A DNA stretch of 64,000 bases, from positions 204,503 to 268,502 of the forward strand of contig NW_005434601.1 in NCBI RefSeq assembly GCF_000315625.1. The letters run 5' to 3'. Both the position numbers and the translations under genes were made by a program. Under the pieces are notes generated by a model. It was not told the origin of the DNA. It ran no database searches and saw nothing but the letters and a program-made list of their open reading frames with translations. Shown here one piece after another: positions 1 to 64,000 of this stretch (position 1 is its first letter; every line of letters begins with the position of its first letter). This DNA comes from Guillardia theta CCMP2712. Taxonomy: Eukaryota; Protista; Cryptophyta.

Positions 1-74
<74 letters not shown>
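1..74. repeat. (GA)n microsatellite, probably intronic
   Basis: Pure GA dinucleotide run at the window start. Confidence 0.95.
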
Positions 75-78
<4 letters not shown>

Positions 79-96
79 GAGGAGGAAGAGGAGATA

Positions 97-582
97 CCGC
101 GGAGGAGGGAGCATTCTTCCTTTCGTTGAGGAAGATCTTGTTGGGTATCTCCCACTTGTGCCTGACGATCCAGCAGGAGGTCAGCTGAGGCGGAGCTGCA
201 AGTCGTTCCCCCACATTTTCTGCAGGAGATTCACGTTAAGCTCCACCGGCTGCGCCCGCAAAGTCTGGGAGATGCGACTCCTGTCTCGAGCTGGACGAGG
301 AGGTCAGGGTGCGTGAGGAAGGAAACACGACGAGGAAGAGGCAGAGGAGGAGGAGGAGAAGGAGATGGAGGATAGAGGAGGAGGAGGAGAAGGAGGATAG
401 GAAGAAGGGGGTCTATTCACCAGATCGGATCCGCCTCTGCTTGCTCTCAAGTCGAGCAGCTTCGGCATCTGAACTCTCTCTCTGTAAGATTTCGCGTTGA
501 TACCTGCGGGGTGAAGTAAATGGAAGCCATCATCATCCTTCTCCCTCCCCACTTGTGCAGTCATCATCATCATCATCATCAT

Positions 583-616
<34 letters not shown>

Positions 617-3600
617 TCCATCATCTCCATCATCATCATCATCTCCATCATCACCATCATCACCATCACCATGTGCTCCCCTTCCTCTAACACTCTCCTC
701 CTCCTCCTCCTCCTCGCCCGCCCTCCCACCGGATCGTCGCAGCAATGTTCTGCTTCTCCTCCTGCACGAAGTCTCTCTTCGAGTGAGGAGCCGTGGCCGG
801 TCGGAGACCTGCAGCAGGATGAGGCGATGAGCAGAGAGGAAGAGGCGGGAGAGAGTGAGAGAAGAACAGGAAGGAGCAGGAGCAGGGAAGAGGAGGAGAA
901 GGATGCGATTCTTTCATGTACCTGCAAGTCGCAGGTTGCGAGTCTGAAGGGACATCACAACCTTGGTGTCCAGCATTGCATACCCTTCAGCTTCCTCCTC
1001 CTCCTCTTCCTCCTCCTTCCTCTCCCCTCCTCTCCTCCCTGCCCTGTCATAGATGTCGCTGGGCTGTAGCTGCTCGTCCTGTCCTGTCCCGCTCTTGGAG
1101 GACAGGTGGGGTCGGAGCTGGACAGCGCGAGATTTCCAAGATAGAAGTTTCTCTTTGAAGATGCTTGTGCCTAGATGGACCTCCATGAAGCTGAGAAAAG
1201 AAGAAAGAAAGAAAGATTAGCGAGAAGATGACAAGTGAGTGAAGATGACCCGTGAGTGGAGAAGGACGGTGATGAGACATGGAGGAGGAGGAGGAGGAGA
1301 CATGGAAGAGGTGATGGAGAAAGACGAGGAGAAGGAGGAGGAAGGACGGGAGTGGACTAGAGGAGACGGGAGTAAGGCAGGCTGGAAGAAGCGGAGGGAG
1401 AAGGGAACATGGAGGAGAGGGTAGCAGCCTTACTTCTGTAGTTGAGAGAACCACATGCGAGCATGAAAACCTCTGAAAGTCGCCTGAGAAGCTTGTGAGA
1501 TCTCATAGAAACCATCTTCTTCCTCCCTCTACGTCCTCCACGCTCAACTTGCCTCCCTCCCTCCCTCCCTCCCTCCCTCCCTCCCTCCCTCCCTCCTCCT
1601 CCTTCACATCTTCCTCTCATCCTGAAATCCTTCTCCCCTTCTACTCCCTCTGCCCTTGTCTCCTCTTTTATCCTTTTGTTCTCCTCCTCCTCCTCTCCTC
1701 CTCGTACCTGGATCAANNNNNNNNNNNNNNNNNNNNNNNNNNNNNNNNNNNNNNNNNNNNNNNNNNNNNNNNNNNNNNNNNNNNNNNNNNNNNNNNNNNN
1801 NNNNNNNNNNNNNNNNNNNNNNNNNNNNNNNNNNNNNNNNNNNNNNNNNNNNNNNNNNNNNNNNNNNNNNNNNNNNNNNNNNNNNNNNNNNNNNNNNNNN
1901 NNNNNNNNNNNNNNNNNNNNNNNNNNNNNNNNNNNNNNNNNNNNNNNNNNNNNNNNNNNNNNNNNNNNNNNNNNNNNNNNNNNNNNNNNNNNNNNNNNNN
2001 NNNNNNNNNNNNNNNNNNNNNNNNNNNNNNNNNNNNNNNNNNNNNNNNNNNNNNNNNNNNNNNNNNNNNNNNNNNNNNNNNNNNNNNNNNNNNNNNNNNN
2101 NNNNNNNNNNNNNNNNNNNNNNNNNNNNNNNNNNNNNNNNNNNNNNNNNNNNNNNNNNNNNNNNNNNNNNNNNNNNNNNNNNNNNNNNNNNNNNNNNNNN
2201 NNNNNNNNNNNNNNNNNNNNNNNNNNNNNNNNNNNNNNNNNNNNNNNNNNNNNNNNNNNGAGGAATGGCACATTGAAGATAGTCAGAGAGGAGGTGAAGA
2301 AAGAAACAAGGAGTGGAGCACGAGGAAGGTGAGGGGGGGGGCGGACCTGCAAAAGTTCCTTGGGGTGCTGCAGGTATGCCTGAACGTCGGGAGCAAACGA
2401 TCCATCAGTTTGCGCTGCCTCCTTCTCCAGCTCCAGCCATGTGGGAAGGAGTCGTGATCCGGTACCCTCCCCAGGATGGAGGCAGATCTGAATATGATGA
2501 TCACGATTGGCTTCGAAGACGGAATCGAGCAGGGGCAGGGGCAGGAGCAGGGGCAGGGGCAGGAGCAGGAGAAGCAGGAGGAGCAGGAGCAGGAGAAGCA
2601 GGAGCAGGGGCAGGAGGAGGAGGAGGATAGAAACAAGTGAAACAAAGCTAGGATCTGAAGCATACAGAACCTGAAGCAAAACAGGGCAGAAGGAGAGGAG
2701 GGGGAAACCAAGAGAGGAGGAGGAAGCAAACAGGGAGGAGAGGAGGTAAGTGAGCAGTACATGATGATCTCGATCGAAGTACATCTTCAAACGAGATTCT
2801 CTGAGAATCTTTGGGGCAGCTGCAGATATTTCTTTCGTTAGGAGCAAAGTTCAGGTTGGGAAAGTGGCAGAAGGGAGAGGATAGGACCGGGAGGAGATGG
2901 CTGAGGGAGGAGATGATAAGGCAGAAGAGCAGGGGATCGAGGGAAGAGAACATCAGAAGGGTGAAGGAGCAGGAGGTGGTCAGGAGGAGAAGCAAGAGGA
3001 CCTGAGCACTTGTGCAGCTTCGTTTGCAGGTTCGGATAGACGATGAAGAGAGTCTCGCTGCTCAGTCTCGCTGTCCTTCTCTTTATATCTGCCAGCAGCC
3101 GCGTCCGCAGCCGCAACATCCTCCATCGCCACCACCTCGGGGCATCGTCACCAGGACATCGAAGGCAAGCTGCCTCCTCTTACTGCTGCAGGAGACGAGC
3201 AGACCGGAGGCGGAGGAGCGAAGTAGCCAGAGTAGGAACCATGGTAGAGCGGCACCTGCAAGAGGTCAGTGGGAAGGGAGAGGATGAAATTTAAAGGTCC
3301 TTCCTCTACCTCCATGATCGCCAGATCCGCTGGATGGAGCAGGCGGCAAGGATCCGGTCGACTGCATCCGGATGGAGCAGAACGATGCTCCTGCTCGTCG
3401 CGTGCACCTGGAAGGGAAGAGTCAGAGTGAACAACGCGGAGGAGGAAGAGAGGGAGGAAAGGCAGAAGGAAGGAGGGAGATGGATTGTGGAAGAGGAAAG
3501 AGCACAGAGGAGAGGATAACCAGCAGGTGGAGGGAGAAAGAGGAGGAGTTGATGTGAGCGGAACGGGCGGAGGAGGAAACGTAAGAGGATTAAGAAGAGA

Positions 3601-5280
3601 GGAGGAAATGAAACAGCACTGCGACCTTGTGAAGGTTCTGGTTGAAGTAGGCCACCCATGCACAAAATCTCCTCATGTTGTCCGGTGAGTCGAAGTTGAT
3701 GAGGAGTAAAGGAGAACCCCAGAGACCTATCGCTCCTCCCCCTCCTTCTTTCCCTGCCTCTCTCCCCCTCTCCTCCTCCTCCTCCTCCTCCTCCTCCTCC
3801 CAGACCCTCCTCTCTCCGCTGTTGCACTTGTAACCCCTTCTGCGAATGACGTTGAAGGCGATCACTTGCAAGATCGACGGGTCGGCCCTGAGCTTGATGG
3901 CATCGAGCATATCGCACTTCCTGCAGACGGCGGTCAGCGTGAGAACGAAGCTTGCACTGCCTCCAGCCCGCACCTCTTCCTCTTCCTCAGCACGATCCCT
4001 CTCAGAGAAAGGCTCGACGAGTCCCCAGGAGGAGGAGGAGGAGGCTCGCGGCAGCACGCGATCTCCGTCCTCGTGACTCGAGGAGCGTTCTCCACGAACA
4101 GAAGCTGGGTCCAAACTTTCAGCAGTTCGAGGCAAGATCTCTTGCTCGAAGGAAGGATGAAGATGCTGCGTCCTCCCGTCTCAGATTCCTCCAACCTCCC
4201 TTTCCCGCTTTGCAGATTCAAGAAAGTCTCTTCCTCTTCTGCCAACAATCGCTTGAAGTGCAGGAGTGCAAAGGTCCTCATGTACCTGCACCGCAAAAAT
4301 GGTGAATAGACGCAAAGATGTGAACTGATGATGGATAAGACATTTCTATCTGCTAGTTGTCGACCTCCAACTTCAACTCATGGACTTATGATATCAGCAA
4401 ACAAATCTCTCCACCGACTCGTTTCATCTAGACGAACGAACCAGCATCTTTCAATGTTGTCTCCGTCTCCTCACCTTCGCATCAAGAACTTCTGCAGCTT
4501 CACCACACAAGGCCTGACTCGCCTCGATATCCTCGAGAAGTGCTTCCTCCCAACATGCCCTCGGAAGACTCGCTGGATCACAAGGTACGGTCGACATCGC
4601 GAGTAGCTGCTGTACAAGACGTGCATGTGGCGGTGGAAGGAAGAGACAAGCTCGGAGGAGCTGACCTCCTCCCTCGCTTTCTCCTCTCTTGCTATCATTG
4701 CAGAGTGTTCGTCCATGTAGCTCTGAATCCTCGAAAACAGCTTGTGACCCTGTGACATCCTGAGAAAAGAAAACAAATCGAAACTATGCATTACCGCGGG
4801 CAGGAAATCGTTGTCGTTCTTGACTTCGTCGTCGAGGCAGAGGATGGAAGGACAGAGAGAGAGGAGGAAGGGACGATAAGAAGGACTCTGAGCCACAGGG
4901 TTCTGGAATGCCGTCAGCGACCGCAGCCTCACACTGCCTGCTAGCCCAGCCAAGGCCGAAACTTTCTCCAGCCTGTTTTGATGGAGGAGGAGCACCTGTA
5001 GCAGCGGCAGGGAAGACCAAAACTGCATGTCCGGAAGTCGTCTGATGCCATTTTCACTCAGGTCAAGGAATCTCAGCGACTTCAACGAGTTCAGCTGATT
5101 GATATCCAACTGTCCCATCCTTGACAGGTGCACATACTGGACGTCTTGAGAGTCCAGGGCGTCCTCGATCTGAAATGCTGTTGCCCGGCTCGCCGTGCGA
5201 TCTCGCTCTTCGACTACTGTCTCCCAATCCTGATACTTGGTCTCGATCCTCTTGTGAGCATTTCTGACGTAGACCTTCAT
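97..5280 (-). CDS. LRR and IQ-motif protein (LRRIQ3-like), multi-exon, interrupted by an N-gap; 3' end probably beyond the window start
   Basis: First exon (ATG 5280) encodes SDS22-like LRRs (LRFLDLSENGIRRLPD, LQVLLLHQNRL, LRSLTAFQNPV), an LRRcap (YRPFLLSLCPSILCLDD) and IQ motifs (LVIQRVFRGHVGRK). Further GT-AG-bounded minus-strand exons follow, including an acidic G/D exon at ~533-750. Whether all belong to one gene across the gap is inferred. Confidence 0.65.
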
Positions 5281-5408
5281 CGCGTTCCTCTTGCTACACC
5301 GTCGGCTCGTGGTCCAGCTCCTGCTCACTTCTAGCTCTGGCAAGTTTCTGGCTGCATCTTTGTTGTGATCCCTGTCTCATGCTCTCTCGGCATCGTCTGA
5401 CGCATCAC

Positions 5409-5540
5409 TACCTTCCTCCTGCCAGCCCTCTACCTTCCTCCTGCCAGCCCTCTACCTTCCTCCTGCCAGCCCTCTACCTTCCTCCTGCCAGCCCTCTACC
5501 TTCCTCCTGCCAGCCCTCTACCTTCCTCCTGCCAGCCATC
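5409..5540. repeat. 22-bp minisatellite (TACCTTCCTCCTGCCAGCCCTC) x6
   Basis: Five perfect copies plus one copy with a single mismatch, read directly from the sequence. Confidence 0.95.
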
Positions 5541-5634
5541 GTCTCTCCTTCCCCGTCCCCTTCATCTCCATCCACTGCCATGGACACAAAGAGAACTTTT
5601 GCCCAGCCTCCTCCCCACTCAAACCAACGGACAA

Positions 5635-5842
5635 GCTGCCGGGCCAGCTGCAGTGCCGGGCCTGCTGCCGGGCCAGCGGCTGCAGTGCCGGGGCCTCAGC
5701 GGCTCAGGCCGGGCCCGGCCGGGGTAAGCTGCCGGGCCTCCGAGCGAGTGCCGCCGTGCTGCCCGGGGGGCGGCCCTGCCAGTCATGTCACCGTGAGTGC
5801 CCCCTGCACCTCCGAGTGCTGCCCGGCGCCTCAGCCCCGGCC
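5635..5842. repeat. GC-rich oligo-mosaic tract (GCCGGG/CCCGG/CTCAG/CCGAG words)
   Basis: Non-periodic concatenation of a few short GC-rich words in both orientations. Confidence 0.75.
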
Positions 5843-6476
5843 TATTGACTAAAAGTTTATTGACTGACGCAGTGAAACTTGAAGAAAAGGCAGCTCACGG
5901 TACCTTATTTGTATTCATCAATTGGATAGTACCTTTTTGTTGATGGGGGTGGGCTGTCTGGTTTGAATTTTTGTACCAGAAATGATTCTTGAGTAATTAC
6001 ATAAAAGTTGTTTTTGAGATATCAAGTTTTACCGTGGCACTGGCCCGAGTCGGCCGGGATCCTCCGAGTCACAACCCCTCCCGCAAATTGTTCGCCAGCC
6101 GTGTATGGCAGGCTTCCCCTCCCCGCCCCTCCAACCATCCCTTCAAGTCAGGCTTCCTCCCCGCCCCTCCCGGTCTCGGATCATCGCTTATTTCAGGTTG
6201 GCACATCGGACGCTCCTCAGCTTGTGCTTTGTGGTGACTCAGCTGAGTCTGAGGACGAAGAGGGGGTCTTTCCTAGCCGTCTTGCTAAGGTCCTCTCATG
6301 TCTGGATGCTTGGGTTTCACATCCTAGCATACAGTCTATCTCTCATGTGCTCCTCAATTCTGGTTTTGTGTGCATTAAACTCGGTCTTGAGCAAAAACTG
6401 TCTTGTTACAACTAAGGTCGATGTGATATCTGCGTGACTTTGGACTAGTACAAGTCTAACAAACTTGTATTCCGTC

Positions 6477-6487
6477 GGTTATGAGCC
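6477..6487 (+). other. Primer-binding site complementary to the anticodon arm of initiator tRNA-Met (half-tRNA priming, copia/Ty5 type)
   Basis: GGTTATGAGCC directly 3' of the 5' LTR. Confidence 0.75.
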
Positions 6488-7358
6488 TCGATTACATGCT
6501 CAATCATGTTGATCTTATATTTGGTTAGTTGAATTGTTTACTGGAGTTTTTTCTTTCTTGGTATTGTTTTCCCGTTGCTGTTGAAAATTCATGCAAATTC
6601 TATCAAGCTTTACACATTCGGATGACTCCTCTCTTCAATCAGGCTCTCTTTCTAGCCGCAAGTTGTTTAGGCCTCTCATCTCAGCCTCAATTTGTTTGAT
6701 TGATCTTCGAATTGGAAAAACAAGCCTTCCCCAGCCAGATTGGTCGGTCGAATATCTGCTTAACCGTGTGGAAACGCACTTGAAGCTGATTCGATTTTAA
6801 TCTTCTTGATCTTTGAGTAGGATCAAATGGAACTACCAGGAGATCTGGCGGAAGTTTTCATGTCATGGAGCTAGGCTGTGGCATGCATAACTGGAGCTAC
6901 TTCTGGATCGGCGAACAAGGTACTACTGCACAACAATCTTCAGATGCCTTGAAACGGATGTTCCAATCTCGCGGCAGCAATCTCTGGTCACAAGTTCTTT
7001 ACGGTTCAAAATTTATCTTTTGGTCTTCAAATGCCGGCGGGCACGCTCTCTCTCTCTCTCTCTCTCTGTTATCTGAACTCCGAAGTTCTCTCCTCAGACT
7101 CTCTTATCTTATCCTCCTTCTCTCGTCATTGCATCAGCTCGCCAGGCATCTCCCTTATCTCTGCACTGCACATCTAATAGCCCTGCATGAAAATCTTCTT
7201 CAGAATGGACAATCCTTGAATGGTTATTGCCCACTCAGCATGACTGTGAACTTGACGTTGTATCATCGTATCTTGACTTGGATCTGCTGACATTCTCTTG
7301 GTTGAGTGACTTTCTGACGTCCGATGTAACGTACTATTTCAGAAACTCGGGGGGAGGA

Positions 7359-7684
7359 TGGAACGTATGCCAGCCGTGCCAGTCAGATAGCGCCGAGTTA
7401 ACAAAAACTCTCCTGTAAACCAAGACGACTTACCGTGGCAGGCGGCCAATGTAGCGTATGGGACGAAGAGGGGGTCTTTCCTAGCCGTCTTGCTAAGGTC
7501 CTCTCATGTCTGGATGCTTGGGTTTCACATCCTAGCATACAGTCTATCTCTCATGTGCTCCTCAATTCTGGTTTGTGTGCATTAAACTCGGTCTTGAGCA
7601 AAAACTGTCTTGTTACAACTAAGGTCGATGTGATATCTGCGTGACTTTGGACTAGTACAAGTCTAACAAACTTGTATTCCGTCA
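7359..7684 (+). repeat. Complete 3' LTR (326 bp, TG...CA)
   Basis: Starts with TG just after the polypurine tract and ends in GTCA; shares 223 bp with the 5' copy. Confidence 0.8.
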
Positions 7685-8793
7685 GAGTCACTGACTGAAA
7701 GTTAAATTAAAAATCATAACGTTGAGTCTGACCCCGGCTGACACCGGGCGTCTGTCGCACAGGCTGGCCAAACGACGAGCCTGACTCGCTCGGAGAAGAG
7801 AAAACTCGGACAGCGAGAACCAAACCCAATCCTGCCGACTGCTGTCCTCCAAACTTAGCAGCCTTCCTCGACTCTCCTGATTGTGTTGAGTTCTAATGAT
7901 AGCCCGGCGCTGCTCGGAAGTTCAACGGTAGGCCCGGCAAAGTTGGACCGTACGGTCACGTACGGTATGAGGGGAATTAATGGGAATGTAGCATGTGTGG
8001 GGAATGATGGGGGTGGGGTGGGGTAGGGTTCAAAAATCTGAAATGGAGAGACAAAATGGTGGGTAATTTTATGGAATATTGGGGGTAGGGGTACTTGGGA
8101 CCCACGAGCGGTAGAGGAGGGGTCCTTGAGTCTTGATCGGCCTCCAGTCGATATGAGATGGCCTCGCAGTTGGAACAGGGCGAAGAGGAGGAGGGAGGAG
8201 GAGGGGAGGAGGAGGGGAGGAGGAGGAGAGGAGGAGGAAAGGAGAGGAGTGGAGAGGAAGAGAGATGAGATCAGAGGAGAAGGACGAGGAGAAGAGGACA
8301 TGGAAGGGTCAAACAGGTATGAGGTGAAGGGAGATATGATGAGACTTTGAGAAGAAGGATGTGAATAGTTGCGATGATAGAAGATGAGATATGAAGGAAA
8401 GAGATGTGCTTGATTGTCATGAAGAGGAAAAACAAAAGTGAAGTGAAAGTGTTTGTTGACTAGGACAAAACGTATTGGAATAGACAACAGTTGGTTGAGT
8501 GCCATATTTTACTTGGATAAGTCATTCGCAAGAATGGCTGACAGCTGCAGCAGGAAAGTGAAAGGCGACTGAAGGACGAGAACGACTCACATAAAGACAC
8601 AAGGAGTGAAGGAACAGACTTCACATCATCAGGAAGCCGGACGAATCTGGGGTGTCAGCAGAGTTGCTGAGCTGAAGCCGTGCATGCCTTGCTGACATGC
8701 CGCTCAATCTCTCGCGCGGGAGCTCGCTCATCGCTCAGCTCTTCCTTCTCGTCTTCTCTTGCTTGTTCTGGGAGATCAGACCAGAGATCGGCA

Positions 8794-11700
8794 ATGCGCC
8801 TGCTTCAGCATGCCTGGGAACGACCGTGGTGAATCTCCTTGCCTCTTTGCAACATTGACTTCTACTATCATACCTTCCCTTCCCTTCCCTTCCCTTCCCT
8901 TCCCTCGTTCGCTCGCTCGCTTCCTCTCTCCCCTTCTCCTTCTCCTTCCGTCCTCCTTCTCGTCACTCGTCTTCTCTCCATCCTGCCGTTCTCATTATCC
9001 TCGCAGGCTGCAAGGAACTCTCCCCGATGCAGTTTTGCCGGTGTGATCGAGTGGGGAGAGGACCGGCTGCAGCCTCCCAAGCTCTGCGTCTCCGTGTTGA
9101 ACAGCTCAGGATCAAGCATCGGGAATGAGGAGACTCCTGCAGAGGCGACGGATAACGCGGAGCATGCACGCTTGGGGGTGGACAGAGAGCAGTCCAAAGA
9201 AGAAGCTGTCGAGCAGGGAAACCAGGAGGTGAGAAGCTTGTTCCATTACTCAAGCCTCTCACTGTCATGAAGGCTGGGCAGGGAAGCGACTTGCTAGGGC
9301 TATCTCCCTCCCTCCTCTCCCTGTCTCCGACTGCTGTCGAGCGAACGGTATGGAATGAAAGTACGTCGCCATTCTCTTCCCCTCACGTGTGCCCAGGAGT
9401 CTCCTGCTCTCCCCAGCAGCTCGGTGGACTGTTCCTTCTTTCCCTCGGCTCCTGAGGGCCCTGGTGAAATCCAACATCAGGTCTGTCTCCCGTCCAAACT
9501 GCTCCTCCCACCCTTGCTCCCTCCTCCACCCTCGCAGCTGTCTCTTCCTCCCTCCTGTTGTTCTGTCCTGTTGCTGAGACTTCAGCAGGTTTTGTTGCAC
9601 GAGAGCAGCGAGGGGGAGGGGAAGGAGTCGCACCAGAGCTGGGTGACACTGAAGGGGTCGTCGTGCTGCTCGTCCTGCCGGTGTAAGCATGTGGCCTTCG
9701 GGCTCGCTGCAACGATCGGGGAGCCAACAAACTTGCGGTAGAGGAGGAGGAGGAGGGGGAAGGAGAGGGGGGACCTTGGGGAGAAGGGGAGGATGCGAGG
9801 AGGAGGGAGAAGGCAAGAGGAGCTGACGCAGAGTGCAGGGAAGGATGGGAGAGCCTCTTCTGTGCGTCCTGTTTACGTGGGGATATAAACCTCGAGCGAA
9901 AGTGTGTGGTACTCTGCAATAGGTGAGGAAGGGCGACGGAGGAGGCGATGGAGAACGAGGGGGAGGGGGGGTGAAGGTGAAGGAGGACAAGGGTGAAGAG
10001 GGGGACGAGGAGGAGGAGGAGGAAGATGGCACTGACGGTCCTGTAGGTGTTCACATTGCTCTCGTCGAGCAGACTGGGGGGTTGATCATGGCAGCGGCGG
10101 AGGCAGAGCCGTGCGGTGCAGGGCGCACAGGCGCATGGGGGATGTAAATATGAGACGTCCAAGGTACGATGGGAGGAGAGGGCGAGGGAGGATGGGAAGG
10201 GAGGGTATGGGAGTGAGGAACGGGGGTTGGGGAGAGGACGAGGACAATGAGAGTGAGAGTTGTCCAGGTGCGAGTTCCTGCAAGGATGCTCGAGGAAGCC
10301 GATCTTTGGGGACTCCGGAGCCCCTCCCTCGGTCTGTGTCTGACCCTCCTGCCCTCCTGCGATGCTAACATGGAGGATACAGCACTGTGCGCTGCACAAG
10401 GGAGAGGAGCAGGTGTACTCGACTGTTCTGCCTCCTCCTGGATCTCACTTCAAGCCGACTTGCCAACATATCATGAGGTAGGGTACCTGGTGCCCTTCCT
10501 CCCGCTGCTCCCTTCCCCTGTTCCTCGTTGACATCATCCTTGCTCTCCTCTCTGTCTCCATCAGTCAGCTCTTCCTTCCTCTGCTCCTCCCTTGCGTCAC
10601 TTTGCTGTGACTTCTTTCCGCAGGTGCGATCGCGTTCCCTCTTACGGTGAGGCGGAGGAACTCAAGGCGAGATTCTGCAAGGGCCACAAGCAGGTGAAGC
10701 AGGAGGAAGAGGAAGGATGGAGAAGGAGATGGGGAGGGGATGGAGGGACGGGGGAGGTTGGCGACTGAGGGAGGATGAGGAGGGAGGAAGGGGAGGGAGG
10801 AAGGAGAGGGAGGAAGAAGACGGGGCAAGAGGACGGGGCAAGAGGACGGAGCAAGAGGAGGAAGAAGTCCTGACTCATACCAGGCTCATCACGTCGACCT
10901 ACGAGCGAGCAAGAAAGTAACGGCGAGCTCCTCGGAGAGGTAACAGCAACTTCTTTTCCTCCTGCCCCCCCCCCTCGAGGCCCTTGACGAGAATTTCCCA
11001 GCTCTGAGGATGCAGATCTTGCTAGGACGAAGTCACCGAACCTGTCAGATGCAATGTAAGCCCTTGCTGCCTGGACCTCCTCCTCCTCCTCCTCCTCCTC
11101 CTCCTCCTCCTCCTCCTCCTCCTCGTCGAATTGACAGTTCGACTGACTGTCTTGGACAGCTCAAGCATCTCAGGAAGCGATGAGCTATTCCTGCAGCCAG
11201 GGTAGAAGCTGAGGCCTTGTGGTTCTTTTTCTTACTCTCCGCAGGATCACAAAGCCAAAGCAGCGGAGAACACGAGGGAAGCAAAAGGTAACTTCTCATC
11301 CTCTCCTCTCCTCTCCTCTCCCCTCCTCTCCTCTCCTCTCCTCTCCTCTCCTCTCTCCTCCTCTCATGATCTCTCTCGCAGGCCACCGTCGAAATCATTC
11401 GCCCAGAATTCATTAGCATGCGTGACAAGCGTGCGGCCAAGTCTCTCACGGCAGAGGATGAGAGGTGAGGAGAAGGACGAGGATGAGGAAGAGGACGAGG
11501 ACGATGACGAGGACGAGGAAAGAATCAGCAGGAGGACGAGGAGGAGGATGCGGGAGGGGGGATGGGGAGGGGGAGGAGACGCTTTGATTGGAGTCTGACG
11601 CAGCAAAGCAGGCATGCTGTGCGGCGGGTGCGGGTGACTGAGGAGGAGGGCTGCGGTCAGCTATGGGGGGGGGTCCATTACTACGAGCAGTTGCCGTACG

Positions 11701-11795
11701 TGGAGGTGGAGGGGATGAGAAGGTTCGGGGAGATGGAGGGAAGGGATCACTTAGAGGGCGGACTTTGGCATCCTGCTGCTATACAACAGACTTGA
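8794..11795 (+). CDS. EsV-1-7 cysteine-rich repeat protein (multi-exon; start uncertain)
   Basis: Spliced exons 10047-10693 give three C-x3/4-C...(F/W/Y)G...C-x2-H repeats: CSHCSRRADWG..AVRCRAHRRMGDVNM, CEFLQGCSRKPIFGDSG..HCALHK, CQHIMRCDRVPSYGEAEELKARFCKGHK..HVDL. Confidence 0.6.
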
Positions 11796-11811
11796 TGACA
11801 ACCTGCCTGTT

Positions 11812-12030
11812 CTGCCCGGGCCCGGGCCCCCTCGCTCCGATGACTGAAAGTCGCTCTCCTTGTGAAGTTGACTCACTCACACCGGTCGTTGTCGCCGCCG
11901 CGCCATATCACCCGGCCCCGGCCCCGGGCGGCGGGCCGGGCCGGGCCCCGCCCGGCTTGGTGACGGCCAGTGATGCACTCAGCGGCTGGCACTCACGGTT
12001 AAAAATTCTGTGAGTCCCGGGAGCCTCGAT
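11812..12030. repeat. GC-rich oligo-mosaic tract
   Basis: CCCGGGCCCGGGCCCC and CCGGCCCCGGCCCCGGGCGGCGGGCCGGGCCGGGCCCC plus CTCAG/GAGTC words. Confidence 0.7.
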
Positions 12031-12099
12031 GTAACGGATAATCAGCTGTCGTAACGTAGAAACGGACCAACGGACATGCGAGGATGTTGAGGATGGCGG

Positions 12100-12520
12100 G
12101 AAGTCGAAGAGGAAGAGGCAGGGAGGTGGCGGGGGAGGAATGGAGAGAGGAGGAGGCAGAGAGGAGGAGGAGGAGAGGAGGAGAGGAGGAGGAGGAGAGG
12201 AGGAGAGGAGAGGAGGAGAGGAGAGGAGGAGAGGAGAGGAGGAGAAGGAAGAGAGGAGGAGGAGGAGAGGAGGAGGAGGAAGAGAGGAGGAGGAGGAGGA
12301 GAAGAGGAGGAGGAAGAGAGCAGGAGAAGGAGAGGAGGAGGAAGAGAGGAGGAGGAGGAAGGGAGGAGGAGGAGAGGAGAGGAGGAGGAAGAGAGGAGGA
12401 GGAGGAAGGGAGGAGGAGGAGAGGAGGAGGAGGAGGAAGGGAGGAGGAGGAGGAAGAGAGGGAGCAGGAGGAGGAAGAGAGGAGGAGGAAGGAGGGACGA
12501 GGAGGGAAGGAGGGAGTGAG
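12100..12520 (+). repeat. Polypurine (GAG/GGAGA) low-complexity tract upstream of IQCA1
   Basis: ~400 bp almost purely A/G. Confidence 0.9.
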
Positions 12521-12686
12521 CAGATGAGATCATGACATGGAGAAGCAGCTAGTGGAGGTTGGAGGGGGATCGAGCAAGCAGCTGCAACCAAGGAGGATAG
12601 TTTGAGTGAAGGGAGGTGGTTGGACTGGACAGAGCTCTGACTATCTTACCATGCAGACTGGAGGAGAGGGAGAGGAGCGGGACGAC

Positions 12687-14401
12687 ATGGCAAACGTCAC
12701 CTATGATGTGCTGTGGAGGGAGACCATGCGTGATCTGCTCGACATGCTCGAGCTGGATCCACCTCAGGATCAGGACGAGGAAGAGGCTTTCCAGCATTTC
12801 TCCTACCTGTACATCAAGTATGTTCAAATCTTCAAGAACCTGGAGGACTGCTACGATCAGCACGTGCACCCGCAGAAGAGGATAGACATCAAGGAGGTGC
12901 TGGAGGCGGTGATGGGCAGGATGCTGGAGATCAAGGAGTACCTGGTGCAGCTCTCGGGCCTGAAGTTCATCAGCTTCGACGACATCCTCGTCGACCTGAA
13001 GCTGATCCCTGAGACGTTGGAGCTGCCCGTTCCCGCTACTTCGTGGACGAGAGGAAGAAGGACCTGGACATGAGGGAGAAGCTGGTTGCTACCCTAATCG
13101 CTGCCAGGGATGCGGACAAGGAGGTCGAGCCGGAGCCCCCCGAGGCCGGGTTCTCGTTGGAGGATGCCATCAGAATCATCCAAGTGAACGAGCGAGGGAG
13201 GCAGGGGAAGCAAAGGGCGAAGTTCATGAAGGAGATTGTGAGGCAGGAAGAGCTGGAGAGAAAATTGCGGGAGATCGGTCAGCCCGAGACAGACCCTGAT
13301 CAAGCAGCGGTGGTGATCCAGAAGTTGTTCCGAGGGTTCAAGACGCTGAAGCAAGCGCGTCTGATGAGGGAGGAGGAGCTGGTCTTCATCGGAATGAAGG
13401 AGCCCGAGCAGAAGCCGAGGGAGCTGGACCCCGTCTCGCGGCAGGCGGACATCAGAAGCAGGAGGAAGATCATTCAGGCTCAGAACAAGGACGAGTACGA
13501 GGAAGCGCTAGTGAGCATCAGGAGAAAGATCTACGATGACGAGGGCGTCGATATGAGGGAGCAGATGATGGACAAGATCCGCCAGTGGTTTGTTGCCTAC
13601 AGGGAGCAAAACGAGGCTTTCCCCGACTACCCTGACGAGGAGGATGGAGGTTCGCTCTTCATCTTCGACCCTCCTCCCGTGGTGGAAGAGGACGAGGAGG
13701 GTGGAGATGAGAAGGATGGGAAGGGAGGGAAAGACGACAAGAAGAAGGACGACAAAGGGAAGGGGAAGAAGGGGGAGGAGGAGGCGGAGGACGAGGGGCC
13801 TCAGGAGCTGCCGATCAGCGACTTTGTGCTGAAGATGCAGTCATGCACGGAGAAGTTCTGTCAGGTGTGGCAGGATAGGGACGAGTCGCAGAACTTCGCA
13901 CAGAAGTACGACGCGGAGCTGATTCGTGACGCGCTGCGACCTGGAGTGAGGGAGGAGATCCGGATGAAGGAGGTAGACGAGGTTATGAGGAACGAGCTGG
14001 AGAATCTCAAAGCGGCTGTGGAGAAGGGAAAGAAGGGAAAGAAGGGGAAGAAGAAGGGAAAGAAAGGGAAGAAAGGGAAGAAGGTAAGGGCTGTCAGGTG
14101 TTTCTGCCGCCTCTGATGTTCGTTCCTCCTCCTCCTCTCTCTCCTCTCTCTCTCTCCTTCTCCTCCTCCTCCTCCTCCTCCTCCTCCCCTCCTCCTCCAC
14201 TTCCCCTCTTCTCCTCATACAGGGCAAGAAGGGCAAGAAGGGACCCAAGGACTTAACGCCAGATAGGACGATGGACTCATTGATGAAGGAGCTGGTTGAC
14301 AAAGACATCCTGCAGCTCGCAAGCAACTACTCTGTGCAGGTCAATGCTCATCCCCTGATCTTACTGTTCTCCTTCTCCTTCTCCTCCTCCTCCTCCTCCT
14401 C

Positions 14402-14459
<58 letters not shown>

Positions 14460-15065
14460 NNNNNNNNNNNNNNNNNNNNNNNNNNNNNNNNNNNNNNNNN
14501 NNNNNNNNNNNNNNNNNNNNNNNNNNNNNNNNNNNNNNNNNNNNNNNNNNNNNNNNNNNCCCCCCCCCCCCTCCTCCTCCTCCTCCTCCTCCTCCTCCTC
14601 CTCCTCCTCCTCCTCCTCGCAATGATGTCTTTTTGCTCAGGACTTCGTCGGACAACACAGGAATCTGGACATGATTGAGAGGAAGGCTCTCGACCCGACC
14701 CCTCCCGAGGCTTCCTTGGCTCAGATCCGACAGGTGCTGCTGGAGCATGAGGAGGTGGAGGGCGGAAGGAGGGAGCAAGCAGAGGGGAGAGAGAAGGAAG
14801 ACGTGGAGGAGGTGGCAGAAAGACGAGAGGCATAAAAGGAGGGCGAGGGCGAGAACGATGACGAGGACGAGGAGGGGGAGGAGGAGGGGGAGCACGAGGA
14901 GGGGAGAGGGAGAGGAGAGTGGAGGACGGGGAGGATCAGCAGAAGGATTCTGATATTTTTGTCCTTACAGGCGGTAGTGGAGCAACTCGTCCTGCCACTC
15001 GGCTCGCAGGCTGTGCATGAGAAGGCGCCGTTTGTGAACAAGGCGCTAATATACGGTCCCAAGGT

Positions 15066-15113
<48 letters not shown>

Positions 15114-16917
15114 AGGAGAAAGGCGGAGGAAGGAAATGAGGAGAAGAAGGAAATACAAGAGGAGAGCGAGGGAGGAGGAGGTGGAGGAGGAGGAAGTGAG
15201 AGCTGCGGCAGGGATGCGGGAAGACGATGCTCTCCATGGCGATTGCTAGAGAGACAGGAAGCAACTTTTTCAACCTCTCGGCTCGAAATCTCGACCCAGG
15301 GGCTCCAGGATCAGGTGAAGATGGGGAGGAGTGAAAAGGGAGGAGAGGAGGGAGAGGTGGGAGAGGTGGGAGAGGTGGGAGAGGTGGGAGGAGGGACGGA
15401 GAAGTCAGAGACAAAGGGGGGAAGGAAGAGGAGGTTGCGGGGAAGGTTGCGAGGAAGTGTGGGAGGGATGGAGGAAGAAGAGGACGGGGAGGAGAGAGAG
15501 GAGGAGACGGAGAGGGAGGTGAGTGTGACGCTGGTGCACAGGACGTATCAAGTATCCCGACAAGAAGGGAGCAAACTCTGCTGTGATGATGCTGCACATG
15601 GTCTTCAAGGTTGACATGGCGGAGGGAGGGAGGGAGGGAGGGAGGGAGAGGGTCAGCAGGTTGACCGATGTTTTAGGTTGCAAAAGCTTTGGCTCCCTCT
15701 GTAGTCTACATGGACGAAGTGGAATGGACATTCATCGCAGACAAGAAGAAGGTAATCGAGAGGAGGAGAAGCAAGGAGAGGAGGGGGGAGAGGAGGAGGA
15801 GGAGGAGGAGCAGGAGGAGGGGAAGGATGATTGACCTGACGTTTCATCAGCTGAAATCTCAGTGGCCGGGGGAAAAGCCACCGTCGAGATTCTTGAAAGA
15901 TTTCCTCAAGGAAGTGAAGTTTCTCAAGGAGGAGGATAGGATCCTTATCCTGGGGAACTCACGGTCTGCCCGCTGCTCCTCCCCCTCCCCCCTCCTCCTT
16001 GCCTGACTTTCCCTCTAGGCGCCCCTTCTTTGCTGAGAAAGGAGATCTGAAGAAGATGAACACTTTCTTCAAGGTTTCTCCGTCCTGCCTGTCTGCCTTC
16101 CTCCTTCGCTCCTCTCACTCGCTACTCCTCCTCGTATCGCTCGCTCGCCCTGTCTTTCTCTTCTCTCCCTCCCTTCCTACCTGCCTGCTCTGGTCCAGTT
16201 TCTCCCATCTCTCTGCGTTACTTCCCCACATAGTGCCTCCTTTTTGCTCTTTCCTCCCTTTTGCTCCTCCCATTCACTTACCAACCTTTGTAGGACTTCA
16301 AACTTTTCATCCCTCTGCCAGACTATCCCTCCTTCCAGGTGCTCCAGTCTGTTCCTTCCTCCCTCCTCGCTCGCTCTTGCTCCCTCCTCTTTCCCTTCTC
16401 CCTCACTCCTCGCTCCTCGCTCCTCGCTCCTCTTCCCTTGCACCTCCTCCCTCGCACCTTCTCCCCCCTTCTTCTCCCCCGTTCTTCTTCTGCTATCCTC
16501 TCGTTTGTCCTCACCGTAAATTCCTGCAGGCGATCTGGCGATCCCTCATCCTCCGGAACAAGGGAGTCATCACGGTAAGGATACACCCTCCCTTTTCAGA
16601 TCAACTTCCCCCTCTCCCTCTCCCTCTCCCTCTCCCTCCCCCTCCCCCTCCCCCTCTCCCTCTCCCTCTCCCTCTCCCTCTCCCTCTCCCTCTCCCTCTC
16701 CCTCTCCCTCTCCCTCGTCCTCTTCCTCATCCTCGTCCTCGTCTCACCGCCGCGAGCAGGATGCGCTGGACTTCCAGACTCTCGCCTGGATCACCAAGAG
16801 CGCAGGATACACACCTGGAGCGGTTGACGCTGTCTGCAAGAAGGTTGATCTCCTCTTTCCAATTGCTCATCGTCTTCGCCTCTTCGTCCTCGTCCTCGTC
16901 CTCCTTCTGCTCCTCTT

Positions 16918-16958
<41 letters not shown>

Positions 16959-17926
16959 TCTCCTCGTCCTCGTCCTCGTCCTCCTCCTCCTCCTCCTCCT
17001 CCTCCTCCTCCTCCTCCTCCTCCTCCTCCTCCTCCTCTTCCTCCTTGCCCTCTGCTCTCCTCCTTGGCTCCTCCTCTCACGGTATTCCTGGTCATCAGGT
17101 CCTCACACAGAGGAGGCTTCAGCGACTTCCCATCAAACCTCTCTCCCACAACGAGTTTCTCCCTCACCTTGCCAAGATCGATCCAATCTTCAAGGTCCAC
17201 TTACTTCCCTCCTCTTGTTCTCCCTCTTCCCGTCTCCTCTCCTCTCCTCTCCTCTCCCCTCCTCTCCTTTCTCCTCTCCTCTCCTCTCCTCTCCTCTCCT
17301 CTCTCCTCTCTCCTCTCCTCTCCTCTCCTCTCCTCTCCTCTCCTCTCCTCTCTCCTCTCTCCTCTCTCCTCTCTCCTCTCTCCTCTCTCCTCTCTCCTCT
17401 CTCCTTCTCTTCTCTTCCGCCTTCGACTCTTCTTCACATCACCCAAGCTCCTCGTCCTTCTCCTAGTACTGACTGCTGGAGCAGGAGGACTATGAGCAGT
17501 TCATGGCCTGGAACCTCAAGAACAATCCGCAGGGGAAGCAGGTGAGAAGGGGGAAGAAGGGAAGATGGGGGGGAGTGACGCAGGAGGAAGGAGAGAGATG
17601 AAGGATGGAGAGGGCAGGGAGGAGGGAGAGAAGGGAAGGTGAGAGGGGGAGAGTGAGAGGAGGGAAAAGGGAGCGAGGAACCAGAGGAGATGAAAGAGAG
17701 GAGGGAGAGAGGAAGGAACCAGAGGAGATAAACGAGAGGAGGGAGAGAGGAAGGAACCAGAGGAGATAAACGAGAGGAGGGAGAGAGGAAGGAAGGGGAG
17801 AGAAGGGAGGGGAAGGAGGGACCTGGAATGCGAGAACGTCGGTCGAAGAGGCTGATGCGTCAACAGGAGCCGAAGGAGAAGAAGCCCAAGGCAGAGAAAG
17901 CGAAGGGAGGGAAGAAGAAGAAGTGA
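12687..17926 (+). CDS. IQCA1: IQ and AAA domain protein / dynein regulatory complex subunit 11, with an apparent 1-nt frameshift at ~13033
   Basis: Conserved N-terminus (YLYIKYVQIFKNLEDCYDQHVHPQKR, IIQVNERGRQG), IQ motif (AAVVIQKLFRGF), Lys-rich segment followed by KDLTPDRT, spliced Walker A GPK|GCGKT, Walker B VVYMDEVE; stop TGA 17924-17926. Confidence 0.9.
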
Positions 17927-18235
17927 GAGGGAGAGGCGAGGAGGAGGAGTAGGAGTAGTAGTAGTACGAGGAGGAGGAGGATGCGGCTAATTCTTGCTGT
18001 AAACATTTTATTCTTTTTGCAAATGAATATCGCGAGGGAAGCGATCTAGAACTTTATGTACAGAAGGGAAGTAAGAGGAGAGGGACAGTGAGGGAACAGG
18101 AGAGGAGATACACGACAAAACGAGAGCGGGGAGTGGGAGTGGGAGTGGGAGTGGGAGTGGGAGTGGGAGTGGGAGTGGGAGGAGAGGGGGGCGGGAGGAG
18201 GAGGAGGAGGAGGAGGAGGAGGAGGAGGAACGCTG

Positions 18236-20508
18236 TCACTGTCCCTCCATCATGGTCAGCCACATCGGATCCTCTTGCTCCGCCACCGTCGTCTCTATCA
18301 GCGATCTTAGCATGCTCGGCCACACCACATGGAGGGTCTCGATCGCCTCGGCGGACGCACAGGCGTCAGACAGGATCGACTTCGACGCCTCCTCTGCAAC
18401 CCGCCGGTTCATCGCCCCCCCAGTCGTCCGCAGCTGCTCTGAGCCAGCCAACGTCCGGAAGCTCGGAGTCCCCGGCAAGTCCTCGAACCCCAGCTGGGCC
18501 ATGGCAGAGGAGAGGCGCAAACAGGTCTGTGAGGAGCTCTGCGAGAGATGCTTTGAGAGGAGGGAGCTGAAGGCGCCGAAGGCCTCGGAGGAGGAGGACC
18601 TCTCCGACTTGCTGATCGTCTCCCCGTTGAACTCCACCAGCTGCCCGATGCGGTAGATCACGTACGGCCTCAGCATGGCCGAGCTGCAGACGGGGTTTTC
18701 CTTCACCTGCAGGCTCTCGAGCTTCACCATGGCAGCCACGGGATTGAGCTCAGCAATGCTCAGCAGGTTGTTGTTGGCAAGGACAAGCCTCGTTACCCCT
18801 GTCAGCGACGCCAGGTACGGTGCCGCCCGTCGCATCGTCACGTATTGCAGCTGTGCTGTGCTAACGCCCGAGCTGAACTTTTCCAGCTGGTCAAAGCTTG
18901 TCCCGTATACGTTCAGCATCGAGCTCTTGCCGTTGCCATTGCCCCCGACTACCTCCATGAAGCCGTGGGACAAGGAGTCCCTCTCCAGCAGCTCCCTGCT
19001 CCTCGACGACTTGCACTCCTCTTCCCACTCATCTCTCACCATCTTCAGCGCCTCCTGCTTCTCCTCAATCGCCTGCCCCTTCTTCATCTCCACCTGCAGC
19101 CTCTCCTCCGCCTTCCTGGCCTGCGCACTTGCCATTCGACGCTCGTCGTCGGACACGCGCTTGAGGTCAAGGTGGCGCAGGTTCTTCAGGTTGTCCAGCA
19201 CAACCTGCCTGTAGCCGCACTCACTCGCCACCGGGTTGCCATCGAGCGCCAGCTCTAGAAGGTTCTTGTTCATGAAGATCGACTCAAGCGCGTCGAAGGA
19301 TGCCAGCTGGTTGTTGGAGATGAACGCCCGCTGCAGCGTTGAGATCGCCTCCAGCGATCGGACCTCGGTGATCAGGTTGCGCCGGAGGTTCAGCTCAGTG
19401 AGGGATGCTAGGGAGGACAGGTTGTTGACCACCTTGATCTGATTCCCGGCCAGGTTGAGGACTCGGAGTTCGGGCAAGTTGTCGAGGTTTTCAATGGTGG
19501 AGATGTTGTTGCTGTGCAGATCGAGCACGTCCAGCCTTGTCAGCTTGTCAAGCCCCTGGATCCTCTCGAGGTGATTCTTTCCCAGCATCAAGACCCGCAG
19601 GGTCGTCACTGCAGTCAGGCACTCTATGACGCGCACATGGTTGTTGTACAGATCAAGGAAGATGAGGTTGGGCAAGTTGTCGAGGTTTTCAACCTGGCAG
19701 CTTCTCGTCACGAGCCAGCACAGAGAGCAGGAGAAGGACCTTGGAGATCAGGTTGTTCTGATAGTTGAGCAGCCTGAGCTTCTCCTCTCCCTCCAGGACG
19801 GGGCAGCAACTGCGGCAAAACAAATCACAAGTTCTGATCAGGGACGCTCTTGCGATGGACGCACGTGAGCTTTCTTCGGTCAAGGTTCAGTCTCTCTGGG
19901 TTAGAGAACTTCTCCTCCTTCGATCGGTTTATAACCTGATGACGCATCTCCCCGTCAGGACCAGCAACGCTGTCCCGACGGTGCACTTACCAACTGCCCG
20001 CCATTGGAATTTCCCGATACGTTCACTGTGGCACTCGGAGTAGCCTGAACGCTGTCGTAGCGCTAGGATGGGAGTCAATACAAGGGAGATCTGAGGGCTT
20101 CAAGACCTTCTCGTTGTCCTTCTCCTCGGCATCGAAGTGCAAACCCCGGTCTGTAATGCACTTCACTCCCTGCACTGCCTTCACAACATCGCACCTTTGT
20201 TCAGCTTGTGGGGGGAGAAGAACGACACCTCCTCACTTGCACTGCTCGAGTTCCCGGGGAACTGCAGGAGGAGATGATCAAGGAGAGATGGGGCCTCCAA
20301 GAAGGCGAGGCCCACCTTGAACCCTGAGGAGAAGAGGCCTGTACCCGGCTGAGAATGGTTTCTAGTACTGGCTACATCCAAGCTGGGAACCTGATGGAGG
20401 AGCTTCAGTCACACCATCAAACTCTCGACCTCCAACCTGAGGATGGGAGGTGAAACGATTGTTTCCCATCTGGATATTCAGCAATCTGTGCGTCGGCCCG
20501 TCAGCCAT
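18236..20508 (-). CDS. LRRC49: Leucine-rich repeat protein 49-like (tubulin polyglutamylase complex subunit)
   Basis: CPVLEGEEKLRLLNYQNNLISK|VENLDNLPNLIFLDLYNNH...LRVLMLGKN...LDVLDLHSNNI LRR series typical of LRRC49, plus an LRRcap and a second LRR block; start codon uncertain. Confidence 0.8.
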
Positions 20509-20879
20509 TGGATTTGAATCGTACTGTCTCGCAATGCTCACCTTCCTTGTACATTCATTCCCACAGAGCTCCTCACTCCTCCGCCCTCCCCAGGTCTCCC
20601 ATGCATGAGCTGCACCCGTGCTGCGCTCGCAGGCCTCTGTCCTCTGACCCCTTCCTGCCCACTCCGAAGCAGAGCACCTCGCCCCTGCCCGCGCATGGGG
20701 TCTTTGGCTGAGTCGGGGCGAACAGCCTGTGGAGACGAGGAGGAGGAGAGGGAAGAAGGAAGGGCAGTCGATGCTGACTGAGGGTTGGAGGAGGCAGGAG
20801 AAGAGGAAGTTGAGGTCCTCCTCCCTCCCAGCCGGTTCAGTACCATGCTCCTCCCCCGCCCCCCCTCCATGGTTTCGCC

Positions 20880-21200
20880 CTTGCCACCCCCGGAATTTTT
20901 CACATCCCACCCCTTTGACAAGGTACCCCTGTGTTTCCCTACCCACCCCCATTAATTTGAATTTTAACACTAGTACCCTATTTTTGACTGTAAAAGCAGG
21001 GGTATTACACAACAAATACGCCGTCACACCCCATCCTATGGATAGACACCCACCACTGATGTATCTGACTTGGTGATCGACCCCTCTTCCTTCAGTACCC
21101 CTTATTTTCCGCCTGAGTACCCCTATCGACATTGTGACCCTCCTTATTCCCCTTGCCCACATCCCATCTCTTACACATTTGTCCCACGTCCCCGCTCAGA
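20880..21200. promoter_or_regulatory. ACCCC/TACCCC-rich tract in a divergent intergenic region
   Basis: Dense ACCCC/TACCC words between the starts of LRRC49 (-) and the PDZ gene (+); the regulatory role is inferred from position. Confidence 0.4.
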
Positions 21201-21341
21201 CCCAAAATTCAAGTAGCTGGGAAAACACTGGGAGGGAGGAGGGAGGCCCGGAGGAGGAACGGGAGGAGGAGGAGAAAGTGAGGAGGAGAAAGTGCAGTGA
21301 AAAGAAATACCAGCCTGGGAAGGCAATTATACGAGACCGGG

Positions 21342-23049
21342 ATGCAGCAGCTGACGAAGGAAAAGACGATGGTGATGGTGCAGTCGACGATGATGGATAT
21401 GGTATCCGAGCTGCAGCAGATGCTTGCTTCTGCAGTGGAGGAACGGGATGCACTGCGCGAGGAGGTGAAGCGGAAGGATGAGAAGCTTTCAAGAGAATCT
21501 TCACGTGTGGCCGGACTTTCCAAGGAGATGCAGTCGATCAGGAAGGAGCAGAGCTCTTTGCAGAAGGAGCTAGAGCGATGTAAAAGGAGTCACAAGTTTG
21601 ACCTCGAGAGAGAGCAGGAGAGATGCTCTGCGATACGGGAGGAGATGAAAATGAGCCAGACGGCCTGGGACTATGCACAGACGAAGCTGGTACAGGAGAT
21701 TGAGGGTCTGCGTGCTCAGCTGAGAGAGAAGGCGCAGAAAGACGAGTCAGATACGAAGGAAAAGGAGCTAATGGCTACAATTTCATCGCTAGAGAATGAG
21801 TTGAAAGAAGAGCGCAGCAAAATATCGTCCATGAAAGATATGATTGACGAACTGGGAAGGAAGACGAAGGGGCTGGAGGAGATGTTCACTGCTGAGGTTA
21901 AGCAGCTGAGGGAACCCAAGGTGACTTCTATCAGCTCAAGTGAGACCTTTTGATCCTTGAGAGCAGAACAAACCCAAACACGCGGAAAGAAACGTCAGAG
22001 TGGTGGAGGAGGCTGCGTACAGACGAATACAAGAGGAGGAGGATCGAGCTGCTGCTTGGGGGCTGTCAAGGGAACAGTAAGTGGTGACAGTAACAGAGAC
22101 AAGATGGAACATGACTGTTTAAACAAGGTTCCAGAAGCAGCTCAAGGAGAAAGAGCTTGCAGCGCAACAAGTGCGAGAGCAAGAGGAAGCAACGTGGAGG
22201 GAGATTGAGCAAGCTCTAAATCTCGAGGTCATTCTGCACACTTCAAACTTGGGAGTGAGTTGCTGGATTTTCAGGCGAAGGATGATGATGAACAACATGC
22301 CAAAGACTCTTCGGACTTGCCCGAACAGAACAAGGCAGTAGAAAAGACTGCGACTAAAGGGGCCAAGGTAAGGCTGGTCCAAACTGTTAGTACATGACGG
22401 GAGCGCATGATGCGACTGTAGATAGGCAGCCTTGGGTTCAACTTCAAGTATTCGAAGACCAATCAAACGTGGAGTGTCAGCACGATAAAGCCAGGAGGTT
22501 GGGCAGCGGAGGTGAGGAGAGGACGCCGCGGACTGAATTGATCATGATCATGAGCTCAGAGCGGACTGTTGAGGACAGGAGATGTCATCATATCCGTCAA
22601 CGGGCAGCCATGTAGCGGTTTGACCTGCTTGGACATGGCGAATCGATTAGTGGTAAGGACGAGGAGGTAGGAAGTGAGGGATGAGACTCAAGAAAGAGGC
22701 AGGGGATGCAGGGGACGAAGATCAGCCTGCAGCTTCAGCGGGGGAAGGAGCAAGTGGAAGTCCATGGAGTTTGCAAATCTGCTCCCTCAAGGTGACGAGA
22801 GAAGGGAGGCGGCAAGCTCTGATAGAGCAGAATGTTGCTCACAGGGAGGACGAGGACGATGACGAGAACGACGATGATAGCGAGGACGATGACGAGGAAG
22901 ACCAGGAGGAGGAGGAGGAGGAGGAGGAGGAGGAGGAGGAGGAGGAGGATGGCGATAAGGACGAAGACGAGGACGAAGACGAGGATGGCGATGAGGACGA
23001 AGACGAGGACGAGGACGAGGACCAGGACGAGGATGGCGATGAGGACGAA

Positions 23050-23081
<32 letters not shown>

Positions 23082-23166
23082 TGGCGATGAGGACGAAGAC
23101 GAGGACGAGGACGAGGACCAGGGCGAGGATGGCGATGAAGACGATGAAGACGGGGATGAGGATTAG
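21342..23166 (+). CDS. Coiled-coil protein with a PDZ domain and a long D/E acidic tail
   Basis: Heptad-rich exon 1. Spliced exons 22421-22790 read IGSLGFNFKY..WSVSTIKPGGWAAESGLLRTGDVIISVNG..GTKISLQLQR (PDZ). A ~53-nt intron joins in frame to the acidic ORF ending at 23166; otherwise the stop is at 22795. Confidence 0.7.
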
Positions 23167-23217
23167 GACGGGGGGGAGTATGATGGTGATGGTGATGGTG
23201 ATGGTGGCAAGATCTGC

Positions 23218-25372
23218 CTATCCAGCAGCAGCAGAAGTTGAGAGGATTTCAAGGAAATTGACACTTGAAGTTGAGAGCAAACTTTGGAGGATGCCCCCTG
23301 AAGTTTGTGTCGTAGAGCGTCTGGCCGTTGAAGCCTGTGTCGAACTCACAGCCAAGGCGGAAGGAGATGCTGGGAGTAAGGGCCTGCTGGGAGTCAGGAT
23401 GGGGGAGGAGCAGGGGGATGGGGGGAAAGAGGGGATCGAAAAGATGGTCAAGAGGAAGAGGAGGAGAAGAGGCAGGAGGAGGCGGGGAGGGGGAGGAGGA
23501 GGGGGCCCCCACTCACCCGAGTGAAGACAGCGCCTAACAGACCGCTAGAGCGAATAACAGCTCTCAAGCTCGACCTTTCGCTGATCTTGTGCCTGATTGG
23601 CACTGGCGTGAAGGATGGTGGTGGTGGTGGTGATGATGATGATGACGATGAAGAGGAGGAGGAGGAGAGGAGGAGGAGGAGAGGAGGAGGAGGAAGGGGA
23701 GGTTTCGAGGGTGGTGTTGATGGAAGGCGAGCAGCATGCAGTAGAGAGAAAGGAGCGGGCCAATTGACTCACTCCAAACCAACAGCTCCTGCCTTTGATT
23801 GCTCCTCACTCGTCAAGGACCCCTGCCATCGCCGGCTGGTCACAACCAACACGCCCGCAACGCCCTCATACAGCAATCTGCAGGTCGTTGGAGAGTGTAT
23901 GATGGAAGCTCGCCGTGTACGACCTCATGTCGTCCGAGAAGACACATCCGACCTGCGGGCTACCTTCAGTCCCTCTCAGCACTGACGTCAAGACAAGACA
24001 CTTGGAGGTTATCCACGGTGTACCTGGACTACAAGTCAAGGGCTCAAGGGGACAACACGCTACGGGTTCGCATCACTCACTGCAGTGCGAGCTTGACGTC
24101 TGAGAGCTTGTTGCTGCGCTTCCTGGTATTGAGGATTGCTTTCACCCCTCCAGCCCACCCGCCGGCCCCTGCACAAGGCTGAGGATGCTCTGACTCCACG
24201 AGGACTCTTGAGATACCCGTCAGGGCAGACAACTGCAGCTGGTTTGAGACGAAGCTGCTCTAGGGTCACACAGAGTGCCTGGGGAGGTTGACAGGATCGT
24301 ACTTGCGGGTGGCTCCGATGGAAAGATGCTCGTTGTTGATCTCAACTCCTAACTTTCCCTTCAGCTCGGAGATCGCCTGCTCCAGAACAACGATGATCAG
24401 GATATCGAGAGAGTCCTTCATGCGAACCTCCCCGATCCTCATCAGAGGATTGGAAGATATATAGATGTTGGGTTCCGGGTGCCTGCACAGCAGGAGAGGA
24501 GCCGAGAGCAGCGAGGTCAGAGCACGGCGATACCGGCAAGGACACGTTCTCACGCTACTTCCAGGCTGAGACGCGCGGTGGGACTGTGAGGGTTCGTCAG
24601 CGTCGTCAAAGGACTCGAGCGATCTCCCGGACCTGAATCGCATGTTCACTTGCACGTTGCCGTCGCCGTCGGGCCCCGTGGCGATCTTGTTGATGACCTG
24701 GAAGGGGCCGTAAGGGGACAACCTCAGCGAGTGGAACAGACTGAGTGAACCTCCAGCCCCGAAGTCTGTCCGAAGAGATGGTTGTAGAACGTGCATCGCA
24801 GCCTCTCAGTCATCACTCCCCTCCACTCCGACCGATCCCGTAGAACTTCAGCCATCGGCAATCGAGCCGCATCGTCAGAGTTCACATTTTACCCACAAGT
24901 CAGGATAACATGCCCTGTGAAGGACAAGAATGAGATACCTGGGCACCAGTTAAACGCAGATCCTAGTTTTAGCGTTGCGCCATTGTCAATGGCAGTGGTC
25001 GGCATTTCCAGTTCGATCCCATGGTTGTTCGGAATCTGCAAGAGATCCTTCACTGATCACTCGGGCAACCTCTTGTTGTTAGAGATCGTCAACTGAGCAT
25101 GTCTCTGTCTCTGTCTCTGTCTCTGTCCCTCTTCTACCCTCCCTCCATCTCATTCCAACCTTTCGGAGAAGAATCTCAGAGCGTTTGCCAACCTTGTCGA
25201 AGAATCCGTTCCCCTAAACAAAGTCAGGATCACTCCACTCTCCTCCTCCCTCCATCGTTGCGAGACGGCGGCATCGCCCAAGGACCTTCTCCCATCTCTC
25301 CTCTCCTATCCTCATGCTCCCATCACCTTCGCTCCTCCGCTCATCGTCGCCAGGAGCAGCACTATTGCCCAT
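23218..25372 (-). CDS. Hypothetical multi-exon protein, possibly N-myristoylated (MGNSAAP)
   Basis: Series of GT-AG-bounded open exons (e.g. IPNNHGIELEMPTT; EPNIYISSNPLMRIGEVRMKDSLDILIIVVLEQAISEL); no family recognised, ends approximate. Confidence 0.45.
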
Positions 25373-25581
25373 TGCCCCGCCTTGCCCAGCATTTTCCGTC
25401 CCCCGTTTCCTTGGTGAGTTTATAATAAAAAATTCATATTATGTATAATTATGTTATTGTTTTAAGCTTATATATAAATCGCTTGAAACCGTTATGAACC
25501 GTTCCAGACGTCACTTCGCAATGGCGGTGGTTTTGTAGTGCAGGGCAGGAAGGGAGAGGAGGAGGGAGGAGGGGGGGGGGA

Positions 25582-25779
25582 GAGAGGGAGGGAGAAGACG
25601 AGCAGGAGGACGAAGAGAGGGAGGGAGAAGACGAGCACGAGGATGAAGAGAGGGAGGGAGAAGACGAGCACGAGGACGAAGAGAAGGAGGGAGAAGACGA
25701 GCACGAGGATGAAGAGAGGGAGGGAGAAGACGAGCACGAGGATAAGAGAGGGGGGGAGAAGACGAGCACGAGGATGAAG
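25582..25779. repeat. 33-bp minisatellite (GAGAGGGAGGGAGAAGACGAGCACGAGGAYGAA) x6
   Basis: Six near-identical tandem units. Confidence 0.9.
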
Positions 25780-25828
25780 TGGACTATGTCGAGAATGTCT
25801 GATCAAGTTGTCATCTCCTGACCTCAGC

Positions 25829-27236
25829 ATGCGGCCTCAGCTACTTTCACCCAAAAATCAACCTTCACTGAATGGCTGTAGAAATTTATGCAGCCTGATA
25901 GGCCATGTAGCTGTTGATGACCTCCTGGCAGGTTTCATGACCAGACAGGGAGTCTTGTGGGCGGGAGGCGCGGCCTTCAGCACAGGTGAGCGATCACATA
26001 GCTGGAAAGGATTACAATAATGCTACGTCCTTCAGCCCTGATCCTGTTGACATGGATGGCACCGGCATCGCGCGTTACGCGCCAGGTCTTTTGGCAGGAA
26101 GAGGCTGTGAGAAGCTGACGAGCTGGTTCAGCGGGCGGTGTTGGAGTCTGCGATCTTACCTCCCAAGGTCTGATAGTCCATTCCCTTTCCCTCCTCACGG
26201 CAGCTGATTGGGTGGGCGAGCAGGCGTTTCGCGATTGGGTCTATGAGAACACCAAGACCTCGGCGACTCCCAGCAACGAGATCCCCATGGACAGGTTCGG
26301 CTGTCTTTGAACTCTGCTTCTCCTCTCCTTTCCCCTCTTCCTTCCTCTTCGCTCTTCCCTCGTCCCTCGTCCCTCCTTCCCTTCCTCCTCGTTTTCCACT
26401 CTCTCTGCGTCCTCCCCCTTCTTTCCCTCTCACTCTCCCCTGCTGCTCCCTCCCCCAGCTGTCGTCGCCACCCTCCCCCTTCCTCTCCCCTCTTTCGTCC
26501 TCTTCCTCACCTGCTATCAGATTCTCCGGACGTGGACTGGGAAAGAGCCGGCAGACAGTGATGCCGGGGTACGAGGAGCAGGACGCCAAGGAGCTGCGGG
26601 AGGCATACGAGGAAAAGTACCGCAGCCTCCAGCCGGACATGGAGAAGCTGGATGCGGAGATCGCCAAGGAGGGAGAGACGCCGGAGCTGCGCGAGCAGAA
26701 GTTGAAGCTGGATGAAGAGCTCAAGGACGCCAAGGACGCCTGGATGGCAGCGCAGGTGCGGGAGCAAGCAGGAGAGCGGTGGTGTGCTGACAGGTGTTGA
26801 AGGGGAAAGTTATCCGGCTGAACAAGGAGCTGGTGAATGGCAAGCTTTATCACTGGTGAGGGATGGGAGGAGTTGGGGGAGGGAAGGACAATGGGATAGA
26901 TTGCGGAGCAAAGGGAAGGAGGGAAGATACGGACCAGAGGATTGTCAAGAGCAAAAAGCGAGGAAACGAAGAGTCTTGGAAATCAGTGGAGAGGAAGAAG
27001 AGTGGAGGGAGAAAAATCCATGACGAGGAGGTGGAAGAAAGTGGACACGAGGGGGCAAGGAGGGGAAGAGAAGTGCAGAGGAAGAGGAGCGGAGATGGTG
27101 ACTTGGTTTCAGGAACAAGGAGAATGGTCTCGGAGGGTCGGACAACTTCGTTCCCGTGGAGGAGGCGCATGCCCAGCTGATCGGTGGAGGGTATGGCAAA
27201 CGATACAGCATCGTTGACTGGCTGGCCGGAGAGTGA
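25829..27236 (+). CDS. Hypothetical protein with a short coiled coil
   Basis: Spliced exons read in frame ..FSGRGLGKSRQ..LDEELKDAKDAWMAAQ|VLKGKVIRLNKELVNGKLYHW|NKENGLGG..DWLAGE*; start uncertain. Confidence 0.55.
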
Positions 27237-27306
27237 GGAGCGGGCGGGGGAGCGTGCGGGTGGGTAAGGTGTAATCTATGACTAGCGGACAGACTCTCCG
27301 TAGCTC

Positions 27307-27960
27307 TTAAAGGTTGGAGAGAGCCAGCTTGTCTCTGTTCCGTCCTCTTGGCAGCGTCTTGACGCTGCTGCTGCTGCTGCTACCCTCCTCTCCTCCCTCC
27401 TTCGTCGCCATTGCCCCCCATCATCATTGTCTTCGTCCTCAACCTTGTACATCATCGTCGGTCCTGTCCTCGCTCAGTTTCTCCACCGTCGCGTCTCAAC
27501 AGTTCGATGCCGCTGTGTCTCACATAACTATGCTGCCTCCTGTCCTCGTACCCCTGCATCCCCGTCAACCGCATCACACGATCTCCTGAAAGTCGAACGT
27601 GTACTTCATGCAATCCAGTCGCCTTAATCGTCGTCTCTTTCTCCATCATCTGTATCGTCCCTTCCTTTCTCTCCTCCCTTCCGTCTCCGTTTGCTGTCCC
27701 GCTCCTCCTCCTCCTGCACTTGCGGCTCGGAAGATTCGAGTGAGTCCGATATGCTCGGCTGCCCATCGTCAGCCCCCAATCCCCTCCCTCCCTCTCCCTT
27801 CCTCACCGCTTGCCACGTTTCCTCGCACTCCCATGGCGCATGATAGCACCCGTCGTCGTCAATCCATCCAACCACGTCACTTCACCAACAAACGCGTTAC
27901 TGCAAGCAAAGAGCAGGGGCACGTGCAGGGGCAAGGGCAGGGGCGGGGGCAGGAGCAGGG

Positions 27961-28007
<47 letters not shown>

Positions 28008-28093
28008 GTCACCGTAGACTTGGATCTATCTTGACTGTGTAGTTGGAATCCAAGTTGAGGTTCTCGAACATTTCATCAAGCATTCCTACTCCT
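27307..28093 (-). CDS. Hypothetical protein (5' end probably in the gap)
   Basis: Phase-compatible exons MLDEMFENLNLDSNYTVKIDPSLR|NAFVGEVTWLDG..|RAYRTHSNLPSRK|RLDCMKYTFDFQEI. Confidence 0.4.
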
Positions 28094-28266
28094 TGTCTGC
28101 GTTTGATCTGTGGGATGAGAGCAAGAGGGAGCGAGCGAGGAGAGGAAAAAAGAGTAGCAGGGACGANNNNNNNNNNNNNNNNNNNNNNNNNNNNNNNNNN
28201 NNNNNNNNNNNNNNNNNNNNNNNNNNNNNNNNNNNNNNNNNNNNNNNNNNNNNNNNNNNNNNNNNN

Positions 28267-29457
28267 GGGAAAACTCTTCGTAGCCAGGATTCGCTGCTGC
28301 GAGGAACTTGAGCTGTGAAGAACTGGGCATAAAGTCTGTCAGTGCATCCTTCTCCTGCTCCTGCACTTGCTCCTGCTCATGCTCCGGCCCCTGCCCCTGA
28401 CCCTGCCAGAGCCCCTGAACCTGCCCCTGCCCCAGCCCAAGCCCTTGCCCCTGCCCCTGCCCATGCTCGTGATCCTGCCCCTGCCTCCTGCTCCTGCTCA
28501 CATGTTCGCTCCATGCTCCTTTCCCTCCGCCCCCCCCCCTCTCTCCCCCTTCCTGACTGTCTCCCATCCCTCCTCCCTCCTGCAAGATCGGCTTGACCTC
28601 GTGTAAGCAGGTGATCGACGTAGCAGCGCAGGACCCTCGGGTCAAAGAGGGAGACATGCTGTTCACAGTCTCCGAGGAGGGATCAGCGGCAGACCTCCTC
28701 TCCTCCAGGGCCAGCATCGACCGCGTCATCGAGCTGCACCTCTCCGATGCCTCCTCGGAAGCTGAGGCTCAGATCAAGGTGAGAAGCACGCGCATTGCGG
28801 CACTGACTGGAGGCTCGGGTGAAGGACGTGGAGGACGCGGTTGCGGCTGTTGATGCTCTGATGGAGGACTCAAGGCACCCGGTGCATATAAACGTTCCTC
28901 CTCCCGCCCTGCCCTGTCCTGATCTCCTCTCCTCTTCTCTTCTCTTCTCTTCTCTCCTCTCCTCTCCTCTCCTCTCCTCTCCTCTCTCCTCTCCTCTCCT
29001 CTCCTCTCCTCTCCTCTCCTCTCCTCTCCTCTCCTCTCCTCTTCTCTTCTCTTTCCTTCCCATCCTACCTCTCATCTCGCTCTCCTCCAGATTCTCCTCC
29101 ATTGCACCGCCGGGTCGTCAAGAAGTTGCACCATCGCGTGCCTGTGGCTGATGAAGCGGCAAGGCCTCAGCCTCGTCGACGCCTTCCTCCTCCTCCGCTC
29201 CAAGCGCCCCTGCGCCTTCCCCAATTATGGCCTGTGGTACGTCATCTTGCCCTTCGTATCTCGTCTGACGGGCTCGCAGGATTGTCATGCGTGAGCTAGA
29301 GAAGAAGGTGCGACCCTCTTGCTCACGGTCTCGTCGGCTGAAGTGCAGACAGTGGCGAGGCAGCTGCAGCTGCTCCCTGGACGATCTGAGTAGCCACGCG
29401 GATGTCGAGTTTGTGATGGAGGAGGTGAAAGGGAGGGGGCATGCGCATAGGCACTGA
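28267..29457 (+). CDS. Dual-specificity protein phosphatase (5' end in the gap)
   Basis: Catalytic loop ILLHCTAGSSRSCTIACLWLM (HCx5R), followed by LVDAFLLLRSKRPCAFPNYG; upstream KLFV..GFAAARN..LGIKSVIDV. Confidence 0.85.
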
Positions 29458-29581
29458 CCGACTGGACAAGGGCGATGAAGAGGATGACGGGTCGAGCTGG
29501 AGGCTATGATAGGAGGGTCAGTCCCATGACAGAAGAATTCAAACTAGCGGGTAGAATTTCACAAGAGCTGCAACATCAAAT

Positions 29582-32500
29582 CTATGGTAGCAAGTCGAAG
29601 TTTAGGGTGCTCGGATCTTGCTCGCCGTCGGTCTGCTGGGAGAACATCACTAAATCGTCAGAGTCCTCCGAATCCTCCTCGTCATCCTCGTCCTCCTCGT
29701 CCTCCTCGGTCGACACTTGCTCCACATCTGAGTCATCCTCATCCTCGCTGTAAACCTCCAGCGTATCGCCGCTTTCGTCGTCATGGTCGTGATCCTCTTC
29801 GGACTCACTATCGCTCTCACTTTCGCTGTCGTCGAGAGGCTGAGTCATCTGGTCGAGCTCAGAAAACATCCCACGGTCATTCCACATCATCTCCATCTCT
29901 TCGTCTTCACTTTCAAACTGTTGACTCTCCTGCTCGACATCCCGTCCGTCCACTGTGGCCTCTCCGGCCAGATGCTTCAACATGTCAGAACAGGAGGAGA
30001 GTAGAGGCTCGACTACCTTGGACCCGAACTTCGCCTCTGCCAACTCCATGAACTTGTACGCATGCTTGTGGAGCAGGAAATCGCTCTCGACCTTGTCAGC
30101 CGACGAGGCAGAGATCTCATGGCCACCATCCAAAGGGATGTGGAGCTGGGAGGACTTGCGTGAACCCACGTCCCTGTCCTGCACTTCTTCGTCGACGCCC
30201 TCGTTCTCCATCGCGCCGTCATGGAATTCCAACCCATCGGAGAACGACAGCAGCTCTGACTCAGCGTCAAACAGGATTTCACTCTGGACGGCAAAGTCGT
30301 TGTCTATCGCCGAACAGTTTCGGATGGCGTACAGCAGTTTAGAGTGCATGACCTCCTCGCTCGAGTACTTGGGTAGGTCGATGGCAAAGAAGCAGGTGTG
30401 AGCCTCTGGGAGGGATTCATCTCCCCTCCCTGACAGCAGCTCGATCTTCAGACGCAGGTTACTGTTGTTCGGGGGGAGGCGCCTGCGCCCCCAGGCGAAC
30501 GCCAAGAGGTCCGCACGGTCTGAGTTGGTCATCTTCTCGACCACCTGACGTGAGATTAAGAGACTACTTGCACAACCTCGACATTTCACCTTCCAAAACA
30601 TGACGGCTACTGGGTTCCTTTCCTTCTCGGGCAAGTTGTGATCGGTGATCTTCCTGAGAGCCTCCACGTTGATCTCGGAGGTGCCGCAGACTTTGGCCTC
30701 CAACTCCCTCCAGGTGAAGAGCGAGAAGACAACAGGGGGGACGACCGAGTGCAGCCCCTCCTTCACCGCATTGACTTGCAACTCGAACTCTGACAGCCTG
30801 TGCCGTACAACCTCAGCCAGGTACCTGTGGACCAGAGTCACTGACACACAAGTGTTCCGAGTCAAACTCTACTTGTCCTTGTCTTGCCACTGAACGTCAG
30901 TATCCCCTCCCCCGGGGATCAAGACGAGATGTCTTCCCATGCTCGACCGGTAGGTCCATGTTATCCCCTTCGCTATCCAGTCTCTTTCTGATGCGCAGCT
31001 GGACAAATCCTGTTCATCTACGTCACGCCCGAGCTCATCGCATGCAGCTAAGCTATACTACCTGGTAGTGCGCACGAAAAGCCTCGTCCATGCGAAAAAT
31101 ATCTGAGAGGTTCGCCAGCTCTCCCACTAGTCTCTTCCAAACCAACGACGCCAGGTCCAACTCCAAGAGAGAATTCGTCCTGATAGCCATGCCCATCAGC
31201 GAACCTACGAATCGGAACATGCTCAGATGCAACGCGCTTGTTGCGAAGATGTTTGGAATCCACTTGTCTTGATTTTCTCCTATGCACATCCTTTGGTTCG
31301 GACATGGCACAAACAACTTGAGGGAACCATTGATGGATTGCAGCTCAGCACAAATCTCCCTGACAGATTCTCGGAACAAACCTCCATGATCGCTACCTCC
31401 TTCTCCTTCAAAAGTCGTAATCCAAGCTTGATTGCCGCTGCCGCGCTTCTCAACCGATCTCAGAGTTGCTTTCTTGGATTCTACAGCGTTGAAGACTTGC
31501 CAGAACACGGTCAGCTCTCTTTTTCTCTTGTCTGCTGTGCAGATCCCTCTGTTCAGACTGATGGAAGGAACAAGGTGAGGATCCTTGGTCTGATGGATCA
31601 CCAACCTCATCAAATTCTCCTTGACGCTGGGGAAAATCCTCCCTTTGCTGTAGGCGAGGTAATGTGCAAGGTTGTCTTGACAATCAATCTTGCTCAGATC
31701 GATCAGAGATATCGAATCCTTCAAAATCTTGTTGAAGGCTTTCAGCAGGCAGTACCTCGAACGCACCGATGCTCTACTGCAATTCTCCAGTGAGCTCTGT
31801 TCCACCTCGTAGGAACTCTGAATATCTCGATGCATTCCATAATCATTTGAAATGTTCATGCCTGGAGAGGAGGGAATCGTTGGAGGTAATTCGGATGGGA
31901 ATCTCGAGAGCAGACAATAAGTAGATGACACAGTCTCTTCCACATTTTCATTTTCGTCGAACAGATTCTTAGGAGTGATTTCCTTCTTGCTCTTTGGATG
32001 GGAGCGATCAGCGACGTATTGGACCAACAGGGTATCCATACAGACATTCCATTGCTTGCAGTCGAAACCCTGATCCCAGTCAAAATACTTCTTCGTGGAA
32101 CTGTTCCGAAAAGGACACAATACCTGGTTCGAAAAGAGGTACGATTCATGAAATTGAGAGCTTTTTGAGTCTGTTTCTTTCTGCCTCCTCAAGCTATCAT
32201 CATTCAAAATCTCGCATGTGGCAGAATTATCGGCTAAAGCTGCAAAAGGCACAAAAAATCCTCCGTAAGGAAGTTCAACCCTCGCGACAAGGTCAAGTCG
32301 CCTGTCGGGTTCCTTTCCTTCTTTGACGTGTATGTGCAGAATCCTGTTTCGATCTACAGCCAAGCAGACAAATGTACCATTCTTGAATGCTGGGCAAACC
32401 GCATCCATTGGTGTGAGCAAAACATTTCCTTCTGAATCGAGTGAAAAAATCTTGCAATTTCCCGTTTCAGGGTTGCTTTGTATCGCAATGGACCAATGTG

Positions 32501-35500
32501 CTGAATACAGAGGATCTTGATGATGACTTATAATATTGGTCACTCCAATGCACATCTTTGCACCAGATTGATTTTCTACTTCGATGCGAAATGTCATGCG
32601 ATTAAAGTAATCATCAAAAGGAAAATTTCCTGTAGATCCCAGCCATTCACCTTCCAGAGGAGATTCAAGTCCAAGGACTGCACAATTCTTTGTCACCCGG
32701 ACTCCAGCTTTGAGATCGGTGTCGTTCCATGTCAAAAATTGATGCCTGTCAGCCCCCAACCTCATTGAGCAATTTTTCAGCCATACTGGAGGATCCGACT
32801 CGGCCCTGAAGGCTTTCAATGCCTCAGCCAACAGTCCCAAACTATCCAACATTGCAAGGGAGATACCATATTTCGACTTGCTTAGAGTTTGGACTTGCCG
32901 AAAAGTGTGTTTTGAGAGGTCATTCACATTCAAAACTCGTAAGACTGGACATAGCTCTACATCGAAATTGTCTTCATCCGAAGAAGTTGAGAATTTGCCA
33001 ACGTTCATCTTAGATAGAAAGCCAATCACCGCCTGGCCCTTCTCACCTTGCAAAGTATCAAGCTCATTCGTGTCCGTGGCTATCAAGGCAGTAGTGATGT
33101 CATCAGATGAAAAGCCCATTTCACCTAACTGGCGGAGTACTTCTTTTTGATTCGATGTCTTGTTGGTAGAGTTCTTCTTCTGTTTCAGGGCACTCCTCCA
33201 AGGGCTCAGATCATTGTGCATACCACTGGAAGAGTCGATCCAGATAAGCAGACCGACGAGGGCCTTGAGCTCAGACGATCGGCGTCGATCTCTGGTATCC
33301 AGGCATCCAGGGGGGCTCCGTCCAGAACCTAGCTCTTTTTCCAGCCTAACAATCGCAGAATAATGCAGCTCACGGATCAGTGACTGGGACTGGTGGCTCC
33401 AACTAACTTCCAATCCACTTTTCCCACATCGTAAGATTCCTTGCAGGGATTGTATCAAGGAAGTTTGTACGTTCCCGGCTTGTTGAGTGCAAATGGCCAT
33501 TAAAAGTGTCTCAACGAAGCGATTCAAGTTTGAGTCTATTCCTGGATTCTTTACCCCACAAATCTCAGCGATGTGGGAGCTCAGCCAAATAGCCAGAGAC
33601 GTGGAATGACGCGATTGAGCTTCAATTTCGTTCTCAGGCATGTGATCCTGTATCCTAACCTTGGTGGGCAACTGCCATGAGACTGCTGAAACTGGAATTC
33701 TTCCATTGACTGGGCAGAGAAAATATTTGATCCCCTTCTTCTGAACAATCTGCAGTCCAACCATCTCCTCCAACACTTGGATGCAATAATTGACAAGGTG
33801 AGATAGATCTTGAGATAGGCTGGCATCATCTTCAGCAACTGACAAAGAAAACCATCCTCTCAGGGCTTCGTCCAATACCTTAGTGATCTCAAGGTACATG
33901 CCCGATGACATGATCCTTCGCGAACGACCATACCCGGGGGGGAAGAAGTAGGAGAGCAACTGAACGATATGCCCGATACTCATAAAGTGGGCACATGATG
34001 GCATCCTGAACCTCAGTAGTTCAAGTATAGTCAATCTGGCGAACGTGTGTTCCAGGAACGATTCGCACGACAACAGAAGTTTCCCTTTGTCTCCAGTAGT
34101 GAACCACGTAGAATTGGAACTGTCTTCACCCTCAGACCCTTTCGAAGTGTCACCAAACCAGTCATAGGAAAGCGACGAAAGGTTTGAAAACATGTCTTCG
34201 TCAATGCTATGCCATTCTTGCATGGTGGAATTTTCCTTAACAAAGCGTTTCAGATGAGCATGATAGCCAGGAGATTCCATCGTTTTCATCTGTTCTTGGA
34301 TTTCCTCTCCAACTGCTAAGGTCTTTGGAGAGGAAACCCCGTATGCAATTTGTAGAGACAAATTTTCAATCTTAGCAACGATCTTCTCTACTGTAAGCCA
34401 TGAAGGACTCTGCTTGCTTAAAGTTATATGATCGAACAAACACTTGTCGGCAATTTCAACTTTGATGGCTTTTGTGGACCCAATGGCAAACCTCAAGAAA
34501 TCTTGCTTTGAGCAGTCAATCTCAACTTTCTGTAATTCACCATTTTTAGTAAACTTGAGAATGCCAGCATCCATATCCAACAGCATTCCAATATGGTCCC
34601 CTTCAGCAAATTTAGGCAACTTTGAAATATACTGACCATTCCATTTGCCTTCAATTTTAGTGTCGCCATCGTTTGCCCATGCCCAACTTCCATTTTCATC
34701 GCCTAATGACTTTGTCAAAGGATATTCTGGAACAGCACAACCTACTAAGAAATAGCTTGCAGGATCTGTTAAAATCTTTAATTCGATGTAATGAAGTCCA
34801 GAACCACGATAAAGCAGCGGGTCGAACATGATGGTTTGACCAACGTTTTTAGTAATTTCGCATTGTCTTCCATTTTCATAGACTTTTGTCTTGGACGATT
34901 TATGTTGGGCATCAAAAAGATATTGACTCCTTGAAATCCTTCGGGAAACATAAGGAAGCCCCGACGCAGCCAGTGCAGATCCCACGACCAAATTCATAAG
35001 ATCCCCATCCATAGACAAAGCTTCCTGGAATTTTCTAAATGTTGTGAATTCCCAAATGCACTTCATAAATCTTGCTTTCAACATAGACAAAAATATTGTC
35101 TTTGTGTGAGAGTTAGATTGCTCGTTGCTGTCAAGTGAAGGATGCGGCGAACTGATTCCAGATGAGTCCTTTCCGCATGATAAAATAACCTTACAAGTAT
35201 CGAAAAAATCCTTTACAAGAGTTTCAGAATGAGGAAACTCATCATTCAGGGCGGCCCCATTCTTGTTGTAAAGGAGAGTATCAAGAATTCCACCCAAAGC
35301 CAATATCGATCCCCATCTGATTGCAGTGCAATCTCCTCGATGACAGAACTCTCTGTACTGTTGGAAATGCTCGGAAACGAGCGAGGTAAATTCATCTCTT
35401 ACATACGGCTTGACCACCAACGAAGCAAAAATTTGTAAAACTTTTCTTCTGAAGGCAAGGCTGGATCGTGGAAGACTCTTCCCATAAGCAAAATATCCTT

Positions 35501-38500
35501 TCATATCACAACGAAAATTTTGGGGAGGTTGATACCAAGTCACGACAGATGGCTTTGTGTTCCAGGCGTTCACACTCGACTTTGCCTTCATGATCAAGTG
35601 CTCTGGTGAAATCTCCGTCAAGAAATCAATGAATTTCCTCAAATTTCGATGGATGAAGTCTTTGTCACAGTCTTCAACAATCGATGATACGATACATTTG
35701 ATGGATTCAAGTCGAGCCTCCACATCAAGTGATTCTGAGATTGACATCTCCCACAAGGATTCCTGCCAACTCTTGCTCCGTACTTTGGCTCGAAAGAAGC
35801 TATCATGACACACGGAATGAACACATGATAGCAAGAATTTCAGCTCTTGGTTTTCTTGTGTACAAAGATCAAGATTCGAGTCTCTTATCTGGCAACCACT
35901 CTCGTACTTCTTGGTTTTAACTTTCCAGTGTTTTACAGTCAATTCAACTTGGGGAGCTGCTGAAACTTCGCTTTCCGCTGCCAAATTGATGCAATCATTG
36001 CTATCTATGGTCACCCCACATTCAATTTCATTTGAAATCTGTATAGCTGGGGAAGGGACCACTAGAAAAGGTATATCGCCGAGCAGTTTCTCAGAATCTG
36101 ACAAGAAGATTGGTATTGAATTTCCGCCTGGATAAAATTCCACTCTCAACCAAAGCTCCTTCACAGTCTCCTTTGGGAACGAAATCATTTTCGAGTATTT
36201 CAAGCCAGCAATACGAATATCAATCGAAAACTCCAATCCAGCCACGGCTTCACTTGGAGATTCATGCTTTCTGTGCTGTATTTCGAATAGGAGAAATGAA
36301 TCCGACCAATTTTGTTTGTCACATGGGCCACAAGCACCCCGAAACAGGACAAGACAATGAAAACCTTGAGCACATGTTTCTTCGTTCAGTACCAAACAGA
36401 TTGTACTTGTTACAATCAATGTATCGAGCCCTTCTAAGGATGGGGAAAAAATCGCAGAGGACGAAGCATTCCTCGCGGCCATAAGTTTGATTCCCTCGTC
36501 TGTTACCAGAACTTGACCATCGATCTTCATACTAGCCTGGTTCTCTTTGATGTTAATGAGATCGAGAACTCTTTCTTCTTCAGCCAGCCCCTCCAAAGGT
36601 ATTCTACTCGGTGAGCCTGAAGATATGAAAACGCCATCATCGGTATTGATCGTCGCAAATGCAAAATATACTGGTCTCTGAAATAATCCGCTTATATCCT
36701 TTGAGCCTATGTACTGTCCATTCTTGCTCCATACAACAGTTTCTGGCTCCTTTTCTACAGAAAAGGTGATGTAACAAGATATCAAGTCGCCAAGGCCACA
36801 GCAGGTCCCGAAATTCAAGTCGAAATTGGATTGCGAAACTAGGTTGCCATTATTTGCATAATACGCGATAGATTCGCGATTCCAACCCAACATTTGCTTA
36901 TAGCTGTAGGGTTTGGAAGCGATACCTATCGCGATACATGGGTCCGAGGATGTTGTAACAATTTGCATCTCGACAAAATTGTTGGTAGATGATACCGGCT
37001 CATTTGACAAAATTATCCCCTTGATCTCTTCAGAGGATACACAGCGGACAATGCAGTTTGGAGTGACCGTCAGAGAAGAAGAAAAGGGCAAGCTCTTTTC
37101 GAGAAACTCACGAGGAACTGGACTTCTATCAACCTTGTACACTTGAAAATTTTGAGAATTCTTGATATCGAAATCATTTGAGATATTTTGCTCTTCATCG
37201 AAATAAGATCTGTGAAGTTTGCCCTCCTGTGGAGAATTTGCCGTGAGCAGAACTCCACTCATGTGGAAGTCATTTAGCATGCAACATCGGAAAATCAAAA
37301 TATGCTTAGACCGAACATCATGATATTCTTGCCCATGCAGCGGACGATTTGGTGAATACAACAGCATCAGCTCTTTCGAACCTTGACATCGAATGGATTT
37401 CCCAGCCACAGAGTGTATTTTACCATTCAAAGAAACCGTTCCAGCCAGCACCTTGCACTGCAGGATTTCATCATACTCGGAAGTAAGTCGCATGGATATC
37501 GGGAGGATACTTCCACACACAGCTGCGATTTGACCTTCCCAAGATTGAAAATTATTTGTGTTACAAAGCAATTTGTTAAAGTTCAGCCTTTTAACAATCG
37601 AAAAGATGTTTGATCCAATTACAGAAGCGATCCTGGCCTTGCATGCTTCATGCAGTTTCCGATTATTCATCCCCACTCCTATCATTAAAGAGCCAAGAAA
37701 TCTGTTCTTGCATTTCATGACTTCATACGATTGCGACCATGTCTTTGATAGTTGGGAATAAGACGAGGATTGCACAGGAATAAACGACTTCAAATGATCA
37801 CCATCAAGCATTGAAAGGATGACTTCTAGATCAGCATGATCGTACAATGTAGTTAGAGAAGTTAAAGCAGCAATTCTTATCTGTGGCTGCAGTGACTCAT
37901 CATTGCCAACATTTAAAAGGAAGGTGACCAAAGAGTAAAACTTTGATCTTACTTCCTGTTCAGCTTGTAGGCCGCTTGAACAGATGCCAGAGAGGTAATG
38001 AGCGTTCGCATTAGGTGCATATGCAAGCAAACACAGGGCGTCCGAGCTCAATGATGACTTCTGGGAAACTGCAAGCAAATCAATCAAGGCTGCCAAGCCA
38101 TTTTCGGACTCTTTTGCCTTTTGCTTTCTTTTCTGGAGTGAAACTGAAATAGTTTCTGGATCGATGTCATCCTTCAAAAATTCAAAGACAGCTCCGATGG
38201 TGAGTTTCAGCTCAACCGGAAGATCTTTCATTCCTGTAATTGATTTATGGCCAATGTGCTCATCATTTTGCAAATGCACGAGTCTTTTGAGCTCATGGTC
38301 AAGAGATGTCATTGGAGGCAGGTTCAACAAAAGTTCGCACCTCTTTAGAATAGGAGAACAGAATTTATCCCATCCATTGTCGTTCTCTTCAATCAAAGCA
38401 GATTGGTTGTAAAAATCCTTGGTTTGCATTACATGCCGACGAATGTTTCTGGCTGCAATGGATGCGCATCTACAACACAATTCGACTTGATTCGATGGGC

Positions 38501-41500
38501 TGTTCTGAGTCACTGAGCTCTCTACAACATCCAACAATTGTAGGTGATAAAGCATTACCACTATGATGGACCGCTCTAGTCTGTCCAGTTCTGTTGACAA
38601 TCTGACTCCAATTCTAGGTTGTAACATTTGAAAGTAAACGTCATCTGTACAACCATCCAGAAAAGCAATTGAATTCAATGCATCATTTCTTACAGATTCA
38701 CCCTGCGCGAAGAGAAGAGAATTGAGCCATTTGTTGCAAAGCTGCTCTTCCTCACTCTCATTATTTCCACGAAAAAGCAAGAGCGCATGCCTCACTGCCA
38801 ATGCGTTGATTTCTTTGGTGAACTCATACAACCAATGCGTTTCCAGTGGAACCAGCTCTGATTTTCTTTGCTTCATTGGTTTCTTACATGCATGACTAAT
38901 TTCCAATCGCATCTTTCCATATTGCAGCAATTTATCTGAAACTTTGTTGCCAAATTCAATGCTGAAAAGGTGCCCAATACCGGAGCTCATTCCTTTGTTG
39001 ATCATTCCAAAAATCTCCTCTCCATTCTTTTCCTTGTCAAAAACATGCAGTTCTCGGATGGATCCGCAGAAAAAGTCGTCTGGACTGGAATCACTGGCCG
39101 TTCCGATCCTTAAAAGATTCAATGGGAACGAAATAGGGATCTGTCCAGATTCAACACCATTGATAAACAAAGTCATCTTGCCCATCTGGCAACTGATTGA
39201 AACGCAAATCCACATTCCAATCTTGCACGAAACATCAGAACACCAGTAAAACTTGTTGTTTGGCGTTTCCAAAATCCTTATAGTGCCTCGACAATTTCGC
39301 TCATCGAGCTGTAGGCAGAAATGTGAGGTTGACAGAACAGTTGAAGCCACACAATTGGGCGGCGATAGCTCTCGCTTCAGGATGATATGAAGGGACCAGC
39401 AGTCAAATATGATTGATGGTTGAGATATGCGGTAATAGAATTCTGGACTAGTAAATCTCAATCCCTGTAGACAAAATGAATTGAAGTGTCGACCATCATA
39501 TGTCATAAGATCTTGAAAATGTGAACAAATTTCCTGAAGAGAGTATACACATTTCACAACACTTTGAAACAAAGAGCTACTCGTTGGTAAACAGCTTAAG
39601 TGAGATGATGCGTTTAACAGCTTGGCCATAAGTGGTAAGAAATGTGTTACTTTGCTATCGTCTGCATACAACAACCTCTGGTTCATGAGGGACCAGAAGA
39701 TCTGCTTGAGAACAGCTGTATCCTCGTCTTGCTTCTGAACCTTCCCAGCGAACCAGTCCAGAAATTCATGAAACTTCAAATAAATTTGTTCAAGAACTGC
39801 AAGATTGAATGGTAACATTAGAATATTTGGAGAATCTTGACAAGCAGAATAAAGCATATTTACATATGTGCCAACGAATCTGCACAAAACCTCAGAATAG
39901 TCATATGCAGGTTGAATAGTCGCTGTAGGCGATTTATATTCACGAGAAATTGTCACGTTATGGGCAGAAAATGGGAAATACACGAATGGATAAACTTTTC
40001 CATTCACATTCTGCAAAGAGCCAATATACAAATTGTTCTTGTAGAAGTCCAATTTTCCACAAAACAAATCAAGATGAATACCTACAACATCCTTGTCTTC
40101 GACCCGTACAGAACAAGTTTCTTGTTTGGATCTTTCCGATAGTGTATTCGGAAACTCAAAATGCCATGAATTTGAGGTTTGCTCAGGATCGGACGAACGA
40201 CAGTAGCCAATTCTAACATTCGATGGCGTCCCATCAATCTTAACATACCAGCTATGGACTCCACTTACAAATCCAACAGAACCAAAGATGAACCCTGCAT
40301 TCATTCCATTCGATTTTTTGACTATCATCTTTGTCTCATCCAGAGAAATATTCTTCGAAGATTCAAGATCCCAGTACCAGAAAGTATCTTCTTCACCTAC
40401 CGGCCTCATATGTCTAGAATGACGCTTTTCCAAAGTTGCATAATCAGGTGTTTCCAAAACATCATGAAGATCATCGAAATATTCCGATACAAAAGTGTTG
40501 AAAACATTTGTCGCTTTCTGCAGAGTAGCAGGTATTGTACGTGAGCAATCTACTTCCAAGCTTTGTTCCGGGACGTCACCGAAGATCAACTTCCATAAAT
40601 ACGAACAATGCGAAATTCTTCTCATTAGGAGTATCTGAGTATTCTTGATCATTTGTGAATTTGATTGTGATCGATTTCTTCCATTTTGTTGTAGGCCCTG
40701 AAGCAAGCATCAGCAAAAGGATAAACGTTTCGCCAATTAACAATTCATGAGACACAAGTTTACCTGGAGAGCATCCAAAAGTTCATCAATTTGTGAATAT
40801 ATCACAGGGACCCCATAAGAAAAAGCATCCATCGCAACATTCACTACAGTTTCATCCTTGCTTAAAGGTTGGATTTCAGGCAGATTGTGATTTCTCCCGA
40901 AGATTATGGTTTCCAAGATCTCTTTCACCTCACCAACATGATTCATCACATCTTTTGATTCTAAGATGCCATTCTTGTTCAGATTTGCAAGCATCCAGTT
41001 CAAATTGACTTTCAATATGCTCAGCCAAGATATCAAAGACAAAATCTTGGCTTCATGTTCAAGGTTTAGTACGTCCTCGGAGGAAATATCACAATCTCCC
41101 ATCATTTCGTCAGAGTGAACATAGAAAAGGTTTCGAAACCTAGATAAGTGATAGGGTCAGAGGCTGAAGACAGCACAATTAATCAAACTTACAATGCCGT
41201 CAAATTCTTCAGCGCTTCATTGCCGAAAATTACGTGTGCTGGTACAATGTTTGGTTGCACGCTCTGATTTGTTCCATCGTGAAATCTCAAACGACGAGCC
41301 AAACCCATCATAGGAAGTATCATAGCAGCTCCTGCAATGTGTTTTGAAAGCAGGGGGGCATGTCGTAGAAGTGATTCAACCTGCAAAAAAACATTCAGAT
41401 ACTTCAGGGGTCTGTGACAGTTACCTTATCGAGAAAGGCGTCAGCTCGAGCTCTTAATTCAATTTCAAATGCGAATTCCTTCTCCAGGCCTTCTCGGATA

Positions 41501-42563
41501 GAAGCAGGTGTAGGGAAATTTGAAAGCAAAGTGTCTTGTGAAGGAAAAAATAATTGCTTTAGTATATCATGAGCACTGTCGTCTTCTTGCTTTTCATAAC
41601 AGGTCCATGCCTGGAAAAAATCACACTTTGAATTTAATGGATGCCATGGGATACCTTTGAGACTTCTGTATCTTTTGTAAAGATACCGAAAGAGTGTAAC
41701 ATCGATTTCATTCGTCTAAACCAAGTTTTGCGAACATGATCGTCCGACCCAAACGGAGGAAGGAAGCTACAATTGACTTGTAAGAACTCTACATTGCAGA
41801 CAGAAATCACATACCAGATCATCTTAATCTTTCGATTCTTGCTCTTGGGCGTTTTAAGGGGGCTGTTGTCTTCCCGCATGAGAGAAATATTCCGCAAGCT
41901 TTGTACGTGACGCAATTGCAGCAAACTAGCAATGGAGGTGAGCCACATAACCTTCAACAGGACAAAATGATGTCACCTTGGGTATGCTTGAATTAGTGTG
42001 AGAAATGATTGATTGATCTCTAGATAGCCCAAAGCCATCATCAAGTGTACCAACGAATCCATGGCTTGCTCCACCATGACATCTGAAGTACTTAGACTGC
42101 TCATTTCGTTGTTCAAGGTGTCGACTAGAAACCCGTTCAACCGTCTAAGGTTGTTTAAAGGTAGAGTCGGTAGGTCACGCAAGGACAGCGGTGGCACTGC
42201 CCTCAACGATAGCGATAGAGTTTGCAGCATGACCTGTTTGTATGTTGAATCTCGCTCCAAGATATGAAAGAAGGTTGCTAGGCCGGTCTCAAGGAATACA
42301 CGTGTCAAGATCTCCTCGCTGCTTTTTCCCACAAGCGAATCATCAGCTGGAGATTCATCTTGCTGAGAAGAACCCTGTGGCTTTGAGGCCAGCCGTCCAA
42401 GAAGAATCAGGCCCGCATTGAACTTTGAGTCCGAGGACACATGTAGATTGCTCTCGTGGGCTCGAGATCTGATGAATTTTGATTGCTGGAAGTAATATTT
42501 ACATGCTGTTAGAACTTTGTGAAGATGATTTTGATTGTCGTGAGGTGTAGGAAGAGCATTCAT
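29582..42563 (-). CDS. Giant HECT E3 ubiquitin ligase (~4000 aa) with several SPRY/B30.2-like domains, a LamG/ConA-like domain and a UBA domain
   Basis: HECT motifs FEGEGGSDHGGLFRES, LFVPCPN, FRFVGSLMGMAIR, LLAFAWGRRRLP, LPEAHTCFFAIDLPKYSS; SPRY signatures (SGVHSWYVKI, GDHIGMLLDMDAGILKFTKNG); LamG (MTLFINGV..FCGSIRELHVFD); UBA (LGEMGFS); one 9.65-kb ORF plus short introns at both ends. Confidence 0.9.
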
Positions 42564-42789
42564 CTTGGTGAGAACGACGACGTTCCTGTACACACCCTAG
42601 AAAAGAGCTCCTCGCTCGTTCCCCCTCCTCCTTGAGCAATATCACCCTCGCCTCCTCCTTTCTCCTCCTGTTTCGATGTCTCACAGATATCCTTCTCCTC
42701 GGTCCTCCTCAACCCTCTCGCGTGCTCTCTGCTGTTCCCCTCAGGTCTCCCAGTCCATTCCCCTCCTTCCCGCCATTGCAGGGCAGATG

Positions 42790-43000
42790 TCCACAAACCA
42801 CCCCACCCCCTACCCCCAAAATCCCTTTCCATCACCCTTCCCATGATTCCAGAAGGTTATGAGCTTCTTGGTGTGAACCTGGGGGGTCAAGGGGTGGTAT
42901 CGATATGTAAATTTTTCGGAATACCTGGGGTGGGGTAGTAATCATCAGCGAGCTACAGGGGTACAGGTAAGAATCCATGGGGGTAGGGTGGGTAGGTGGG
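42790..43000. promoter_or_regulatory. Divergent promoter region with a strand-switching CCCC/GGGG tract
   Basis: ACCCC words 42795-42840, then GGGGT words 42880-43000, between the HECT (-) and membralin (+) starts. Confidence 0.45.
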
Positions 43001-43016
43001 ACTGTCGAGCGAGGCG

Positions 43017-46000
43017 ATGCTGGGTCGACCGCAGACGGGGGTGGATGGAAGGGAGGAGGAAGGAGAGGGAGAAGAGGGAAGAGGAGGACAGGATCAGCTC
43101 CAGATACATGATCTTACACGAGATGAGGGGGGAGAGGAGGAGGCAAGAGAGATTCGGGGAGGTAAAGCCGAAACAGGACGAATCGACTTCGTTGCCAACA
43201 TTCACGCTCTAGACGAAGATAGCAGAGACGATGTCTCGCACGAAGTAGACCATGCTCGAAACTTGAGCACCGACAATGAATATGCAGCTCCCGACGCCAC
43301 ATGCAGGAAAGTTGACATCTCGACGAACGCATCAGGTAGGAGCTTTGTTATTGTGATTGGACGCAGTTCATTCACTGACTCGCGTGTCCCGGTGAGCAGC
43401 TATTATGCATCTTTGGGATACTCACAATGACGAACAAGCTGGAATGGATATTCCTGCAAGGCAGCATGGACTGAACGATGATGCCTTGTTGCATTCATCT
43501 CCGATTTACTTTCACTCAAACAATGCGGATTTGACGCCGGAACCGGCTTCACAGCGAGTAGACGGTGATGAGGAGCTTCAAACTGCACAGGGGGATGGCA
43601 TAGCAGTGCATCGAACCGAGTCGAACGAGTCAGATGATTCTGCGAGTAATCAAGTATTTATGGGCGAGGACTCTCGAACAGGTAGCATGGGGTTTGCGAA
43701 TGGCAGGGACATGGGCGAGGGGTGGTGGATGCGAGGCTGGACAACGGAGAATTCCAATGGATCTTTGCCCAGTGATCATACGAGTGGAGATGTGTCGGGG
43801 TCTGAAAGGCGCACCCCTGATGTACCTGTTTCAGAGACAGCTGATGAGAGTTCGGAGCGAGGCTTTTTTGATACTGGTCGCGCAAGGATTGACAGGAGGC
43901 GGAGGATTCCACCAAGGCTTCCCACGAGAAGGTTGAATGCTTGGAGCAGATGGCAAAGGACTCTCAGCAAGGTATGAAAGGATCGTGGTGGCTGATAGAA
44001 TATCCTCATTAACTCGCTACAGGTGATGGAAGTGTTCTTCATGTTGTTGGGAATCTGGCTACTTGCTCTGCTGGTCTTGCTGCATGTCAATTTTGTCGGA
44101 CAGAACAAGTGTCTTCCCACTAAGCTGATCAATGATCTTCAACCTGAGATCCTCGAGATCCGTGTTGTGGGACTTTGGTCACGTCTCGCACAGCACTTGA
44201 AGCTTGAGATGATGAATCAAGTGATAACGATGCAACGTAACTCTCCGACACCAGAGGACTCGGGACTCGCAGCAAACATGCCAACCAGAAAGCACTCTAT
44301 ACTCAGTACGACTGCAGCCCAAGCGCAGAGCAATGCGCCGAGAACGAACAAAGGTTTCGGTGTAGTTCAGGAACGATGGAAGGCGTTCACTGCAAGGTTG
44401 TTTGGAAGATCGGATGCCAACAACTCCACAGAAGTAGATCTTGTCAGCCAGATCTTCAGAGAGGACCACAGAGCACTCGGTGAAGCATTCAAAAAAGCTC
44501 CAGGGGAGGGGATCTTTCGTCATAAAGAAAAGATCGAGACTTCTTGGCCCTTGGAAGCCGATCCGAATGAATCAAGACAGAAGTTCGATGTCACCATTGC
44601 CCCGAGGCAAATCAGCTTCGTCGCGCGGGTAGAAGAAGACCGGATTGTAGATGCGGCAGCGAGTGGAGCTGCATTACTGCGGGATCTCACGCATGATGAT
44701 GCACTTCTCATCGCCATTGCTCTAGACGAGCTCGAGGATTTGATGCAGGTTACGACTTGACGTGTCTCAGTCGTGGTCTGAGAAATATCAATCAGGTTCC
44801 CGTGTACGTGTTCAGTAGGGAGAAGGGGCTGCTTCTACTTTCAACCAGGCATACCTTGACATGCTGATCCAGACGAGAGTTGTGAATTACCCTTGCAGAT
44901 CTCTCAAATCCCACAATGCGTCGCGGTTGAACCTTACTCTCTCTTCGACGGACCCTTGCTTTGGAGCTGGGATTGTAAGCTGGTCATTGGAATACCTCAT
45001 CGGATATGATACCGTCATCCTGAACCAGGTGACGCATCTTTTTGCTTGGAGCGGACGAGTGACTGCTCTGGCCCTATGCAGCTGCTCTCCATCGCTAGGT
45101 ACCCGATCAACGGGGCTGTGGGTGGTTGGGTGCATGTGATGCACATGAATGACCTTTACAACCTCAACTTCCAGCTGAAGCCCAACGGCGTGTGGGAGGT
45201 GAGCCAGGATGCCGAAGTGTAGGCGAGCCTTGTGATGGAATTCGTTCAGATTGCCCTGCACAAACTCAGAGCAGTATTTAACACTCTCTTCCTGGTCGTG
45301 GCCACAACAGCCTTGGTCACCTTCACGTTGAAGGAGACTCGCTTGCGGATCTTGAGATTCACGCTCCAGCTGAGGTGAGATGAGACCCCTGATGCGAGAT
45401 GTACACTCAAGGGTGGCAAGGTTTCAACATCGCCATGGTGGAACCTTCGTCCCGTTGCTCTTCAATCACTTGTTCGAGTCTTTGGCGTTTGTGCCCATCA
45501 TGATCGGAGTTTTGATGTTCCTCTTCGAATTCTTTGAGGACCAGGTCGATGAAGGAGGCCTGCCCATGGCTCAAGACTGACAGTTGTCCTGAAAGATGCT
45601 TGCCTTCATGGTGTTCAGCTTGGTGTGGATTGGCGAGATCTATTGCCTGATGAGAGTTCGTGGAAACCCATCGATGTACAAATTCCCAACTTTGTAAGTC
45701 CCGAGATTTCTCACTGGATATCGTGAGTTCCCGTCGCTGACTCTGGTGTTATTTCAAGATTCTTGATGCTTTTCTCCTTGTTTCTCATCTACGTTTATTC
45801 TTTCCCTCTGGGGTTCACCTACGTAGCACGACGCCTCCCCTCCTCTTGTCGTTGATCGTCACGTGCAGGTGGCCTTCTCCGTCTGGGTCTCTTGGACGAT
45901 GGCGGCGATGTTCTTCTTCCTCAACAGATTCTACCAGCCTGAACGATACTCACTCGCTAACAGGACGTTGCCCACCGCCACTGTCCTCAGGTCTTTTACA

Positions 46001-46079
46001 TCGACTTGCTCCCCTCTATTTTCTTCTCTAACGTTATGATTGCAGCGTGCGAATGACAACCAACTCCTTCATGCTGTAG
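43017..46079 (+). CDS. TMEM259: Membralin (ER membrane protein)
   Basis: LLVLLHVNFV, VYVFSREKGLLLL, DPCFG..LIGYDTVILN, FTLKETRLRILRFT, FVPIMIGVLMFLFEFFEDQMLAFMV are membralin-family motifs. Confidence 0.85.
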
Positions 46080-46179
46080 GCCCCAACGTAGCTCCATCAG
46101 TCACTGTTACACCGCCGGAAGCAACGTTGATCCCTGAACCCCCATTGTACTGCACACTGGCAACGGATTACTCCACTGA

Positions 46180-46480
46180 GCGATGCGGCCCAGCGGCCGC
46201 AAGTTCCAGCGGAGGCCCCGGAGTCCGGCGGGCCCGGGGCCTGTGGCAAGTCGCGGCGCTGAGGCGGCCTCTACTAGAAGTGACGGACTTTCAATTCAAG
46301 TGTTGAAAGCGCTGCGGTCAGGAGCCGCAGCTTGTAATATATCAGTATTCAACAGCAAACGCCGGCGGCGTCGTCATTCCGAAGTTCTCAGTGGCCGTTC
46401 GTGAATTTGTGCCCACTGAGCAGATCGTGAGCCTGACCCGCCGGGTACCCGGTGACCGGTCGGGCCCGGGCGGGCCCGTG
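46180..46480. repeat. GC-rich oligo-mosaic tract
   Basis: GGCCCCGGAGTCCGGCGGGCCCGGGG and CCGGGTACCCGGTGACCGGTCGGGCCCGGGCGGGCCCG. Confidence 0.7.
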
Positions 46481-46549
46481 TAAGGAAATTAGCAATCAAA
46501 AGTTGTCCGCGCGACGTAGTGTATAACCGTTTCTACGTGTCTTCTATTT

Positions 46550-47920
46550 GTAACGGAAGGTATCGGGGGATGGGAAAAAGCGGGGGTAGAGATTATTAGC
46601 CTAGGGGGTAGGGATTTGAGGTAGTCGGGGGTACCATGACTGGTAGACATTACGGAAATTGGGGAGGGTACAGTGCGGTTAGGGGTAGTAGACAGCCGCC
46701 AAGGCGTAAAGGGTGGAGCAGGGTGGGGTGGCTCTAACAAACACGGGAGCAGGTAAGCATATCGATGTAAGTGCATCAAAAAGAGGGTAGGGTGATATAC
46801 CCCACGGGGTAGCCTTCGGATCTTCTGCTGACGCTACACCCCACCCCCTCATTCATCAATCCTCCTTACCCCTACCCCTTGGAGATTTTATGTCACCCCT
46901 ACCCCTATATATGGCTTTCCTCCTTTATGGAACCCCTGGATTCACCCTGATTTCACCCTCTGCTGAAGGACCTCTTTCTAACCCCTACCCCCATTATGCG
47001 ATCAACTAGAAATATTTTATAGGAGAACCGGGAGAACCTTCGTTTTTTTACCAGCCCTGCATCACAGATTTTGTGGGTGGGGGTGAACAGCAGGTAATAT
47101 TTGAATGTTCCATCTAAAATTTATGAAAAAATCCTTTAAACATTTCAATTTAAACACAACAATTTGGATAATTGTTTGCAATAATTTGGAAGGAGCGATC
47201 AAACGGAGTCTGAGTACGGCCCGATCGAGATTTTGTTGGAGGATTTGATTGTTTTTGTACTGGGGGTTTATCATGCACTGTGAAAATCAATAATTGAAAT
47301 TATACTTGAAAACTATTCAGCTTTTATTCAATTATATTGAAGGATTCATGAAATATTCAACATATTTTATTGTTGTGTAGGAAGAATCTGACCCAACTTG
47401 GAAAAACTGAGAGACTTTCTCTACCGTCGGACAACAAGTACTGATAATTGATGATTATATAATTTTTCTGTACCAAATTCTGCAACTCAGTACTTCTTTT
47501 CCGGTACGAAACCATGTTGTCTAAATTTGTTTTAAAGTTCTCCCACCCCTTTTGTTGCTGTCATCCTGTAACCCCCTACCCCCACTTTTTGGCCACTGGG
47601 ATCCCCCGGTTTCCCACTAGGGTGGTATCGCCCACCCCGGTTTTCGTAAATCACTACCCCCTGTATCCCCTGGCCTTGACCGACGCAAACAGACCCCACC
47701 CTCCTATTTTCATAGATCGTGCACTACCTACCCATGTTTTTGAAAAGGTTCTCTAAGATGTGAAATATGACTAAGTTGGCAATTTGTAAACGATAAAATA
47801 CTTTGAATATACGCCAACTTTATTTAGTATGTCCGTTCCGATAGAGTACCCCTACCCTTACCATTAGCTGCTCAGCACATACCCCCACCCCATGAATCAA
47901 AACCACCCCCCTACATAATA
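46550..47920. other. Intergenic GGGGTA/TACCCC tracts enclosing an AT-rich block (~47050-47530)
   Basis: Visible compositional segmentation; no long ORF. Confidence 0.6.
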
Positions 47921-48521
47921 CATACCGCAACCTTGAAATGCTGATCCCGTTTGTCGCGAACGTTCGCCGACATTCTTGTTACACTTACTCACTTGTTACC
48001 ACCGTATTACTCTCCTTACTCGTTTCACTCTCTCCTCCTCTCGTTTTCTCAACTCGATCTCCAGCATCAAGTACTCCTTTCTCATCCAATCCTCCCAACG
48101 ACCCCCATTTCGTTTCGCTCACCACTGCATTGAGCTATTGCATGTTGACCTACTCCAGGCTCCTTTCCCGAAGCAAACTCTCCGCCTTTCCTCTTTCATC
48201 GTCTTGTATCTCGATTCCTTGCACTTGTTTTCTTCTGCCTCTGTTTCTTTCTTTGTTCGAGCAAACACCATTGCTAAAAACCGTGGCCGCGTGTCTTTGC
48301 TGCGTTTTCGAAACCAAGATTTCTGCTATACAACATGTAGGATAAGTTGTGGGCATCAGGGTTAGAAACTGGATCTGTATCCAGAGTTCTTTAAGATCTT
48401 TTTTGATGTTGCGCTGTTTCTTATTCCAAATTTTAATCTTTGTTCTTTGCAGAGCCCCAACTAGAGATTTTGGATTCGTCCTTAGTCTCGTGCAGTTGAG
48501 GTTTTCTTGGGAGCTCTTTCG

Positions 48522-50057
48522 ATGGAAATTCCTTCATCTTGGGAAACTCCATACTCTTGTGATTCTTCTGGCTGGGGAGCTTTCGAGAAAAGTTGCATCT
48601 CTCCGCGAGAAGAGTTTTATAACGCTCAGTCAAGAGCATCGCCCAACAGGTTCGGGGCTGAAGAGCGTCTTAGCGGAGCAGCAACACCGAACAGGGAACT
48701 GAGCAAACACCTTCACAACACTTCGCCTACCAACAGTAGCTTCTCAAAGGCTTCCTTTGGAGGTGCACCGTTCGCTGTCAAGCCCGAGGGAGCACGTACT
48801 GGCGGCGGATTAGCTCCCCCTTTCCTTACTTCCTCGCCTGCACTGAGTCTGGGAGGAATGATGTCGGGCATGCCCATTCGCCCTAACGTCGTCATGATGG
48901 AACCAGGAAGGGGATTGACCAACCCAGGACCAGGCCAGAACGTTCGCGGTCCGTCACCTCAAGAAGGACAGTTCAGGTTCATCTTGACAAGGTGTCGATT
49001 CTTTTTCATCTGAGTTGTCCTGTGCAGGAATGGACCTTCCCCTCCGACTGGATTCATACCAGAAGTCAGTGCTCAGCCGCGAGTGGACGATCTTGCCGAT
49101 CAGTTGGCAAACACGTATCTGGAGCAGCATTACAATCCCCCTATCGGCAACGGGCCACTTCAGAATCAAATGATGCATCAAAATCAGCAAGGTATGCTCA
49201 ATATTCCGGATCTCATGTCCCAGCAATTCTTGCAAGGACAGTTCCGTCCAAATTGGCCTCAGATGCCGGAGATGCCTCCAAAGGGTTTCAAGACTGTAAT
49301 CTGTAAGTTTTGGGAGAACAACATGTGTGCCAAGGGCGCAAGTTGCACATTTGCACATGGCATGGAAGAGCTAAGGAGATACACCAATGCTGTATCGATG
49401 AACAACGGCCTGATGGCCTCTTCGCCTTTGAAGATGGAGAGGTTCAAGACCAAGCTGTGCCTCTTCCACATGCAGGGTCGCTGCTGCAAAGGTCCAAGTT
49501 GCCCTTACGCTCACGGCCTTCAGGAGCTCCGGCCCTTCTCTAACACATCGCCAAACAATCTTGACAGCTTTCCGCCCTCGATGTTGACTCAGGAGATGTT
49601 GATGAACCAATCGTTGTTTCCTGGAAGTCAGTTGAAGGCCAACATTCCTTACGGCAACAATGCGGGTGGCATGCCAGAGCCACCCCTGAGCGAAGAGGAG
49701 CCCTTGTTCAGCAGTGTGGACGATCAGACCGAGAGTGGACAGGGAGGTAACTCAGTGCAATCAACAGTTAACGAAGACGGAGACATAGACGCTGCTCAAA
49801 GAGCTGCTGCTTTGCGCTATTTTCAGAACCAACAGATGATGCTGGCGATGCAACAGCAGTCTCTGCAGATGCAGCAAATCCATTTGCAGGCCAAAGAAAT
49901 GCAGAACCTTCAATACATGCACGGTATGGTTCAGGAGCCGCACATGCAGTGCTCATCCGGTTTAGCTATGAGGATGGCAAACCATCCTTTCTCTCAGAAT
50001 GTGGCAACGATGAATGGCTCATGGCCGCAAGGTCCCTTTCTTCCCGACGACGTCTAA
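48522..50057 (+). CDS. Tandem CCCH zinc-finger (TIS11/TTP-like) RNA-binding protein
   Basis: Two FKT-led C-x7-C-x5-C-x3-H fingers (FKTVICKFWENNMCAKGASCTFAHG; FKTKLCLFHMQGRCCKGPSCPYAHG), Q/M-rich flanks, one short intron ending at ~49027. Confidence 0.9.
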
Positions 50058-50318
50058 CGCAGTAGGTGATGACGTGACATATTCATTTTATTGATTTCTG
50101 AGGAGCCCACTGTAAAGATTTGTGTAATTGGTGGATTGAATACTAAATCAATAACAGCATAATTTTCAAAACAGAAGATCTAGAAAATGCAAGTTAAAGT
50201 TTGAAATAAATTTATGATCGAAATCATGGCCTGAAGTATTATCCTCTGCCTTCCTCATTTCCATCATCTCGCGTGTACTTTACATGGCGCCCTCCTGGGA
50301 AGGAGCTGGGATGTCCCC

Positions 50319-50451
50319 TCAGCAGCTCAGCCCTGACACCTGCTTGCTCCCCTGAGCAGCTTCAACCCCCTCTGCCTCCACCGGCAGGAACAGCACGTAG
50401 CTGGTAACGGGAAAGGCGTCGTCCTGTTCAAGCATGAGTGGAGGAGGAGGG

Positions 50452-50488
<37 letters not shown>

Positions 50489-53400
50489 AGGAGGAGAGAG
50501 GAGGAGAGAGATGGAAGCCATGCCTCTGTCGATGCCTTCTGGTCACTCCAGCTGCCGCTCTTGCTCAGGCACCTGCAGGAAGGTCAGACGATTCCTCGCC
50601 TCCTCGATTCAACTCACAGCCAGTGGGAGACAGTGTACTCCGAATCGTCCTGCAGGCAAGTGAGTGAGGGAGAAGAGGGGAGGAGCAGCATGGGCCGGAC
50701 ATGGAGGACGATGTGGATCAAGATCTCAAAGGGGACGAGGGACCATCGGGTAACTTCGTAGGGCTCAGCGTTGATGTCTATCTTGGCCTGCAGAGGACGA
50801 GGTCAGCACTAACGGTCGGGGGAGTTGTGGCTCAGGAAACCTGTCCCCTCCTGTCCGGGAAGAGGTCGAAGGAGACTCGTTTGATGTAGCGGGAAAGCGA
50901 GCTTCCGTTGGCCTCCCTCACAAAGGCTGTCCATGAATGCGCCTGAGGCTTCTCGTTCACCGAGGAGGTGGCGAAAGAGTCATGGTGGCTGGCATCCGGG
51001 GAGGCGGCAGGAGAGCGCATGATGGACTCGACCGGAGGGCTTCCCTTGCCGTTGTAGATGTTGCCCATGTGCAGTCGCAGGATCACGTTGACGTCAGTCT
51101 TGCCTTCGATGTAAGCGGACGGTCGAAGTCTGGGGGCGGTGCGAGAAGAGAAGCGGCTGATGCTGAGGTTGCGGCTGAAGGAGAGGGGTAGATCTTCGTG
51201 GACGGTCCGGTGGAAGGGATTGAGCAAGCCCTCTTTGGTGGGATCCGAAGGGGAGAGAGAGTTTCTGACGGGTGAGAGGTCCTGCAACTTACTTCACATC
51301 AGAGGACAGGATCAGGTCATTTTGAAAGCTCACCGAGCTCTTGGGAACAGTCGCATCCGCATTAGTGACATGTGAAGTTGGGTCAGTCCGTACTGAGCTG
51401 GGGGCTGTACACCATGACCACGAGACTTGCACCTTTGACCCCTGCTCCTCGAATTGACGTCGCAGCGTCTCCTTCTCCTGCTTCTCGATCTCAACCTTCT
51501 GTCTTAAGTAATCTGCTACGGCAGGTTGGCCCGTCGGCATCGAGACGGTGACCAAGTTGGCAGGGATCGAGTGCTTGAGGGACGACTCCTTGCGCCCCAA
51601 AATCTCAAACTCCTCCGCCGTCCCCCGCATGATGGGCCGCTTGAAGCCGCTGTCGATGTTTCTCTGTGACATGTGCTCCTTCGGCTTGAGTCTGATCTCG
51701 TACCGATTACCGTGGTGGGAATCCGTCTTGATCTCCATGATGAAGGAATCTTTGCCATCCTGGTAAGCTTTCTCCAACTGCCGGGCATCCTCGGGGTCGT
51801 ACAGCCGCCAATGTCTGTGATGTAAGAAGCGCCATTGAGTGGGAGCGACCGGCCTGCTGGCCTCAGGCTTCTCTGCCGGAGCTCCTGCGTGTTGATCTGT
51901 GAAAGGATGAAGAAGGGAAGGGAGAGGAGAACAAAGACAGGGTAGACATCACGGGAAGGGGTGGAGCGAGAAGTGAGTCAACTGACTTGGCAAAGTGAAG
52001 AGCTCACCTTTCTGACCTCCAGCACCCTCTCTTCCACTTGATGGAGGAACAACCTTGCCAACCACCAAATCTCTCCCAGCTGCTCCTGCCCCTGCCCCTG
52101 CCCCTGCCCCTGCCCCTGCCCCTGCTCTTGCTAATGCCCCTGCCTCTGCTCCTGCTCCTGCAACTGGACCTGCCGCTGCGACCTCCCTCCCAGCTGCTGC
52201 TGTCACACCGCACATCGCTGCGGCTGCAGGAGGAAGTTCCCTGACAGCTGCTGCAGGAGAAGCTCTTACACTGGGAGGCAACACATTGGCAGGAGCTGCG
52301 CTCCGTGCAGGCGTCTGCTGCAAATTCAAGTAACTGGCCCGATCGATGCATCTTTCTTCACATACCATTGGTAGACGATGCGCCATCTGAGTCTCGCTGC
52401 TCGCCTTCGGCTCCGTGTCCTCAGGATTTGACAGGAGCCAATTGGCGGCCAGCTCGACCTTGTTGTCAAACATAGAAAGAGCTCGAGATGATGTTTCCAC
52501 CGTCCAACCCATGTTGACAAGCTTAGCAAGAGCGTCGTCGTCGACCTGCACGAAACTTGAAGTGTCTGGAGCAGCCGAGAGCATCGCAGACTCAAGGCAG
52601 ACTCCGTTGAGCAGCTCCTCCTCCGTCACCACCGACGCGACCTCATGCTGGAACGAGGAGTCGCTCCCCTTGCTGCTCCCAAAATGTGGCTTGGAGAAGA
52701 TCTCGTTGAATTCCGAGTTGAAGGAGAGCTCTTCCCCTCTGGGGAGCGAGCGAATCAAGCTCGCACCAGAGTCCTCCCTCACCACTGCGGCAGGAACTCG
52801 AGAGACGACGAGATGGCTCGACGAGTCGTCGCTCTCTTGCGCATCCTCGAAGACGTCTACATCTTCGACCTCAGAGCTCGAGTGTGAAGTTACAGTCTTG
52901 GAGGAATCCATGGACCGCAAGACGTTAGTCGCTCTCTTCAGCTTCATCGACCTGTCGAAGCCGATAGTTCCACCCTGGTCTTGCGCATCCTCCCCTCGAA
53001 CAAACTCGTGCTTGAGCAACTCGGCCGAGTGAAGTCGCATGGCAGGGTCGGGCTCAAGGCACTTCAGTATGAAGTCTCTCCCTTCCTCTGACATGCTCCG
53101 TGGAGGAACCGGAGGCTTCGGAGCATTGGGCTTGTCCTTACTCAGTCGGCCGATGTTCCATATCAGGGCCATGTGGTTGGTGTACTCCTGGAAAGGAAGC
53201 TCCGCTGTTATCATCTCGATGGCAGTGATTCCGAGGGACCATATGTCAATGTTGTACGTGTAGTCTCTCTCGTTCTTGGCTCGAACGACCTCAGGGGCGA
53301 TGTAGTTTGGTGTGCCGACCGGTTGGACCGCCTTCAGTCCTCCACTTCCCTTCTGCAAGGTCGAAGTGACGCGCAATGATGAACCGAAGTCAGAGAGCTT

Positions 53401-54648
53401 GACGACGCCAGAGACCGTGACAAGAATGTTTCCTGGCTTAATGTCTCGGTGAATCACCGCGTTGCTATGCAGGTAGTGCAGGCCCTGCAGGATCTGCCGT
53501 GTGTAGTGCCGAAGAATGTCCTCTGACATCGCCCCGAAGGCTTGCAGGATGTTTGCAACGGATCCGCCCGGTACATACTCCATCCAGATCACAGCAAGGC
53601 TCTTGGATACAACTTTGGAAGCGATGTACCGCACGATGTTGGGGTGCTTGAGCTTCTCCAGCAGCGTCTTCTCCATGTTGTAAGTGTCGAACACATGCCG
53701 ACCCTTGTCTGATGATAGATCAAGTCGTTTGACCGCCAACAGGGTCCCATCACCTTTCATTCCCATGTGCACAGAACCGTAAGCGCCCTGCCCCAACAGC
53801 TTCCCTTGCTTCCATGTGATGGGCTCGTCGCAACCCTCGTGCGGAGGGATAGCGACGAGGGACAGCGGGTCTATGTCATCTTGCAGAAACACGATCCTCA
53901 GAGGCTTCAACTCCGACCAGTGACCTGATATCAGATACTTCTCCTTCATGTCCTCAAAGACTTCGTCGTTGTTCACTTTCACCACGTCGCCGTCAATATC
54001 TACATGATGCATCATTCGGGTAATATCTTCTTCCGTCAGATTCATAAAGAAGGCATCCAACACGGTTTGCAGGAACATGTTGTAAGTCACCCTGACGTTA
54101 AACTGTAGCAGACGATGCTCCTTCCCGAATTCAATCTTCACCTTGAACTCATTAGGTGAGTTAGAAAAATGGCTTTTCAACGCATTCGGACGATTCGCTC
54201 GCGGTGAAGCATCAAAAACAGAGTGGTAATCTCGATTAAACAGAAGTCTCCCCTTGTCCTGATCAAAGTCACCGATGGTATGATGGATTTCACGGGGCTG
54301 CATGATTTCCGAATTCATTCCCGGCTTCTTTGCTTCGACAGAGTCGCTATCCTGTAGTCCGGGTATCAAAACATTCTCGTTCGACCCTCCATTCCCGTCA
54401 TCAATCCCACTGAGTCGAGCAAGCAATCTTTCTTTCTCTCGCCGAATTTCAATGAGCCTCTTCTCTTCGTGCCTCAGCTCAAGAATATCACGCTCAAGCT
54501 CTTTGATCTGGTCGTCTGACATCTTGTTGCCACTGCTGGATGGCGAAGGAGTCGATCGGTTATTCGGCATGTTCTCGAATTTTCCCCTGAGACTGTCTAC
54601 TCGCCCTCTATCCCTCTCCATCTCTTGCTCCTCTGAGCCCGATTGCAT
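50319..54648 (-). CDS. STE11/MEKK-type MAP kinase kinase kinase with PB1-like, UBA, WWE and YEATS-like domains
   Basis: Kinase motifs WKQGKLLGQGAYGSV, LAVK, MEYVPGGS, HRDIKPGN, DFG, GTPNYIAPE. Phase-compatible GT-AG introns link it to WWE and YEATS-like exons. Confidence 0.85.
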
Positions 54649-55499
54649 TTTCAAGAAACTGGCGGTTCTTGTATCAACCCCTAGAGCGGTCCAACCAGTC
54701 ACGGAGGCTCAAACCTTCAACACTGGCATCCAAGATGGGTCCTCAAAGGGCTGGCATCGAGTTCAAACATCTCCGACCACCCTCGCCCCACATCTCATCC
54801 TGGCCAACGCTCCTGCCATGACGTATCAGAACCAGCCGTTCTGCACAGCAGCGCAATCCCTCCTGGTATTTCAATAGCTACATAACCGATGTGGGCAACC
54901 TTACCATCCTCCTACTTCAAATCGCTGAATTTCTTACAATGCCTCATCCTATTTCTCGCCTCCTCCTCGTCCTGCGTTTTCGGATAGCTATCGATCTTAC
55001 CAGAGCTCTGACCTCTCATCGTTTTCATTCCTCCTTTTCAATTTTCTCCAACTCCACCAATTGGTCTTGTCCCTCTTGTCTTGCTTCCCTCGTCTTCTCA
55101 CCGTCCTCCCATTATCCTACTTATCCGCTCCCCACACGTAGCCCAGACCGCACTCCGCCTCCTTCTGTCGACTCCTTCAACCAAGCAATGCCTCGTTTCT
55201 AACTTGCTTCTTTACTGTTATTCTCATCACAGTCTTATCGAATTCCTTCATGTCTCATATCACTGACTTTCAACTAACTGCACTTCTCTGTCGCAAGTCT
55301 CTGTCTCCTCTTTACTGTCCCTCCTTTCCTTCTGTCATAAACTCTTCCCGTTAGTTCTCCTCCTCCTCTTCTCCTTCTCAACCATTCTGCCTCTCATCCT
55401 CTCTCAAATTCGTTCCCTCATATCCTCTCCCTCTCCCTCCCTCCTCTTCCTCCTCCTCCTCACCTGCGTTGCTTACAGGGCTTCGACGCCATTTTTTCA

Positions 55500-56030
55500 A
55501 CCAACCCCCACCCCTCGTCTGGACATCATCTACCCCACCCAGTTAATACTACCCCTGCAACTTCTTGTGTGCCACCCCGAAAATGTGCACCCACCCCTAC
55601 TCAACGAATCTCCGCTATAATGAGTCACTACTACCCCTAACTTTCCGATGAATCACCCCCATCTTTTAGTCTTGGTTCTCCAGAAGGAAAACTCCATCAG
55701 CAACCACCCCCATTATAGAGTACCCCCACCGAAAGACCCCTCACCACTTATTGTTTACTACCCCTACCATACCATTCAAAGTTCACCACCCCTACCCCTG
55801 TCGACATACGTCCCCTCCCCAGATACATCCCCCTACCCCTCGTCTATCCCACCCACCCACCACGCCCACACAACCTCTACAAACTTTACCTCACCCCTAC
55901 CCTGTATCGATAGGAATAATCACCCCACCCCTTCAATTCTATCACTCCCCCGATTTTCCCCTACAAAAAGTTCTTGAAGATTACCCCTACCCCCTTGTTT
56001 CCACACCCCCACCCCACCCTTCACCGTCTG
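55500..56030. promoter_or_regulatory. TACCCC/CACCCC-rich tract upstream of the MAP3K gene
   Basis: About ten TACCCC plus many CACCCC words in ~530 bp; regulatory role inferred. Confidence 0.45.
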
Positions 56031-56106
56031 AGCTCGCAAGTTCCCCTAATGACGGAAGAGGAGGATCGGAGTAGTGGGAGGGCGAGGATGGAAAGATCAG
56101 CCGAGC

Positions 56107-57250
56107 ATGAGAAGGGACGAGAAGAAGGAAGAAGGAAGAAGAGAAGGTGACAGCGAGAGCATCTCCAGGAGCCATGAGATCATCAGATCTGCGATGGAAA
56201 GATACAGAAGGGAAGGACAGTGGTAAGGAAGGGCGAAGGGAAAGAAGGGAAGGGAGAGAAGGGGGATAGTTTGCGGTTTTACATGCTATCGTTCTTTGAG
56301 GCCACATTTGTTGTGCTTGAGAATTGAAGAGATTCGGCCTGAGGTGATACCACGATCCCATTGTTTGAAAGTTGGGGTGACAAAGTTGAAACAATGGAGA
56401 CCGTAACTATCGCTGTAAAACGCATTCCTGCTGGAGCTAGCTGACCACCATCCGTGCTCTTCGTTGAGTACATAGCAGCTGGGCTATGAGTGTTTATTGT
56501 TTGTTCTGTTAGCAAAGTGCGAGTAAGAGCTGTCAAGGGGTGGGGACGTGTCCGGTATGTTTTTCCAAGTAATCGTTGGCGGCTCCGCCGTTCGATCGTA
56601 ATTCCTGTGCAAGACAGTGAGCATAGAGAGGCAGCGCAGGCTACATCGTTCACATACGTTGAGTTCCTAAAATTCTTGAGTGAGTTCTCCATTGAACCGA
56701 TTGGTAGATACGTGTGTCCAACAATCTTCTGGAAAGGAACCCGCCAGTTCTGACCTGCATACCCAACCTCAACTGAGCCACAGCAAGTCAAACACCCAAG
56801 AGCTCTCCTTACCCGAGGAGATCTTCTTGCTGTTTGCTGTGTGTCGCTGGTGCCAGGACTCCCAATCACTCTGGCTCATTGTGATGGTTCGACACTGCTC
56901 CTTGGTAAACCCCACACGCCATGCGTCGCCATGCTCCGTCCTGTCTCATGTCAGCATGTAGCAGCCGAGGCCAACAGGACAACGACCTCCCACGAGAAAC
57001 GCGCAGAGAGGCTCGGGGGAAAACGATCCTGTGCTCCCAAGGACCAGATCGAGGCAGCTCAGTAAGGCAGGTCTCACCAGACAGGATCTTCTGACATCGA
57101 GTTATCAGCGCTTGCCCGCTAGAGGCAGCAAACTGTTGGCGAGAATGAGCTTCCTGCGAATGGAAGGTAAGCAAGGAGCGCGGTTGGTGACCTTGCAGTC
57201 AGATTTCACACCCTCTCCTCTCCCTCTGCACTTAGTTATCACACTTCCAC
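56107..57250 (+). CDS. Hypothetical multi-exon protein
   Basis: Plus-strand GT-AG-bounded open segments (..MERYRREGQW|PHLLCLRIEEIRPEV..); no family recognised. Confidence 0.3.
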
Positions 57251-57544
57251 TTAGTTTCTCACACTTCCATCCGATCAAAGAATTCTTCAACAAAAGACGT
57301 TGCCATCGTCATATCAATCATCGTCAGCAACTCATCATGGTCGCCTTTTTTTACCTCCCCCTCCATCCCGCAAACTTACACACATAACCAATGTCCCCGT
57401 GACCGCCACCATCAACATCTCATCATAATCTCATCGATAACGTAATTCTGCTTCTGCTCCTCTTGCTGAACCTGCTGCTCTTCGCCCCCTCCCAGCCCCC
57501 CCCTCTTCCGTCTCCCCTTCCCTTCCCCCTCCCCTCCCCTCTGC

Positions 57545-58320
57545 TTACCGGCATTTCGGCAACGGTCAAACGGTTGACCCGAAGACCCTGAGGCGCGCTC
57601 GGACCCGGTCGCGCAAACTGTCAGTGGCGGGGCCCGCCCGACTTGATCAGTTATAAATAAATATTATTTTAACTGGTGATACTGTATATTTAAAACTTTA
57701 TAGTTTTGTATTGATGGTACAGAAAACTAGCTAGTCAAAGTGGCACAAACAGCTTATCTCATACAGATTTGTATCTATCAATTATGACTCAATGATTGAG
57801 AATACTATATAAAAATTTGTAGATTGTATTTTATATTAAGTTATTAAATCTGTTGTATATCAACATGTACGACAGGTTTTGAATGAACTAGGGATCATCC
57901 TTCAGCTACATTATAAAAATAAATAAAATTTATTGTACCACAGCCCCATACACTTTCTAAAAACACATTTTTCCTGTCTGTGTGCTATCACGCACATAGC
58001 AAGCTGACTCGCCGAGGGGTTCCTTCCTGCAGGAGTCACAGGGGATGGGGGGTCTAATTCCTGTGGGTACTTTATAACCTTTAGAAATCAGGGGTGTATG
58101 CTGGTGTAAAAAGGGGCTCCGTGGTAAGAAAGAGGGTGGGGTCATAATTCATATGGGTGGGGTAGGATGTTTAGACCAAAAGTTGAACGGGCAACACCGG
58201 GCAGCAATAAAAACATATGTTATTGTATAAATTGATTACCAGAAATAATTTTATATCGTACCGAACACTATATAAACTTATAACAAATATTTTATATGTA
58301 TAATGCACCTTTTAAAATCT
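57545..58320. other. GC mosaic, then AT-rich block, then GGGGT tract (possible degenerate mobile-element remnant)
   Basis: Sharp compositional changes at ~57650 and ~58015. Confidence 0.4.
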
Positions 58321-58806
58321 TTTGTGACGGCCATCCCAGCCCCCATATCGATCCCCCCGCTATGCTGCCTCCTGCTTGCGCCGTTTCCTTCCCGCTCATT
58401 TCTCCCGCCCTCCTCCCTCCTCTCTCCCCGTTCTCCCTCCTCGTTTCTCTGCGTGTCACCGCCTCATGCACTCGATTGAGATTGATCCTTCTCTTGCTTC
58501 CCTTGTTCGGATCAGGCTAGTTGCCAAGACACTTGCCTTGCGCTCTATCCCGATCCTCTGCCCTCGCCCCCCAAACTTGCCCGGCCACCAGCGAAGTGTC
58601 ACCATGATTGATTTCATCCACGTGGCGTCTCTTGTCGCCCTCTTATCTTCAGTGTAGATGCTTCATGGTCTTTCTTTGTACCGATCCCCTCCAGGAATCT
58701 CGCAGAGCGCACAGAGGCAGAGAGTGCTGTAGATACACTTTATGATGACAGAGGACATCTTCGTCTGTTGGCAACAGTTCTCATCTTTCCAGCAGGAGCC
58801 ATCAGG

Positions 58807-61800
58807 ATGTTCCTCTTGCGATCAGCTGCTGTTGCCTCCTTCCTGTTAGCGTGCGGTCTCCCCTACTCATCTGCCTTCGTCGGCAGCGGACTCACTGTCA
58901 CGCCCAAGGGTGAAAAACTTTTCCCTTGCTCCTGTCTTCCTGCCTTCCTGCCTTCCTGCCTTCCTGCCTCCTTCCATCCTCTCTACCTTCTCCCCTCTGC
59001 TTGATTGCTTCTCGTCTCCTCTCCACTTTGATTGCTCCTCCTGTTCCGGCCGATCTGTTGCTTCAACACCCTGCTTCGGGCTTCCTCGTCTCATCCTGCA
59101 GCGCATGCCTCCTGATGTCCGCCAGCAGATGCTCGTCTCAGGACGGCTGTTTCAGCGACTGCGTCCCGTTCCACTCCGCTGGGGCTCAAAATGGAGGATC
59201 CTCTGCTCCTGAGAGCAGCCAGGGGGGAGAAGGTGGAGATGACACCGGTGTGGATGATGAGGCAGGCGGGCAGGCACATGCAGGCAAGCAGGCAGCGTGC
59301 GAGGTCGCAGCTCACGGGGGATGGCAGGAGTACCGGGAGCTCGTGAAGAAGTACCCTACCTTCAGGGAGAGGTCCGAGATACCTGAGGTCGCGACGGAGA
59401 TCTCCCTGCAGCCGTGGGAGGCGTACGGGGTGGACGGATGCATCCTCTTCTCCGACATTCTCACGCCCCTTCCTGGGATGGGTCAGTGGGCCATGGCGGG
59501 AAGGAGGATAGAGGAGGGGAAAGGGAGGAGGAGGAGGAGGAGGAGGAGGAGGCAGCCCGACTAACCAGGAGCAGGTGTGGAGTTCGACATCAAGGAGACG
59601 AGCGGGCCGAAGCTGAAGCCCCTGAGGACGAAGGAGCAGATTGACACGATGAAGATCTGCTCGGACTGGTCCACCTCCATGCCCTTCGTCAAGCAGACCC
59701 TCGGAGAGCTGCGCAAGAGGGTTCGTGCTTCTCCTCCTCGTCCCTTCCTCTGTGTCTCCTTCTCCTTGTCCTCAAGCTCCCAACCTGATGCTGAGGCCAT
59801 GCTCGCGCAGGTGGGAAACTCGGCGACTGTGCTGGGGTTCGTGGGCCTTCCGTTCACTCTGGCGACCTACTTGGTGGAGGGAGGAACCAGCTCTGAGTAC
59901 CTCGAGATCAAGAAGATGATGTGAGGGAGGAGAGGGGAGCGGCGCAGGAGCAGCAGGAGTGATGTGGCTGCTTGTTCAGGTACTATAATCCCTCCCTCCT
60001 CACGGCCATGCTGGAGAACCTTGCCGAGAACATCGGAAACTACGCGAACTTTCAGATCGAGGCCGGAGCTCAGGTGAGGAGAGGGAGGGGGAGGAGGGGA
60101 AAGGGAGATCAGGCAAGCAGGCAGGCTGGAGGGGAGGGAGGGAGGGGCGGGAAGGCAGGGAGGGAGTAGGGAGGCTCATTTGATGCGTCTGCCCAGGTCA
60201 TCCAGATCTTTGACTCTTGGGCGGGCTCTCTGTCCCCCGAGGACTACGACCTCTTCGCCTTCCCGTACCAGAAGATGGTTGTCAACGCCATCAAGAAGAA
60301 GCACCCTGATGTATGCTCCTCCTCGCATTCCTCCCCAGCACCACAGCCTCTACCACTCCCCTTCCTCTCCTCCTCCTCGNNNNNNNNNNNNNNNNNNNNN
60401 NNNNNNNNNNNNNNNNNNNNNNNNNNNNNNNNNNNNNNNNNNNNNNNNNNNNNNNNNNNNNNNNNNNNNNNNNNNNNNNNNNNNNNNNNNNNNNNNNNNN
60501 NNNNNNNNNNNNNNNNNNNNNNNNNNNNNNNNNNNNNNNNNNNNNNNNNNNNNNNNNNNNNNNNNNNNNNNNNNNNNNNNNNNNNNNNNNNNNNNNNNNN
60601 NNNNNNNNNNNNNNNNNNNNNNNNNNNNNNNNNNNNNNNNNNNNNNNNNNNNNNNNNNNNNNNNNNNNNNNNNNNNNNNNNNNNNNNNNNNNNNNNNNNN
60701 NNNNNNNNNNNNNNNNNNNNNNNNNNNNNNNNNNNNNNNNNNNNNNNNNNNNNNNNNNNNNNNNNNNNNNNNNNNNNNNNNNNNNNNNNNNNNNNNNNNN
60801 NNNNNNNNNNNNNNNNNNNNNNNNNNNNNNNNNNNNNNNNNNNNNNNNNNNNNNNNNNNNNNNNNNNNNNNNNNNNNNNNNNNNNNNNNNNNNNNNNNNN
60901 NNNNNNNNNNNNNNNNNNNNNNNNNNNNNNNNNNNNNNNNNNNNNNNNNNNNNNNNNNNNNNNNNNNNNNNNNNNNNNNNNNNNNNNNNNNNNNNNNNNN
61001 NNNNNNNNNNNNNNNNNNNNNNNNNNNNNNNNNNNNNNNNNNNNNNNNNNNNNNNNNNNNNNNNNNNNNNNNNNNNNNNNNNNNNNNNNNNNNNNNNNNN
61101 NNNNNNNNNNNNNNNNNNNNNNNNNNNNNNNNNNNNNNNNNNNNNNNNNNNNNNNNNNNNNNNNNNNNNNNNNNNNNNNNNNNNNNNNNNNNNNNNNNNN
61201 NNCCAGGCTCCCTGACTGCCTCTGTGAGCCTAGCGGATCGGACCGCACTCGGAGTCACCCGGCCGCCGGGTCACCGCCGGGCGGTGACCGGCGTGTGGCC
61301 GGCAGCCGCCGGCCCAGCCTCGGAAGTTCAGGCTCCTGTAAACCAACTTCGGACGACTTACGTGGCGAGGCGGCCAATGTAGCGTGTGTCTTGCTAAGCC
61401 TCGGTCCTCTCATGTCTGGATGCTTGGGTTTCACATCCTAGCATACAGTCTATCTCTCATGTGCTCCTCAATTCTGGTTTTGCCAGCCTGAGTGTGCATT
61501 AAACTCGGTCTTGAGCAAAAACTGTCTCAGGCTTGTTACAACTAAGGTTGATGTGATATCTGCGTAACTTTGGACTAGGACGTCGGAACACGGTGATGGC
61601 ATCGGGAGTCCGGGAGTCCCGGCCGCCGGCCCCCGGAGGCTCAGGGCACGTTGGCCTGCCCGGGCGCGGTTCCGGCCGGCTCCTCCTCCTCCTCCTCCTC
61701 CTCCTCCTCCTCCTCCTCCTCCTCCTCCTCCTCCTCCTCCTCCTCCTCCTCCTCCTCCTCCTCCTCCTCCTCCTCCTCCTCACAGATCCGTCAGGTCCCC

Positions 61801-62422
61801 ATCATCATCTACATCGCTAAGTCTGGGGCACACGTGGAGCGCATGGCCGACACTGGGGTTGACATCGTCTCGCTCGACTGGACCGTCACCATCGACGAGG
61901 CTCGTCGGAGGATCGGCAGAGACGTAGGCTGGTGGGGAGGAGCTGGGAAGGAGCTGAGAATGTTGGCAGATCGGCCTTCAGGGCAACCTCGATCCGGCGA
62001 TCCTCTACGGCCCCGAGCACATCATCAAGGAGCGCACAGAGAGCATCCTGAAGATGGCTAAGGGAAGGTGAGAAGTGTGTTGTGAGGAGGAGGAGGAGGA
62101 GGAGGAGGAGGAGGATGAGGAGGAGGAGGAGGAGGAGGATGAGGAGGAGGAGGAGGAATGGGTGGAACGTGAACGAAGGAAGGAGTGAGAGAGTTGACGG
62201 GGAGCGGAAAGGGAGGAAGGGTAGAGGGGATGCAAGTGCATGATGAGATGAGCGGGAGGAGGGAAGGAGTGGAGAGGGAAAGGAGAAGGTGGGAGGGAGG
62301 AAGGGATCTAAAGCGAAGGACGCAGGCATCACATCATGAACCTGGGGCACGGTATCGAGGCCACCACACCTCAGCCCAACGTGAAGTTTTTCGTCGACAC
62401 AGTGCACGCGTTCAAGCACTGA
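58807..62422 (+). CDS. hemE: Plastid-targeted uroporphyrinogen III decarboxylase
   Basis: [69 protein letters not shown]; N-terminal signal peptide ending SSA-F followed by a transit-like peptide. Confidence 0.95.
61333..61578 (+). mobile_element. Degenerate LTR fragment of the same family as 7359-7684, inside a hemE intron
   Basis: Collinear with 7410-7655; flanked by GC mosaic tracts 61203-61332 and 61579-61680. Confidence 0.9.
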
Positions 62423-62622
62423 GCTCGAGGGAGGGAGGAGCAGCAGCAGCAGCAAGCCCGGCAAAACCAACAGATCCGCTTTCTTAAATTCCTCGCACGA
62501 GTTGCGCAGGACTAACCGATGTGACCACATGCTATCAACAAGGAAAAATGATCTCCTGTTCTCCGCGCTCCTTCTCTTCGACCCCCGCTGGCCGCAAGTG
62601 GCTCTCAAGCCCGCTGCCCCTC

Positions 62623-64000
62623 CTACTTGCCGGAGGAGGCGTTGCTCCCTTCTCTCTTGGGCACTAGGTGCTTCACAGGCACAAAGTAGTCGTGCTTGAG
62701 AGCGTCGGTCGGGCTGATCCGCGTCTTGTGGTCGTACCGCAAGCACCTGCATCCTGTGAGCAAGGGAAGGAGTCGAGGGTGGGACTGACTGGTCGAGGAA
62801 ATCGATCGCCTCAGGGCTGACAAGGTGCTGATTTTCTCTGGTCACGAACGACTGCCAGCTCTTGCGCGGGTGCTTGCCCAGTATGCCATCGTAGTGTCTA
62901 TCCAGCTGAATGTCGTACTGCACAGTAGAGTGAGCGAGGAACTACGGGAGAGGCACACGTGGGAGGGGAGGAACGGGAAGGAGGAGAGAGGGAAGGGAGA
63001 GAATGAGGCAGGTCACCTTATCCAAGTAGGCGAACAGGTCGTCTGTGCCCAACACCTTAGCGATCTTAACGAGTTGATCATAGTTATCATGTCCATGGAA
63101 AAATGGCTCCTTGCGAAAAATCTGTTCCCAGGCGTGTCAAGCGTGCTATTGTAATCATGGCTGAAGCAGAGGAGCGAGGTTCTTACCATTCCTGCAAACA
63201 TTGCTCCAAGACTCCACATGTCAAGGGAGTAATCGTATTCACGGAAGTCCACTAGCAGTTCAGGTCCCTTGAAGTATCTGCTCCAGCTCTCCGTCAGGGA
63301 CACACGGCAGGGGACAGCAACATGTCGACCTCGATGCTACACGCACGTTGTACTCCGTCCCTGGGTAGAAAAACTCGGCAAGACCCCAATCGATCAGACG
63401 TAACTTGCGCTGAGAGTGATCGATCATGACCTGCGGTCTGTCAGAACTCGACGGGGGCGAAGTGAAGGGCATGCGCACATTGTGAGGCTTGACGTCTCTG
63501 TGCATGACACCGTTGGCATGTGCGAATGCCAGAGCCACCAGAAGCTGACGAAATAAGCTAAGGGAGAGAGAGGAGAGGAGAGGAGAAGGGTACCTCATGA
63601 ATGTAATATCGTATATCCATGTCAGTCAGTGTTGGGTACAAGATTTTGAAATCTGTGTTTGCTACATGCTCAAACACCAAACTTGGAGTTTTTGAGCCTG
63701 GATCGCGAACCTACAGGCCAGTCATCGACAGATCCACGTGTGTCACATCAACTTTCACTCTTACGGTGTCAAGAAGCTGGATGACGTTCGGACCTCCCCT
63801 CAAGTTCTGCAAGATGCGTATCTCTCTCTTGATCTTTCTTTGTCTACATGTGGTATAAGTCACCAGATCCTCGTCAGACAGCTCTTACCTGACAGGCTTC
63901 AGACACTTGATAATGACTTTCTCCTCGGACGATACTTTCCAACCTTCAAACACTTCGCTGTACTTTCCCCTTCCCACCTTCCCAAAAGAAGCGAATCACG
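62623..64000 (-). CDS. CKA1: Casein kinase II alpha subunit (5' end beyond the window)
   Basis: [79 protein letters not shown]. Confidence 0.97.

Follow-up and report, generated by a model that had tools for sequence, protein, structure and literature searches.

Four short insertions in a truncated long terminal repeat (LTR) of Guillardia theta are probably, at odds that we put near 0.6, the scars of a break-repair process that acts in place and provides each 3' end with a C and an inverted copy of its flank. The insertions lie near one end of the window, the whole 64,000-nucleotide stretch of DNA that was analysed, and the rule that they follow was examined across the copies of the same LTR in the genome. 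The sequence of an insert is set by its own flanks and reads as flank, a C or G pivot, and the reverse complement of the flank. Such a signature is apparently absent from the literature searched.

The LTR fragment and its setting

By virtue of its alignment to sister copies, the fragment at the centre of this work is a truncated LTR. It belongs to a small, TRIM-like family of LTR retrotransposons, of which the nuclear genome of Guillardia theta holds at least 176 copies (Table 1). Copies of the family are paired about 1.2 kb apart as direct terminal repeats around an internal region, the polypurine tract GGGGGGAGGA precedes the 3' LTR of a family element, and the LTR ends, which are of the TG...CA type, read ..GATGGAACG and ..TTCCGTCA. 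The complete 3' LTR within the window, a natural copy, was taken as the coordinate reference, and events were polarised by this copy together with their frequency among copies, no consensus being built. In reference coordinates the fragment spans positions of about 55-303 of an LTR of about 330 bp, so that both termini are absent. A search of its flanks for residue of the LTR ends gave no signal (z = -1.0 and 0.4), and the idea that the GC-rich flanks are an overwritten remnant of those ends was rejected on this ground. Fragment and flanks are placed within an intron between two uroporphyrinogen decarboxylase exons, and no match to the structured RNA families of Rfam was found in the window.

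Apart from its insertions the fragment has changed little. As the initial annotation had described, there are few substitutions, about 2-3 being private (for example T at 61549 and A at 61566, where nearly all other copies have C and G), and a deletion of 27 bp, which overlaps deletions of 11-21 bp in copies L003, L004 and L028. Two 1-bp indels that had been assigned to the fragment belong instead to the copy at 7.4 kb, since the family majority agrees with the fragment.

Table 1. Coordinates in the window of the LTR copies, the insertions and the neighbouring features.
Feature	Positions	Strand	Basis or remark
5' LTR (5'-truncated) of the same element as the next row	6253-6476	+	
Complete 3' LTR of a small LTR element of about 1.5 kb	7357-7684	+	
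Uroporphyrinogen decarboxylase exon	60194-60313	+	Pfam PF01208, E=5e-11, profile positions 200-239
Assembly gap, 823 N, directly adjoining the 475-bp block	60380-61202	.	
GC-rich (75%) flank composed of odd palindromes that pivot on C or G	61203-61332	.	
Truncated LTR fragment	61333-61578	+	Aligned with sister LTRs and with 108 copies from the genome
Insertion 1, CTTCG	61347-61351	+	AA-C-TT joined to TC-G-GA; arms share one T
Site of 27-bp deletion relative to the family	61388/61389	+	
Insertion 2, CCTCG (= GCCTC)	61399-61403	+	AG-C-CT plus C-G-G
Insertion 3, CCAGCCTGAG	61483-61492	+	TG-C-CA, then CAG-C-CTG and CT-G-AG
Insertion 4, CTCAGG	61526-61531	+	Full symmetric scar CT-C-AG-G-CT, 2-nt target duplication
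GC-rich (77%) flank of the same kind as 61203-61332	61579-61676	.	
(CCT)n microsatellite	61680-61781	+	Similarity to C45 stops here
Next uroporphyrinogen decarboxylase exon	61783-61923	+	Pfam PF01208, E=3e-8, profile positions 238-280

The four insertions

All four insertions that the initial annotation had reported were recovered by alignment. About 108 other copies of the LTR in the genome lack them, and they are therefore derived in this copy; the converse, that the extra bases are the majority form of the family and were deleted from the copies at 6-7 kb, is rejected by the same count of zero. Two of the sites have been used more than once. Insertion 2 recurs independently at the same position (reference position 141) as GCCTC in C7:115942 (L043), and its sequence is also contained in a 13-bp insert of copy L075. 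The site of insertion 3 is a hot spot where five other copies carry different inserts (reference positions 219-225) and where reads reveal yet another copy with a different insert. Within the fragment, the sequence at 61485-61492 returns as its exact reverse complement at 61526-61533. Likenesses of this kind (CCTGAG to CTCAGG, and CTTCGG to CCTCGG) had been read as a vocabulary of stereotyped oligonucleotides supplied from outside, but they follow from the flank-pivot-inverted-flank rule. The 7-8-mers common to the inserts of the fragment and its upstream flank (AGCCTCGG and CCAGCCT) are not significant under a Markov null (P=0.14).

The insertion rule across the LTR family

The rule was tested on 117 private insertions of at least 3 bp in 109 LTR copies (about 33 kb). 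An arm was defined as the reverse complement of the flank beyond one pivot base and was scored when it reached 2 nt or more. Such an arm is present on the left of 60 insertions, on the right of 58, on either side of 84 and on both sides of 34. With shuffled inserts the expected numbers are 16.5 on the left, 17.1 on the right and 5.5 on both sides; with inserts permuted among sites they are 13.2, 12.9 and 3.6, respectively, and 22.5±3.9 for either side. Pivots of 0 or 2 bases are not enriched among the 117 insertions (for a zero-base pivot, 13 on the left and 16 on the right were observed against 15.5 and 14.8 expected), and classical P nucleotides and a two-base spacer were rejected for this reason. 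In about 80% of cases the pivot is C, and its use is strand-symmetric, with C in 47 of the 60 left arms and G in 46 of the 58 right arms. Full symmetric scars were found with targets of 1-3 nt, as in TCC-C-GGA-G-TCC, TTG-C-CAA-G-TTG, CTC-C-GAG-G-CTC and ACA-C-TGT-G-ACA. Target duplications among the scars measure 0, 1, 2 or 3 nt, with many scars having none. In 33 of the 117 events no arm of at least 2 nt is present, and 45 have one arm alone; either the one-base-pivot rule is incomplete, or scars are compound or eroded.

The inserted bases have further regularities. Insertion lengths peak at 4-5 bp, a peak at 5-6 bp having been predicted, and GC makes up 61% of the inserted bases but 47.5% of the LTR; private 1-bp insertions comprise 12 C, 10 G, 5 A and 5 T. 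Tandem duplication was considered as a source and set aside, as it accounts for only six of the 117 events, all of them 3-mers. The earlier description of the inserts as non-duplicative thus stands for direct duplication of the flank but not for inverted copies, which surround a single pivot base. Templates at a greater distance appear to contribute little: inverted matches of at least 7 nt within ±80 bp number 8 against 2.4 expected, a modest excess that is inflated by the immediate fold-back arms, direct matches within ±80 bp are not enriched, and templating within ±300 bp is not enriched relative to other loci.

Frequency and distribution of events

Private events in the LTR family comprise 170 substitutions, 175 insertions and 71 deletions, and the insertion process is as frequent as base substitution in this family. 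An insertion-biased and rule-bound process, as first suspected from the sequence alone, is borne out by these counts. The insertions are strongly over-dispersed among copies: 62 of the 109 have no private insertion of at least 3 bp, while a single 330-bp copy may hold up to 7 events. The paired LTRs of one element are identical at integration. Members of the pair L079/L080 now differ by two inserts and no substitution, and the pairs L057/L058 and L092/L093 each differ by four inserts and three substitutions; several other pairs show no insertion difference. Since the two LTRs of a single element can differ by inserts, the process acts on DNA in place. The correlation of insertion load with the GC content of the flanks is weak (rho 0.21), and there is some correlation with substitution load (rho 0.31). 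No polarity of scars towards the GC-richer flank was found (27 versus 19 events, p=0.30), and with the weak correlation this leaves the idea that scars spread inward from that flank unsupported and lends no support to a connection with the growth of the GC-rich tracts.

The process is general, being neither repeat-specific nor sequence-specific in the bases that it adds. Both GC-rich flanks of the fragment are non-repeat DNA and hold odd palindromes with a radius of at least 4 in excess, the upstream flank having 6 against 1.08 expected (P<0.002) and the downstream flank 4 against 0.92 (P=0.01). One of them is a perfect 21-mer (61269-61289) centred on the G at 61279. Even palindromes are not enriched in these flanks.

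A model of break repair and its relatives

The enzymology that we propose is inferred from the form of the scars, and this applies to the break as well as to the hairpin or fold-back, the source of the C and the joining by microhomology. The process would begin with a double-strand break that is blunt or has a stagger of 1-3 nt that is filled in. Each 3' end may then gain one C and become linked to, or copy, its own complementary strand. The result would be a hairpin with C at its apex, and opening it a few bases away would leave the inverted flank, preceded by C, as a 3' tail. One side of a scar would accordingly read as the intact flank, the extra base and then the 1-5 flank bases nearest the break in reverse complement. 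Read on the strand that points its 3' end at the break, the extra base would be C, and C is thus predicted on the left and G on the right. The two tails would be joined by microhomology where the additions overlap or pair, and 1-3 target bases would often be duplicated to give the full form T-C-rc(T)-G-T. Over repeated rounds the DNA could grow longer and richer in GC and come to contain odd palindromes. Simple self-priming across a loop of one base is sterically implausible, and a covalent hairpin or a template jump must therefore be assumed. A target duplication that varies from 0 to 3 nt requires breaks with a variable stagger.

Two known repair reactions resemble the model. In SD-MMEJ snap-back, as in the Guillardia theta scars, short inverted copies of break-adjacent sequence arise, the two ends behave independently and joining is by microhomology. 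Snap-back, however, depends on an inverted primer repeat that is already present, and a loop, usually of a few to 25 nt, remains between the arms, whereas the arms of the scars described here abut across exactly one inserted base and need no primer repeat. In yeast, the local foldback inversions that form at an HO-induced break (PMC11724301) share with the scars very short templated inverted duplications, of 5-34 bp, and the synthesis of one end with capture of the other by end joining. They rely, however, on a natural inverted microhomology of 10 bp with a 41-nt loop, and are rare repair products rather than a dominant germline mutation class.

Competing explanations

Short-range template switching during replication, in which no double-strand break occurs and the growing strand takes the complementary or nascent strand as its template over a few bases before it returns, is the foremost competitor, though an unlikely one. 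Such switching is documented in human and ape genomes, where it gives rise to new hairpins and to reverse-complement copies of nearby sequence (PMC5453318, PMC7954356), and the inserts described here are likewise inverted copies of adjacent bases. The four-point model of switching (PMC5453318) copies exactly, however, and predicts no untemplated pivot or extra base per turn, and its events are rare, unclustered singletons below the frequency of substitution. Switching would also require C to be added at the first turn and G at the second, while a two-ended break needs a single rule of one C per 3' end. End joining also accounts better for overlaps of the microhomology type between left and right additions, of which insertion 1 is an example.

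Somewhat less probable again are the excision footprints of a cut-and-paste DNA transposon. An element with ends of the form 5'-C...G-3', a target duplication of 2-3 bp and flank hairpins that keep one terminal base at the apex would yield T-C-rc(T)-G-T, which is exactly what the full symmetric scars, with their duplicated targets and constant C and G pivots, display. It is established that MULE, hAT and Transib elements leave hairpins on the DNA that flanks them (PMC5499845), and the genome holds at least six MULE-like transposase matches. The P nucleotides of these hairpins (PMC5499845), like those of V(D)J joining, arise when hairpin-sealed ends are opened off centre; they too are palindromic, have the complementary strand of the same end as their template and are followed by end joining, but they form even palindromes that directly abut the flank, unlike scars with an extra C at the centre. 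The target duplication of the scars has no fixed length and is often absent, while those of MULEs measure 8-9 bp. Moreover, no unexcised element or DNA-transposon insert was found in the 109 LTR copies (about 33 kb, 175 private insertions), in which events cluster in some copies and spare many. Searches of the genome for CACTA and hAT transposases gave no match, which is weak evidence, as they were silent in control genomes too.

The initial annotation favoured a repeat-directed insertional mutator or defence against transposable elements that adds stereotyped GC-rich oligonucleotides in the manner of RIP. In its favour are an insertion frequency equal to that of substitution in the LTR family and the strong over-dispersion among copies. 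RIP is a C-to-T substitution process directed at duplicated DNA. The Guillardia theta process shares with it only an unusual mutation load in repeated DNA; it inserts bases, and private substitutions have no dominant class. It also follows the local flank in place of a fixed vocabulary, spares most copies, including both members of several pairs, and marks non-repeat DNA with the same odd palindromes. A mutator of this kind is therefore very improbable.

A last concern is the assembly itself, as the 475-bp block comprising the fragment, its GC-rich flanks and all four insertions lies at the edge of a gap. The block is repeated at C45:~513899-514373 with 99.4% identity, and the two versions differ at three positions. 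Contigs from public runs X1 and X2 cover 61203-61381, including insertion 1, without mismatch, and carry an extra C that is typical of the C45 version. The confirmation in reads that had been proposed was thus obtained for insertion 1 and in the C45 version only; placement of the block beside the gap in the window is unconfirmed. These contigs break at repeats and palindromes, and their absence across insertions 2-4 is no counter-evidence. That the insertions are an artefact of assembly or sequencing, as the adjoining gap and the C45 form of the contigs might suggest, can practically be dismissed, because a second assembled locus with three differences has all four, independent contigs reproduce the first exactly, and a single sequence rule, which no known sequencing error gives, holds for more than 100 further events spread over dozens of loci. 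Doubt is confined to placement in the window; the insertions themselves are beyond doubt.

Implications for genome evolution and annotation

Returning to break repair with an added C, it is conceivable, if speculative, that Guillardia theta has a distinct end-processing pathway, with either hairpin caps that have a single C at the apex or a C-adding, template-jumping polymerase, followed by reopening, and that its product would be a deterministic scar of flank, C and inverted flank. Such a pathway may be a major source of germline mutation that lengthens DNA, raises its GC content and builds palindrome-rich GC tracts. If it is a defined repair pathway, its signature would be insertion-biased, GC-increasing and palindrome-creating at a rate comparable to that of substitution. 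It would then offer a concrete mechanism for the growth of non-coding DNA, introns and GC-rich tracts in a cryptophyte, as well as a natural source of new hairpins, and the field of DNA repair would take an interest in an enzyme that adds C and turns the strand. As regards annotation, Guillardia theta repeats that appear "diverged" can be young copies inflated by scars, and the dating of repeats by divergence is misleading for that reason.

The target LTR fragment and its family

As assembled, the target LTR fragment is located inside an intron of a uroporphyrinogen decarboxylase (URO-D) gene, since the exons on either side match consecutive parts of the PF01208 profile. It is placed between an assembly gap and a (CCT)n microsatellite, and its coordinates are collected with those of the other features in the table below. 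The URO-D introns are dominated by long purine-only or pyrimidine-only tracts of the (CCT)n, (GGA)n and GGGAGG type, and in several further kilobase bins of the window the composition profile is extremely skewed in GC and in AT.

In the 87.1-Mb, 669-contig assembly that was searched, where the window is G000:C73:204503-268502, a 36-mer from the target's LTR occurs 176 times with at most 3 mismatches. The family is a small, TRIM-like LTR retrotransposon whose copies, with LTRs of ~330 bp ending in ..GATGGAACG and ..TTCCGTCA, come in pairs spaced ~1.2 kb and enclosing an internal region with a polypurine tract at its end. All that the target retains is reference positions 55-303, as counted on the 7.4-kb LTR of the window's own element, and no residue of LTR ends was detectable in its flanks. 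Same-family LTR copies also occur nested or head-to-head, from a few bases to ~140 bp apart, as local rearrangements. RNA-seq reads (2026 run) match the family with the first mate mostly on the + strand; they stem from other copies, without the target's insertions. Because 99 of these reads run into poly(A) past ~61521 (reference position ~250), the LTR family is transcribed and polyadenylated within the LTR, at an R/U5-type boundary.

Coordinates of the target, its insertions and related features (window positions unless a contig is named)
Feature	Position	Remarks
5'-truncated LTR, window's own element	6253-6476	
Full LTR, window's own element	~7357-7684	
URO-D intron	59930-60190 (purine- or pyrimidine-only tracts)	
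URO-D exon	60194-60313	PF01208 profile positions 200-239
Assembly gap	60380-61202	823 N
Non-repeat flank	61203-61332	odd palindromes of radius >=4: 6 vs 1.08 expected, P<0.002
Perfect 21-mer palindrome	61279 (centre)	centre G
Target LTR fragment	61333-61578	
Insertion 1, CTTCG	61347-61351	AA-C-TT and TC-G-GA, one T in common
Hot spot, reference positions 127-141	~61389-61404	
Insertion 2, CCTCG	61399-61403	AG-C-CT then C-G-G
Hot spot, reference positions 216-233	~61478-61500	
Insertion 3	61483-61492	TG-C-CA, then CAG-C-CTG and CT-G-AG
Insertion 4, CTCAGG	61526-61531	CT-C-AG-G-CT, full scar
Non-repeat flank	61579-61676	odd palindromes of radius >=4: 4 vs 0.92 expected, P=0.01
(CCT)n microsatellite, URO-D intron	61680-61781	
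Next URO-D exon	61783-61923	PF01208 profile positions 238-280
URO-D intron	62070-62320 (purine- or pyrimidine-only tracts)	
Nested or head-to-head LTRs, L110	G000:C183:65000-66000	
Nested or head-to-head LTRs, L038/L039	G000:C4:892079-893075	
Nested or head-to-head LTRs, L080	G000:C116:38563-39263	
MULE-type matches	G000:C25:383473, C367:7636, C11:495834, C41:417501, C154:102001, C105:246459	

Insertions across the family

A set of 109 LTR copies was fetched and each was aligned to one natural copy (window 7356-7686), the polarity of an event being judged by the number of copies having it in common. The four insertions and the 27-bp deletion are placed in the target as the initial annotation had described; the two 1-bp indels it had also listed are actually private to the 7.4-kb copy. 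The insertions are absent from every other copy except a near-identical block on contig C45, and the extra bases are therefore derived rather than the family form.

Private GC-rich insertions of 3-19 bp, accompanied by few substitutions, are found in many further copies (e.g., L029, L040, L043, L050, L075, L085, L086, L092/L093 and L107). With private events defined as those present in at most two copies, there are 170 substitutions, 71 deletions and 175 insertions, of which ~116-117 are at least 3 bp long (mode 4-5 bp). Inserted bases are 61% GC versus 47.5% for the LTR. An element integrates with two identical LTRs, yet mates differ by 2 inserts and 0 substitutions in the pair L079/L080 and by 4 inserts and 3 substitutions in each of L057/L058 and L092/L093; the events therefore took place after integration, on chromosomal DNA. 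At the hot-spot junctions several copies have independently acquired scars, some alike and some different; for example, reference position 141 has five events and the interval 219-225 has eight.

A single-base pivot rule

The 117 private insertions of at least 3 bp were tested, with alignment slide allowed, for a reverse-complement copy of the left flank directly behind a first inserted base that acts as the pivot, and for the mirror image on the right. Shuffled inserts and inserts permuted among sites served as controls. Left arms of at least 2 nt were observed in 60 events (16.5±3.6 shuffled, 13.2 permuted) and right arms in 58 (17.1±3.7 and 12.9); 84 events had such an arm on either side (22.5±3.9 permuted) and 34 on both (5.5±2.2 and 3.6). 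In the same set there was no excess for a zero-base pivot, as in classical P nucleotides, or for a 2-base pivot. The pivot is C in 47 of the 60 left arms and G in 46 of the 58 right arms, which is one strand-wise rule: a 3' end gains C and then an inverted copy of that end.

Complete symmetric scars, T-C-rc(T)-G-T, make up 18/117 events, with a target (T) of 1 nt in ten, 2 nt in four and 3 nt in four; a few have A or T instead of the usual pivot base. Scars with a target triplet are thus a minority form within a broader pattern. Both arms without symmetry are seen in 15 other events, one arm in 45, no arm in 33 and tandem duplication in 6. The rule is deterministic enough that identical inserts arise independently at one site: the target and L043, which have no other event in common, both contain GCCTC at reference position 141, and L075 has it within a longer insert. 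The shared vocabulary reported for the inserts (CTTCGG/CCTCGG, CCTGAG/CTCAGG) is explained by constant C/G pivots combined with local templating. Within the target, reverse-complementing bases 61485-61492 of insertion 3 gives exactly 61526-61533, which insertion 4 produced; one was therefore probably copied from the other.

Break repair as the preferred reading

For a process whose sequence rule, strand symmetry, target duplication of 0-3 nt, action in place and rate are established, the preferred reading (probability about 0.6) is break repair in which C plus an inverted end copy is added at each 3' end. The starting point would be a double-strand break, either blunt or with a stagger that is filled in; every 3' end would receive a single C and be linked directly to its own complementary strand. 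One route could be a hairpin that has C at its apex and is opened a few bases from it, another a template jump following C addition. The tails would then be united by microhomology; with a duplicated target on both ends, the inverted tails would be complementary and give T-C-rc(T)-G-T directly.

Inverted local copies are likewise made by P-nucleotide addition after hairpin opening, by snap-back synthesis in SD-MMEJ (PMC5728401), by foldback inversions at an HO-induced break in yeast (PMC11724301) and by short template-switch mutations (PMC5453318). Flank hairpins have been demonstrated for MULE, hAT and Transib elements (PMC5499845). The Guillardia scars differ from all four sources of inverted copies in their obligatory single-base, mostly C pivot and abutting arms, and none of the four has been reported as a germline mutation class matching substitution in frequency. 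The process is classed with templated inverted insertion at breaks, as a variant set apart from described forms by its pivot rule. A search of the literature on Guillardia palindromes, insertions or retrotransposons found nothing relevant.

Template switching during replication would likewise produce inverted copies, but it does not explain why one turn should have C and the other G; it is considered an unlikely source of the inserts. Somewhat less likely still is that the scars are transposon excision footprints: the symmetric scars would fit, but the target duplication varies in length, the events are clustered, and unexcised elements are absent from the 109 LTR copies. Separately, the genome has six MULE-type transposase domain matches that are nearly identical, with an open frame of 114-142 aa in each; they look like a small Mutator-like element family or domesticated copies.

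Repeat and non-repeat DNA

The initial annotation had proposed, as one option, that a dedicated process adds stereotyped oligonucleotides to repeat DNA. This repeat-directed mutator is now highly improbable: 62/109 copies have no private insertion of at least 3 bp (23 have three or more), and the target's non-repeat flanks too are enriched for odd palindromes, which pivot on C or G. Even palindromes show no enrichment in those two flanks. Across the 109 copies, insertion load and flank GC are weakly correlated (rho 0.21, p=0.03), and insertion load and substitution load are correlated at rho 0.31. Given the weak GC correlation and the lack of any polarity of insertions towards the GC-richer flank in the LTR family, a possible spread of GC tracts into neighbouring DNA is not supported by this family.

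Read support and the C45 block

The whole 475-bp block at 61203-61676, consisting of a GC-rich flank, the scarred LTR fragment and a second GC-rich flank, recurs at G000:C45:~513899-514373 (L002) with 99.4% identity; 2 mismatches and 1 indel separate the two copies. The similarity may continue into the N gap of the window. In two public 2011 runs of one sample, contigs match 61203-61381 with no mismatch, insertion 1 included, but carry the extra C after 61217 of the C45 version; insertions 2-4 are spanned by no contig, and a 2021 run has both flanks in the C45 version only. The scars thus exist in DNA, while the block's placement beside the gap is unconfirmed by reads; an artefact is the least probable explanation of all. 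Either the block was recently copied as a segment, or it has been misplaced at the edge of the gap. The DNA directly 3' of the 7.4-kb LTR (window 7686-7750, AGAGTCACTGACTGAAAGTTAAATTAAAAATCA...) resembles, in inverted orientation, L002 ~1240-1300, near the C45 block, and the likeness may reflect a further unclassified repeat family tied to both loci.
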